Shown: in pieces, positions 1 to 37,178 of the stretch
How positions within the stretch are numbered: the stretch's first letter is position 1
Layout: every line of letters starts with the position of its first letter
Assembly: GCA_013151235.1 (NCBI GenBank)
Contig: JAADIO010000062.1
Coordinates: forward strand, 1 to 37,178
Direction: 5' to 3'
From: Deltaproteobacteria bacterium
GTDB taxonomy: Bacteria > CG2-30-53-67
DNA: 37,178 bases
Position numbers and translations under genes: made by a program
The notes under the pieces: generated by a model
Told to the model about the DNA's origin: nothing
What the model saw: only the letters and a program-made list of their open reading frames with translations
Databases searched by the model: none

Positions 1-1459
1 CACCAAGGTATTTAATAAATAACTCAAGTTGCTTTTTTTCTTTTTTATCTTGAAGTCTTTTCTTCAGATTACATGCAATCCACTCTGCAACAGATAAGGC
101 AATAATGGGACGACCTATAACATTTGTTTGGTATAGCGCAAAAAGTTCTTTGCTAACGGGTTTAGATGTGGCTTCATTGATTTGTTTTATTAACTTTTGA
201 AAATCGGCCTTCTTATTATGCTTGAATTCATCTTTAAGAAGTTGAAGAATTGTTTTTTTATCTTTTTTGCCAGCCCTCTTATTTCTCCCGGTAGCATTTG
301 CTTTTTTCTTTTCTTTGTCTTTGGCTGTTACAATTAATGATTCTGTTAATGCTTGAAATTCAGTCTCTTCCTTCTGCCGTATAGATTCCACTTTCCCCTG
401 GTTTTCGATAGAGAGCAATCTCTTTGCTTTACTAATCAAATCAATAGGAATAGCCTTTGACTTTGGAATTGGATAAAAAGGCATATAATCCTTTTTATAT
501 TCAATACAATCTAAAATGCTCGATTTGTTGTCTTTTCTTAAGACTCCCTTTATTTCATCTGAAAATTCGGTCACTGCCCTCCAAAGAAACTTTAATGCCA
601 TATTCGGAATTTCTATAACCTCACAATCGAAATTTGTTCCACTATTTATCACCATCCAAAGATTTAAAGCAACATGGTCAGGCAATTCCAAAATGTCCAA
701 ATCGTTCTTTAACTGATTTAGCTCATTCAATAAAACAAGTACTATACTTTTCTTCCCCTTCCCTGTCCCAATTGATGCAATTGAAACACCTTTATTCTGC
801 TCGGTCACCATAGAAATCTTGTCAATTGTATCATGATAGATACTCCTTACATGAGGAACAAGTAGGTTTGGGTCTGTATATTGAAAACATACAATCTTTC
901 CTTTCAACATCACAACTGCCAGAGAAGTCATTTGAACACAAAGAAGAGCAAAAGCCGACAGTTGAGGTTCTCGACTTGCGGCAGGTAACGCCCCAGCATC
1001 ATTAGTAATTGAACCAATAAGTGGAAAAGCATTTCTGCCAATATCCAGTCGCTGATTCTTCTTTAATATTCCTTCTTTTCTAAATCTCTCTGTAAGTAAT
1101 GCGAGCGATTTATTTGCTGAAGGGAACACCCCTGTGCATTCACATCGATTTGATGAATCTACCTTTACTGAAAGAGATTGTTCCAAGTCATTTACCAAAG
1201 TCTTCAGAATTTCTTGGTACTTTATCCTTTGTATTGGCCTATCCTTTGCTTTAACTTGACGATTCAAAAAGGCATTTGCAAATAAGCAGATATATGAATT
1301 TAGATGTTCATTCGCATCCATCAACCATTTCCCATCTCCAATTACTTCTCTAAAATCTTGTATTGTCATTTCTTCGGGAGAGTGTTTGTTGGCACGCACT
1401 ACAGCTACAGCCAACCCGGTATCCACCCACGGATTCCCCGTCCAATCAAACAATGGCAT
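1..1459 (-). CDS. cas8b1: Type I-B CRISPR-associated large subunit Cas8b1/Cst1 (3' end outside window)
   Basis: Absent from the ORF track because it runs off the window. Translated by hand from ATG 1459 (RBS GGAGG): MPLFDWTGNPWVDTGLAV...CECTG...GRNAFPLIGSITNDAGALPAASR...; the same frame is still open at the window edge. TGNPWVDxG and RxxFPLxGS are Cst1-type motifs, and the gene lies directly downstream of cas6. Confidence 0.85.
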   Translation of the reverse strand, partial: MPLFDWTGNPWVDTGLAVAVVRANKHSPEEMTIQDFREVIGDGKWLMDANEHLNSYICLFANAFLNRQVKAKDRPIQRIKYQEILKTLVNDLEQSLSVKVDSSNRCECTGVFPSANKSLALLTERFRKEGILKKNQRLDIGRNAFPLIGSITNDAGALPAASREPQLSAFALLCVQMTSLAVVMLKGKIVCFQYTDPNLLVPHVRSIYHDTIDKISMVTEQNKGVSIASIGTGKGKKSIVLVLLNELNQLKNDLDILELPDHVALNLWMVINSGTNFDCEVIEIPNMALKFLWRAVTEFSDEIKGVLRKDNKSSILDCIEYKKDYMPFYPIPKSKAIPIDLISKAKRLLSIENQGKVESIRQKEETEFQALTESLIVTAKDKEKKKANATGRNKRAGKKDKKTILQLLKDEFKHNKKADFQKLIKQINEATSKPVSKELFALYQTNVIGRPIIALSVAEWIACNLKKRLQDKKEKKQLELFIKYLG

Positions 1460-1507
1460 GATGACCTCCGTATTAAATAACTGTTCAAACCGTTTAAACA
1501 AACGATT

Positions 1508-2308
1508 TTATATCGCTATCATCCCCAGCCCGTTACTGTTCTTGCTCCCCAAACCGCATTCGTAGCCGACCCGGATCAGTTCGGGGTCTGTTTCCATTTC
1601 AAAGGGTGCGTTGAAGCATTTCAGCTTGATCGGGTTGCCGTTTTTCGCCTTGAAGGTAATGAGGCTCGTGATTTTGCCATTTTTGCGCTCGATGTAGTTT
1701 TTGTCAAATTCAAAGCGGAAGCGGTCCGGGTGGAGGGTCTTTTTGTGAATGATCTCGTATTTCCGGACCAGGTTGTTCCGGATATTCTCCACGAACTTTT
1801 CATTCTCTTTGAAGTAGTGCAGGGTCCAGGATTTCTTGTTCCCGGTTTCCGGGTCGTCGATGAAGGTGTCCATAAAGATCGGGGAGAGGCATTTGAAACG
1901 CATTATCTTGGTAAATTCCGGTTCCGGAAGGGTCTCGACACCGATGATGTTAAAGCGGATCATCTCCGAGCTTGTCATCAGGTCGAGCCTGTTGTTCTCA
2001 AAGATTCCCCGGACGATGTTTTCCAGGGACCGGTCCACGGGGGTGGAGATATACCAGTTCACCCTGCCGGTCCCGGTCTGCAACCCTTTCTTTGTGACGC
2101 GGTAAGGGCCGTCGATCTTCAATTCGGAGAAGGTAAAGAGCTTGAAATGTTTCCCCTGGTGGATGAATCCTTCATTATGAAGGAAAAGCGAGTAGGCCGC
2201 ATCCGAACTTCGGATCAGGTGGTAGAGCGCGCTCATCAGGTGATAGTTATAATTGAAGGGAAGAAGAAAACGGTCTCTTTGTTCCCGAAGGCTGATTTTC
2301 AATCTCAT
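1508..2308 (-). CDS. cas6: CRISPR-associated endoribonuclease Cas6
   Basis: LPFNYNY, FLHNEG, FKLFTFS and C-terminal G-rich loop GYECGLGSKNSNGLG. Confidence 0.96.
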   Translation of the reverse strand: MRLKISLREQRDRFLLPFNYNYHLMSALYHLIRSSDAAYSLFLHNEGFIHQGKHFKLFTFSELKIDGPYRVTKKGLQTGTGRVNWYISTPVDRSLENIVRGIFENNRLDLMTSSEMIRFNIIGVETLPEPEFTKIMRFKCLSPIFMDTFIDDPETGNKKSWTLHYFKENEKFVENIRNNLVRKYEIIHKKTLHPDRFRFEFDKNYIERKNGKITSLITFKAKNGNPIKLKCFNAPFEMETDPELIRVGYECGLGSKNSNGLGMIAI

Positions 2309-2361
2309 GGCTTTCCCTTATCGTCCGGTTGCTCAAAGCGTTTGAACTGTTTGAACAGATT

Positions 2362-2760
2362 TTATCCCTCCATCCCCACCAGCACCCCGACCTTCTCCCA
2401 GGGTGCCGCATCCCGGTCGATCCAGCCGATCTCGCCTTTCAGTGTATAGCCTTCGTCCATCAGACCGGCGAGGACGGAGTTGTCCGCCCGGGGGATGAAG
2501 CCGAGTTTGTGCTCTTTCCGGTAGACGGCGATGGCCCGGTCATCGTGGTGATTGGCCTTCTCCCGGACGAGCCGGAGGGGCTGCCCCTCCCGGAGCATGG
2601 GCAGGAGCTTTTCTCCATCGTAGTACTGGAATCCTGCGATCAGTGTCGCCAGAAGCAGGGGCGGTTTTTTCCGAGGCGGCGCCGTCCGGCCGGGCTTCGG
2701 CAGGAGAAAGGGAAGGATCGGCAGGGCGAGGATTGCTTTGAGAACTTCTCTTCGTTTCAT
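2362..2760 (-). CDS. HIRAN domain protein with N-terminal twin-arginine-like/hydrophobic leader
   Basis: IAGFQYY...LRLVREKANHHDDRAIAV...KLGFIPRADN is the HIRAN pattern; N-terminus MKRREVLKAILALPILPFLL; RBS AGGAGG. Confidence 0.88.
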   Translation of the reverse strand: MKRREVLKAILALPILPFLLPKPGRTAPPRKKPPLLLATLIAGFQYYDGEKLLPMLREGQPLRLVREKANHHDDRAIAVYRKEHKLGFIPRADNSVLAGLMDEGYTLKGEIGWIDRDAAPWEKVGVLVGMEG

Positions 2761-2796
2761 GGGTTCTCCTCCTGAAAAGGTTACTCTTTTCAGGGG

Positions 2797-2870
2797 ATCC
2801 TACCACCGACAGTGGACAGATCATGTCCACTGTTTGCAAAAATATTCAATCCCTTTGACCGATCCTGTCC
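2797..2870 (-). promoter_or_regulatory. Putative WYL-regulator binding sites and activator-dependent promoter of HIRAN-cas6-cas8
   Basis: Perfect inverted repeat ACAGTGGACA-gatca-TGTCCACTGT (2809-2833); degenerate second copy GACcgatcctGTCC (2857-2870); minus strand reads TGTCCA-N10-TAGGAT with TG extension and no canonical -35. Confidence 0.6.
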
Positions 2871-2874
2871 TCCC

Positions 2875-3876
2875 TCACCCTGTCCCCCTGTTTTTCCGTC
2901 CCTTGCCCGGCAGATAAAGCGCCTGCATTTTCTCAAGATCCTCCCGGATCTCTTCGATGAGCTTCTGCGGCTCCAGTACCTCAGCCTGCGGCCCGAAGCT
3001 TAAGATCCATCGCTTGATCTCCAGGGTTCCACCGACGGTGAGTTCAAGGACGATCGAACCGTCCCGGTTCCTTACAACTTCACGGCTTGGATGCCACTGG
3101 CGCTCTTCAATATACCGGGCGATCTCCGGGACGAACCGGATCCGCACCCGGACCGGCGTCTCGATCATGACTGAGAAGGCATGGCGCGTGTATTCCCCGA
3201 AGTCGAAGTTTTCGGGAATGAGGAAGTTTTCGTCCGTATGATTGATCAGGGAGATCCGGTCGACGTCGAACATCCGGATCTCACGGCGGAGATGACACAG
3301 GCCGATGAGGTAGACGGCGCCGTCGCGGTACCAGAGCCGGTAGGGATCGACCTTGCGGATTTTCGGTCTTGCGTCCTTCAGCCCCCGGTAGGCGATCTCG
3401 ACCCGCTCCTGTTTTGCCGCGGCGGCAAAGAGGCTGCGCAGAAAGTCACGGCGGCGGGAGTAGTCCTTGGCGGTGCTGAGACTGAGGGAGAAGATCCGTT
3501 TCATCCCCTCGAAGGAGGCCATCCTTTCGTCATCGAAGGTGGAGCGGATCTTGTGATGGATCGATTCGAGGGTGGGCCGGAGAAATGGCTCGCCGAAAGA
3601 TTTGAGGAGACGGGTCCCTTCTTTCAGTGCATAGAGTTCGGTGGGGAGGAAGGTGACGGGAGGGACTTCCTTGTACCCGTCGATGAGAGACCAGTATTTC
3701 CGCCGCCCCGCCTGTCGGTCGACAATGGGGAAAATCGTCGAGAGCTTGTCGAGATCCCTCCGGATGGTCCTGGCGTTGACGCCGTATTCCCGGGACAGTT
3801 CGGAAACGGTGGTTCTCCGTTTGCGGCAGAGGAGGTTGATGATTCCCCATTGCCGCTCCAACTGATCCACAGCCAT
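2875..3876 (-). CDS. HTH-WYL-WCX transcriptional regulator (PafB/PafC/DriD-like)
   Basis: N-terminal wHTH (TVSELSREYGVNARTIRRDL), WYL core (RKVDPYRLWYRDGAVYLIG...RMFDVDRI), WCX (WILSFGPQAEVLEP); ATG 3876 follows AAGGAGGT. Confidence 0.93.
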   Translation of the reverse strand: MAVDQLERQWGIINLLCRKRRTTVSELSREYGVNARTIRRDLDKLSTIFPIVDRQAGRRKYWSLIDGYKEVPPVTFLPTELYALKEGTRLLKSFGEPFLRPTLESIHHKIRSTFDDERMASFEGMKRIFSLSLSTAKDYSRRRDFLRSLFAAAAKQERVEIAYRGLKDARPKIRKVDPYRLWYRDGAVYLIGLCHLRREIRMFDVDRISLINHTDENFLIPENFDFGEYTRHAFSVMIETPVRVRIRFVPEIARYIEERQWHPSREVVRNRDGSIVLELTVGGTLEIKRWILSFGPQAEVLEPQKLIEEIREDLEKMQALYLPGKGRKNRGTG

Positions 3877-3910
3877 TTTCACCTCCTTCTTGTCCGGGCC
3901 CGGATTTATT

Positions 3911-3940
3911 AAGATAATAAGAAAGAAGCAGTCATGTCAA
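3911..3940 (-). promoter_or_regulatory. sigma70-like promoter of the WYL gene
   Basis: TTGACA-N18-TATCTT on the minus strand. Confidence 0.45.
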
Positions 3941-3979
3941 GAAAAGTTCAATGCGGAGGTTATTCGTTTACATCCTTAA

Positions 3980-4008
3980 TTGACAGTTCAGGCTTATTAC
4001 GATAAATT
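3980..4008 (+). promoter_or_regulatory. sigma70-like promoter, divergent from the WYL gene
   Basis: TTGACA-N17-TAAATT. Confidence 0.55.
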
Positions 4009-4048
4009 AAGAATATCTTCACTTAAATTCCAGACAGGAGAGACGGTT

Positions 4049-4486
4049 ATGGTTATGGATCTGCATCTGCCGGTGGTCGTCCATTTCAAGGAAGGGGAGA
4101 TCCGGAAGGGATACACCCGGAACTTCGCCTTTTTCCGGGAGCATTTCGACCTGACCGAAGTCGATATTCCGACCAGGGAGGAAAAGGGAACGGTACGGAT
4201 CCCGTTAGAGGATGTGAAGGCCGTCTTCTACGTAAAGGATTTTGAGGGCCAACCCCGCTACAATCCGGACCCGCAGGCTGAACGGTCCGGTTTCGGAGAC
4301 CGCGTAGAGGTCATCTTCCACGACAATGAAACCCTGGTCGGTTACACCCCGAACTACAAGGAAGAAACAAACGGATTCATACTCTATCCCGCAGACGAAA
4401 AGAGCAACAACGAGATCGTTGCCGTTGTCCGCTCGGCCACCCGTGCCGTCAAACCGGAAGAGAAATATTCATTCTTCCGCCCCTGA
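4049..4486 (+). CDS. Conserved hypothetical protein (DUF6982-like)
   Basis: VVVHFKEG..KGYT..F, KAVFYVKDFEG, VEVIFHDNETLVG, GFILYPAD..SNN; start moved to ATG 4049 after AGGAG. Confidence 0.7.
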   Translation: MVMDLHLPVVVHFKEGEIRKGYTRNFAFFREHFDLTEVDIPTREEKGTVRIPLEDVKAVFYVKDFEGQPRYNPDPQAERSGFGDRVEVIFHDNETLVGYTPNYKEETNGFILYPADEKSNNEIVAVVRSATRAVKPEEKYSFFRP

Positions 4487-4518
4487 GAATTTTCGTTCCT
4501 CTTCTTCTCTGAATCGGT

Positions 4519-4583
4519 TCACCCCCCGTAAAGGGTAACGCTGCAATGGATCATTGATGCAGCGTCCCGCCCGATCCGGGACG
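4519..4583. repeat. Pair of REP-like palindromes (TGCAGCG-hairpin variant)
   Basis: Reverse unit 4519-4545 and forward unit TGCAGCGTCCCGCCCGATCCGGGACG 4558-4583, related to 7028-7088 and 11679-11747; lies between convergent genes. Confidence 0.65.
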
Positions 4584-4618
4584 GAACCGTTCCCGCAGAG
4601 AGAGCAGAAGATCCACGA

Positions 4619-5401
4619 TCATCCCCTCCGAAAACAGGTGAGCTGACCGTCATCAAAGAAGATCTCGAAGGACCGGTCCAGAAAATCCTTCAGGCAGTCG
4701 GCAATACTGAAGATCGTCACGGGGTGAACCGTCCCCGCAAGGGCCCGGGCAAAGCGTTCATAGAAGACCCTTCCCGGACCTTCCGGACGGACCGGGCGGT
4801 AGATATAGATAAAATCGAACCGGGCGGGAGGGACGTCGAGAATATTGCCGTGGATCCATTCGACCCTCTCTTCCGGGATTCCCATCCAGTGTTGAAGTCT
4901 CTTCCCCTCGTCGATCATCGAACCGGAGAGTTCGATCTGGGTAGTCAAGGCATGCGGATAAAGCGACTGGAAGAGGAGCCCCTGGAACCCATTGCCCGCG
5001 CCGTAGTCGACAAAACGTATATCCTTTTTTATATGGGGCGCTGCATGGATCAGAGGCAAGAATCCGCCGGCATGGCACCAGTACCCGCCCCAGTGGTCGA
5101 TTTCACATCGCTCCGACGCGGCATACCCCATCGAGTTTCCGTGAAGCTGGACATAGGCCCGGACAAGATCCGCTTCCACCGCCTCGGGATCGCCCCGATC
5201 AAGACTCTTCGCCAGGGACTCCGGGAAGTCCGAAAGCCCAGGGTACCGTGCAAGGACCCCGGCGTCCCCTGTAAGAGGGACGAATATCCGGATCAGCCCG
5301 GCAAGAAGGGCAATCCTTTCCTCTCCCACCCCGGAATGCTCACAGATGGACCGGAACCGGCCGATCCACCGGCCGGCATTATCCTCTTCCCCAACAACCA
5401 T
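4619..5401 (-). CDS. Class I SAM-dependent methyltransferase-like protein
   Basis: Motif I FVDYGAGNG, acidic TQIELS, WIHGNI, FDFIYIYRP; RBS GGAGGT. Confidence 0.72.
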   Translation of the reverse strand: MVVGEEDNAGRWIGRFRSICEHSGVGEERIALLAGLIRIFVPLTGDAGVLARYPGLSDFPESLAKSLDRGDPEAVEADLVRAYVQLHGNSMGYAASERCEIDHWGGYWCHAGGFLPLIHAAPHIKKDIRFVDYGAGNGFQGLLFQSLYPHALTTQIELSGSMIDEGKRLQHWMGIPEERVEWIHGNILDVPPARFDFIYIYRPVRPEGPGRVFYERFARALAGTVHPVTIFSIADCLKDFLDRSFEIFFDDGQLTCFRRG

Positions 5402-5510
5402 TTGACTTGACCTCCGGATACAGGCAAAGTATATTGTTCCCGTGCACCCGTTACTATAATAATAGATCCATCCCCTTTTACCAAGCGAGAATATACAGGG
5501 AGGGCCTCAC

Positions 5511-6251
5511 ATGGCCGAGCTTACCTTTCAGACGGAGGCGGAGAAACGTTTCACCCCTTTTCTGGACGAACTTCTCGGCACCTCCCGGGAGAAGATCCAC
5601 TCCGTCCAGGTCACGGGGAGCGCCCTGACCGAAGACTACGATCCCAAACGCTCGGATATCAATTCCGTCGTCGTACTGAAAGAGATGGACCTGAAGTTTC
5701 TCAGGGTACTGGCCCCGCTCGGGAAGAAATACGGCAAAAAGGGGGTGGCGGCCCCCCTCATCATGACGCAGGACTATATCCGGGCCTCACTCGACGTCTT
5801 TCCCGTGGAATTTCTGAACATCCACTGGGTTCACAGGACACTCTTCGGCGATAACCCCTTCGCCGAGATCGAGGTCAAGCCTTCCGATCTCAGGCAGCAG
5901 TGCGAACGGGAACTGAAGGTCCGGCTCATCGGGATGCGGCAGAACTACCTCTCCGCCTCCGGCGACCTGAAGATCCTCGCGGAAGGTTTCGTCAAGGCAT
6001 TCTCAGGCTACATTCCTCTCTTCCGGGGGATCCTGTTCCTTCTCGGGCAGGGGATCCCTCCCGCCGGGATGGCCGCCGTGCTGGCAGGGATGGAAGACAA
6101 AACAGGGCAGTCCATGGAGACCTTCCGGGAGATCCTCGCCGCACGGCAGGGGAAGAAGAAATTCTCCATGGACGAACTCCATCTCCTCTTCGAGAACTGT
6201 TACACCACCGTCGAAACGCTGGGAAGGATGATCGATGAGATCCCGGTCTGA
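5511..6251 (+). CDS. Nucleotidyltransferase-fold (Pol beta superfamily) protein
   Basis: SVQVTGSA...SDINSVVVL, DVFPVEFL, LRQQCEREL; found next to TPM/LemA genes. Confidence 0.75.
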   Translation: MAELTFQTEAEKRFTPFLDELLGTSREKIHSVQVTGSALTEDYDPKRSDINSVVVLKEMDLKFLRVLAPLGKKYGKKGVAAPLIMTQDYIRASLDVFPVEFLNIHWVHRTLFGDNPFAEIEVKPSDLRQQCERELKVRLIGMRQNYLSASGDLKILAEGFVKAFSGYIPLFRGILFLLGQGIPPAGMAAVLAGMEDKTGQSMETFREILAARQGKKKFSMDELHLLFENCYTTVETLGRMIDEIPV

Positions 6252-6999
6252 GGGAATATCCCGCTTTTTCGTGATCCTGCTCCTCCTCTTCCTGCTGCCG
6301 CCCCGGACAGCCGCGGCCGTCTCCATCCCGGCGCAGCCGCCGGATTACGTGGTCGATCTGGCCCATGTCATCAACGACCGGCAGGAGAAAGAGCTTGACC
6401 GTTACCTTAGAGAACTGGAAGAAAAGACCACGGCACAGTTCATCGTACTGACCGTATCCGACCTGGGCGGTGACAGCATCGAGGACTTCTCCATCACGCT
6501 GGCCCACGATCGCTGGAAACTCGGGCAGAAAGGGAAGGACAACGGCCTGCTCCTCGTTGTGGCCGTCCGGAACCGGAAGTACCGGATCGAGGTCGGTTAC
6601 GGGCTTGAGGGACTCCTGCCCGACAGCCGGGTCGGAACGATCGGACGGCGCTACCTCGTACCGGCCTTCCGCCGGGGGGATTATTCCGGTGGAATCACGA
6701 ATGCGGCCCTGGCCCTGGCCGGGATCATAGCTTCAAACGCAGGGGTCACAATCACCGGCATGCCGGAACCGCCCCGGCCCCGGCCGGTCCGCAGGCGGCC
6801 GACCGTCTTCGGCTCGATCGGTTCCATCATTTTCTTCATCTTCATGGCGATCCTCTTCATCCGGAATCCCCGCCTCTTCTTCCTCCTCTTCCTCATGTCG
6901 GGAATGGGGGGAGGGCGGCGCGGCCCCTGGGACGGCGGCGGATTCGGAGGAGGCGGGGGCGGCGGATTCGGAGGAGGCGGCGCGTCGGGAAGCTGGTGA
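6235..6999 (+). CDS. TPM domain membrane protein (YgcG-like)
   Basis: Signal peptide, VVDLAHVI, WKLGQKGKDNGLLL, RIEVGYGLEG, TM helix, Gly-rich tail ending GGGGASGSW. Confidence 0.93.
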   Translation: MRSRSEGISRFFVILLLLFLLPPRTAAAVSIPAQPPDYVVDLAHVINDRQEKELDRYLRELEEKTTAQFIVLTVSDLGGDSIEDFSITLAHDRWKLGQKGKDNGLLLVVAVRNRKYRIEVGYGLEGLLPDSRVGTIGRRYLVPAFRRGDYSGGITNAALALAGIIASNAGVTITGMPEPPRPRPVRRRPTVFGSIGSIIFFIFMAILFIRNPRLFFLLFLMSGMGGGRRGPWDGGGFGGGGGGGFGGGGASGSW

Positions 7000-7027
7000 A
7001 AAAAGGGCGTATCGTCTCGGTTAGATT

Positions 7028-7088
7028 CGTCACTCATAAAGGTTGACGCTACAGGAACACAATGTAGCGCCGGGGTTTATCCCCGGCG
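7028..7088. repeat. Pair of GTAG-type REP palindromes
   Basis: Reverse unit 7028-7053 (rc TGTAGCGTCAACCTTTATGAGTGACG) and forward unit TGTAGCGCCGGGGTTTATCCCCGGCG 7063-7088. Confidence 0.75.
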
Positions 7089-7149
7089 GAGGTGTCCCGG
7101 TTGCCCCGGGACGGAAGATTTCAAAAAACCTATCAATTGGAGAATTGCG

Positions 7150-7725
7150 ATGTCGAGAACCGTGAAAACCATCCTGATCATCTTGGCCGTCCTGCTCCTC
7201 TTCGCCTTCACGGCCTTCAGCTGGGTCAAGCAGGGATACAACCGCGCCGTGGCCCTGGACGAAAACGTCAAGGGACACTGGGCCCAGGTGGAAAACCAGC
7301 TCAAGCGCCGGTACGACCTGATCCCCAACCTTGTGCAGACGGTCAAGGGGTACGCCAAGCACGAGAAGGAGCTTTTCGAACATCTCGCCGACGCCCGGAC
7401 AAAATATTTCCAGGCCAAGGACGTAAAAGGCAAGATCGCAGCATCCAACCAGCTTGAGGGGGTTCTCTCCCGCCTGCTGCTGTTGAAGGAGCAGTACCCG
7501 GAACTCAAGGCGAACCAGTCCTTCCTGAAACTCCAGGACAGCCTCGAGGGGACGGAAAACCGGATCGCCGTAGAGCGAAAACGGTACAACGACGCCGTGC
7601 AGCAGCTCAACACATTCACCCGCACCTTCTTCGGCCGCTTCTTCACAGCCATGGCGGGGGTCGGAAAAGCGGAATACTACAAAATCCCGGAAGGAGAAAA
7701 AGCCGTGCCGAAGGTAAAATTCTGA
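7150..7725 (+). CDS. lemA: LemA family protein
   Basis: N-terminal TM helix, WAQVENQLKRRYDLIPNLV, YPELKANQSF, GTENRIAVERKRYN. Confidence 0.95.
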   Translation: MSRTVKTILIILAVLLLFAFTAFSWVKQGYNRAVALDENVKGHWAQVENQLKRRYDLIPNLVQTVKGYAKHEKELFEHLADARTKYFQAKDVKGKIAASNQLEGVLSRLLLLKEQYPELKANQSFLKLQDSLEGTENRIAVERKRYNDAVQQLNTFTRTFFGRFFTAMAGVGKAEYYKIPEGEKAVPKVKF

Positions 7726-7747
7726 ACATGACACGGGAGGAAGATTC

Positions 7748-8728
7748 ATGGCCGACAAGGAGTTGATGTACAAGTACAAACGTTTCGTCGCCGACTACAA
7801 CGGCGGGATGGGGCGGGAGGCGCTTTGCAAAAAGTATCAGCTTGACGAGTCGAAATTCGATGCCTTTCTCAAGTTCCTGAAACGGAAGGGCTTCTTGCTG
7901 GGCCAGGCCCCCCTTGTAACCAAATTCAGGTCGGCCCACGAGATCGACTTTACGATCTACGGGGACGACCTGCAGTTCGTCGAGATCGAGCTGGACCCGA
8001 ACGAGACGGCCATCGCAGAGGCGGGGGCGATGATGTACATGGAGCAGGGGATCGAGATGCAGACGATCTTCGGCGACGGGAGTAAAGAGTCTGAGAGTAT
8101 CATGGGGAAGATCTTCGGGGCGGGCAAACGGGTCCTCACGGGGGAATCCCTCTTTATGACGGCCTACACAAACCGGGGGGCAGGGAAACAGCATGTCGCC
8201 TTCGGGGCGCCCTACCCGGGAAAGATCATCGCCCTCGACCTTTCGGATCTCGGCGGGGAGATCCTCTGCCAGAAGAGCGCCTTCCTCTGCGCCGCCAAGG
8301 GGGTTTCGGTCGAGATCGCCTTCCAGAAGAAGTTGGGGGTGGGACTCTTCGGCGGGGAAGGGTTCATCCTCCAGAAGCTCCTGGGGGACGGCTATGTCTT
8401 CGTCCATGCCGGAGGGACGATCGTCGAACGGGAACTCAAACAGATGGAAAGGATGCGGATCGATACCGGATGTATCGCCGCCCTGCAAGCAGGCGTCAAC
8501 TACGACATTGAATTTATCGGGGGGATCAAGAATACGCTTTTCGGCGGCGAGGGAGTCTTCTTCGCAACCGTCACCGGTCCGGGAAAGGTCTGGCTCCAGT
8601 CCCTCCCCTTCTCCCGTCTCGCCGACCGGATCATCGCCTCGGCTCCGAAAATGGGCGGTGCGCGCAGAGGGCAGGGATCAATCCTCGGCGGGCTGGGCGA
8701 TCTGCTCGGCGGGGACAACCGGTTCTGA
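7748..8728 (+). CDS. TIGR00266/AIM24 family protein with ~60-aa N-terminal extension
   Basis: HEIDFTIYGDDLQFVEIELDP, AEAGAMMYM, GESLFMT, GGEGFILQKL, GPGKVWLQSLPFSRLA. Confidence 0.92.
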   Translation: MADKELMYKYKRFVADYNGGMGREALCKKYQLDESKFDAFLKFLKRKGFLLGQAPLVTKFRSAHEIDFTIYGDDLQFVEIELDPNETAIAEAGAMMYMEQGIEMQTIFGDGSKESESIMGKIFGAGKRVLTGESLFMTAYTNRGAGKQHVAFGAPYPGKIIALDLSDLGGEILCQKSAFLCAAKGVSVEIAFQKKLGVGLFGGEGFILQKLLGDGYVFVHAGGTIVERELKQMERMRIDTGCIAALQAGVNYDIEFIGGIKNTLFGGEGVFFATVTGPGKVWLQSLPFSRLADRIIASAPKMGGARRGQGSILGGLGDLLGGDNRF

Positions 8729-8737
8729 CAGCAACCT

Positions 8738-8810
8738 TCAGCACTCAGCGGTCGGCTTTCAGCTCCTGAACCCCCTCATCCCACCCTTCTCCCCTTGAGG
8801 GGAGAAGGGG
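8738..8810. repeat. Heptamer TCAGCNN repeats plus CCCCTCAYCC-type hairpin element (possible terminator)
   Basis: tcagcac-tcagcgg-tcggctt-tcagc (8738-8763); CCCCCTCATCCCACCCTTCTCCCCTTGAGGGGAGAAGGGG (8771-8810); lies between convergent genes. Confidence 0.55.
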
Positions 8811-8920
8811 CAACTTCACGACCCAGAGGATGTTTCCTCCTCTCCTCTGTTTTGCCTTTTCCATGTCTTGCTTTTCTCTGTGTGCTCCGTGGTGAATGCT
8901 TTTGTCTTTGCCTTTGTGCC

Positions 8921-9469
8921 TCAACCACCCCCCATGACCTCCTGCAATGCTTCCTCGTAGACTGCAAGATCCCTCTCCGAGAAGAGGACGAAACGGACCT
9001 CTTCCAGTTCACACCCTTGAAGGAACTCCCGGACGGTGCTCAGTGCAATCCGGGCGGCCTCTTCGATGGGGAAGCGGTAGGCGCCGGTGCTGATGGAAGG
9101 GAAGGAGACGGAGGAGACCCCCTTTTCCTTCGCCAGGGTCAAGCTGTTGCGATAGGCACGGGCGAGGAGCTCCCGCTCATTTCGGTTCCCGCCGGACCAG
9201 ACCGGCCCCACGGTGTGGATGACGTACCGGGCCGTCAGGGTTCCCCCCATGGTGATGACAGCCTCTCCCGTGGGACATCGCCCTTGTTTCGCCACAATCT
9301 TTTTGCACGCCTCCAGGATGGCCGGCCCTCCGGCCCGGTGGATCGCGCCGTCGACTCCGCCGCCTCCCATGAGGGATGAGTTCGCTGCATTAACGATCGC
9401 CTCCGTGTCGGCCTTCGTGATGTCCCCTCTCACCAGGACCAGCTTCGACCTTCCAATCTTCTTCTCCAT
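8921..9469 (-). CDS. ymdB: Macrodomain O-acetyl-ADP-ribose deacetylase (YmdB-like)
   Basis: GDIT, AIVNAANSSLMGGGGVDGAIHRAGG, VIHTVGP, FPSISTGAYRFP; start set at ATG 9469. Confidence 0.92.
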   Translation of the reverse strand: MEKKIGRSKLVLVRGDITKADTEAIVNAANSSLMGGGGVDGAIHRAGGPAILEACKKIVAKQGRCPTGEAVITMGGTLTARYVIHTVGPVWSGGNRNERELLARAYRNSLTLAKEKGVSSVSFPSISTGAYRFPIEEAARIALSTVREFLQGCELEEVRFVLFSERDLAVYEEALQEVMGGG

Positions 9470-9482
9470 GGCGCCTCTCTCC

Positions 9483-9782
9483 TCAGTCAGCCCGGATCCG
9501 CACCAGCGTCGCCCCCCATCCGCCCAACTCCGGCGGCGCATCCCGAAAGGAGAGGACCGCCGGACTTTGAGAAAGGACCGACTGCACGATCCTCCGCTGC
9601 GTTCCGATCCCCTTGCCGTGGATGATGCGGACCTCCGGGAGCCCCCGTTTCCGGCACTGATAGAGATATTCCTCCACGACCGACTTCACGTCCTTTGCCT
9701 GAAAGGTATGGAGGTCAAGTTCATCGCCGATGGGGTATTCCAAAGTTTCTTCGTCTCGCGCATCATCTCCCATGGCCACCAT
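9483..9782 (-). CDS. Stand-alone Smr/MutS2 C-terminal domain protein
   Basis: ELDLHTF, VRIIHGKGIG, GGWGATLV. Confidence 0.92.
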   Translation of the reverse strand: MVAMGDDARDEETLEYPIGDELDLHTFQAKDVKSVVEEYLYQCRKRGLPEVRIIHGKGIGTQRRIVQSVLSQSPAVLSFRDAPPELGGWGATLVRIRAD

Positions 9783-9844
9783 CTCAGGTCTTCCCCCTCC
9801 GACAAAGAGGAGAACAAAAAAAGGACGGCTGAACCATCCATAGA

Positions 9845-11383
9845 TCAGACTGTTTCGAGGGTCTGGAGCAGGGCGTTCGCCTTGTGGAGGGTCTCAAAGT
9901 ATTCCCGTTCCGGATCGGAGTCGGCGACGATCCCGGCGCCCACCTGAACGTGCGCCTTGCCGGCCTTGATGACGAAGGTCCGGATGATGATGTTCAGGTC
10001 CATGTCGCCGTTGAAACCGAGCCAACCGATCGAGCCGGTGTACGGTCCCCGCTGCACCGGCTCAAGTTCGTCGATGATCTCCATGCACCGGACCTTGGGG
10101 ACACCCGTGATCGTGCCGCCGGGAAAGGTCGCCCGGATGAGATCGAAGAGGTCCTTCCCGGCATGAAGGTTCCCCCGGACGTTCGAGACGATATGGATGA
10201 CGTGGGAATAATCCTCCAGGACCATCAGTTCATCGACCCGGACGGTACCGTAGTCACAGACGCGGCCTATGTCGTTCCGCTCCAGGTCGATGAGCATGAT
10301 ATGCTCGGCCCGCTCTTTCTCATTGGTAATCAGCTCAGCACTCATGGCCTGATCCCCGGCTGGATCTTTTCCCCTCGGCCGGGTCCCGGCAATGGGACGG
10401 GTCTCCACTACCCCGTCTTTTAAAAGCATCAACCGTTCCGGTGAAGAACTGACGATCTGAAACTCCTGAAAATCGAGATAAGCCGCAAAGGGAGAGGGAT
10501 TGATCTCCCGAAGGATCCGATAGAGGTGGAAGGAATCGAGATCTCCGATCTCGGCGGTGAGCCGCTGGGAGAGATTGGTCTGAAAGATATCCCCCGCCTT
10601 GATGTAGGCCTTGGCCCGTCGAACCATTTCCATATAGTTTTCCTTGGCCATATTCGGGAGCACGGGAAAGGAACGAGACGATCTTTGCCTCTTCAAGGAC
10701 GGCAACGCCTCCCCGTCCATGATCTTCCGGTAAAGTCCTTTTAGTCTTTCCACCCCTTCTTCATAAGCACGGATTCGTGCAGAGGTCTCCGACGGAGAGT
10801 GGCGCAGGAGGGGAATGTGGACCAGGATCACTTCCTTCTCCACATGGTCAAAGAGGATGCAGGTATCGACAAAGAGGAAATGAAGATCGGGGATCGCCAG
10901 GTCATCAACAGCCGTGCGGGGGAGCTTCTCGAAAAAATGAACAGCATCATAGGAGATGAGCCCTACTGCCCCGCCGGTGAACGGGGGGGCGCCGGGAGTC
11001 CTGACAACGGGAGTCTCCTCCATGAGCCGCTTCAGTTCAATGAAAGGATTCCCATCAATCTTTCTTTCATAGATTCCTTCCCGGATCCGGATCTTACTCC
11101 CCTTGCTCGAAAAAACGCGAAAAGGACGGGTGCCGATGATCGAATAGCGGCCGATCCGATCGCTCCCCTTCACCGACTCCAGAAGAAAGGAATCCTTCCC
11201 TTCCCGGATCCGCTGAAAAACCGTAGGAGGATCGAGGAGCCCTTGGGGAAAACGTAAAAAGATCGGGACAGCAGGGACCTTGCTCCCGGACGCCTTTTCC
11301 TCTTCCGACAACTTCAAAAAGACCTCACGGGACGGGGTCGTGGCAAGATTTTCCGTCGTTGCACCCATGGGTTCCTTCCTCAT
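9845..11383 (-). CDS. Anthranilate synthase component I family chorismate-binding enzyme (probably PabB-like ADC synthase)
   Basis: FLLES, NPSPFAAY, SSSPER, TRPIAGTRPRG, KERAEHIMLIDLERND, FPGGTITGVPK; ATG overlaps the upstream stop (TGATG). Confidence 0.88.
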   Translation of the reverse strand: MRKEPMGATTENLATTPSREVFLKLSEEEKASGSKVPAVPIFLRFPQGLLDPPTVFQRIREGKDSFLLESVKGSDRIGRYSIIGTRPFRVFSSKGSKIRIREGIYERKIDGNPFIELKRLMEETPVVRTPGAPPFTGGAVGLISYDAVHFFEKLPRTAVDDLAIPDLHFLFVDTCILFDHVEKEVILVHIPLLRHSPSETSARIRAYEEGVERLKGLYRKIMDGEALPSLKRQRSSRSFPVLPNMAKENYMEMVRRAKAYIKAGDIFQTNLSQRLTAEIGDLDSFHLYRILREINPSPFAAYLDFQEFQIVSSSPERLMLLKDGVVETRPIAGTRPRGKDPAGDQAMSAELITNEKERAEHIMLIDLERNDIGRVCDYGTVRVDELMVLEDYSHVIHIVSNVRGNLHAGKDLFDLIRATFPGGTITGVPKVRCMEIIDELEPVQRGPYTGSIGWLGFNGDMDLNIIIRTFVIKAGKAHVQVGAGIVADSDPEREYFETLHKANALLQTLETV

Positions 11384-11541
11384 CACTTCTCATAATAACG
11401 GATCTTGCGGCCGGGGAGGAAGAAGTGCGGTCCCCCTAGGTGCATCAGGAACTCCGTTCCGGCCTCGCCCATCTTCCAGGTCCCGTCGAAGATCCCCCGG
11501 GCCACCTCGGCCTTGAGGACCTCACCGATCAAGAGGGCCAT
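11383..11541 (-). pseudogene. 52-aa remnant resembling the C-terminus of a flavin reductase family protein
   Basis: MALLIGEVLKAEVARGIFDGTWKMGEAGTEFLMHLGGPHFFLPGRKIRYYEK; IGEV...FDG.W...HLGG..F pattern; in-frame TAA two codons upstream of the ATG. Confidence 0.5.
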
Positions 11542-11614
11542 ACCTTATCGAAAATCCCGATAAAAGGCAAGAAATAGGGGAAGGCCCCGGAGTGGGGTCC
11601 CTCTTCCGGGCCGC

Positions 11615-11642
11615 TTGACAGGCCCGTCCGCCGGGGTAGAAT
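11615..11642 (+). promoter_or_regulatory. sigma70-like promoter of azoR
   Basis: TTGACA-N16-TAGAAT. Confidence 0.55.
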
Positions 11643-11678
11643 GGAAGATGAAAAGATCGATCATATTGCTGATGATTC

Positions 11679-11747
11679 TGTAGCGTTACCCTTTATGGGT
11701 GACGAATCCGCCGGGACAAATCGTCCCGGGTCAACCGGGACGCTACA
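11679..11747. repeat. Inverted pair of GTAG-type REP palindromes (REPIN-like) in the azoR leader
   Basis: TGTAGCGTTACCCTTTATGGGTGACG (11679-11704) and reverse unit 11722-11747 (rc TGTAGCGTCCCGGTTGACCCGGGACG). Confidence 0.75.
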
Positions 11748-11762
11748 ATAAAGGAGAATGCC

Positions 11763-12395
11763 ATGAACAGACTACTCTATATCCAAGCCTCTCCCAGGGA
11801 AGAGCGTTCACACGCCATCCGGGTGGCCGATGCTTTCGCCGGAAGCTACCGGGAAACACATCGGGGGGCCGAGATTATGACCCTCGATCTCTTCCGGAAG
11901 GATCTTCCCCCCTTCGACGGCCTGGCCGTGCAGGCGAAATACACGATCCTTCACGGTGAAAAGCACAGCGAGGAGGAAATTCGTGCATGGCAGGCTGTGG
12001 AGGCGGTGATCGATGAATTCAAAGGCGCAGACTGCTATCTCTTTGCCGTTCCGATGTGGAATTTCGGCATCCCCTATCGGCTCAAACAATATATTGATCT
12101 TCTGGTTCAGCCGACCTACACCTTCGCCTTCGATCCGGAGAAAGGATATTCGGGCCTCGTCACGGGGAAGTCCGCCTTCATCGCCTACGCCCGGGGCGGA
12201 GAGTATGCCGAGGGGACCGAGGCAGAGGTGTACGATTTCCAGAAGAAATACATGGAGACCATCCTGGGTTTCATCGGGATCACCGATATCTCATCGGTCG
12301 TTATCGAGCCGACCCTGCAGGGGGGACCCGATGTAGCACAGGAGAAAAGAGAGGCGGCAATTTCCAGGGCCCGGGAGTTGGCCCGCAGTTTCTGA
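11763..12395 (+). CDS. azoR: FMN-dependent NADH-azoreductase
   Basis: LLYIQASPR, PMWNFGIPYRLKQYID, GLVTGK, ARGGEY, LGFIGITD. Confidence 0.93.
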   Translation: MNRLLYIQASPREERSHAIRVADAFAGSYRETHRGAEIMTLDLFRKDLPPFDGLAVQAKYTILHGEKHSEEEIRAWQAVEAVIDEFKGADCYLFAVPMWNFGIPYRLKQYIDLLVQPTYTFAFDPEKGYSGLVTGKSAFIAYARGGEYAEGTEAEVYDFQKKYMETILGFIGITDISSVVIEPTLQGGPDVAQEKREAAISRARELARSF

Positions 12396-12414
12396 GACCG
12401 GAAGCCCGGGAAGA

Positions 12415-12714
12415 TCAAAGATCAAGAAGCTTTGAACCGTGGATGATGCGCAGAACGAAGACGTTCCTTCCTTCCACACGATAAATGACACGATATTTTT
12501 TGTGTATCAAATGCCTGTAATTTGTACCTAAAAAATCGTTCTCCGGGATCGAAGGGGAACGCTTCGGAAATGAGGAAAGGGAACCGATCTTCACTTCAAG
12601 CTCCAGAATGAATTTTCTTGCTTTGCTGAAGCTGTCTTCCGAGATATGAAAAAAGATGCGTCCCAAGTCCCTTTGAGCAGTACGGGTGAGATGGACTTTA
12701 TAGGCCTTCTGCAA
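12415..12714 (-). CDS. Type II toxin, RelE/ParE family
   Basis: YKVHLTRTAQRDL..I, LSSFP, YRHLIHKKYRVIYRV, VLRIIHG; overlaps the antitoxin gene. Confidence 0.9.
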   Translation of the reverse strand: MQKAYKVHLTRTAQRDLGRIFFHISEDSFSKARKFILELEVKIGSLSSFPKRSPSIPENDFLGTNYRHLIHKKYRVIYRVEGRNVFVLRIIHGSKLLDL

Positions 12715-12976
12715 CCTTGAACTCCTTGAAAAAGTCCTTCGCCTCGGAATAACGTCCTTCCCTTACATCTTCTTCGGCAGGAATAAGAAGTTTGAGAAGA
12801 TTGAAGGCCTTCAAGATCTTCTCGTACTCTCCGGCATCGACCAGGACGGCCTCAGCCTTGCCATTAATCGTAAGAACAACGGGACGTCCCGTCTTGCGGA
12901 TCTGCTTCAAGATGGAATTCGTATTTCTCTTTAATTCGGTGATCGAGCGAATATCTTCCGTAATACTGAGCGCCAT
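12698..12976 (-). CDS. Type II antitoxin, Phd/YefM family
   Basis: DIRSITELKRN, PVVLTINGKAEAVLV; ATG 12976 after GGAG. Confidence 0.9.
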   Translation of the reverse strand: MALSITEDIRSITELKRNTNSILKQIRKTGRPVVLTINGKAEAVLVDAGEYEKILKAFNLLKLLIPAEEDVREGRYSEAKDFFKEFKVAEGL

Positions 12977-12997
12977 AAGTGTCTCCAATAATCCTAT

Positions 12998-13047
12998 TCA
13001 GCATTTTATTTAGTGCTTATAATACATCACAAATAATGTTTTTGCAA
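12998..13047 (-). promoter_or_regulatory. TA operon promoter with an imperfect inverted repeat (putative autoregulatory operator)
   Basis: TTGCAA-N17-TATTAT with TG extension; AGCACT/AATGCT arms just downstream of the -10. Confidence 0.5.
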
Positions 13048-13081
13048 GCCCATGATCGTCTATAAAATCGGGTGAAAAAAT

Positions 13082-14350
13082 TCACTCTCCGGGCCGCTGC
13101 ACCTGGTAATTGACGACCTTCTCCGCCCCGGCGATCCGGAAGAGGGGGTCTTGCCCGATCAGTTCCCGTAGTCTTTCGACCGGAAGATGGCTGTAAAAAA
13201 CAGGGGAAAGCAATGAACCACCTTCGTACAGACCGGTGACAAACCGCTTCAACGGCGGATCACCAAGGATCCGATCGGTCAGAGGAAGACTCCGGTAGAG
13301 ACGAAGATGGACGTTCACCACCACCTCGTCGGGTACGGCCTCCCGAAAAAAATCAAGACTTCTTTGCAAGGTCTCCTCATCCTCGAAAGGAAAGCCGGTA
13401 AGAAAATCAACGGAGATTCCGATACCGTTCCGCCGGGCTTGGGAGATCATCTCTTCCACATCTTTCCAGTAGTCGGGGGTCTGATGCAGGGAATCAACGG
13501 AAAGGGTCACAAGATCGGCCCCGGTCTTTCGCAATCGTTCGAAGAGTTCCGGACTGTAGTTCCCCGGTTTCATGTAGAGGGCCCACTGCAGGCCGAGGTC
13601 GGCCTCCTCCAATGCCCTGAGAAAATCGAGGGCCGGCCCAAGGTCTTCATTAAATTCGGAATCGCAGAGGTGAAGGCGGCGGATCCCCTGCCCGGCAAGG
13701 TGCCGCAATTCCCCGACCACGTCGTCGGGGTGCCGGTAGTGGACGGGGCTTCGGGCCTCCAGACAGTAGGGACAGCCGGAAGAGCACCCCTTGTGGGTTT
13801 CGAAACCGGCCAAGCCGTCCCGTGACAGATATTCGTTATAAGCGAAGAGACCTTCCCTCCGGGGGCGAAAACTTTCCGGACCCTCTCCGTAGACAATCCT
13901 CTTCGTCCCTTTCCACACATTTATATCCTGAAGGATCGCCGGCAGCGTCTTCTCGCCCGGGCCGACGATTGCGACGTCCGCCCCGACAAAGTTGCGAATC
14001 CCTTCGGGATCGGCGGGAAGGGCGGAACCGCCGATGATTACCGGCAGATCCCCCGTCCGCCGAATGCGCCCGATCAATTCCCGGATTTCCGGAAGAAAAT
14101 ATTCCGTGTCCGGATAAAGGGCGGAATCAAGATTCCGGATCGTCACACCGACAACACCGGGCGCATAGGAGCGGACCTTATTCTCCAGTTTCCGCAGGGG
14201 ATCGGTGGAAAAGCAGAGATCCAGTACCCGGACCTCGAAGGAATGTTTCCGAAGGGCATGGGCAAGATATTCCAGGCCGAGGGGGATGACGGGGGGAAAG
14301 CGGTAACGATTCGGATTGATGAGGAGGATTCTCGTCCCGGAAAGTTCCAT
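13082..14350 (-). CDS. Cobalamin-binding radical SAM protein
   Basis: ILLINP...PLGLEYLA (B12-binding domain), GCSSGCPYC (CxxxCxxC), LCDSEFN; start uncertain (14350-14401). Confidence 0.88.
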   Translation of the reverse strand: MELSGTRILLINPNRYRFPPVIPLGLEYLAHALRKHSFEVRVLDLCFSTDPLRKLENKVRSYAPGVVGVTIRNLDSALYPDTEYFLPEIRELIGRIRRTGDLPVIIGGSALPADPEGIRNFVGADVAIVGPGEKTLPAILQDINVWKGTKRIVYGEGPESFRPRREGLFAYNEYLSRDGLAGFETHKGCSSGCPYCLEARSPVHYRHPDDVVGELRHLAGQGIRRLHLCDSEFNEDLGPALDFLRALEEADLGLQWALYMKPGNYSPELFERLRKTGADLVTLSVDSLHQTPDYWKDVEEMISQARRNGIGISVDFLTGFPFEDEETLQRSLDFFREAVPDEVVVNVHLRLYRSLPLTDRILGDPPLKRFVTGLYEGGSLLSPVFYSHLPVERLRELIGQDPLFRIAGAEKVVNYQVQRPGE

Positions 14351-14442
14351 TGACTCGCTTCTTCCTCTCCTCATTTTCAATGGTCGGTCGGTAGACAACA
14401 TGACGCATAAAACTTGTGTAGTCTACCCCAAATCATGATGAT

Positions 14443-14470
14443 TTGACAAGAGCCCGGAAGCGGATATAAT
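14443..14470 (+). promoter_or_regulatory. sigma70 consensus promoter
   Basis: TTGACA-N16-TATAAT. Confidence 0.65.
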
Positions 14471-14528
14471 CAGGAAAACGAAGGAAACCGCTCAGATCTT
14501 ATCTTCCTGCACCAGAAAGGTCCGGAGT

Positions 14529-15830
14529 ATGATTCGTGCCGTACTCTTTCTGTTCTTCTTTTTTTTTGTGGTCGGTCCTGTCCAGGGGGCACCCTTTCCA
14601 GGCTCCGCCAAAACGCTTACCCGTACTTCCGATGCCGTAAAGATCTCCGGGATGGATATACCTCCTTTTCTCGGTGCAAACATTCATCTCCTTCGTCTCT
14701 TCGCCTTCCGGGAAGGGCACTTCCAACCGATCCCATTCCAGGTCGATCAGAAAGACTCAAAGGGAGAATGGGTCTGGGACGTTGCATTCAGGGACGGGCG
14801 GACCCGCGACGACCAGGACCCGGAGGGGGAATCGCTCCTCGATGAGAATGATCGTCTCGTCTTCCTTGCCGGAGACACAGGGGACCGGGCGTCCTTCCCG
14901 GAAAGGATCAAGGCTGCGAAAGTACTGGAGATCGAAGTCATCGACCCCGTGAACCATGGGAGCGGATGGACCTATCTCGCCCTCTTTCCCCATGCCCCTC
15001 CTCCCTTGAGCCCGGTGCGATACATGACCTATGACCCGCAAAAACGGAATGTTTACTCCCCTCTCTACAGCCTTTCCTATTCCACTAAGAAGATCGCCGT
15101 CATGGACGCCCTCACCTTTCGGAAAAAGAGTATTCTCGATCGTCTCAAGATCCGGATCAAGGCGGAAATCAAGTTTGGTTTCATCAAGACGGCCATGCAC
15201 TTCAATGAAGAGGATGTGCGCGGATATCACGTCGGCTATATCGCAGGCCCGGTTCGGATCATCAACCGGACGGTCAACCAGGTCCGACTTCCCCTCGGCC
15301 TCCGTACACCCAAGGTGGTCTGCGACCACTACTTCTATCCACGCTATGCCGAGATTCCCCTGCTGCTCCACATGAACTTTCTCGTCTCCCGGGCCTCCCT
15401 GCTCCTTTCCGCGGACTACCGGGGGGCGCCTTTTTCACAGGCCTTCCTTCCGGGGCTGAAAGAAGCGGTAAAACTGACGGGACGAACCCCCTTGCGACTC
15501 GATCCGGCGAAGGGGGACTGGATCGCTCTGGACGGAGATCTGGGAACGGTGATCAATGCCATGCAGGTTCCCGTCGGCATATCCCGCTACATTTCTACGA
15601 GACCCCACCTAATCTCGGACCGGGAGAGAAGCTATCCGCCGGAATCGGTGCCGGGCTCCGACCCGGAGGCCGTGATCGAGATCCGGACCGCGCCCGACCT
15701 CCCGAAGGGAGATTACCTTCTCTACACCGTCTTTCTGTTTTCACCCGATCACTTCAAAAGAGGAGACGAGAAAAAACTGTTAAATATCCTGAACCGTCCG
15801 CTCACCGTCCGGGTAGGTCAAATACAATAA
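14529..15830 (+). CDS. Exported hypothetical protein
   Basis: 433-aa ORF; Sec signal MIRAVLFLFFFFFVVGPVQG; strong upstream promoter; no family recognised. Confidence 0.8.
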   Translation: MIRAVLFLFFFFFVVGPVQGAPFPGSAKTLTRTSDAVKISGMDIPPFLGANIHLLRLFAFREGHFQPIPFQVDQKDSKGEWVWDVAFRDGRTRDDQDPEGESLLDENDRLVFLAGDTGDRASFPERIKAAKVLEIEVIDPVNHGSGWTYLALFPHAPPPLSPVRYMTYDPQKRNVYSPLYSLSYSTKKIAVMDALTFRKKSILDRLKIRIKAEIKFGFIKTAMHFNEEDVRGYHVGYIAGPVRIINRTVNQVRLPLGLRTPKVVCDHYFYPRYAEIPLLLHMNFLVSRASLLLSADYRGAPFSQAFLPGLKEAVKLTGRTPLRLDPAKGDWIALDGDLGTVINAMQVPVGISRYISTRPHLISDRERSYPPESVPGSDPEAVIEIRTAPDLPKGDYLLYTVFLFSPDHFKRGDEKKLLNILNRPLTVRVGQIQ

Positions 15831-15921
15831 GAGACTCCCGAACGGGCGCCGAAAGGGATCAGAGGCATTCTCGGCAGAAGAGCCAAGAGCAGACTTGACC
15901 CCTTTCGTCGGGGGTCCCGGT

Positions 15922-17277
15922 TCACGCGAGACGGTCTTTCTGCCTGACCAGCCGGACGGCGAAGAACCCATCCGTATCATGTTCGTCGGGCCAGGCATGG
16001 AAGAAACCCTTATCGTCAATCATGCTCCGGGCCGCTGCCGGGAAGTCCGCCGGGACGGGAGCGACCGTAAATCCCCCTTCTTCCCGCAGAAAGGTCCCGA
16101 TCACCTCCCCGTTCTCTTCCGGCTCGGTGGAACAGGTGGAATAGACCAGGCTCCCCCCTGCCCGTACGAACCGGGAAAGGTTCCGCAGGAGGCCGAGCTG
16201 CCGCTCCCGGTGGCGGGCAAGGTCCTCCTCCTTCTTCCGCCACTTGGCCTCGGGATGTCTGCGGATCGTGCCGAGACCCGAGCAGGGTGCATCGATGAGT
16301 ACGTGGTCGAAGGGTTCGCCGAAGCGGATGGACCTCCCATCGCCAAGCAGCGGCCGTACGATCGTTATCCCGAGCCGTTCCATGTTCTCCTCGATTCTTC
16401 CCAGCCGGAGTGGATCGACCTCAAGAGCGATGATCTCCCCTTCATCCGCCATTAGTTCAGCCAGATGGGAGGCCTTCCCTCCCGGCGCGGCGCAGGCGTC
16501 GAGGATCCGATTCCCCGCCCTCGCCCCGACCATGCGGGAGATCAGGATGGCGCCGCCGTCCTGGACGTAGAACCGACCTTCCCTGAAACCGGGCAGTTTT
16601 TCCACCGGTCCGGAGAACTCGACGACAACCCCTTCCGGGCACAACTGGTGGGGGATGAGCTTTTCGACCGCGCCGGCCAGGCGTTCCAGGTATTCACCGG
16701 GATCAGGTTTAAGGGAGTTGATCCGCAGGGTGGTTGCAGGCGGTTTGTTGCAGGCCGCCAGAAGCCGTTCCGCCCGCTCTTTCCCAAAGCGGGACACCCA
16801 TCGCCGGACCAGCCATTCCGGGCAGGAGTGTTTTACCGCAAGATGAGGGATCGTGTCGCCGGGACCGGGCAGCGGGATCTTCTCTTTCCGCCGGACGAGG
16901 TTCCGCAGTACCCCGTTGACGAAACGGACTTGCCCCGGATTCCCGAACTCTTTTGCAAGCTCCGTGGCGGTATCGACGGCCGCCCAGGGAGGGACGCGAT
17001 CAAGAAAGAGAATCTGGTATGCGCCGATGCGAAGGAGGTTCCGGATCTCCGGGGGATTCGTACGGAAGGAACGATGAGCCAAGGCGCCCAGGAAATAATC
17101 GATCCGCCCCCGCCACCGTAGGGTCCCGTAGACCAGTTCGAAAAGCAGCGCCCTGTCCCGCCCGCCAAGGGGGGCGGCCCCCCCTGCCGACCGGGCGATC
17201 GCCTCATCGGCGAAAAGACCTTTCCCGTCAATCAGGGTCAGGGCGGATGCCGCCGACCGGCGGACCGGATCAGACAC
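15922..17277 (-). CDS. rsmB: 16S rRNA m5C967 methyltransferase RsmB/Sun
   Basis: NusB-like N-terminus, [28 protein letters not shown]. Confidence 0.95.
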
Positions 17278-18109
17278 CCATCGCCTCTAAACGGCGGATC
17301 CGCTCCTCCATCGGCGGATGGGTGGAGAAGAGCGAGGCCAGCCCGCGGCCCCGCAGCGGGTTGACGATGAACATGTGGGCCGTGGCCGGACTCGCGTTCA
17401 TCGGAACCCGCTGAGCCCCGGCGGCCAGTTTCCTGAGGGCGGAGGCCAGGTAGCGGGGATGGCCGCATATCTTCGCCCCGCCCCGGTCGGCGCCGTATTC
17501 CCGGGAGCGGGAGATCGCCATCTGTATGATCATGGCGGCGATGGGAGCGAGAATCATCACGGCGATCGCGCCGAGGCCGCCGCCGTCATCATCGTCCCCC
17601 CGGAACCCGCCGAAGATCATCGCCCACTGGGCCATGTTCGCCATCATGGAGATGGCGCCCGCGATGGTTGCGGCGACGGTCCCGATCAGTATGTCACGAT
17701 GCTTCACGTGGGCCAGCTCATGGCCTAAAACCCCCATCAGTTCGTTCCGGTCGAGCAGATCGAGAATCCCGGTGGTCACGGCCACGGCGGCATGGTCCGG
17801 ATTTCTCCCCGTGGCAAAGGCGTTGGGTGCGGGGTTCTGCACGATATAGACCCGGGGCATGGGGAGCCCTGCGTTCCGGGCAAGCTGCTCCACGACCGAG
17901 TAGAGCTCCGGCGCCTCGGCCCGGCTCACCTCCCGCGCCTTGTACATCTTCAGCACGATCTTGTCGGAAAACCAGTAGGACCCGGCATTCATGGCCAGGG
18001 CGATGAGGAAGGCGATTTTCATCCCGGCGGGACCGCCGAGGGCGTTCCCCGCGAAGATCAGAAGAACCGTCAGACCCGACATGAGAAGGGCTGTTTTGAA
18101 GATGTTCAT
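17270..18109 (-). CDS. htpX: Membrane zinc metalloprotease HtpX
   Basis: [15 protein letters not shown] (HExxH), [16 protein letters not shown]. Confidence 0.96.
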
Positions 18110-18231
18110 GATCTTTCTCCTTTTATTCCGATCATCCCGGATTGACCGGGACGCTGCAGAGTCTCATTCGACCCGTCTCCCCCGTGGTTAAATGCTTTTG
18201 TTTATTGCTTCCGAGCCCGCCTCCCACAGGG

Positions 18232-18259
18232 AATATAATCGGCATTCCCGGCCCGTCAA
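18232..18259 (-). promoter_or_regulatory. Possible internal promoter for htpX-rsmB
   Basis: TTGACG-N16-TATATT in the intergenic gap. Confidence 0.4.
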
Positions 18260-19065
18260 GTTCCGGGGAACTCTTCAACCGGTCTCTCCGCTGCCCCGTT
18301 CCCGGGAACCACGAAATGACGGATCGACTCCTTCACCTCTTCAAGGTCGAATTCGGTGTTGATGCAGGGGCCGAAGGGCCGTTCGTTCAATATCCCCAGG
18401 ACCGGCAGTGGATAGGCGTCAAAGATCCCGGAGGTCAGGTCCCGCTTGCAGGCCACGGCCACCACGGCCTGGGGGCGTTTTTCCTTGATGAGCCGCCGGG
18501 CCAGGGTCCCGCCGGTGGCGACGAAAATATCGACGCCGTATTCTTCGCCGAGGTCGATCAGGTCGGGGATCCGGCACATGCCGCACCGCTCGCAGTTCCG
18601 GATATCGCCGGTCACCCGCGTCCGGCATTCGTTGTTCTGAATACAATGCGGCATGAGGAGGAGCAGCCGGTCGTGCTTGACCTTGATCCGACGGGAGAGG
18701 ACGAGCTGATTGTTGACCTCGACGAAGGATTCCTGGATCTTCTCCCGGGGAATCCGGAAGATAGATCCCAGGAAAAGGGTCAGCGGGTAGATGACCTTGA
18801 CGATCAGCCCGCGCAACCGCCCGAGGAAAAGGATCTCACGTCCCTTGTACAGGGTCAGGACCAGGAGGAGGACGCCGGCCGCGGCAATCACGAGAAAGCC
18901 GAGGAAAAGGATGGAAAGGGACATGAGGAGGGCCCCCATCGCCTTTCCGAGCCCGACCCCTTTCAGGACCAGGGCAAAGAGCCCTCCCAAAAGGAGGAGG
19001 GCAGCCAGGGCCCCGCTCATCAGGCCGACAAAGAGCCTTTTTTTAGGACGGCTGTCCGCTTCCAA
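18256..19065 (-). CDS. DUF116 membrane protein
   Basis: LLLMPHCIQ, CERCGMC, VATGGTLAR, AVACKRDL, GPCINT; commonly found next to fmt. Confidence 0.88.
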   Translation of the reverse strand: MEADSRPKKRLFVGLMSGALAALLLLGGLFALVLKGVGLGKAMGALLMSLSILFLGFLVIAAAGVLLLVLTLYKGREILFLGRLRGLIVKVIYPLTLFLGSIFRIPREKIQESFVEVNNQLVLSRRIKVKHDRLLLLMPHCIQNNECRTRVTGDIRNCERCGMCRIPDLIDLGEEYGVDIFVATGGTLARRLIKEKRPQAVVAVACKRDLTSGIFDAYPLPVLGILNERPFGPCINTEFDLEEVKESIRHFVVPGNGAAERPVEEFPGT

Positions 19066-20005
19066 GGATCATCCCTTCCCGGATTGCAGGACGCCCCCGG
19101 AGGAATTCCGCTCCATTGATACGCCTCCTGCCGGGCCGCTGGACCGTTTCAATCACGACGGAACCGTCCCGGGTCCCGACCTGAAAACATCGACCGGCGC
19201 GGATCACCTCACCGGGACGTCCCTTCTCTTCACGGACCGTGACCCGCCAGATCTTGAGAATCTCTCCATCGACCAGGGTATACGCGCCCGGCCAGGGGTC
19301 CATGGCCCGCACATGATTCCGGATCGCTTCGCCGGCCAGGTTCCAGTTGATCACCCCGTGCTCCTTTTTCAACAGAGGGGTTGCGATCGCCCCGGCCCCG
19401 TCCTGGGGAATCCGCTCCAACCTCCCCTCTTTCAGTATCTTCAGGGTCTGCAAAAGGGTCCTCGCCCCGAGAATGGCCAGCCGTTCCGTAAGAACACCGG
19501 TCGTCTCCTCCGGCCCGATTTCAAGTTCCCGCTGCATCAGGATATCACCCGTGTCCATCCCGGCGTCCATACGTATTATGGTGATCCCGGTTTTGTTCTC
19601 ACCGGCTGCAATGGCGGCGGCAATGGGCGAGGCACCCCGATACTTCGGCAGCAGGGACGCATGTATATTGATACATCCATACTTCGGTATCTCCAGAATC
19701 TCCGGTGGAAGGATCTGCCCGAAAGCGGCGACAACGAAAAGGTCACAGGAAAAATCCCGCAGAGCCCGGACAAATTCGGGTTCCGTGATCTTCATCGGTT
19801 GCAGAGCGGGAATCCCCCGATCGAGGGCCTCTTCCTTCACCGGCGAAGGGATCTTCTTTCTCCCCCGGCCGGCGGGCCGGTCCGGCCGGGTCACAACCCG
19901 GACGAGATCCTCCGTCTGGGAAAGCGCCGCCAGGGAAGGAACGGCGAACCGGGGTGTCCCCATATAGATAACGCGTAATATCCTGCCAATTTTTTCGTTC
20001 ATCAT
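19043..20005 (-). CDS. fmt: Methionyl-tRNA formyltransferase
   Basis: YMGTPRFA, TRPDRPAGRG, INIHASLLPKYRGASPI, MDAGMDTG; exact start uncertain. Confidence 0.96.
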   Translation of the reverse strand: MMNEKIGRILRVIYMGTPRFAVPSLAALSQTEDLVRVVTRPDRPAGRGRKKIPSPVKEEALDRGIPALQPMKITEPEFVRALRDFSCDLFVVAAFGQILPPEILEIPKYGCINIHASLLPKYRGASPIAAAIAAGENKTGITIIRMDAGMDTGDILMQRELEIGPEETTGVLTERLAILGARTLLQTLKILKEGRLERIPQDGAGAIATPLLKKEHGVINWNLAGEAIRNHVRAMDPWPGAYTLVDGEILKIWRVTVREEKGRPGEVIRAGRCFQVGTRDGSVVIETVQRPGRRRINGAEFLRGRPAIREGMILGSGQPS

Positions 20006-20089
20006 CAAAGGAAATCATTCCGGGAATGGATTAAAATTGTCTGTCTGCCCGCGGCCGGATCTAAAAAACAGGAATGGACGAATATTACC

Positions 20090-20602
20090 TTATTTATAGG
20101 CCCCCTGCCGGATGGCCTTCTTGATCTTCCGCTTGATCATATCCCGTTTCAAGGGAGAAAGGCGGTCCACAAAGAGAATACCGTCTAAATGGTCGACTTC
20201 ATGCTGAATCGCCCGCGCCATCAACCCCTCGGCATTCAGGGTTGTCTGCTCCCCTTCCCGTGTCATATAGCTGACTTTTATGGTCTGTGCCCGAGCGACG
20301 TTCCCATTATAGCCCGGTACACTTAAGCATCCCTCTTCTTCGGTCTGCATACCTTCGCTCGACAAAATCTCCGGGTTGATCATCACAACAAGAGCATTCG
20401 GCTCTTTCCCTACGGTGGTATCGAGAACAACAATCCGCTTGTGGACACCGACCTGGGGCGCAGCCAGACCAACACCCGGAGCGTCATACATGGTGGCAAT
20501 CATGTTTTCAATTAACTCCCGATCCTCTTCAGTGATTGCAGTGAGAGGTACCGAAGTTTTCCGAAGTTGTTCATCCGGATAATGCAAAATGGGCAGCAAC
20601 AT
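20090..20602 (-). CDS. def: Peptide deformylase
   Basis: GVGLAAPQ, EGCLS, QHEVDHL. Confidence 0.97.
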   Translation of the reverse strand: MLLPILHYPDEQLRKTSVPLTAITEEDRELIENMIATMYDAPGVGLAAPQVGVHKRIVVLDTTVGKEPNALVVMINPEILSSEGMQTEEEGCLSVPGYNGNVARAQTIKVSYMTREGEQTTLNAEGLMARAIQHEVDHLDGILFVDRLSPLKRDMIKRKIKKAIRQGAYK

Positions 20603-20639
20603 GCCTCCCCTCCTTCGTCTTCGTTCAAGTCATACAAAT

Positions 20640-20781
20640 GTAACTGTTCAGGTTGCTTCTATTTTCCCGCAGGACAAGGCGTGAGGAGCACAAAACCGGA
20701 GGCGTATTTTTCATACGTTGAGGATTTGAGCACCGCAACAACGCAGTCATGCGGGAAAAGAGGGGTGACCTGAGTAGTTAC
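20640..20781. mobile_element. 142-bp MITE with ~36-bp imperfect TIRs and an 8-bp target-site duplication
   Basis: GTAACTGTTCAGGT...ACCTGAGTAGTTAC, flanked by ATACAAAT on both sides (20632-20639, 20782-20789). Confidence 0.8.
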
Positions 20782-20880
20782 ATACAAATTATAGGAAAAA
20801 GAGGGGATTCCCGCAAGCGATTTATTGCCGATCCTGTACAGGGGAAGAAGATAATCCTCTATTTTCAAAGAGAAAGGAAA

Positions 20881-20909
20881 TTGACTTTTTCCATGGAGAA
20901 AGGTATCTT
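20881..20909 (+). promoter_or_regulatory. sigma70-like promoter of pepA
   Basis: TTGACT-N17-TATCTT. Confidence 0.5.
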
Positions 20910-20992
20910 ACATCAGGATTTCATGACGGGGAATGGAAAGCCGCGCCGGATTGGGCTTCTCATCGATCAAAGAGAAAAGGGACGGAGGCGAA

Positions 20993-22477
20993 ATGAAGAT
21001 TACACTATGCCGGGGAGACCTAAGCCGTATCAAGACGGATTTGATCGTCATCGGAATGTTCGAGGGACAAAAACGCCTGCAGGGAGCAGCGGCCAAGGTG
21101 AATGCCGCGCTGAAGGGCGCCATTCAAAAACTGATCCGCGAAGTCAACTTTGAGGGAGCCTGTGATAAAACTCTCATGATCCACACTCTGGGAAGGCTCC
21201 CGGCCAAAGAGATCTGCCTGATGGGCCTGGGAAAGGAGAAAGGGTTTACCCTCGACCGGCAGCGCCGTGCCTTCGCCGGGGTTGTCAAGGCGGCACGGAA
21301 AGTACATGCCCGGCAGGTTGTCTCAACCCTTCTTGCGAAGGGCGAAAGAGGAAAACCCCTGACTGATCTCTGCCGAAGCGCAGCGGAAGGGCTCCATCTG
21401 GGTGCTTATCGCTTTCGGAAATATCTCACAAAAGAGGAGACCACGGAACTTCGGCAGGTTTCTCTCCTCGTTGAAGGCACTTCCACAGCCGGTCTCGCTG
21501 CAGCCGTCCGGGCAGGGACACTCGCCGCTGAAGCAACGAATTTCACCCGGGACCTGGTCAATGAGCCGGGCAATGTCATCACCCCGATCACCTTGGCAGC
21601 CACAGCCCGAAAGATCGCCCGCCGGGAAGGTCTGCACTGCAAGATCCTCGCTGAAAAGGAAATCGCCGGACTCGGCATGGGCGCCTACTTAGGGGTCGCG
21701 CAGGGAAGTACCAACCCGCCCCGGTTCATTCATCTGACCTACCGGCCCCGGAAGGCGAAGAAGAGTATCGCCCTCATCGGGAAGGGAATCACCTTCGACA
21801 GCGGCGGACTGTCGTTGAAACCCTCCGAGGCAATGGCAACCATGAAGATGGATAAATCCGGCGCCTGCACGGTATTGGGAGTCATGCAGGCCCTTCCGAA
21901 GCTGAAACCCTCCGTGACCGTCCACGGGATTATCGCTGCGGCGGAAAATATGCCGAGCGGTACGGCACAGCGCCCCGATGATATCGTACGGGCCATGAAC
22001 GGAAAAACGATTGAGGTCCTCAATACCGATGCCGAAGGGAGGCTGACCCTCGCAGATGCTTTAAGCTATGCGGCTCGGCTCAAACCGGACTGCATGATCG
22101 ACCTGGCGACCCTGACCGGGGCCTGCGTCGTCGCTCTCGGGGAGTATACGGCCGGTGTCATGGGCAATGATGAAAGCTTCCTCGACGAATTCCTCAAAAC
22201 CGCGAAAAAAACGGGGGAACTGATGTGGCCTCTTCCCTTCGACGAAAATATGATGGAAAAACTTAAGGGGAAAGTGGCCGACCTGAAAAATATCGGGAAC
22301 CGATGGGGCGGCGCCATCACGGCCGGGATGTTCCTCCGGGAGTTCGTCAACGAAATTCCCTGGATCCATATCGACATCGCAGGCCCCGCCTTCAGTGAGA
22401 AGCCCTGGGGGTACAACACCGGCGGAGCCACCGGCATCGGTGTCCGGACAGTGCTGGAATATCTTTCGACGTTGTAA
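20993..22477 (+). CDS. pepA: Leucyl aminopeptidase (M17)
   Basis: GKGITFDSGG, MKMDKSG, ENMPSG, NTDAEGRL, DLATLTG; ATG 20993 after GGAGG. Confidence 0.96.
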   Translation: MKITLCRGDLSRIKTDLIVIGMFEGQKRLQGAAAKVNAALKGAIQKLIREVNFEGACDKTLMIHTLGRLPAKEICLMGLGKEKGFTLDRQRRAFAGVVKAARKVHARQVVSTLLAKGERGKPLTDLCRSAAEGLHLGAYRFRKYLTKEETTELRQVSLLVEGTSTAGLAAAVRAGTLAAEATNFTRDLVNEPGNVITPITLAATARKIARREGLHCKILAEKEIAGLGMGAYLGVAQGSTNPPRFIHLTYRPRKAKKSIALIGKGITFDSGGLSLKPSEAMATMKMDKSGACTVLGVMQALPKLKPSVTVHGIIAAAENMPSGTAQRPDDIVRAMNGKTIEVLNTDAEGRLTLADALSYAARLKPDCMIDLATLTGACVVALGEYTAGVMGNDESFLDEFLKTAKKTGELMWPLPFDENMMEKLKGKVADLKNIGNRWGGAITAGMFLREFVNEIPWIHIDIAGPAFSEKPWGYNTGGATGIGVRTVLEYLSTL

Positions 22478-22481
22478 CTTA

Positions 22482-22602
22482 GTGGTCCTGTTCGTAAATA
22501 CTGTGACGCACCGAAGAGGAGACCGATCTGCGGCGCTCAAATGCCTGCCTGTGCGGAAGGACTACACGCAGACAGGCCACCCGTATTTACGAATAGGGCC
22601 TC
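22482..22602. mobile_element. 121-bp MITE with 20-bp TIRs, TTA duplication and a nested hairpin
   Basis: GTGGTCCTGTTCGTAAATAC / GTATTTACGAATAGGGCCTC (17/20 match); TTA at 22479-22481 and 22603-22605; internal GCCTGCCTGTGCG..CACGCAGACAGGC. Confidence 0.68.
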
Positions 22603-22619
22603 TTAGCAGGGACGGCTCC

Positions 22620-22985
22620 ATGCAGACCGACACCATTCGGATCGAAGGGATTGAATTTTACGGATATCACGGTGATCTGCCGGAAGAGCGGGAATTGGGG
22701 CAGCGCTATATTGTAGATATCGAGATGGTACGGGATTGTGCCGAGGCTGGACGATCAGACCGGATCGAAGAGACCATCGATTATGCGGCCGTGGCAAAAC
22801 GGATTGACGAGATCGGACGGACGGAACGGTTTCATCTGGTGGAGGCGCTGGCGGAACGGATCGCGCAGATCATCCTGGAGGAATTTGCCCCCGAAAAGGT
22901 TCAGGTCAACGTCACGAAACCCCATCCTCCGATTCCTCTTTCCATACAAAAGGTGGGCGTTACGATCCGCAGGACACGGTCATGA
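22620..22985 (+). CDS. folB: Dihydroneopterin aldolase
   Basis: DTIRIEGIEFYGYHG, EERELGQ, TIDYA, LVEALAE, KPHPP; start at ATG 22620. Confidence 0.94.
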   Translation: MQTDTIRIEGIEFYGYHGDLPEERELGQRYIVDIEMVRDCAEAGRSDRIEETIDYAAVAKRIDEIGRTERFHLVEALAERIAQIILEEFAPEKVQVNVTKPHPPIPLSIQKVGVTIRRTRS

Positions 22986-23476
22986 ACCTCGTCTATATCG
23001 GGCTGGGGAGCAATATCGGAGATCGTGCCGGAAACATCCGGCGTGCTCTGGCAGGCCTGAATGGTACGGAAGCTTTTTCTCTCCTCCGAGTTTCCTCTTT
23101 CTACCGGACAGCCCCGGTCGGGTATAAAGAACAGGCGTGGTTCGCAAATGCCGTAGCGGAAGGCGAAACATCGCTGCCCCCTTCGTCGCTTCTAAAACGG
23201 TTGCAGTTGATCGAGCGGGAGATGGGCCGGGACACTCCGTTCAAATGGGGACCGAGGAATATCGACCTGGACCTTCTCTTTTACGGGGACCGTATTCTTG
23301 AGGAAAAAGGGCTGACCGTTCCTCATCCCTTCGCGGACCAACGGAGGTTTGTGATGGAACCTCTTGCGGAACTGGTACCGGAGGGGGTACATCCTGTAAC
23401 CAAGAGGAACTTTCAGGAAATTCTGAAACAGCTTGGAACGGATCAATTTGTAGAGAAGATGGAAACACCGTCATGA
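22982..23476 (+). CDS. folK: 6-hydroxymethyl-7,8-dihydropterin pyrophosphokinase
   Basis: YIGLGSNIG, WGPRNIDLDLL, LTVPHP, RRFVMEPL. Confidence 0.96.
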   Translation: MNLVYIGLGSNIGDRAGNIRRALAGLNGTEAFSLLRVSSFYRTAPVGYKEQAWFANAVAEGETSLPPSSLLKRLQLIEREMGRDTPFKWGPRNIDLDLLFYGDRILEEKGLTVPHPFADQRRFVMEPLAELVPEGVHPVTKRNFQEILKQLGTDQFVEKMETPS

Positions 23477-24156
23477 ATATAGAGAAACGATATATCGCAG
23501 TGGACGGTCCCATTGGGGTCGGGAAAAGCAGCTTGGTCAACCTCTTGTCCGAACGGCTCGGCGCAATGAAAGTCCTGGAGAAGGTGCAGGAGAACCCCTT
23601 TCTCTCCCGGTTTTATACCCACCGTAAACAGTTCGCCTTTCAGACACAGATGTTTTTTCTCTTAAGCCGGTACAATCAGCTCCTGGAACTTAACCAAATG
23701 GACCTCTTTCACCGCCATACGCTCGCAGACTATATTTTTCCCAAGGACCGGATTTTTGCCTACATGAATCTCAGCGACCCTGAACTGGAACTCTACGAAC
23801 AGATCTATTCCATCCTCGACGACCAGGTCCCGACCCCGGACCTGGTTATCTACCTCCAGGCGGACACCGATGTCCTGATGAACCGAATCCGCCATCGGGG
23901 ACGACCCTACGAAAGAAATATCGATTGGGACTATGTGGAGGCCTTGAACGAAGCCTACGAGTATTTCTTCTTTCACTATACGGAAACCCCTCTCCTCGTG
24001 ATCAAAACCTCGGAAATCAATTTCGTGAAGAGCAACGAAGACCTTGACGATCTGACCCGACAGATCTCTCTCATGAAAAAAGGGACCCGCTATTACACCC
24101 CCCTTTCCACGGCCGAAAAGAAAAAGGCCCCCCTGGAACGGGAGAGCCTCTTCTGA
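23473..24156 (+). CDS. Deoxynucleoside kinase
   Basis: P-loop GPIGVGKS, NPFLSRFY, FQTQMFFLLSR, RIRHRGR. Confidence 0.93.
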   Translation: MNIEKRYIAVDGPIGVGKSSLVNLLSERLGAMKVLEKVQENPFLSRFYTHRKQFAFQTQMFFLLSRYNQLLELNQMDLFHRHTLADYIFPKDRIFAYMNLSDPELELYEQIYSILDDQVPTPDLVIYLQADTDVLMNRIRHRGRPYERNIDWDYVEALNEAYEYFFFHYTETPLLVIKTSEINFVKSNEDLDDLTRQISLMKKGTRYYTPLSTAEKKKAPLERESLF

Positions 24157-24166
24157 TTCAATTCAT

Positions 24167-24207
24167 AAAAAAAAGGCCAAGCAACTCTCACTGAGATGCT
24201 TGGCCTT
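24167..24207 (-). terminator. Intrinsic terminator of the rrn operon
   Basis: Stem AAGGCCAAGCA/TGCTTGGCCTT followed by a T-run on the minus strand. Confidence 0.8.
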
Positions 24208-24217
24208 CCTGATTTAA

Positions 24218-24330
<113 letters not shown>

Positions 24331-24428
24331 ACTTCAACAGCTTCGTAAAAAGTCCGTCTGCTGCGTTATACTTCGTCTTTTAGTCACTCATACAAACCGA
24401 CCAGATAAACTGAATTAAAAGCAAATAA

Positions 24429-27403
<2,975 letters not shown>

Positions 27404-27575
27404 CTATCTGCTTTCAAGTCAACTTACCTAGTTCTCGGTTTCATTGAGTGACTTTCTTCTGTCAAAGAGCAATCCGGACGTACGGTCCGGCGTCGGTTCT
27501 CTATACTTGAGAACTCGGAATTGGAAATGATGCCTAAATCATAATTTCCAATTCCGAACCCTCAATTGTCCAGAT

Positions 27576-27651
27576 TGGTGGAGGATAGCGGGATCGAACC
27601 GCTGACCTCCTGCGTGCAAGGCAGGCGCTCTCCCAGCTGAGCTAATCCCCC
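27576..27651 (-). tRNA. tRNA-Ala(TGC)
   Basis: GGGGGATTAGCTCAGCTGGGAGAGCGCCTGCCTTGCACGCAGG...TCCACCA. Confidence 0.97.
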
Positions 27652-27709
27652 ATTCTTAGAGGACAAATGACGGAGCTTCCAAATCATCCCGTCATCTGTC
27701 CTCTGAAAA

Positions 27710-27786
27710 TGGTGGGCCTAGGTAGATTTGAACTACCGACCTCGCGCTTATCAGGCGCGCGCTCTAACCAACTGAGCTATAGGCCC
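27710..27786 (-). tRNA. tRNA-Ile(GAT)
   Basis: GGGCCTATAGCTCAGTTGGTTAGAGCGCGCGCCTGATAAGCGCG...GGCCCACCA. Confidence 0.97.
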
Positions 27787-27936
27787 AGAGTCATCTATAC
27801 GGCCTATCGACCCGGTCGGTAGTTTTTACCGCCCTTCCCGGCTTTCAACCGGGACGCTCCAACCAACTGAGCTGTAGGCCCAGAGTCATCTATACGGCCT
27901 ATCGACCCGGTCGGCAACTTCCACCGCCCTTCCCGG
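27760..27936. repeat. 82-bp direct repeat with 95-bp period in the 16S-23S ITS
   Basis: 27760-27841 and 27855-27936 are nearly identical. Confidence 0.9.
27800..27881 (-). pseudogene. tRNA-Ile-derived pseudo-tRNA / tRNA-like structure in the ITS
   Basis: GGGCCTACAGCTCAGTTGGTTGGAGCG, then hairpin TCCCGG-TTGAAAG-CCGGGA, eroded T arm and TAGGCCG; no TTCRA loop, no CCA. Confidence 0.65.
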
Positions 27937-28024
27937 GATTATGCTGTTCACTAAATCATGTATATATTAGCCTGGCGGATATCAACCTAGGATGGTTCCG
28001 GAATCCCGAAGGATCCTCGAAGAA

Positions 28025-29587
<1,563 letters not shown>

Positions 29588-29661
29588 ACTGAAAAAAATT
29601 GATCCGTTTTGCTACGGATTTTCTACTGCTTCAAATCCGCCAGGCTAAAATATACATGATT

Positions 29662-29861
29662 CAGTTTTCAAAGAACAGATGCTTCTTTCAAATGAGTCCT
29701 GGAAGATAGCATAGGGGAAAAATGATGTCAAGAACTATTTTGATATTCAGGAGGTTTTTTTCACCGTGCTAACTTGCTGAAAAATATCTATTTTCAGCGC
29801 CTACCTGCTTTTCCCGATTTTCCCTGTTTCAAAATATAACCCACGCCGCGGGGGTTGTCAA
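29662..29861 (-). promoter_or_regulatory. Tandem rrn promoters P1/P2 and boxA
   Basis: TTGACA-N17-TATATT (29861-29833), TTGACA-N17-TATCTT (29731-29703), boxA-like TGTTCTTTGAAAA (~29665-29677). Confidence 0.8.
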
Positions 29862-29899
29862 GAATAACCCGACACGTTCCTCAGGATTTTTCGTAAAAG

Positions 29900-31138
29900 C
29901 TATTCGCCCGCATGATCATTACGGCTCGGGACCAGTCGGACAAACCGCTTCTTCCCCACCTTGATAATGTGTGACTTCTCCGGAATGGACAGTTTGTAGT
30001 CCAGGTCGGAGATCTTCTCGCCGTTCACCTGCACCGCCCCCTGCCGGATCAACCGGCGTCCCTCACTGCCGCTTTTGACCAATCCGGTCGCAGTGAGTGT
30101 CTTGACGATCCAGATCGGCCCTTCCCCCCAGTCGAGTTCAACGACAGGAAGATCCTTCGGGAGTTTCCGGTCCCGGAAGACATGCTCGAATTGATCCCGG
30201 GCCTGATGGGCCTCTTCCGCTGAATGGTATTGCCGGACGATCTCCTCCCCCAGCCGCTTCTTGGCTTCCATGGGATGGAGCATTCCCTCTCCCACCTCCA
30301 CACGAAGTCGAGCAATCTCGCCCAAAGACAGGTCGCTGAGAAGTTCATAGTAACGCCACATCAGGTCGTCCGGAATCGACATGATCTTTCCGAACATGTC
30401 GCCGGGGGGGTCCTCAATGCCGATATAATTTCCCAGGCTTTTACTCATCTTCCTGACCCCGTCCAGCCCCTCTAAAAGCGGCATGGTGAGAACAACCTGC
30501 TGCGGCTGCTCCCACTCCTTCTGCAATTCCCGGCCGACCAGAAGATTGAATTTCTGATCGGTGCCGCCGATTTCGATGTCGGCCTTGAGCATCACCGAGT
30601 CGTAGCCCTGAATCAGGGGGTAGAGAAACTCATGGATGCTGATCGGCTGGTTGGCCCGGTAGCGTTTCTGGAAGTCGTCCCGTTCCAGCATCCGTGCCAC
30701 GGTCATCTTGCCGGCCAGGCGGATCAGTTCATCGGCCTTGAGGGCCGACATCCAGGCGCTGTTGAAGACGATCTCCGTCCGCCCGGGGTCGAGGATCTTG
30801 AAGATCTGCGCCCGGTAGGTTTGGGCATTCGCCTCCACCTCCTCCAGCGTCAGGTGGGGACGGGTTGCGGACTTTCCCGTGGGGTCACCAATCATACCGG
30901 TAAAATCGCCGATCAGAAAAATCACAACATGGCCCAGTTCCTGAAAGTGCCGCAGCTTCCGGATCAGTACGGAATGACCCAGATGGAGATCGGGCGCCGT
31001 GGGATCAAAACCCGCTTTTACCCGCAACGGTTTCCCTGAACTCAGTGCCTGTTTCAGTTTCGTTTCGAGTTCTTCTTCGGGAAGGATCTCCACCACTCCC
31101 CGCCGGATCCATTCAAGCTGTTCTTCAATCGATTTCAA
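29900..31138 (-). CDS. tyrS: Tyrosine--tRNA ligase
   Basis: [27 protein letters not shown]-terminal S4 domain; likely TTG start at 31138 after AGGAGAGG. Confidence 0.97.
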
Positions 31139-31238
31139 AAACCTCTCCTTTTCAGCCCGGACACTCCCTGCCGGCATCTTCTTACCGTTCGAATCATCGT
31201 GCAAGGGGGATCGAGAAACACAAACCGGGGACATTTGT

Positions 31239-33416
31239 TCAGCTACTCAAACTTTTGGAACCTTCGACCCCTTTGATGCGCTCTACATGTTTGACGGTCT
31301 TGTTCTTCCGGATGGACGCAAGGATCTCGTCCAGTTGGGTCCGGTCGTAAACCTCTATCTCAAATTGACACAAGGCGGTTTTGTTACTGCCGGTGACCAC
31401 CTGCGTCCTCCCGATATTGCCCCCCTGTGCAGTAATGGCGCTGCAGATATCGGCCAGGACACCGGGCTGGTCCGAGGCCTCCACACGGACCTTGACCGGA
31501 CGCGGGATCTTCGCATCGGCATCCCACTGCACTTCAATCCTCCGTTCCGGATTTACATCAAGTTCCTGTACCAGGGGGCAGTCGATCTCATGGACGGACA
31601 CTCCCCTTTTGTCTCCGATAAAGGCGATAATCCGGTCTCCCGGAACGGGATTGCAGCAGGAGGCCAGATGAATGAAAGCATCCTCCATGCCGGTCACCTT
31701 AATGCCGGGGACGGAAAGATCATAGGGTTCCTTTTTCCGGAGTTTCACTTCTTTCTTCTTCAGCCGTTTGAACTCCCGCGCCGGCAAAAACTTCTCCACC
31801 ACCTGCAGGACGGAGATCTTACCATATCCCAGGTTTTCGAGGAGCTTCTCCCGGTCATGGAAACCGAGCTTCTGAATCATCTCCCCGAAACGCTCATCAT
31901 TCTCTATCAGGGCAGGATCAATCTGAAATTTTTTAAAGGAATCCAGCAGCAGGGCTTGGCCGAACTCGATACTCCGTTCCCGCTCCCGTCCTCGTACCCA
32001 GTCCTTGATCCGCGCCCGCGCCTTGGGGGTCCTGGCAAAACGGAGCCATTCCCGCTGCGGAACCTGATCCTCGGACGTCAGGATCTCAATGGTATCCCCA
32101 TTCGAAAGAGAATAATCCAGAGCGACATCACGACCATTGACTCGTGACCCGACGGCATGCTTCCCGATCTCCGTATGGATATTAAAGGCAAAATCGATCG
32201 GCGTTGATCCTTTCAGAAGCTCCCGCACTTCCCCCTGAGGGGTAAAGGTATAAATGACATCGGGAAAGAGATCCTCCTTGACGGAGATCATAAATTCCCG
32301 CGAGTCGAGCAGTTCCTTCTGCCATTGCAGCAGCCGTTTCAACCAGAAGAATCGCTCCGCCTTCTGCTCCAGAGACTCCTTGGGGCTCTGCTTGTATTTC
32401 CACTGTGTCGTAATCCCCCGCTCAGCACGACGCTGCATTGAACGGGTCAGGATCTGAAATTTCACGGGATGTCCTTTGTGGCCCATGACCAGGGTGTGAA
32501 GAGATTGATACTGGTTGGTCTTCGGAACCCCGATATAATCCTGGAATTTCCCCGGAACGGGTTTCCAAAGATTGTGAATCACCCCCAACAGGGTATAGCA
32601 GTCAATGGTCTTGTCCACAAAAATACGCAAGCGGATAATATTATAGATCCGTTCAAAAGGGATTTTGTGTGTTCTCATCTTCGTGTAGATCCCGTAGATA
32701 CTGCTGTGCCGTCCCTCCACTTCGGCCTTCAGATGGAACTCTTTCAACTGGTCCTGGAGCAGAAGAGCAATCTCCAGGGCATAGATATCCAGTTCTTTCA
32801 TTTGTGCAGGGAGCTGTGCTGCAATCTGCCGGTAGATTTCGGGATGAAGAATTTTCAGACAGAGATCCTCCAGCTCCCGCTGGAGGACCCAGATTCCGAG
32901 TCGGTGCGCAATCGGCACATAGATATCGAGGGTTTCCCGGGCAATCCGAAGCTGCTTGGTGCGGGAAAGATACTCCAACGTCCGCATGTTGTGGAGCCGA
33001 TCGGAAAGCTTGATCAGAATCACCCGGATGTCGTTGACCATGGCCAGGATCATCTTCCGAAAATTCTCCGCCTGACGCTCCTCCCGGGTCTTGTATTCCA
33101 TCTTGCTGATCTTGGTCATGCCGTCCACCAGGGCGGCAACCTCTTCTCCGAAATATTCCTCGATTTCCTCCAGAGTCGCATAGGTATCTTCCACCGTATC
33201 ATGGAGCAGGGCCGCCACGATCGACGGGACATCGACCTCCAGATCAGCCATGATCCCGGCCACTTCGAGGGGATGAGTCAGATAGGGCTCCCCGGACATG
33301 CGGACCTGTCCTTGATGGACCTTGGCGGAATAGATATAGCCCCTGCGGAGCATGGTCAAGTCGGCCTTGGCGTTGTAACGCTGCACTTTTTCAATGATGT
33401 CTTCAAAACGCAGCAT
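31239..33416 (-). CDS. Long RelA/SpoT homologue (HD-SYNTH-TGS-ZFD-ACT) with a degenerate synthetase site
   Basis: Intact hydrolase motifs [16 protein letters not shown] and [10 protein letters not shown] ([14 protein letters not shown]), CCNPVPGD and ACT present; SYNTH motifs altered. Confidence 0.93.
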
Positions 33417-33442
33417 AGAGGAAGCCCTTCATGAACGAAAGA

Positions 33443-34231
33443 TCAACCCTTACAGGAGCAGGTACTGTCGGTACACGAGACCGGAGATTCCGGTCGCCCG
33501 TGCCCATCGAAAACTTCGAGCGAAAAACCCTGCTCCGGACGATAACGGAGGAAGGAATCGTTCTCCACCCAATCTCCCACGTTAAAATAGTAGCAGGTCC
33601 GATCCTGAAGTACAAAGGTTTTCCGGCAGGGAAGATGACTGTGCCCCAAGATCACAACATCGGCCCCCCGGGAAAACTGTTTCAGAGCGAACCCTTCTTC
33701 GGCCCCCCCCTTTTCTTTTCCCGAGAAGGTCGGTCGGTGCATCCATTTGTGGCGGCTGAGAAAGGCTTTCAATTTTTCCGCTCGGGCCGGACCGAGCATC
33801 CGGATAAAGGCATAGACACAACGGTTCTTCAGCAACCTCCGAAAAAGTCGATACCCGACATCGCCCGGATTCACGCCGTCACCATGGGAAAGAAAGACCT
33901 TCTTCCCCGCCAATTCCAGGAGATGGGATCGGGGATAAACCTCACAACCGAGGTCATCCTTGAAGTAGGATCCCATGAAGAAATCATGATTTCCCTCCAG
34001 GTAGATCAAGCGTACTCCCTGCCGGGAAAGTGAACGGAGCGTATCGCAGATCGGACGATAGGCCGGATTGATATAACCGGGGAATCCGAACCAGAATTCA
34101 AAGAGGTCACCGAGAATGACCAGGCAGAAGAGTTCACTCCGGTTCCGTTCCAGAAAATCGATCAACCGTTCCTGGCGGGAAGAATCGCTTTCCGACAAAT
34201 GGGCATCAGAAATAAAGAGCCAATCTTTCAT
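33443..34231 (-). CDS. lpxH: UDP-2,3-diacylglucosamine diphosphatase (LpxH-like metallophosphoesterase)
   Basis: FISDAHL, LGDLFEFW, GNHD, SHGD, GHSH, GDW; start set at ATG 34231. Confidence 0.85.
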   Translation of the reverse strand: MKDWLFISDAHLSESDSSRQERLIDFLERNRSELFCLVILGDLFEFWFGFPGYINPAYRPICDTLRSLSRQGVRLIYLEGNHDFFMGSYFKDDLGCEVYPRSHLLELAGKKVFLSHGDGVNPGDVGYRLFRRLLKNRCVYAFIRMLGPARAEKLKAFLSRHKWMHRPTFSGKEKGGAEEGFALKQFSRGADVVILGHSHLPCRKTFVLQDRTCYYFNVGDWVENDSFLRYRPEQGFSLEVFDGHGRPESPVSCTDSTCSCKG

Positions 34232-34424
34232 GGGCAGGCTGCCTCCCAGGGGAACGATTCCGCGCCTCCGGCACGGTGCATCATCCAAATTGAAGACTGT
34301 TTCTACTATACCTGAGACAGGGATCGAAGACAAGAATTTGAAATCGCACATTCAGCAGGCGGTAAAGCAATCCGAATCAAGAATGAGAAAAAGTTTCATA
34401 CACTCTGCGGCCTCCAGAATGCCG

Positions 34425-34453
34425 TTGACACATTTCACGGGATCTTTTATAGT
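34425..34453 (+). promoter_or_regulatory. sigma70-like promoter of the TPR lipoprotein gene
   Basis: TTGACA-N17-TATAGT. Confidence 0.6.
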
Positions 34454-34503
34454 GAATTAACCCCTTAGAATTGCTCTTCATCCTGTTGAAAGGTTTCCCG
34501 GAT

Positions 34504-36693
34504 ATGACGGATCAACGAAAACATCGGCGCATCCTCATCCTCTGTTGCGGGATTCTTCTGCTCATTCTTTCGGGTTGTGAAAACCGGGCGGACAAGATCA
34601 CCCGGCACCGGGAGAAAGGGATCTCCTATCTTCAGAAGGGAGAAACAAAAGGTGCCCTGATAGAATTCGAAGACCTCGTGGAACTATCGCCGAAAAACGG
34701 CGAAGCACACTTTCTTCTGGGAAAAGTCTACAGCCGCATGGGGGATTATCATTCCGCCTTCGATGAATATGAAGAAGCGGCCAAGACCGGATGGGAGAGC
34801 TACGATCTCCACCTCCGGATGGCGGAGGCAAGCCAATTTCTTGGAAAGACCGAACGGGCCGAAAAAGAGATCAAGCTTTGCCTTCAGAAGCGCCGGGACA
34901 ACCCTCTTCCCCATGTTCTGCTCGGCAGGATGGATGCACAAGCCAAGAAGCCCGGCAAGGCCCATCAACAGTTTCAACAGGCCCTGACCCTCGACGCCAA
35001 CTTTCAACCCGCACTCCTCGGAGAGGGCATCCTGTATCTCCAGGAAGGCGAGAATGAGAAAGCACTTCCATTTTTCAAACAGGCACGTCGGAACCAACCG
35101 GATGATATTCGCCCCCTGATGGGCCTGGGAGATCTTTTTGTCCGGGAGGGAAAAACCAATCAGGCGTTGAAGGCCCTGGAAACAGCACGTTCCATCAACC
35201 CCGACCTTCTTTCCATTCATCTCAAACTCGGCACACTTTACCTGAAACAGAGGAAATATGATGAGGCCATATCGGAAGGAAAAGAAGGTCTGCGGATTTC
35301 CCCCGACTCCCTCAAACCGCGTTTCCTCCTGGGGGCCGGCTACTTCGGGCGAAAAGAATTCGATTCGGCGAAAAAGGAGATCCTCCTGTTCATACAAAGC
35401 AATCCGAAGACCCCCCTTCCCTACCTGATGCTGTCGGAGATCTATCTGCAAAAGCACAAACTGCAACAGGCCCTTACCTATGCGCAGAAAACCCTGGAAT
35501 ACAGCCCGGATCATCCCGACGCCCATCTGATCGCCGGGATCTGTTCGCTCTCTCAGAATTGGATCGGGGATGCCGTCAAGCATTTCAAGGCAGTCATCAA
35601 AACCAATCCCAAAAACATCCAGGCGCTGAATCTGCTGGCCATCAGCTATCTCAAGGGCGGACAGCCGGATGAGGCCCTTGTCACCTTCCGGAAAGCCCTG
35701 ACATTGGCCCCGGATTCCGTACAAACCCATGAAAATTTTGCCGGTTATTACGGTTCCGTCGGCAACCTCGACCGAGCGATTGAGGAACTGCAAAAAAGCC
35801 GGGAGCTGGCACCGGGCAGGATCACCTCAACAATCCGGCTGATCCTCACCTATCTCAAAAAAAGAGATTATGCAAAAGCGGTTCTGCTCGGAGAAAAGGC
35901 ACTGAACAAATATGGGGACAATGCCGTCCTCTTCAACCTCACGGGCCTTGCCTATGAGAAGAAGAAAAACACGGAGAAGGCCCTCGAATATTTTGACAAG
36001 GCCATCCAACAAAAACAAGATTTTCTTGATCCCTACTTGAACAAATCCAACCTGCTCAGGAGGTTGAATCGTCTCGATGAGGCACTACAGTGTTGTTCCC
36101 AGGCAACCGTGAAGATCCCCGACAATCCCATGCCCCATCTATGCGCAGCAGAACTGCACAGATCCATGAATCAACCGGACCAAGCCATTGCCGAGTATAC
36201 GCAGGTACTGTCGATGAATGCAGCTCTTTCCGGCACACGTTCCCGGCTGGCATCGCTCTACCTGCAACGGCATAACTTGACTGCCGCCGCCGGGGAATTT
36301 CGCCGGGTCCTTGTCAAGACGCCGGATGATGCTTCGGTTCTGAACAATCTTGCCTGGATCTATGCCGAACAAAACAAAAAGCTTCCGGAAGCACTGGAGA
36401 TGGCGAAAAAGGCGGCCCGGGAAAAAACGGATCAAGCAAGCATTCAGGACACCCTGGGCTGGGTCCTGTACAGGAGCGGAAAGTACCCTGAAGCGGCAGG
36501 AGCACTCAAAAAGGCCCTGTCTCTACTACCGGATGAACCGGAGATTCATTATCACCTGGGAATCCTCTACCTCAAAACCGGCAACAAACGAAAAGGACTG
36601 AAGGAGCTGAGGCAGTCGCTTGCGATCAGGAAGGATTTCTACAATGCTTCGGATGCCGCAGCAATCCTGAAGGAAGGATCTCTCCCTCAATAA
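34504..36693 (+). CDS. Tetratricopeptide-repeat lipoprotein (PrsT-like)
   Basis: Lipobox LSGC after a hydrophobic stretch; many TPRs; C-terminal LNNLAW...DTLGWVLY...YHLG. Confidence 0.85.
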
Positions 36694-36749
36694 TCAATCC
36701 CCCCTTCGCAATCATCCCCGCTTTTGCCGGGTAACTGCCTCCGGTGAAC

Positions 36750-36789
36750 AAAAAAAGGGGTCCCGACAACCGGGACCCCTTGCTTTTTT
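36750..36789. terminator. Probably bidirectional intrinsic terminator
   Basis: A-run, GGGTCCCG/CGGGACCC stem, T-run; between the convergent TPR gene and tRNA. Confidence 0.75.
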
Positions 36790-36791
36790 CT

Positions 36792-36868
<77 letters not shown>

Positions 36869-36889
36869 CCGTTTTGTATTAAGTTGGCT

Positions 36890-36918
36890 ATCATAGAAGA
36901 CATCCATGAGAATGTCAA
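36890..36918 (-). promoter_or_regulatory. sigma70 promoter of tRNA-fMet
   Basis: TTGACA-N17-TATGAT. Confidence 0.75.
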
Positions 36919-37054
36919 GGAAATTTTCTTTCCCTAAATCAGCGATAGGAGTTTCACCCGGGGAAAAAACCCTCTTGGTTTCAAGGTTTATGGTGAGTTA
37001 ACGACACACCTGTAAGATGAAACAAAAGAAACAAGAAGGGGGATCCTCACACCT

Positions 37055-37178
37055 GACTCCCCCAGAGGGGGAGCATCCCCCTGTCACGCAGCCGAGCATC
37101 GCAGCAGGAGAGGGGAAAAGGGCGAGATCGTGTCGCGCCTTCGGCGCGACCATGCGGAGCATGTTATCGAGCCCCCCT
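37055..37178. repeat. Possible start of a structured non-coding repeat/MITE (runs off window)
   Basis: GC-rich hairpins CTCCCCC-aga-GGGGGAG and GTCGCGCC-ttc-GGCGCGAC; no ORF in the track. Confidence 0.3.

Follow-up and report, generated by a model that had tools for sequence, protein, structure and literature searches.

A small gene encoding a HIRAN-domain protein, often preceded by a gene for a WYL-domain transcription regulator, recurrently heads CRISPR-Cas operons. The occurrence of this WYL-HIRAN head in distant bacteria suggests that HIRAN is an undescribed CRISPR-linked gene. It was found in a window of 37,178 nucleotides, the initial 37 kb of contig C31 in a metagenome-assembled genome of 73 contigs and 2.6 Mb, where it is followed by type I-B genes. 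With slightly better than even confidence, we favor the explanation that a horizontally acquired, low-GC I-B cassette docked behind a resident WYL-HIRAN head that recurs before many CRISPR subtypes, with the HIRAN protein on the envelope side. Regulation of CRISPR by WYL proteins has been described before; no paper connecting HIRAN with CRISPR was found in the literature.

The four genes of the original prediction, WYL, HIRAN, cas6, and the Cst1/Cas8b large subunit, were all confirmed in that order and in one shared orientation on the minus strand (Table 1). The WYL and HIRAN genes are 114 bp apart. The gaps of about 50 bp first noted after HIRAN and after cas6 were also recovered: 53 bp after HIRAN, and about 48 bp after cas6 if the large subunit starts at Met15 (position 1459), where homologue alignments begin, or 6 bp if it starts at the listed TTG. 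In a consensus scan, the HIRAN-cas6 gap contained no terminator-like and no sigma-70-like site. Given this and the short gap, it is plausible, as originally proposed, that HIRAN is the first gene of the cas transcript.

Table 1. Positions of the features at the WYL-HIRAN-cas locus within the window
Feature	Position	Strand	Basis or remark
wHTH-WYL-WCX transcription regulator, CapW/BrxR type	2875..3876	-	Pfam, PADLOC, orthologues
Sigma-70-like promoter match (TTGACA, 18 nt, TATCTT), 5' of WYL gene	3911..3940	-	Consensus scan
Perfect 10-5-10 palindrome, ACAGTGGACA-tgatc-TGTCCACTGT	2809..2833	.	Candidate WYL operator
Hairpin with 9-bp stem, CCTGAAAAG-n6-CTTTTCAGG	2771..2794	-	3' arm enters HIRAN AGGAGG ribosome-binding site
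HIRAN residues 1-33, predicted Tat signal or signal-anchor	2662..2760	-	Sequence motifs
HIRAN domain, residues 34-132, and stop codon	2362..2661	-	PF08797 (4e-15), AF2, Foldseek
HIRAN-cas6 spacer	2309..2361	-	Also left breakpoint of cas cassette swap
cas6, Cas6b-type crRNA endoribonuclease	1508..2308	-	TIGR01877 (4e-34), PADLOC Cas6b (8e-61)
Type I-B large subunit (Cas8b/Cst1 type), N-terminal 500 aa only	2..1501	-	PADLOC, homologues

The cas6 product also matched the Pfam families Cas6_I-A and Cas_Cas6_C. The large subunit, truncated by the contig start, had no Pfam or NCBIfam match and was recognized by the PADLOC profiles for Cas8b (7e-24) and "CAS-I-B effector_LS". Its homologues are 64-70% identical, with PF09706/Cst1 in remoter ones, and are about 660 aa long, so about 160 aa are missing here. 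In those homologues, cas7b-cas5b-cas3 follow. When the remaining cas genes and an array were sought, cas1, Cas3_HD, DevR/Cas7, and cas4 were not found anywhere in the 73-contig assembly, the rest of the I-B operon having been lost at the contig end; an array of 9 repeats was found at the start of contig C70 in the same bin.

A scan of the genome collection confirmed 234 HIRAN relatives, and the loci of the best 80 were taken. Two were dropped (HIRAN ORF not callable), leaving 78. Same-strand cas genes lay downstream of HIRAN at 35 of these 78 loci, or 32 of the 63 whose downstream sequence spans 3 kb or more; cas genes lay upstream at 1 of the 66 whose upstream sequence is that long. A same-strand WYL gene preceded HIRAN within 600 bp at 28 of the 78 loci and within 2.5 kb at 35. 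Behind HIRAN, assignment by Pfam and local HMMs gave type I-C (14 loci), I-G (5), I-E (4), I-F (2), I-B (2), V-A (1, with Cas12a, at L015), and type I without a subtype call (7). The original prediction had treated type I-B as the partner; I-C is the commonest one in this set. The cas-linked loci belong to Nitrospirota, Thermodesulfobacteriota, Pseudomonadota, Verrucomicrobiota, and Bacteroidota. A second sample of 401 genomes, spread evenly over one class, yielded 42 HIRAN matches, of which 8 lay within about 7 kb of Cas3 on the same contig, 7 of the 8 upstream and on the same strand, and a WYL match accompanied all six of the eight that were checked with local HMMs. The WYL-HIRAN-cas order is therefore recurrent and oriented in many lineages, and WYL-HIRAN pairs in relatives are linked to cas genes. 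The HIRAN-cas adjacency is not a local accident and is more than chance. Most CRISPR loci are not headed by HIRAN, which held this position in only 2 of 33 genomes with Cas8c. Other defence genes were present within four ORFs at 7 of 31 non-cas loci, so part of the linkage signal may be a defence-island effect.

The cassette behind HIRAN has been exchanged. HIRAN orthologues in two close relatives of the window genome, G001 (92% identity) and G005 (82%), precede cas3-cas5c-cas8c, that is, type I-C, and their DNA identity with the window extends from about 95 bp 5' of the HIRAN start codon to the HIRAN stop codon, where it ends. The GC content of HIRAN and WYL (53-65%) is host-like, that of cas6 (47-53%) is intermediate, and that of cas8b is 32-41%, compared with 55% for the contig. 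The I-B genes of the window look like a recent replacement of an I-C cassette. In a quick HIRAN tree, the topology tracked host taxonomy, the cas subtypes were scattered, and single clades mixed them: the window I-B with I-C, L025 and L037 (I-C) with L042 (I-E), and V-A with I-F in Zetaproteobacteria. In Sulfuricella, HIRAN occupies one chromosomal site with or without a cas cassette; within the backbone DinG-HIRAN-TsaB-UDG, it is followed by I-C, by I-E, or by nothing.

Such exchange could also mean that HIRAN has no role in CRISPR and marks a docking point, cassettes being retained by the WYL promoter or a recombination anchor. The host-following tree, the Sulfuricella site, host GC in HIRAN and WYL beside foreign GC in cas, and the breakpoint exactly at the HIRAN stop codon all fit this reading, as do the 43 of 78 loci (best 80 of 234) without cas genes and two loci with WYL and cas in which HIRAN is absent, G004 and L103; the latter (WYL > cas6 > cas6 > cas8) is the one informative relative of the I-B cassette. 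We nevertheless consider a passive neighbor unlikely, because orientation and adjacency are the same in five phyla (35 downstream versus 1 upstream), and because each of the four genomes checked carries 1-2 HIRAN genes and the cas-adjacent copy is among them. In addition, 14 cas-linked loci of the 78-locus set have no WYL gene within 2.5 kb, so WYL alone is insufficient to explain the linkage, and the nearby genes of other defence systems are mostly on the opposite strand (5 of 7 loci).

The regulator itself resembles characterized repressors. Its ORF is listed from a GTG (2875..3882); the ATG at 3876, with AGGAGG ahead of it, is the likelier start. The protein contains HTH_DeoR/HTH_11, WYL (8e-19), and WCX (8e-23) domains and matched the PADLOC profile "WYL, CAS associated_signaling" at 1e-43; orthologues in G001, G004, and G005 are 64-69% identical. 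The promoter-like site 5' of its gene agrees at 10 of 12 positions and is a consensus match only. Excerpts of PMC11662680 report the CapW/BrxR family beside CBASS, BREX, CRISPR-Cas, and R-M systems and describe members that bind a palindrome and let go upon ssDNA binding, as shown for CapW. The PADLOC match places the window regulator in this CapW/BrxR type, in support of the original interpretation.

A candidate operator lies about 50-75 bp 5' of the HIRAN start codon. The core of this palindrome is the sole exact copy in the 2.6-Mb assembly, and allowing two mismatches adds one site, on contig C37. It is near-identical in G001 and G005, with one arm base different in each, and is kept in G001 despite a different upstream gene. 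The arms of the hairpin nearer to HIRAN are unchanged in both genomes. Four Zetaproteobacteria loci carry a GGACA-N5-TGTCC or GGTCA-N5-TGACC core at -61 to -69; among 26 other WYL-HIRAN spacers, only 6 contain a palindrome whose strength exceeds that of 95% of shuffles.

The HIRAN protein (2362..2760, 132 aa) is probably exported. Residues 1-33 comprise a twin-arginine motif (RREVLK), a hydrophobic stretch of 12 residues, and a Pro/Lys/Arg-rich linker. They are conserved as protein sequence in 8 close homologues, correspond by homology to evident Tat or Sec signals in relatives, and stand apart from the domain in the AF2 model (pLDDT 51-58). Of 76 scored family members in the loci set, 41 have an RR-type motif with a hydrophobic stretch and 26 more a hydrophobic N-terminus alone; the corresponding numbers for the best 149 cluster representatives are 81 and 28. 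The same rule matched 25 of 2200 ORFs in the window genome. The Tat-signal HMM TIGR01409 gave no match to the window protein and one match, below the cut-off, among 21 family members, so the export call rests on motifs rather than on a trained predictor. With Tat- or Sec-type signals in the window protein and in most relatives, the domain is predicted to lie outside the cytoplasm, which counts against the roles first proposed for it.

Those roles place HIRAN in the cytoplasm, where it would bind ssDNA 3' ends together with the Cas machinery, capturing prespacers or handling Cas3 products, or would compete with WYL for ssDNA. A gene position first in the operon, conserved 3'-end pocket motifs, DNA-targeting by every partner system, and a HIRAN gene adjoining cas4-cas1 inside the L074/L141 locus would suit them, and in G169 (L138) a HIRAN without a signal sequence fills the same slot (WYL > HIRAN > cas3). 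The window protein also lacks an Ala-x-Ala site in its N-terminus and has five basic residues directly after the hydrophobic stretch; a reversed topology that holds the domain inside is therefore possible. However, among the 35 cas-linked members, 33 begin with a Tat- or Sec-like sequence, many of them with Ala-x-Ala sites, and the 5 signal-less members among the 78 loci (best 80 of 234) form their own clade, with none cas-linked. One protein would also have to serve six unrelated effector architectures, Cas12a included. We therefore rate a cytoplasmic function as somewhat less likely even than a passive neighbor. The original interpretation stands in part: the recurrent WYL-HIRAN-cas order is supported, and the cytoplasmic roles and the specificity for I-B are not.

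It is very improbable that the low-GC cas6-cas8b end of C31 was misjoined to host sequence during assembly. A drop in GC from about 60% to about 35% in the last 1.5 kb before the contig end and a bin that lacks the remaining operon would fit such a misjoin. However, an unrelated contig from Bacteroidales (L079) has the same gene order (HIRAN > cas6 > large subunit > cas7 > cas5 > cas3), the intermediate cas6 leaves no sharp GC step, and the array on C70 has low-GC repeats.

The identities of the genes, their conserved order and strand, the exchange of subtypes, the conserved palindrome, and the signal-like N-termini are direct results of the analysis, whereas the function of the HIRAN protein is inferred. 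In the docked-cassette explanation, the resident two-gene module encodes a CapW/BrxR-type regulator and then a 132-aa HIRAN-fold protein with a twin-arginine-type signal or anchor; this head fronts DNA-targeting CRISPR-Cas systems of many subtypes (I-B, I-C, I-E, I-F, I-G, V-A) and stays while the cassette is exchanged. By analogy with the family, a WYL dimer would sit on the 10-5-10 palindrome 5' of HIRAN and be released when the WYL domain binds ssDNA from DNA damage or phage replication. The spacing suggests a single transcript running through HIRAN-cas6-cas8b and onward. HIRAN would then cross the inner membrane or be anchored on its outer face, as family sequences indicate. More speculatively, its conserved pocket, the counterpart of the one that accommodates a free DNA 3' end in HLTF, may bind DNA ends entering or in the periplasm. 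If so, HIRAN would accompany CRISPR immunity on the envelope side and would not assist Cascade, Cas3, or Cas1-Cas2.

Like CapW/BrxR and Sll7009, a WYL protein that represses a type I-D CRISPR locus, the window regulator has the three-domain architecture, matches the CRISPR-associated WYL profile, and is encoded directly upstream of, and co-oriented with, a defence operon. Its candidate operator is a palindrome that lies in the target promoter region, has a spacer of 5 bp, and agrees in its 10-5-10 geometry with the 11-5-11 inverted repeat bound by BrxR, as given in the excerpt of PMC9122601. Unlike in those systems, the first gene under predicted WYL control encodes a HIRAN protein; the word HIRAN does not occur in PMC9122601, PMC11662680, or PMC4012209.

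The HIRAN domain was modeled by AF2 with pLDDT >95 over residues 34-131. A HIRAN-like protein from structural genomics without a described function, lp_0118 from Lactobacillus plantarum (PDB 3K2Y), was the top match in sequence (2e-9; 8e-17 with a profile) and in structure (Foldseek 5e-8; TM 0.85 by target). It is likewise small and standalone, but its roughly 109-aa chain starts with the domain, so no signal sequence is visible. The HIRAN domains of human HLTF and yeast Rad5 share the fold (4XZG, 4S0N, 4XZF; Foldseek E about 1e-4, TM about 0.6), with a profile match at 2e-6. Six residues (G43, F44, G49, N70, D73, and A76) do not vary across 39 sequences, and the conserved motifs GF-Y-Y and N-x-aromatic-D align with GLRYY and NPYD of HLTF; G-x-x-Y-Y and N-P-Y-D, the motifs lining the 3'-end pocket, are retained. 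In HLTF, according to the excerpt of PMC4666394, the bound dinucleotide is stacked upon by Y72 and Y93. At the second aromatic position of the pocket, the window protein has His, and its relatives have Tyr, Phe, or His. In contrast to HLTF and Rad5, the window protein stands alone without an SNF2 or RING part, and its signal-like N-terminus predicts a place outside the cytoplasm. PDC-M03B, which is gene B of a candidate defence system in PADLOC, matched the window protein through its HIRAN part at 5e-16. Only profile positions 135-226 of 250 were covered, the N-terminal half being missing in the window protein, and the window context is CRISPR-Cas; the match indicates that HIRAN domains are already present in candidate defence genes.

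Four genes on the minus strand, in the order WYL regulator, HIRAN, cas6 and cas8b, lie at the start of the window, which confirms the co-oriented arrangement described in the original prediction. They are separated by 114 bp (WYL-HIRAN), 53 bp (HIRAN-cas6), and 6 bp (cas6-cas8b), and the last gap grows to about 48 bp if cas8b starts at Met15, the point where its homologues begin to align. The HIRAN-cas6 gap was scanned for terminator-like and promoter-like sites, and none was found. In the 500-aa frame of the large subunit, nothing was recognized by Pfam or NCBIfam. Besides the Cas8b profile, the PADLOC profile "CAS-I-B effector_LS" was also matched (3e-8). Full-length homologues of this frame are about 660 aa long and 64 to 70% identical to it, the PF09706/Cst1 family is present in remoter homologues, and cas7b, cas5b, cas3, and cas4 come after cas8b in relatives. 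Because of the PADLOC call, these homologues, and the downstream genes in relatives, the earlier labels "cas8b1" and "type I-B" are right. The location of Cas6 next to the large subunit is likewise a type I-B trait.

Features of the WYL-HIRAN-cas head in the window
Feature	Position	Strand	Basis or remark
WYL regulator (HTH + WYL + WCX)	2875-3876	minus	Pfam; PADLOC CRISPR-associated WYL profile, 1e-43
Perfect 10-5-10 palindrome, candidate WYL operator	2809-2833		between WYL and HIRAN; read in sequence
Second conserved hairpin	2771-2794		runs into HIRAN ribosome-binding site
HIRAN protein, 132 aa	2362-2760	minus	PF08797, 4e-15
cas6	1508-2308	minus	TIGR01877, 4e-34; PADLOC Cas6b, 8e-61
Cas8b-family large subunit, 500-aa frame running off the contig	2-1501	minus	PADLOC Cas8b, 7e-24

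The window forms the first 37,178 bases of contig C31 in an assembly of 2.62 Mb and 73 contigs. A search of this assembly for cas1, Cas3_HD, DevR, and cas4 found none of them. Contig C70 of the same assembly opens with a CRISPR array (locus L002, 8-636) of eight 36-nt repeats and one degenerate last repeat. The repeats end in GAAAC and are low in GC, like the I-B genes, and the array is oriented compatibly with its following the cas operon. It probably belongs to the truncated operon of the window, through a join of C70 to the window's contig that we infer. The low-GC end of another contig, C17, was considered as the continuation of the operon and ruled out; it carries an unrelated ORF and a methyltransferase. 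With the lone Cas8b fragment as the query, a metagenome scan gave no matches; with a Cas8b alignment, it gave five loci, among which only L103 extends upstream of cas6. Elsewhere in the window, 1.9 copies of a 95-bp unit (27760-27936) overlap the tRNA-Ile that lies between the 16S and 23S genes of the rRNA operon (24218-29586), apparently through partial duplication of the tRNA plus spacer.

The regulator has the domain order HTH_DeoR (9e-7), WYL (8e-19), and WCX (8e-23) in Pfam, which is the wHTH-WYL-WCX architecture. The core of the palindrome behind it is the sole exact copy in the assembly, and one looser site, at two mismatches, was found on contig C37. In the compared genomes G001 (same genus) and G005 (another genus of the same family), the palindrome is nearly identical to that of the window, with one arm base differing in each. 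Four Zetaproteobacteria loci have a core of the same form equally far upstream (-61 to -69). When 26 other WYL-HIRAN spacers were examined for inverted repeats, 95% of shuffles were beaten in only 6; therefore, outside Nitrospirota and Zetaproteobacteria an operator motif of general occurrence is not established.

Three further observations concern the WYL gene and its surroundings. A 12-bp perfect palindrome, TCCGGGCCCGGA (3893-3904), stands between a promoter-like site and the ribosome-binding site of this gene and may be a WYL autoregulatory site. A DUF6982 gene (3980-4486) is divergent from WYL, a pairing that is absent from G005 and from another compared genome, G004. Contig C38 of G004 (locus L097, 3405-11694) carries an island in which a second WYL paralogue (47% identity) comes first, accompanied by a Schlafen/AlbA_2 protein, HsdM fragments, and a DarT-Macro (DarTG-like) pair.

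ALTERNATIVES

The GC content is 32 to 41% in cas8b, 47 to 53% in cas6, and 53 to 65% in HIRAN and WYL, with a contig mean of 55%. The cas genes are newcomers, and WYL and HIRAN are residents. The HIRAN orthologues of G001 and G005 are 92% and 82% identical to the window protein, respectively, and both are next to a type I-C system (cas3, cas5c, and cas8c/Csd1). The DNA of the window, G001, and G005 is nearly identical over a stretch that opens about 95 bp before the HIRAN start and closes at the HIRAN stop codon. Directly past the stop codon, G001 and G005 continue jointly into cas3, and the window departs into cas6. Therefore, one cassette replaced another behind an unchanged HIRAN. This exchange amounts to a clean natural experiment on replacement, with the same regulator, operator, and HIRAN and with differing cas types. 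In G005, a distance of 2.2 kb holding two opposite-strand ORFs separates HIRAN from the WYL orthologue (66% identity) upstream, and the orthologue of G001 is away from HIRAN, at a contig edge. In G004, where no HIRAN was found with the query used, the WYL orthologue lies 4.7 kb upstream of a cas5-cas8-cas7-cas3-cas4 operon.

For a wider view, one genome per species was scanned with an alignment of close HIRAN homologues as the query. In total, 234 relatives were confirmed, of which the best 80 were returned; 2 without a callable ORF were dropped, leaving 78 loci. Neighbours were clustered, Pfam was run on the representative of each cluster plus 145 of the 169 same-strand neighbours still lacking a label, and local HMMs derived from the clusters were run over all frames of the 78 loci. 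Within these best 80 of 234 relatives, same-strand cas genes were found downstream of HIRAN at 35 of 78 loci, a count that, like those related to it, includes rows sharing kinship and so does not represent independent events. Where at least 3 kb of downstream sequence was present, the count was 32 of 63. Cas genes upstream of HIRAN were found at 1 of the 66 loci with at least 3 kb on that side. The first cas gene begins within 1.5 kb of HIRAN in 27 loci of this best-80 set.

The cas-linked loci among the best 80 of 234 span five phyla and six subtypes: I-C (14 loci), I-G (5 loci; GSU0053/GSU0054), I-E (4 loci; cas3-cse1-cse2-cas7e), I-F (2 loci; cas1-cas2/3-csy1-3 and a Cas5fv variant), I-B (2 loci, of which L079 shares the window gene order), and V-A (1 locus, L015). 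Seven more are type I with the subtype unassigned. A CRISPR array is present in 12 cas-linked loci of this set and also in L055, where no cas gene was found. WYL is located upstream on the same strand within 600 bp in 28 of the 78 loci and within 2.5 kb in 35; WYL and cas occur together in 21 loci, and each of the two occurs without the other in 14 (again among the best 80 of 234). The adjacency of HIRAN and cas is therefore conserved across distant taxa and non-random. In a quick IQ-TREE maximum-likelihood tree of the HIRAN domain, in which many forks are poorly resolved, clades track host taxonomy, cas subtypes are scattered, and small well-supported clades mix subtypes. Cultured carriers of the arrangement include Geothermobacter hydrogeniphilus HR-1 (L081) and Nitrosovibrio sp. 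Nv17 (L069).

A second sample consisted of 401 genomes drawn evenly from the class containing locus L043. Here, 35 of 400 genomes contained HIRAN, with 42 matches in all. Seven of the 42 shared contig and strand with a strong Cas3 match and lay upstream of it; only Cas3 matches of about 1e-11 or better were counted, as the probe (PF22590) also matches other helicases weakly. One further HIRAN match was 7 kb downstream of cas3, which brought the cas-linked matches to 8 of 42; the matches in genomes G081 and G159 were not cas-linked. Among the 14 best small HIRAN genes of this sample, 7 were cas-linked and 2 were at contig ends. Ten HIRAN places were fetched, including six of the eight cas-linked ones; all six of these had a WYL match, and five had a signal-like N-terminus. 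Cas8c was present in 33 genomes of the sample, and HIRAN was upstream in only 2 of them. Thus, HIRAN heads a small minority of CRISPR loci, about 1 in 20 in that class.

Several loci showed features of their own. On a Ghiorsea contig (L015, 2138-10075), WYL and HIRAN are followed by Cas12a (1284 aa), cas4, cas1, and a 29-repeat array; thus, the same head module precedes a class 2 type V-A system. A pair of HIRAN genes precedes the type I-C operon of L041, where one opposite-strand ORF separates them, and that of L045, where they are in tandem. The array of L055 (11979-12128) has four type I-E-like repeats 1.7 kb downstream of HIRAN and may be an orphan. Proteins with SEC-C motifs (YchJ-like, or HEAT plus SEC-C) occur one or two genes from HIRAN or WYL in different lineages (L012, L025, L042, L043, L048, and L065). 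DUF6880 proteins, one with a SWIM zinc finger, lie between WYL, HIRAN, and cas3 in two type I-G-like loci (L048, 10535-11482; L067, 7842-9620). A TPM-domain gene within about 5 kb of HIRAN was seen in three distant lineages (window 5511-6999, Sulfuricella loci, and L079), which may be chance. It is accompanied by LemA in relatives and comes after an unassigned 246-aa ORF in the window. Two apparent features were rejected: several ORFs between HIRAN and cas3 in GC-rich loci resemble non-coding shadows, and at the loci with the opposite-strand ORF cluster "unk369", recurring upstream of HIRAN, the HMM search found a forward-strand WYL gene.

HIRAN could be a passive resident beside a docking site for cas cassettes. 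A tree that tracks hosts would fit such a resident, as would Sulfuricella, where HIRAN is retained whether I-C, I-E, or nothing follows, and the other defence genes near HIRAN in 7 of 31 non-cas loci (among the best 80 of 234), mostly on the opposite strand; the recurrence of the same orientation in five phyla, and the placing of one HIRAN gene beside cas in four checked genomes having just one or two, argue for more than residence.

The window protein starts with Met-Lys-Arg-Arg-Glu-Val-Leu-Lys, 12 hydrophobic residues, and a Pro/Lys/Arg-rich linker, and the domain follows from about residue 34. The Tat consensus is an S/T-R-R-x-F-L-K-like motif and then a hydrophobic stretch; RREVLK with the 12 hydrophobic residues is thus Tat-like. 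This N-terminus is kept at the protein level in eight close homologues and is modelled by AF2 with low confidence, separate from the HIRAN domain. The equivalent stretch is a textbook twin-arginine signal ending in Ala-x-Ala in remoter relatives and a textbook Sec signal in the Sulfuricella group. By a simple regex rule, 41 of 76 members among the best 80 of 234 combined an RR motif with a hydrophobic stretch, and another 26 had a hydrophobic N-terminus alone; the background for the RR rule was 25 of 2200 ORFs of the window genome. Five members of that set without such an N-terminus form a separate clade, and none of them is cas-linked. A library of 1.84 billion proteins yielded 3,858 HIRAN representatives at E <= 1e-10, and the best 149 included 81 of the RR type and 28 with only a hydrophobic N-terminus. 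The curated Tat model TIGR01409, a short model of 29 positions for which HMMER filters drop weak matches, gave no match to the window protein and one match among 21 family members (12.9 bits, against a cut-off of 16.7 bits). Judged by these N-termini, the HIRAN family looks exported.

A small-x-small signal-peptidase site is present in many relatives (e.g., L014, L017, and the Sulfuricella group) and absent from the window protein, which continues PKPGRTAPPRKK after the hydrophobic stretch; five basic residues come after this stretch. Without a peptidase site, membrane anchoring is possible, and the window protein may stay anchored in the membrane, in a topology that is not certain. The scarcity of Tat-model matches, the missing peptidase site together with the basic residues, and a cas-linked HIRAN of the second sample without any signal (L138) speak against export.

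These results support in part the interpretation of the original prediction, which placed two ssDNA sensors ahead of the cas genes and considered HIRAN as a possible accessory. The WYL part is of a known kind, and the WYL-HIRAN-cas order recurs. A cytoplasmic role of HIRAN, as the proposed accessory functions would imply, fits poorly with the RR-type or hydrophobic N-terminus of 33 of the 35 cas-linked members (best 80 of 234) and keeps some life through L138, a cas-linked HIRAN of the second sample without any signal, and through one locus where HIRAN adjoins cas4-cas1.

The AF2 model of the window HIRAN has a mean pLDDT of 86, with values above 95 over residues 34-131, and Foldseek matched it to 3K2Y and to the HLTF HIRAN domain, including DNA-bound entries. 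Six residues (G43, F44, G49, N70, D73, and A76) do not vary across 39 HIRAN sequences, and Y46 hardly does; the window protein has His at position 72, where the family has Tyr, Phe, or His. Mapped by motif, without superposition, the conserved residues correspond to the G-L-R-Y-Y and N-P-Y-D stretches of HLTF, whose Y72 and Y93 stack on the bound dinucleotide (PMC4666394). Therefore, the 3'-end pocket seems to be retained in the window HIRAN family. In the protein atlas, the window protein is named "HIRAN domain-containing protein" and nothing more.

An envelope companion is a further reading, which we hold to be doubtful. The exported HIRAN family would be an unrecognized, subtype-independent partner of DNA-targeting CRISPR-Cas that grips the 3' ends of DNA during injection or uptake, or of DNA remaining in the periplasm. 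One ssDNA-sensing WYL repressor would induce it along with cas, and the WYL-HIRAN pair would act as a stable docking head for the exchange of whole cas cassettes (I-B, I-C, I-E, I-F, I-G, and V-A). The role of HIRAN in particular is one that we infer. If the link is functional, it would add an envelope-side step to CRISPR immunity and a rare ancillary gene common to class 1 and class 2 systems.

To our knowledge, the one established activity of the HIRAN domain is to bind DNA 3' ends at replication forks, and its predicted extracytoplasmic place is unexpected. In the searchable literature, no description was found of CRISPR operons that begin with the gene of a small HIRAN protein, and no paper was found joining HIRAN with Cas3 as whole words. 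Papers pairing HIRAN with WYL or with CRISPR-Cas exist, and by title and abstract none is on this link. The word HIRAN is absent from the main texts of two surveys of CRISPR-linked genes (bioRxiv 10.1101/270033; PMC6967390) and of a CARF/WYL paper. As far as the literature was searched, both the exported-HIRAN head of CRISPR operons and the swapping of cassettes behind it are new.

WYL control of defence operons is already known. Sensing of ssDNA by WYL-domain proteins is described for DriD and PafBC (PMC10853764, PMC11804915), CapW binds a palindrome from which ssDNA releases it, and the CapW/BrxR family adjoins CRISPR-Cas among other systems (PMC11662680). Gene B of the PADLOC candidate defence system PDC-M03 (about 250 aa) is matched by the window protein only over its HIRAN part, at profile positions 135-226 of 250, and not over its full length. 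BrxR binds an inverted repeat whose 11-bp arms are separated by 5 bp (PMC9122601), and the candidate WYL operator of the window, with its 10-5-10 form, resembles it in geometry.

What the first reader, a model, noticed from the sequence alone, without database searches (positions are those of the whole stretch)
2797..2870. Palindromic WYL box with PafBC-like 'TGTC..-N10-TA-N3-T' activator geometry, plus a second box four helical turns away
Seen: a perfect 10-bp-arm palindrome ACAGTGGACA-N5-TGTCCACTGT (core GAC-N7-GTC). On the coding strand the downstream half-site reads TGTCCA-N10-TAGGAT, with no TTGACA at the -35 position. A degenerate GAC-N7-GTC copy starts exactly 42 bp away (GAC at 2815 and 2857). 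Established: the mycobacterial PafBC promoter motif is TGTCGG-N10-TA-N3-T. Inference: this WYL protein activates the cas operon rather than repressing it as BrxR/CapW do, and the in-phase second box may add cooperativity.
Basis: partly seen in the sequence, partly recalled or inferred. Interest (0 to 1): 0.72.

Follow-up and report, generated by a model that had tools for sequence, protein, structure and literature searches.

The report
WYL box promoter for defence operons
The palindrome is the likely docking site of the neighbouring WYL regulator, built into a promoter that lacks a -35 element, and the same module sits in front of several CRISPR-Cas and other anti-phage operons in related bacteria.

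Summary
ACAGTGGACA-N5-TGTCCACTGT lies at 2809-2833, between a wHTH-WYL-WCX regulator gene (3882..2875, minus) and a HIRAN-cas6b-cas8b operon. On the coding strand it reads TGTCCA-N10-TAGGAT, with no -35.

It is not chance. The core GGACATGATCTGTCC, followed by N11 and TGn-TA(G/A)GAT, occurs 12 times in 4 of 14 genomes of the class and 0 times in the reversed-pattern control. These copies precede type I-C or I-B cas operons, cas6-CARF pairs, an HmaA-like helicase and a RhuM/PLD-SNF2 cluster.

In 74 loci of distant WYL homologues, TANNNT follows palindromic GAC-N7-GTC at a gap of 12 nt in 24 oriented sites. Every other gap has 0-2. This is the spacing published for PafBC, tGTCgg(N10)tA(N3)T.

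By sequence the protein is closest to PafBC and DriD, not CapW.

Best reading (about 0.6): a homodimeric WYL activator of a -35-less promoter, like SiwR, DriD and PafBC. Repression remains possible (about 0.25).

The second box lacks conservation. However, it carries its own TATTTT at the same gap, one of only 6 such matches in the genome.

Verdict: new member of a known kind; interest moderate.

The parts
2875..3882 (-). wHTH-WYL-WCX regulator gene (335 aa from GTG 3882; ATG at 3876 is the start aligned with the orthologues)
   Evidence: Pfam WCX 8e-23, WYL 8e-19, HTH_DeoR 9e-7. PADLOC CRISPR-associated WYL 1e-43. It is the only WYL match in the genome. Orthologues are 63-69% identical.
3911..3940 (-). 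Promoter-like site of the WYL gene itself: TTGACA, 18 nt, TATCTT. No WYL box here.
   Evidence: Consensus scan. The best weight-matrix score in 3860-4000 is -1.6 bits.
2856..2870 (-). Box 2: GGACAGGATCGGTCA, with GAC-N7-GTC at 2857-2869, centred 42 bp upstream of box 1
   Evidence: Part of one of the 6 genome-wide matches to GAC-N7-GTC-N12-TANNNT. Weight-matrix score 1.4 bits. Not conserved in the homologous promoter of G005.
2839..2844 (-). TATTTT, a -10-like hexamer 12 nt after the GTC of box 2. It is also part of the T-rich tract found upstream of the box in all 12 family modules.
   Evidence: match 2839-2869. Alignment A2: T20/T21 invariant or nearly so.
2809..2833 (.). Box 1: perfect palindrome ACAGTGGACA-N5-TGTCCACTGT. 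The conserved core GGACATGATCTGTCC (minus strand) is at 2814-2828.
2797..2805 (-). Extended -10: TGG-TAGGAT. TAGGAT is at 2802..2797, 11 nt after TGTCC.
   Evidence: gap of 11 in 11 of 12 modules, TGn in 11 of 12, TANNNT in 12 of 12.
2790..2790 (-). Predicted transcription start (inferred, not measured), 7 nt after the -10
   Evidence: Inference. Supported indirectly: in 3 of 3 cas6-type modules the start ATG lies 6-7 nt after the -10, as in leaderless mRNAs.
2771..2794 (.). Second inverted repeat CCTGAAAAG-N6-CTTTTCAGG. It overlaps the predicted start and the 5' UTR and abuts the Shine-Dalgarno GGAGGAG (2766-2772).
   Evidence: Conserved in the 3 HIRAN-type promoters. Weak as an RNA hairpin: -5.1 to -7.8 kcal/mol, z -1.2 to -1.8.
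2362..2760 (-). First gene of the controlled operon: HIRAN-domain protein, 132 aa, with a signal-like N-terminus
   Evidence: Pfam HIRAN 4e-15. Orthologues hold the same place in G005 and G001.
1508..2308 (-). cas6b
   Evidence: TIGR01877 4e-34. PADLOC Cas6b 8e-61.
2..1501 (-). cas8b, cut by the contig end. GC 35%, against about 55% for the rest of the window.
   Evidence: PADLOC Cas8b 7e-24. Composition.

Best explanation
Box 1 is the DNA site of the WYL regulator encoded just upstream. It forms a composite promoter that has no -35 element.

**Inferred mechanism**
- The regulator binds as a homodimer. Each winged helix reads one GAC/GTC half-site through a pair of arginines.
- The promoter-proximal half-site TGTCC sits at about -28 to -24, and the distal one covers the place of a -35.
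- TGn-TAGGAT, 11 nt downstream, is the -10.
- The core promoter alone is weak. When the WYL domain binds its ligand, the dimer docks and recruits or adapts the housekeeping RNA polymerase. The ligand is probably single-stranded nucleic acid made during infection or DNA damage.
- This switches on HIRAN-cas6b-cas8b and, from a second copy of the module, another defence locus.

**Shown here**
- The letters themselves.
- The rigid box-to--10 spacing across 12 family modules and 24 distant ones.
- The absence of a -35.
- The defence genes downstream.
- Sequence similarity to DriD and PafBC, including the arginine pair.

**Inferred, not shown**
- Binding by this protein.
- Dimer state.
- Direction of regulation (activation).
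- Ligand.
- Transcription start.
For: **1. A conserved module.** GACA-N-R-ATCTGTCC-N10-12-TANNNT gives 12 matches in 4 of 14 genomes of the class. The reversed control gives 0.
- The gap is 11 nt in 11 of 12 modules.
- TGn precedes the -10 in 11 of 12.
- The best -35 match is at most 3 of 6 in 12 of 12.
- The asymmetric spacer TGATC always has the same orientation relative to the -10.

**2. Occurrence with the regulator.**
- All 4 genomes with the module have a 64-69% orthologue of the WYL protein.
- None of the 3 genomes of the same family without an orthologue (G002, G006, G007) has the module.
- Neither do the 5 genomes of the sister family f2, three of which carry only 28-34% WYL homologues.

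**3. Targets.**:

| Module | Genes downstream |
|---|---|
| G005 C13, G001 C160 | HIRAN-cas3-cas5c-cas8c |
| Window | HIRAN-cas6b-cas8b |
| G005 C37, G001 C233; fragment at C145 | cas6-CARF |
| G001 C245 | HmaA-like SNF2 helicase |
| G001 C83 and C135 | RhuM family, DUF4325, PLD-SNF2 |
| G004 C35 | Cas3 N-terminal remnant, cas5c, cas8c, cas7 |

The tail of contig C21 in this genome is 92% identical (184 of 200) to the leader that precedes the RhuM-family gene in G001.

**4. Generality.** In 74 loci of 33-42% homologues from several phyla:
- GAC-N7-GTC-N12/13-TANNNT occurs 35 times, against 8 in the control. 32 of these have symmetric flanks, in 28 of 74 loci, and 19 of the 32 lie within 300 nt of the WYL gene.
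- Among 128 oriented palindromic sites, TANNNT falls at a gap of 12 in 24, and 0-2 times at each other gap from 2 to 29.
- In L130 and L140/L143 the order is WYL, box, cas3.

**5. Same spacing as PafBC.** The published motif is tGTCgg(N10)tA(N3)T with a -26 element and no -35 (PMC8635444).
- SiwR is a homodimer with a 19-bp palindrome between -35 and -10 and an essential -26 region (PMC10693628).
- DriD binds ATACGAC-N7-GTCGTAT over the -35 position, at an identical distance from the -10 in all its promoters (PMC13004042).

**6. Protein similarity**:

| Solved relative | E-value |
|---|---|
| PafBC | 1e-9 |
| DriD, full length | 2.4e-8 |
| PafB | 2e-6 |
| 7tb5 (labelled only 'WYL domain-containing protein'; CapW by recall) | 0.74 |
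| BrxR | not returned |

- In that alignment R38 and R42 pair with the DriD arginines that read the two guanines of each half-site (Arg37 and Arg41 in PMC10853764).
- R41 pairs with Glu40, which contacts the outer C. This fits the change from CGAC to GGAC.

**7. Local contrast.** The WYL gene's own promoter and the divergent neighbour both have a perfect TTGACA. A -35 is therefore used in this organism and is specifically missing at the box promoters.

**8. The -10 looks real.** In 3 of 3 cas6-type modules the start ATG lies 6-7 nt after the -10.
Against: - There are no expression, binding or start-site data; all support is comparative.
- An operator that covers -38 to -24 could equally block RNA polymerase.
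- The TGn extended -10 (11 of 12) together with the partial -35 aTGAtc at 16 nt might give a promoter that works unaided, as a repressor would need.
- The only WYL protein shown to control an adjacent CRISPR locus, Sll7009, is described as a repressor (passage in PMC9122601). Defence-associated WYL proteins studied so far are repressors (CapW, BrxR).
- Two genomes with a 63-64% orthologue (G003, 84% complete; G008, 89% complete) have no module and no related palindrome near the gene.
- The family modules share flanking sequence (T-tract, partly the gap). Part of the constant spacing within the family may therefore be common descent. The distant loci answer this only in part, because their promoters may also descend with the gene.
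- Of eight DriD residues that contact ssDNA, four are identical in the pairwise alignment, one is conservative (Trp to Phe), and three differ, including Arg207 to Asp. The ligand is therefore uncertain.
- The genome is a metagenome bin. The rest of the cas operon is not in it.
Confidence: 0.6

Rival explanations
1. The box is a repressor operator. The WYL dimer sits over the -35 and spacer region of an extended -10 promoter and blocks RNA polymerase until a ligand made during infection releases it, as CapW, BrxR and Sll7009 do.
For: - The site covers about -38 to -24.
- TGn is present in 11 of 12 modules, and there is a 3-of-6 -35-like hexamer at 16 nt.
- Defence-linked WYL regulators characterised so far are repressors (abstract of PMC13622015 in the listing).
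- Sll7009 represses a type I-D locus (passage in PMC9122601).
Against: - The published repressor sites overlap the -10 (CapW) or lie downstream of it (BrxR), not upstream at a fixed distance.
- A roadblock does not need 1-bp-exact spacing, yet 24 distant sites sit at gap 12 and 0-2 at any other gap.
- The -10 is kept non-consensus: TAGGAT or TAAGAT in 10 of 12.
- There is no box at the regulator's own promoter.
- By sequence the protein is nearer to PafBC and DriD than to CapW.
Confidence: 0.25
2. The module is a repeated, possibly mobile, promoter cassette. It is read by another factor or by RNA polymerase alone, and its nearness to the WYL gene is incidental.
For: - There are 2-6 copies per genome, sharing a T-tract and in part terminator-like upstream sequence.
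- One copy lies by an IS200-like transposase gene and a contig end.
- Two orthologue-bearing genomes lack it.
Against: - The GAC-N7-GTC core fits the arginine pair of this protein family.
- The module is found only in genomes with the orthologue.
- In distant phyla a variant box lies within 300 nt of the WYL homologue in 19 of 32 cases.
- A WYL paralogue in G004 has its own variant box, TGACAGGATCTGTCA-N11-TAAGGT.
Confidence: 0.08
3. The palindrome acts as an RNA hairpin at the 3' end of the WYL transcript, as a terminator or stabiliser. Alternatively it is a sigma-54 promoter.
For: If transcribed, the 10-bp stem folds at -17.5 kcal/mol, z -4.8. No terminator separates the WYL gene from the box.
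Against: - No U-tract follows; the sequence after the stem is CGGTGG. The terminator scan found nothing there.
- Other copies have only 7-nt arms.
- The core is conserved as sequence, with no compensatory changes, and the outer arms break symmetry in several copies.
- Sigma-54 needs GG-N10-GC (recalled consensus). The corresponding position here reads TC.
Confidence: 0.03

Closest known systems
PafBC-dependent promoters of mycobacteria (sigma adaptation)
   Same: Same spacing, GTC-N12-TANNNT, equal to tGTCgg(N10)tA(N3)T. The element lies at about -26, there is no -35, and the regulator is of the WYL family (PMC8635444, passages). PafBC is the best PDB sequence match.
   Different: PafBC is a PafB/PafC heterodimer that reads a single half-site, and its second HTH contacts sigma region 4. 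Here there is one gene, a two-fold symmetric site, and a defence regulon rather than a DNA-repair regulon, in Nitrospirota rather than Actinobacteria.
SiwR of Mycobacterium smegmatis
   Same: Homodimeric WYL activator encoded next to its target operon. It has a 19-bp imperfect palindrome between -35 and -10 and an essential -26 region (PMC10693628, passages). This is the closest overall architecture.
   Different: The conserved triplet reported there is GGA. It has a single target operon of DinB-like genes, responds to oxidative or genotoxic stress, and is actinobacterial.
DriD of Caulobacter crescentus
   Same: Homodimeric wHTH-3HB-WYL-WCX protein with a palindrome whose core is GAC-N7-GTC. 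[quoted passage not shown] It aligns over its full length at E 2.4e-8, and both guanine-reading arginines are aligned.
   Different: The outer base is C (CGAC) rather than G (GGAC). [quoted passage not shown] The regulon is DNA-damage genes. Three of eight ssDNA-contact residues differ here.
DdaA of Acinetobacter / Moraxellaceae
   Same: Palindromic box with the same layout, CGWCA-N5-TGWCG against GGACA-N5-TGTCC. It is a WYL activator that directly raises CRISPR-Cas (type I-F) and restriction-modification expression (PMC12392091, sections 26 and 31 and passages; PMC13010146, passages).
   Different: [quoted passage not shown] Its regulon is mostly DNA repair, and the gene is not cas-adjacent. 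No sequence comparison with DdaA could be made here.
CapW and BrxR (defence-island WYL repressors); Sll7009
   Same: wHTH-WYL-WCX dimers encoded beside defence systems that bind inverted repeats. BrxR has 11-bp arms and a 5-bp spacer.
   Different: Their sites overlap the -10 (CapW) or lie downstream of it (BrxR), and they control the regulator's own promoter. Here the site lies upstream of the -10 at a fixed gap, there is no box at the regulator's promoter, and sequence similarity is weak (7tb5 at E 0.74; BrxR not returned).

Membership tests
PafBC-type hybrid promoter (-26 element plus -10, no -35) | GTC-containing element with a fixed N12 gap to TANNNT | tested here: met
   Window: TGTCCA-N10-TAGGAT. 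11 of 12 family modules. Peak of 24 at gap 12 in distant loci. Motif as published.
PafBC-type hybrid promoter (-26 element plus -10, no -35) | No -35 hexamer | tested here: met
   Best match at most 3 of 6 in 12 of 12 modules.
PafBC-type hybrid promoter (-26 element plus -10, no -35) | Heterodimeric regulator (PafB plus PafC) that reads one half-site | tested here: not met
   One WYL gene in the genome, and the site is a two-fold palindrome.
PafBC-type hybrid promoter (-26 element plus -10, no -35) | The regulator inserts between the DNA and sigma region 4, and transcription depends on it | not testable with these tools
   Needs in vitro transcription or a structure.
DriD/DdaA/SiwR-type homodimeric WYL activator site | Palindrome with a GAC-N7-GTC core | tested here: met
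   Invariant in alignment A2.
DriD/DdaA/SiwR-type homodimeric WYL activator site | Regulator with wHTH, WYL and WCX domains and two arginines (i, i+4) in the recognition helix | tested here: met
   Pfam domains. R38 and R42 align with the DriD guanine readers. RTIRRDL is conserved in 6 of 7 aligned orthologues, with one reading RTILRDL.
DriD/DdaA/SiwR-type homodimeric WYL activator site | Site at a constant distance from the -10 in every regulated promoter | tested here: met
DriD/DdaA/SiwR-type homodimeric WYL activator site | Homodimer; ssDNA-stimulated DNA binding; activation | not tested
   No complex prediction or experiment was run. ssDNA-contact residues are only partly conserved.
CapW/BrxR-type repressor operator | Palindrome that overlaps the -10 or lies downstream of it | tested here: not met
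   The box ends 11 nt upstream of the -10. Published positions.
CapW/BrxR-type repressor operator | Operator in the regulator's own promoter (autoregulation) | tested here: not met
   Best weight-matrix score in 3860-4000 is -1.6 bits. In the G004 paralogue locus, however, the variant box does precede an operon that contains the paralogue.
Intrinsic terminator | GC-rich stem followed by a U-tract | tested here: not met
   No terminator-like site at the box. The tail reads CGGTGG.
Type I-B CRISPR-Cas operon (the controlled genes) | cas6b and cas8b present; cas7, cas5, cas3 and cas1-2 present | tested here: inconclusive
   Cas6b and Cas8b are found. The operon runs off the contig, and Cas1 and the DevR-type Cas7 are not found in the bin. 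A CRISPR array lies on contig C70.

The most novel reading that the evidence does not exclude
One cas-adjacent WYL sensor may be the master activator of a scattered, multi-system immune regulon. The regulon would include type I and type III-style CRISPR-Cas genes, an Hma-like helicase and a RhuM/PLD-SNF2 cluster. Control would run through a portable, -35-less promoter cassette: T-tract, GGACA-N5-TGTCC, N11, TGn-TAGGAT. The same rule, GAC-N7-GTC-N12-TANNNT, would hold for the whole CRISPR-associated WYL clade in Nitrospirota, Desulfobacterota, Acidobacteriota and others. That would mean PafBC-style sigma adaptation by a symmetric dimer is the ancestral way these defence-linked WYL proteins work, and cas cassettes (I-C here replaced by I-B) would be swapped beneath a fixed WYL-box-HIRAN control head. 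In the window, two such modules in tandem, 42 bp apart, would give a cooperative or two-step switch.
Probability: 0.35. Interest if true: 0.75.

Novelty: new member of a known kind. Interest (0 to 1): 0.58.

Why it matters
How bacteria decide when to express CRISPR-Cas and other costly defences is poorly understood.
- WYL proteins have been linked to cas loci for a decade, yet the characterised defence-linked ones are repressors.
- The comparative evidence here points the other way for a large cas-associated clade. It suggests an on-demand activator that uses the promoter geometry solved for PafBC, SiwR and DriD, in phyla where no such regulator has been studied.
- The evidence yields a precise, testable sequence rule that predicts regulons from sequence alone.
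- It suggests that several unrelated defence systems in one cell are wired to the same sensor.
- The idea that a WYL activator can raise CRISPR-Cas expression is already published for DdaA. The advance is therefore one of breadth and mechanism, not of principle.

Tried and rejected
- **CRISPR array at 24-29.6 kb.** I took this ORF-free stretch for an array. The sequence reads as an rRNA operon with tRNA genes. This is my reading; no Rfam search was run.
- **Related loci from the single protein.** The search found none. The alignment query worked.
- **Sequencing runs.** None was listed, and no RNA holder was listed.
- **HIRAN orthologue.** Not found with this query in G002, G003, G004, G006 or G008.
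- **Inverted repeats near the WYL orthologues of G003 and G008.** None resembles the box.
- **Intermediate weight-matrix hits in this genome (12-18 bits).** The four examined lack the TGTCC half-site and a -10 at the right gap. Only two sites exceed 20 bits.
- **Loose pattern GACA-N5-TGTCC in five relatives.** It is no more frequent than its reversed control. Only the version with the conserved spacer and -10 is informative.
- **The second genomic site as a CRISPR leader.** Rejected. The tail of C21 matches the leader of a RhuM-family gene in G001 and carries no copy of the C70 repeat.
- **Terminator and sigma-54 readings.** Rejected; see rival explanations.
- **The 5' UTR hairpin as a strong RNA structure.** It is weak, with z -1.2 to -1.8.
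- **Not attempted.** Structure or complex prediction of the dimer, and a tree placing this protein among DdaA, DriD, PafB, CapW and BrxR.
Full report
**1. What is there**

The window is a whole contig of a 73-contig, 2.62-Mb genome bin. The closest named records returned for its WYL protein are titled as uncultured Nitrospirota or Nitrospirae.

Around the finding all genes run on the minus strand:

| Coordinates | Gene | Evidence |
|---|---|---|
| 3882..2875 | 335-aa protein with HTH, WYL and WCX domains | |
| 2760..2362 | 132-aa HIRAN-domain protein | |
| 2308..1508 | Cas6b | |
| 1501..2 | Cas8b, cut by the contig end | |

- GC content drops from about 56% over the WYL and HIRAN genes to 35% over cas8b.
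- The finding lies in the 114-nt gap between the WYL stop codon and the HIRAN start codon.
- This is the only WYL gene detected in the genome.

**2. The observation**

- The palindrome is ACAGTGGACA (2809-2818), GATCA, TGTCCACTGT (2824-2833).
- On the coding strand it reads TGTCCA, 10 nt, TAGGAT (2802..2797), preceded by TGG, so it is an extended -10.
- No hexamer at 16-18 nt from the -10 matches TTGACA better than 3 of 6.
- The WYL gene's own promoter-like site and that of the divergent neighbour both carry a perfect TTGACA.
- Perfect inverted repeats of this size occur at 4 places in the window. Thirty Markov simulations gave 0.37 on average.

**3. The same module elsewhere**

The core 15-mer GGACATGATCTGTCC occurs exactly twice in the genome.
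- The second copy is 183 nt from the end of contig C21.
- It is followed by 12 nt and TAAGAT.

A search of the 14 available genomes of the class used GACA-N-R-ATCTGTCC, 10-12 nt, TANNNT.
- It returned 12 matches in 4 genomes and none for the reversed control.

In alignment:
- The core is invariant or nearly so.
- The gap to the -10 is 11 nt in 11 of 12 modules.
- TGn precedes the -10 in 11 of 12.
- The -10 reads TAGGAT or TAAGAT in 10 of 12.
- A T-rich tract lies upstream.
- The asymmetric spacer TGATC always faces the same way relative to the -10.

The bases between box and -10 vary while the length does not.

Occurrence with the regulator:
- All four module-bearing genomes carry a 64-69% orthologue of the WYL protein.
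- The three genomes of the same family without an orthologue have no module.
- Against a simple correlation, two genomes with a 63-64% orthologue (84% and 89% complete) have none either. They also have no related palindrome near the gene.

**4. What the modules drive**

| Module | Genes downstream |
|---|---|
| G005 C13, G001 C160 | HIRAN, Cas3, Cas5c, Cas8c (type I-C) |
| Window | the same HIRAN gene, then low-GC Cas6b, Cas8b (type I-B) |
| G005 C37, G001 C233 | Cas6 and a CARF/Csx1-family protein |
| G001 C145 | a Cas6 fragment |
| G001 C245 | a 1222-aa HmaA-like SNF2 helicase |
| G001 C83 and C135 (near-identical copies) | RhuM-family protein, DUF4325, PLD-SNF2 helicase |
| G004 C35 | a 64-aa Cas3 N-terminal remnant behind a 3-kb insertion, then Cas5c, Cas8c, Cas7 |
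| G005 C6 | a run of N, then an IS200-like transposase gene |

- In the window, the control head appears to have been kept while the cas cassette was exchanged.
- The tail of C21 in this genome is 92% identical (184 of 200) to the leader of the RhuM-family cluster.
- That cluster's genes are not in the bin.
- A WYL paralogue (47% identical) in G004 has its own variant, TGACAGGATCTGTCA, 11 nt, TAAGGT.
- The variant stands in front of an ARPP-1 protein, the paralogue itself, a Schlafen/AlbA_2 protein and DarT/Macro.
- The regulon is therefore made of defence genes, as far as it can be seen.

**5. The rule holds far beyond this family**

Seventy-four loci encode 33-42% homologues. They come from records titled Desulfobacterota, Acidobacteriota, Nitrospira, Binatia and others.

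| Measure | Result |
|---|---|
| GAC-N7-GTC-N12/13-TANNNT matches | 35 |
| Reversed-control matches | 8 |
| Matches with symmetric flanks | 32 |
| Loci carrying those | 28 of 74 |
| Of the 32, within 300 nt of the WYL gene | 19 |
| ... just after its stop on the same strand, as here | 11 |
| ... upstream and divergent | 7 |
| ... in the opposite orientation | 1 |

A test that does not presuppose the gap took all 128 oriented palindromic GAC-N7-GTC sites.
- TANNNT falls at a gap of 12 nt in 24 of them.
- It falls 0-2 times at every other gap from 2 to 29.

Downstream genes:
- Cas3c (L130) and Cas3g (L140, L143).
- ARPP-1 proteins.
- A Cas4-like/DUF2779 nuclease.
- An RNase T-family exonuclease.
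- An IetA-like AAA ATPase.
- Fic, VWA and MerR proteins.
- Proteins with no family match.

**6. Comparison with what is in print**

- **PafBC.** The motif is tGTCgg(N10)tA(N3)T at -23 to -28, on promoters with a canonical -10 and no -35. PafBC inserts between the DNA and sigma region 4 (PMC8635444, passages). GTC, two bases and N10 make the same 12-nt gap.
- **SiwR.**
  - It is a homodimeric WYL activator encoded beside its target.
  - It has a 19-bp imperfect palindrome between -35 and -10.
  - Its -26 region is essential (PMC10693628, passages).
- **DriD.**
  - It is a homodimer that binds ATACGAC-N7-GTCGTAT over the -35 position.
  - Its Arg37 and Arg41 read the two guanines of each half-site, and Glu40 contacts the outer C (PMC10853764, passages).
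- **DdaA.**
  - It binds CGWCA-N5-TGWCG.
  - It activates DNA-repair genes, restriction-modification systems and the type I-F CRISPR-Cas locus.
  - Its box is reported about 50 bp upstream of the start (PMC12392091, sections 26 and 31 and passages; PMC13010146, passages).
- **The repressors.** CapW palindromes overlap the -10 (PMC9122588, passages). The BrxR repeats lie downstream of the -10 of its own promoter (PMC9122601, passages).

**7. The protein**

Against solved structures:

| Match | E-value |
|---|---|
| PafBC | 1e-9 |
| DriD, aligned over residues 23-316 | 2.4e-8 |
| PafB | 2e-6 |
| 7tb5 (labelled only 'WYL domain-containing protein'; I recall it as CapW) | 0.74 |
| BrxR | not returned |

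In the DriD alignment:
- R38 and R42 fall on the two guanine-reading arginines.
- R41 falls on Glu40, which would fit the outer base being G rather than C.
- RTIRRDL is conserved in 6 of 7 aligned orthologues.

Of the eight DriD residues listed as ssDNA contacts:
- Four are identical here.
- One is conservative.
- Three differ, including Arg207 aligned to Asp.

The ligand may therefore not be the same. This mapping rests on one low-identity pairwise alignment.

**8. Mechanism**

The best-supported reading is a composite, activator-dependent promoter.
- A symmetric WYL dimer binds at about -38 to -24. Its proximal half-site sits where the PafBC -26 element sits.
- It supplies the contacts that a -35 would otherwise give.

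The arguments are:
- the single-base precision of the spacing across phyla;
- the systematic lack of a -35 next to genes whose neighbours have one;
- a -10 kept away from consensus;
- the positions of published repressor sites;
- the protein's nearer kinship to the activators.

None of this is a measurement.
- A repressor that covers the -35 region of an extended -10 promoter is the main rival. I give it about one chance in four.
- That the box is this protein's site at all I hold at about 0.85.
- That it activates, at about 0.6.

**9. The second box**

By itself it is weak:
- Matches of its quality are at chance level.
- It changes the otherwise invariant T of TGTC to G.
- It scores 1.4 bits.
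- The homologous sequence in G005 lacks it.

However, it is followed after exactly 12 nt by TATTTT (2844..2839).
- The whole stretch 2839-2869 is thus one of only six matches to GAC-N7-GTC-N12-TANNNT in the genome. Box 1 is another, on the same strand, 42 nt away.
- At the control rate of 18 per genome, the chance of a neighbour within 100 nt is below 0.001. This estimate was made after seeing the data.
- Part of the TATTTT belongs to the T-tract that every module has, so the coincidence reduces to the position of box 2.
- I leave it open, at about 0.4 that it is functional. It could act either as a second WYL-dependent promoter or as an auxiliary site.

**10. Verdict**

- The closest analogues are SiwR and DriD rather than PafBC itself.
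- Because DdaA already shows a WYL activator raising CRISPR-Cas expression, this is a new member of a known kind.
- It adds a clear sequence rule and a multi-system defence regulon.

Noticed in passing
window 1-2760, compared with L025 (G005 C13) and L063 (G001 C160): The head made of the WYL gene, the box and the HIRAN gene is conserved. It is followed by type I-C genes (cas3, cas5c, cas8c) in two relatives, but by low-GC type I-B genes (cas6b, cas8b; GC 35-43%) in the window. This looks like a cas cassette exchange beneath a fixed control region.
   Followed up: partly
window 2362-2760 (minus): The first gene of the operon encodes a 132-aa HIRAN-domain protein whose N-terminus (MKRREVLKAILALPILPFLLP...) looks like a twin-arginine or signal peptide. 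That is odd for a DNA-end-binding domain. It holds the same place in three genomes and matches PADLOC candidate PDC-M03B.
   Followed up: partly
window 2771-2794: A second perfect inverted repeat, CCTGAAAAG-N6-CTTTTCAGG, overlaps the predicted transcription start and abuts the Shine-Dalgarno sequence. It is conserved in the three HIRAN-type promoters, with differing loops. It is weak as RNA, so it could be a DNA site for another regulator.
   Followed up: partly
window about 2330-2355; L006 2460-3390; after the WYL stop in L025 and L010; G000 C30:3913-3956 and C48:23832-23893: Clusters of GTTCAAAC / TTGAAC repeats lie at the junctions between gene modules. In G004 they form long arrays flanking an inserted gene. 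The hexamer is not enriched genome-wide (1291 found, about 1280 expected). Their function is unknown.
   Followed up: partly
L060, L062, L064 (cas6-type modules): The cas6 start ATG lies 6-7 nt after the -10 hexamer, with no Shine-Dalgarno sequence. These genes would be read from leaderless mRNAs.
   Followed up: partly
G000 C21:67400-68454 (L002 about 640-1698): Two tRNA-like genes are followed by a duplicated tRNA 3' end, as at an island integration site. Then come the second box and a leader with tandem repeats of about 40 nt (GGGTTTTGCCTCCTTCATCCC) at which the contig ends.
   Followed up: partly
window 24200-29600: This ORF-free stretch reads as an rRNA operon (5S, 23S, tRNAs, 16S) on the minus strand, not a CRISPR array. 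The CRISPR array of this genome (36-nt repeat ending GAAAC, at least 9 copies) is at the start of contig C70.
   Followed up: partly
window 2875-3882 versus PADLOC model PDLC01766: The WYL protein matches the first 316 positions of a 1009-position 'Cas3c' model (E 2e-34). WYL-Cas3 fusions therefore exist among the sequences behind that model.
   Followed up: no
window 2819-2823 and all family boxes: The box spacer contains GATC in 11 of 12 family modules. This could be a methylation site that modulates binding. The gene at 4619-5401 has a weak methyltransferase-domain match and a mad2-like match.
   Followed up: no
L028 7972-11003 (G004 C35): An insertion of about 3.3 kb sits between the box and the cas genes. 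It duplicates the Cas3 N-terminal codons and carries a PDC-S05 (RhuM-like) gene and a gene with pAgo-associated domain matches.
   Followed up: partly
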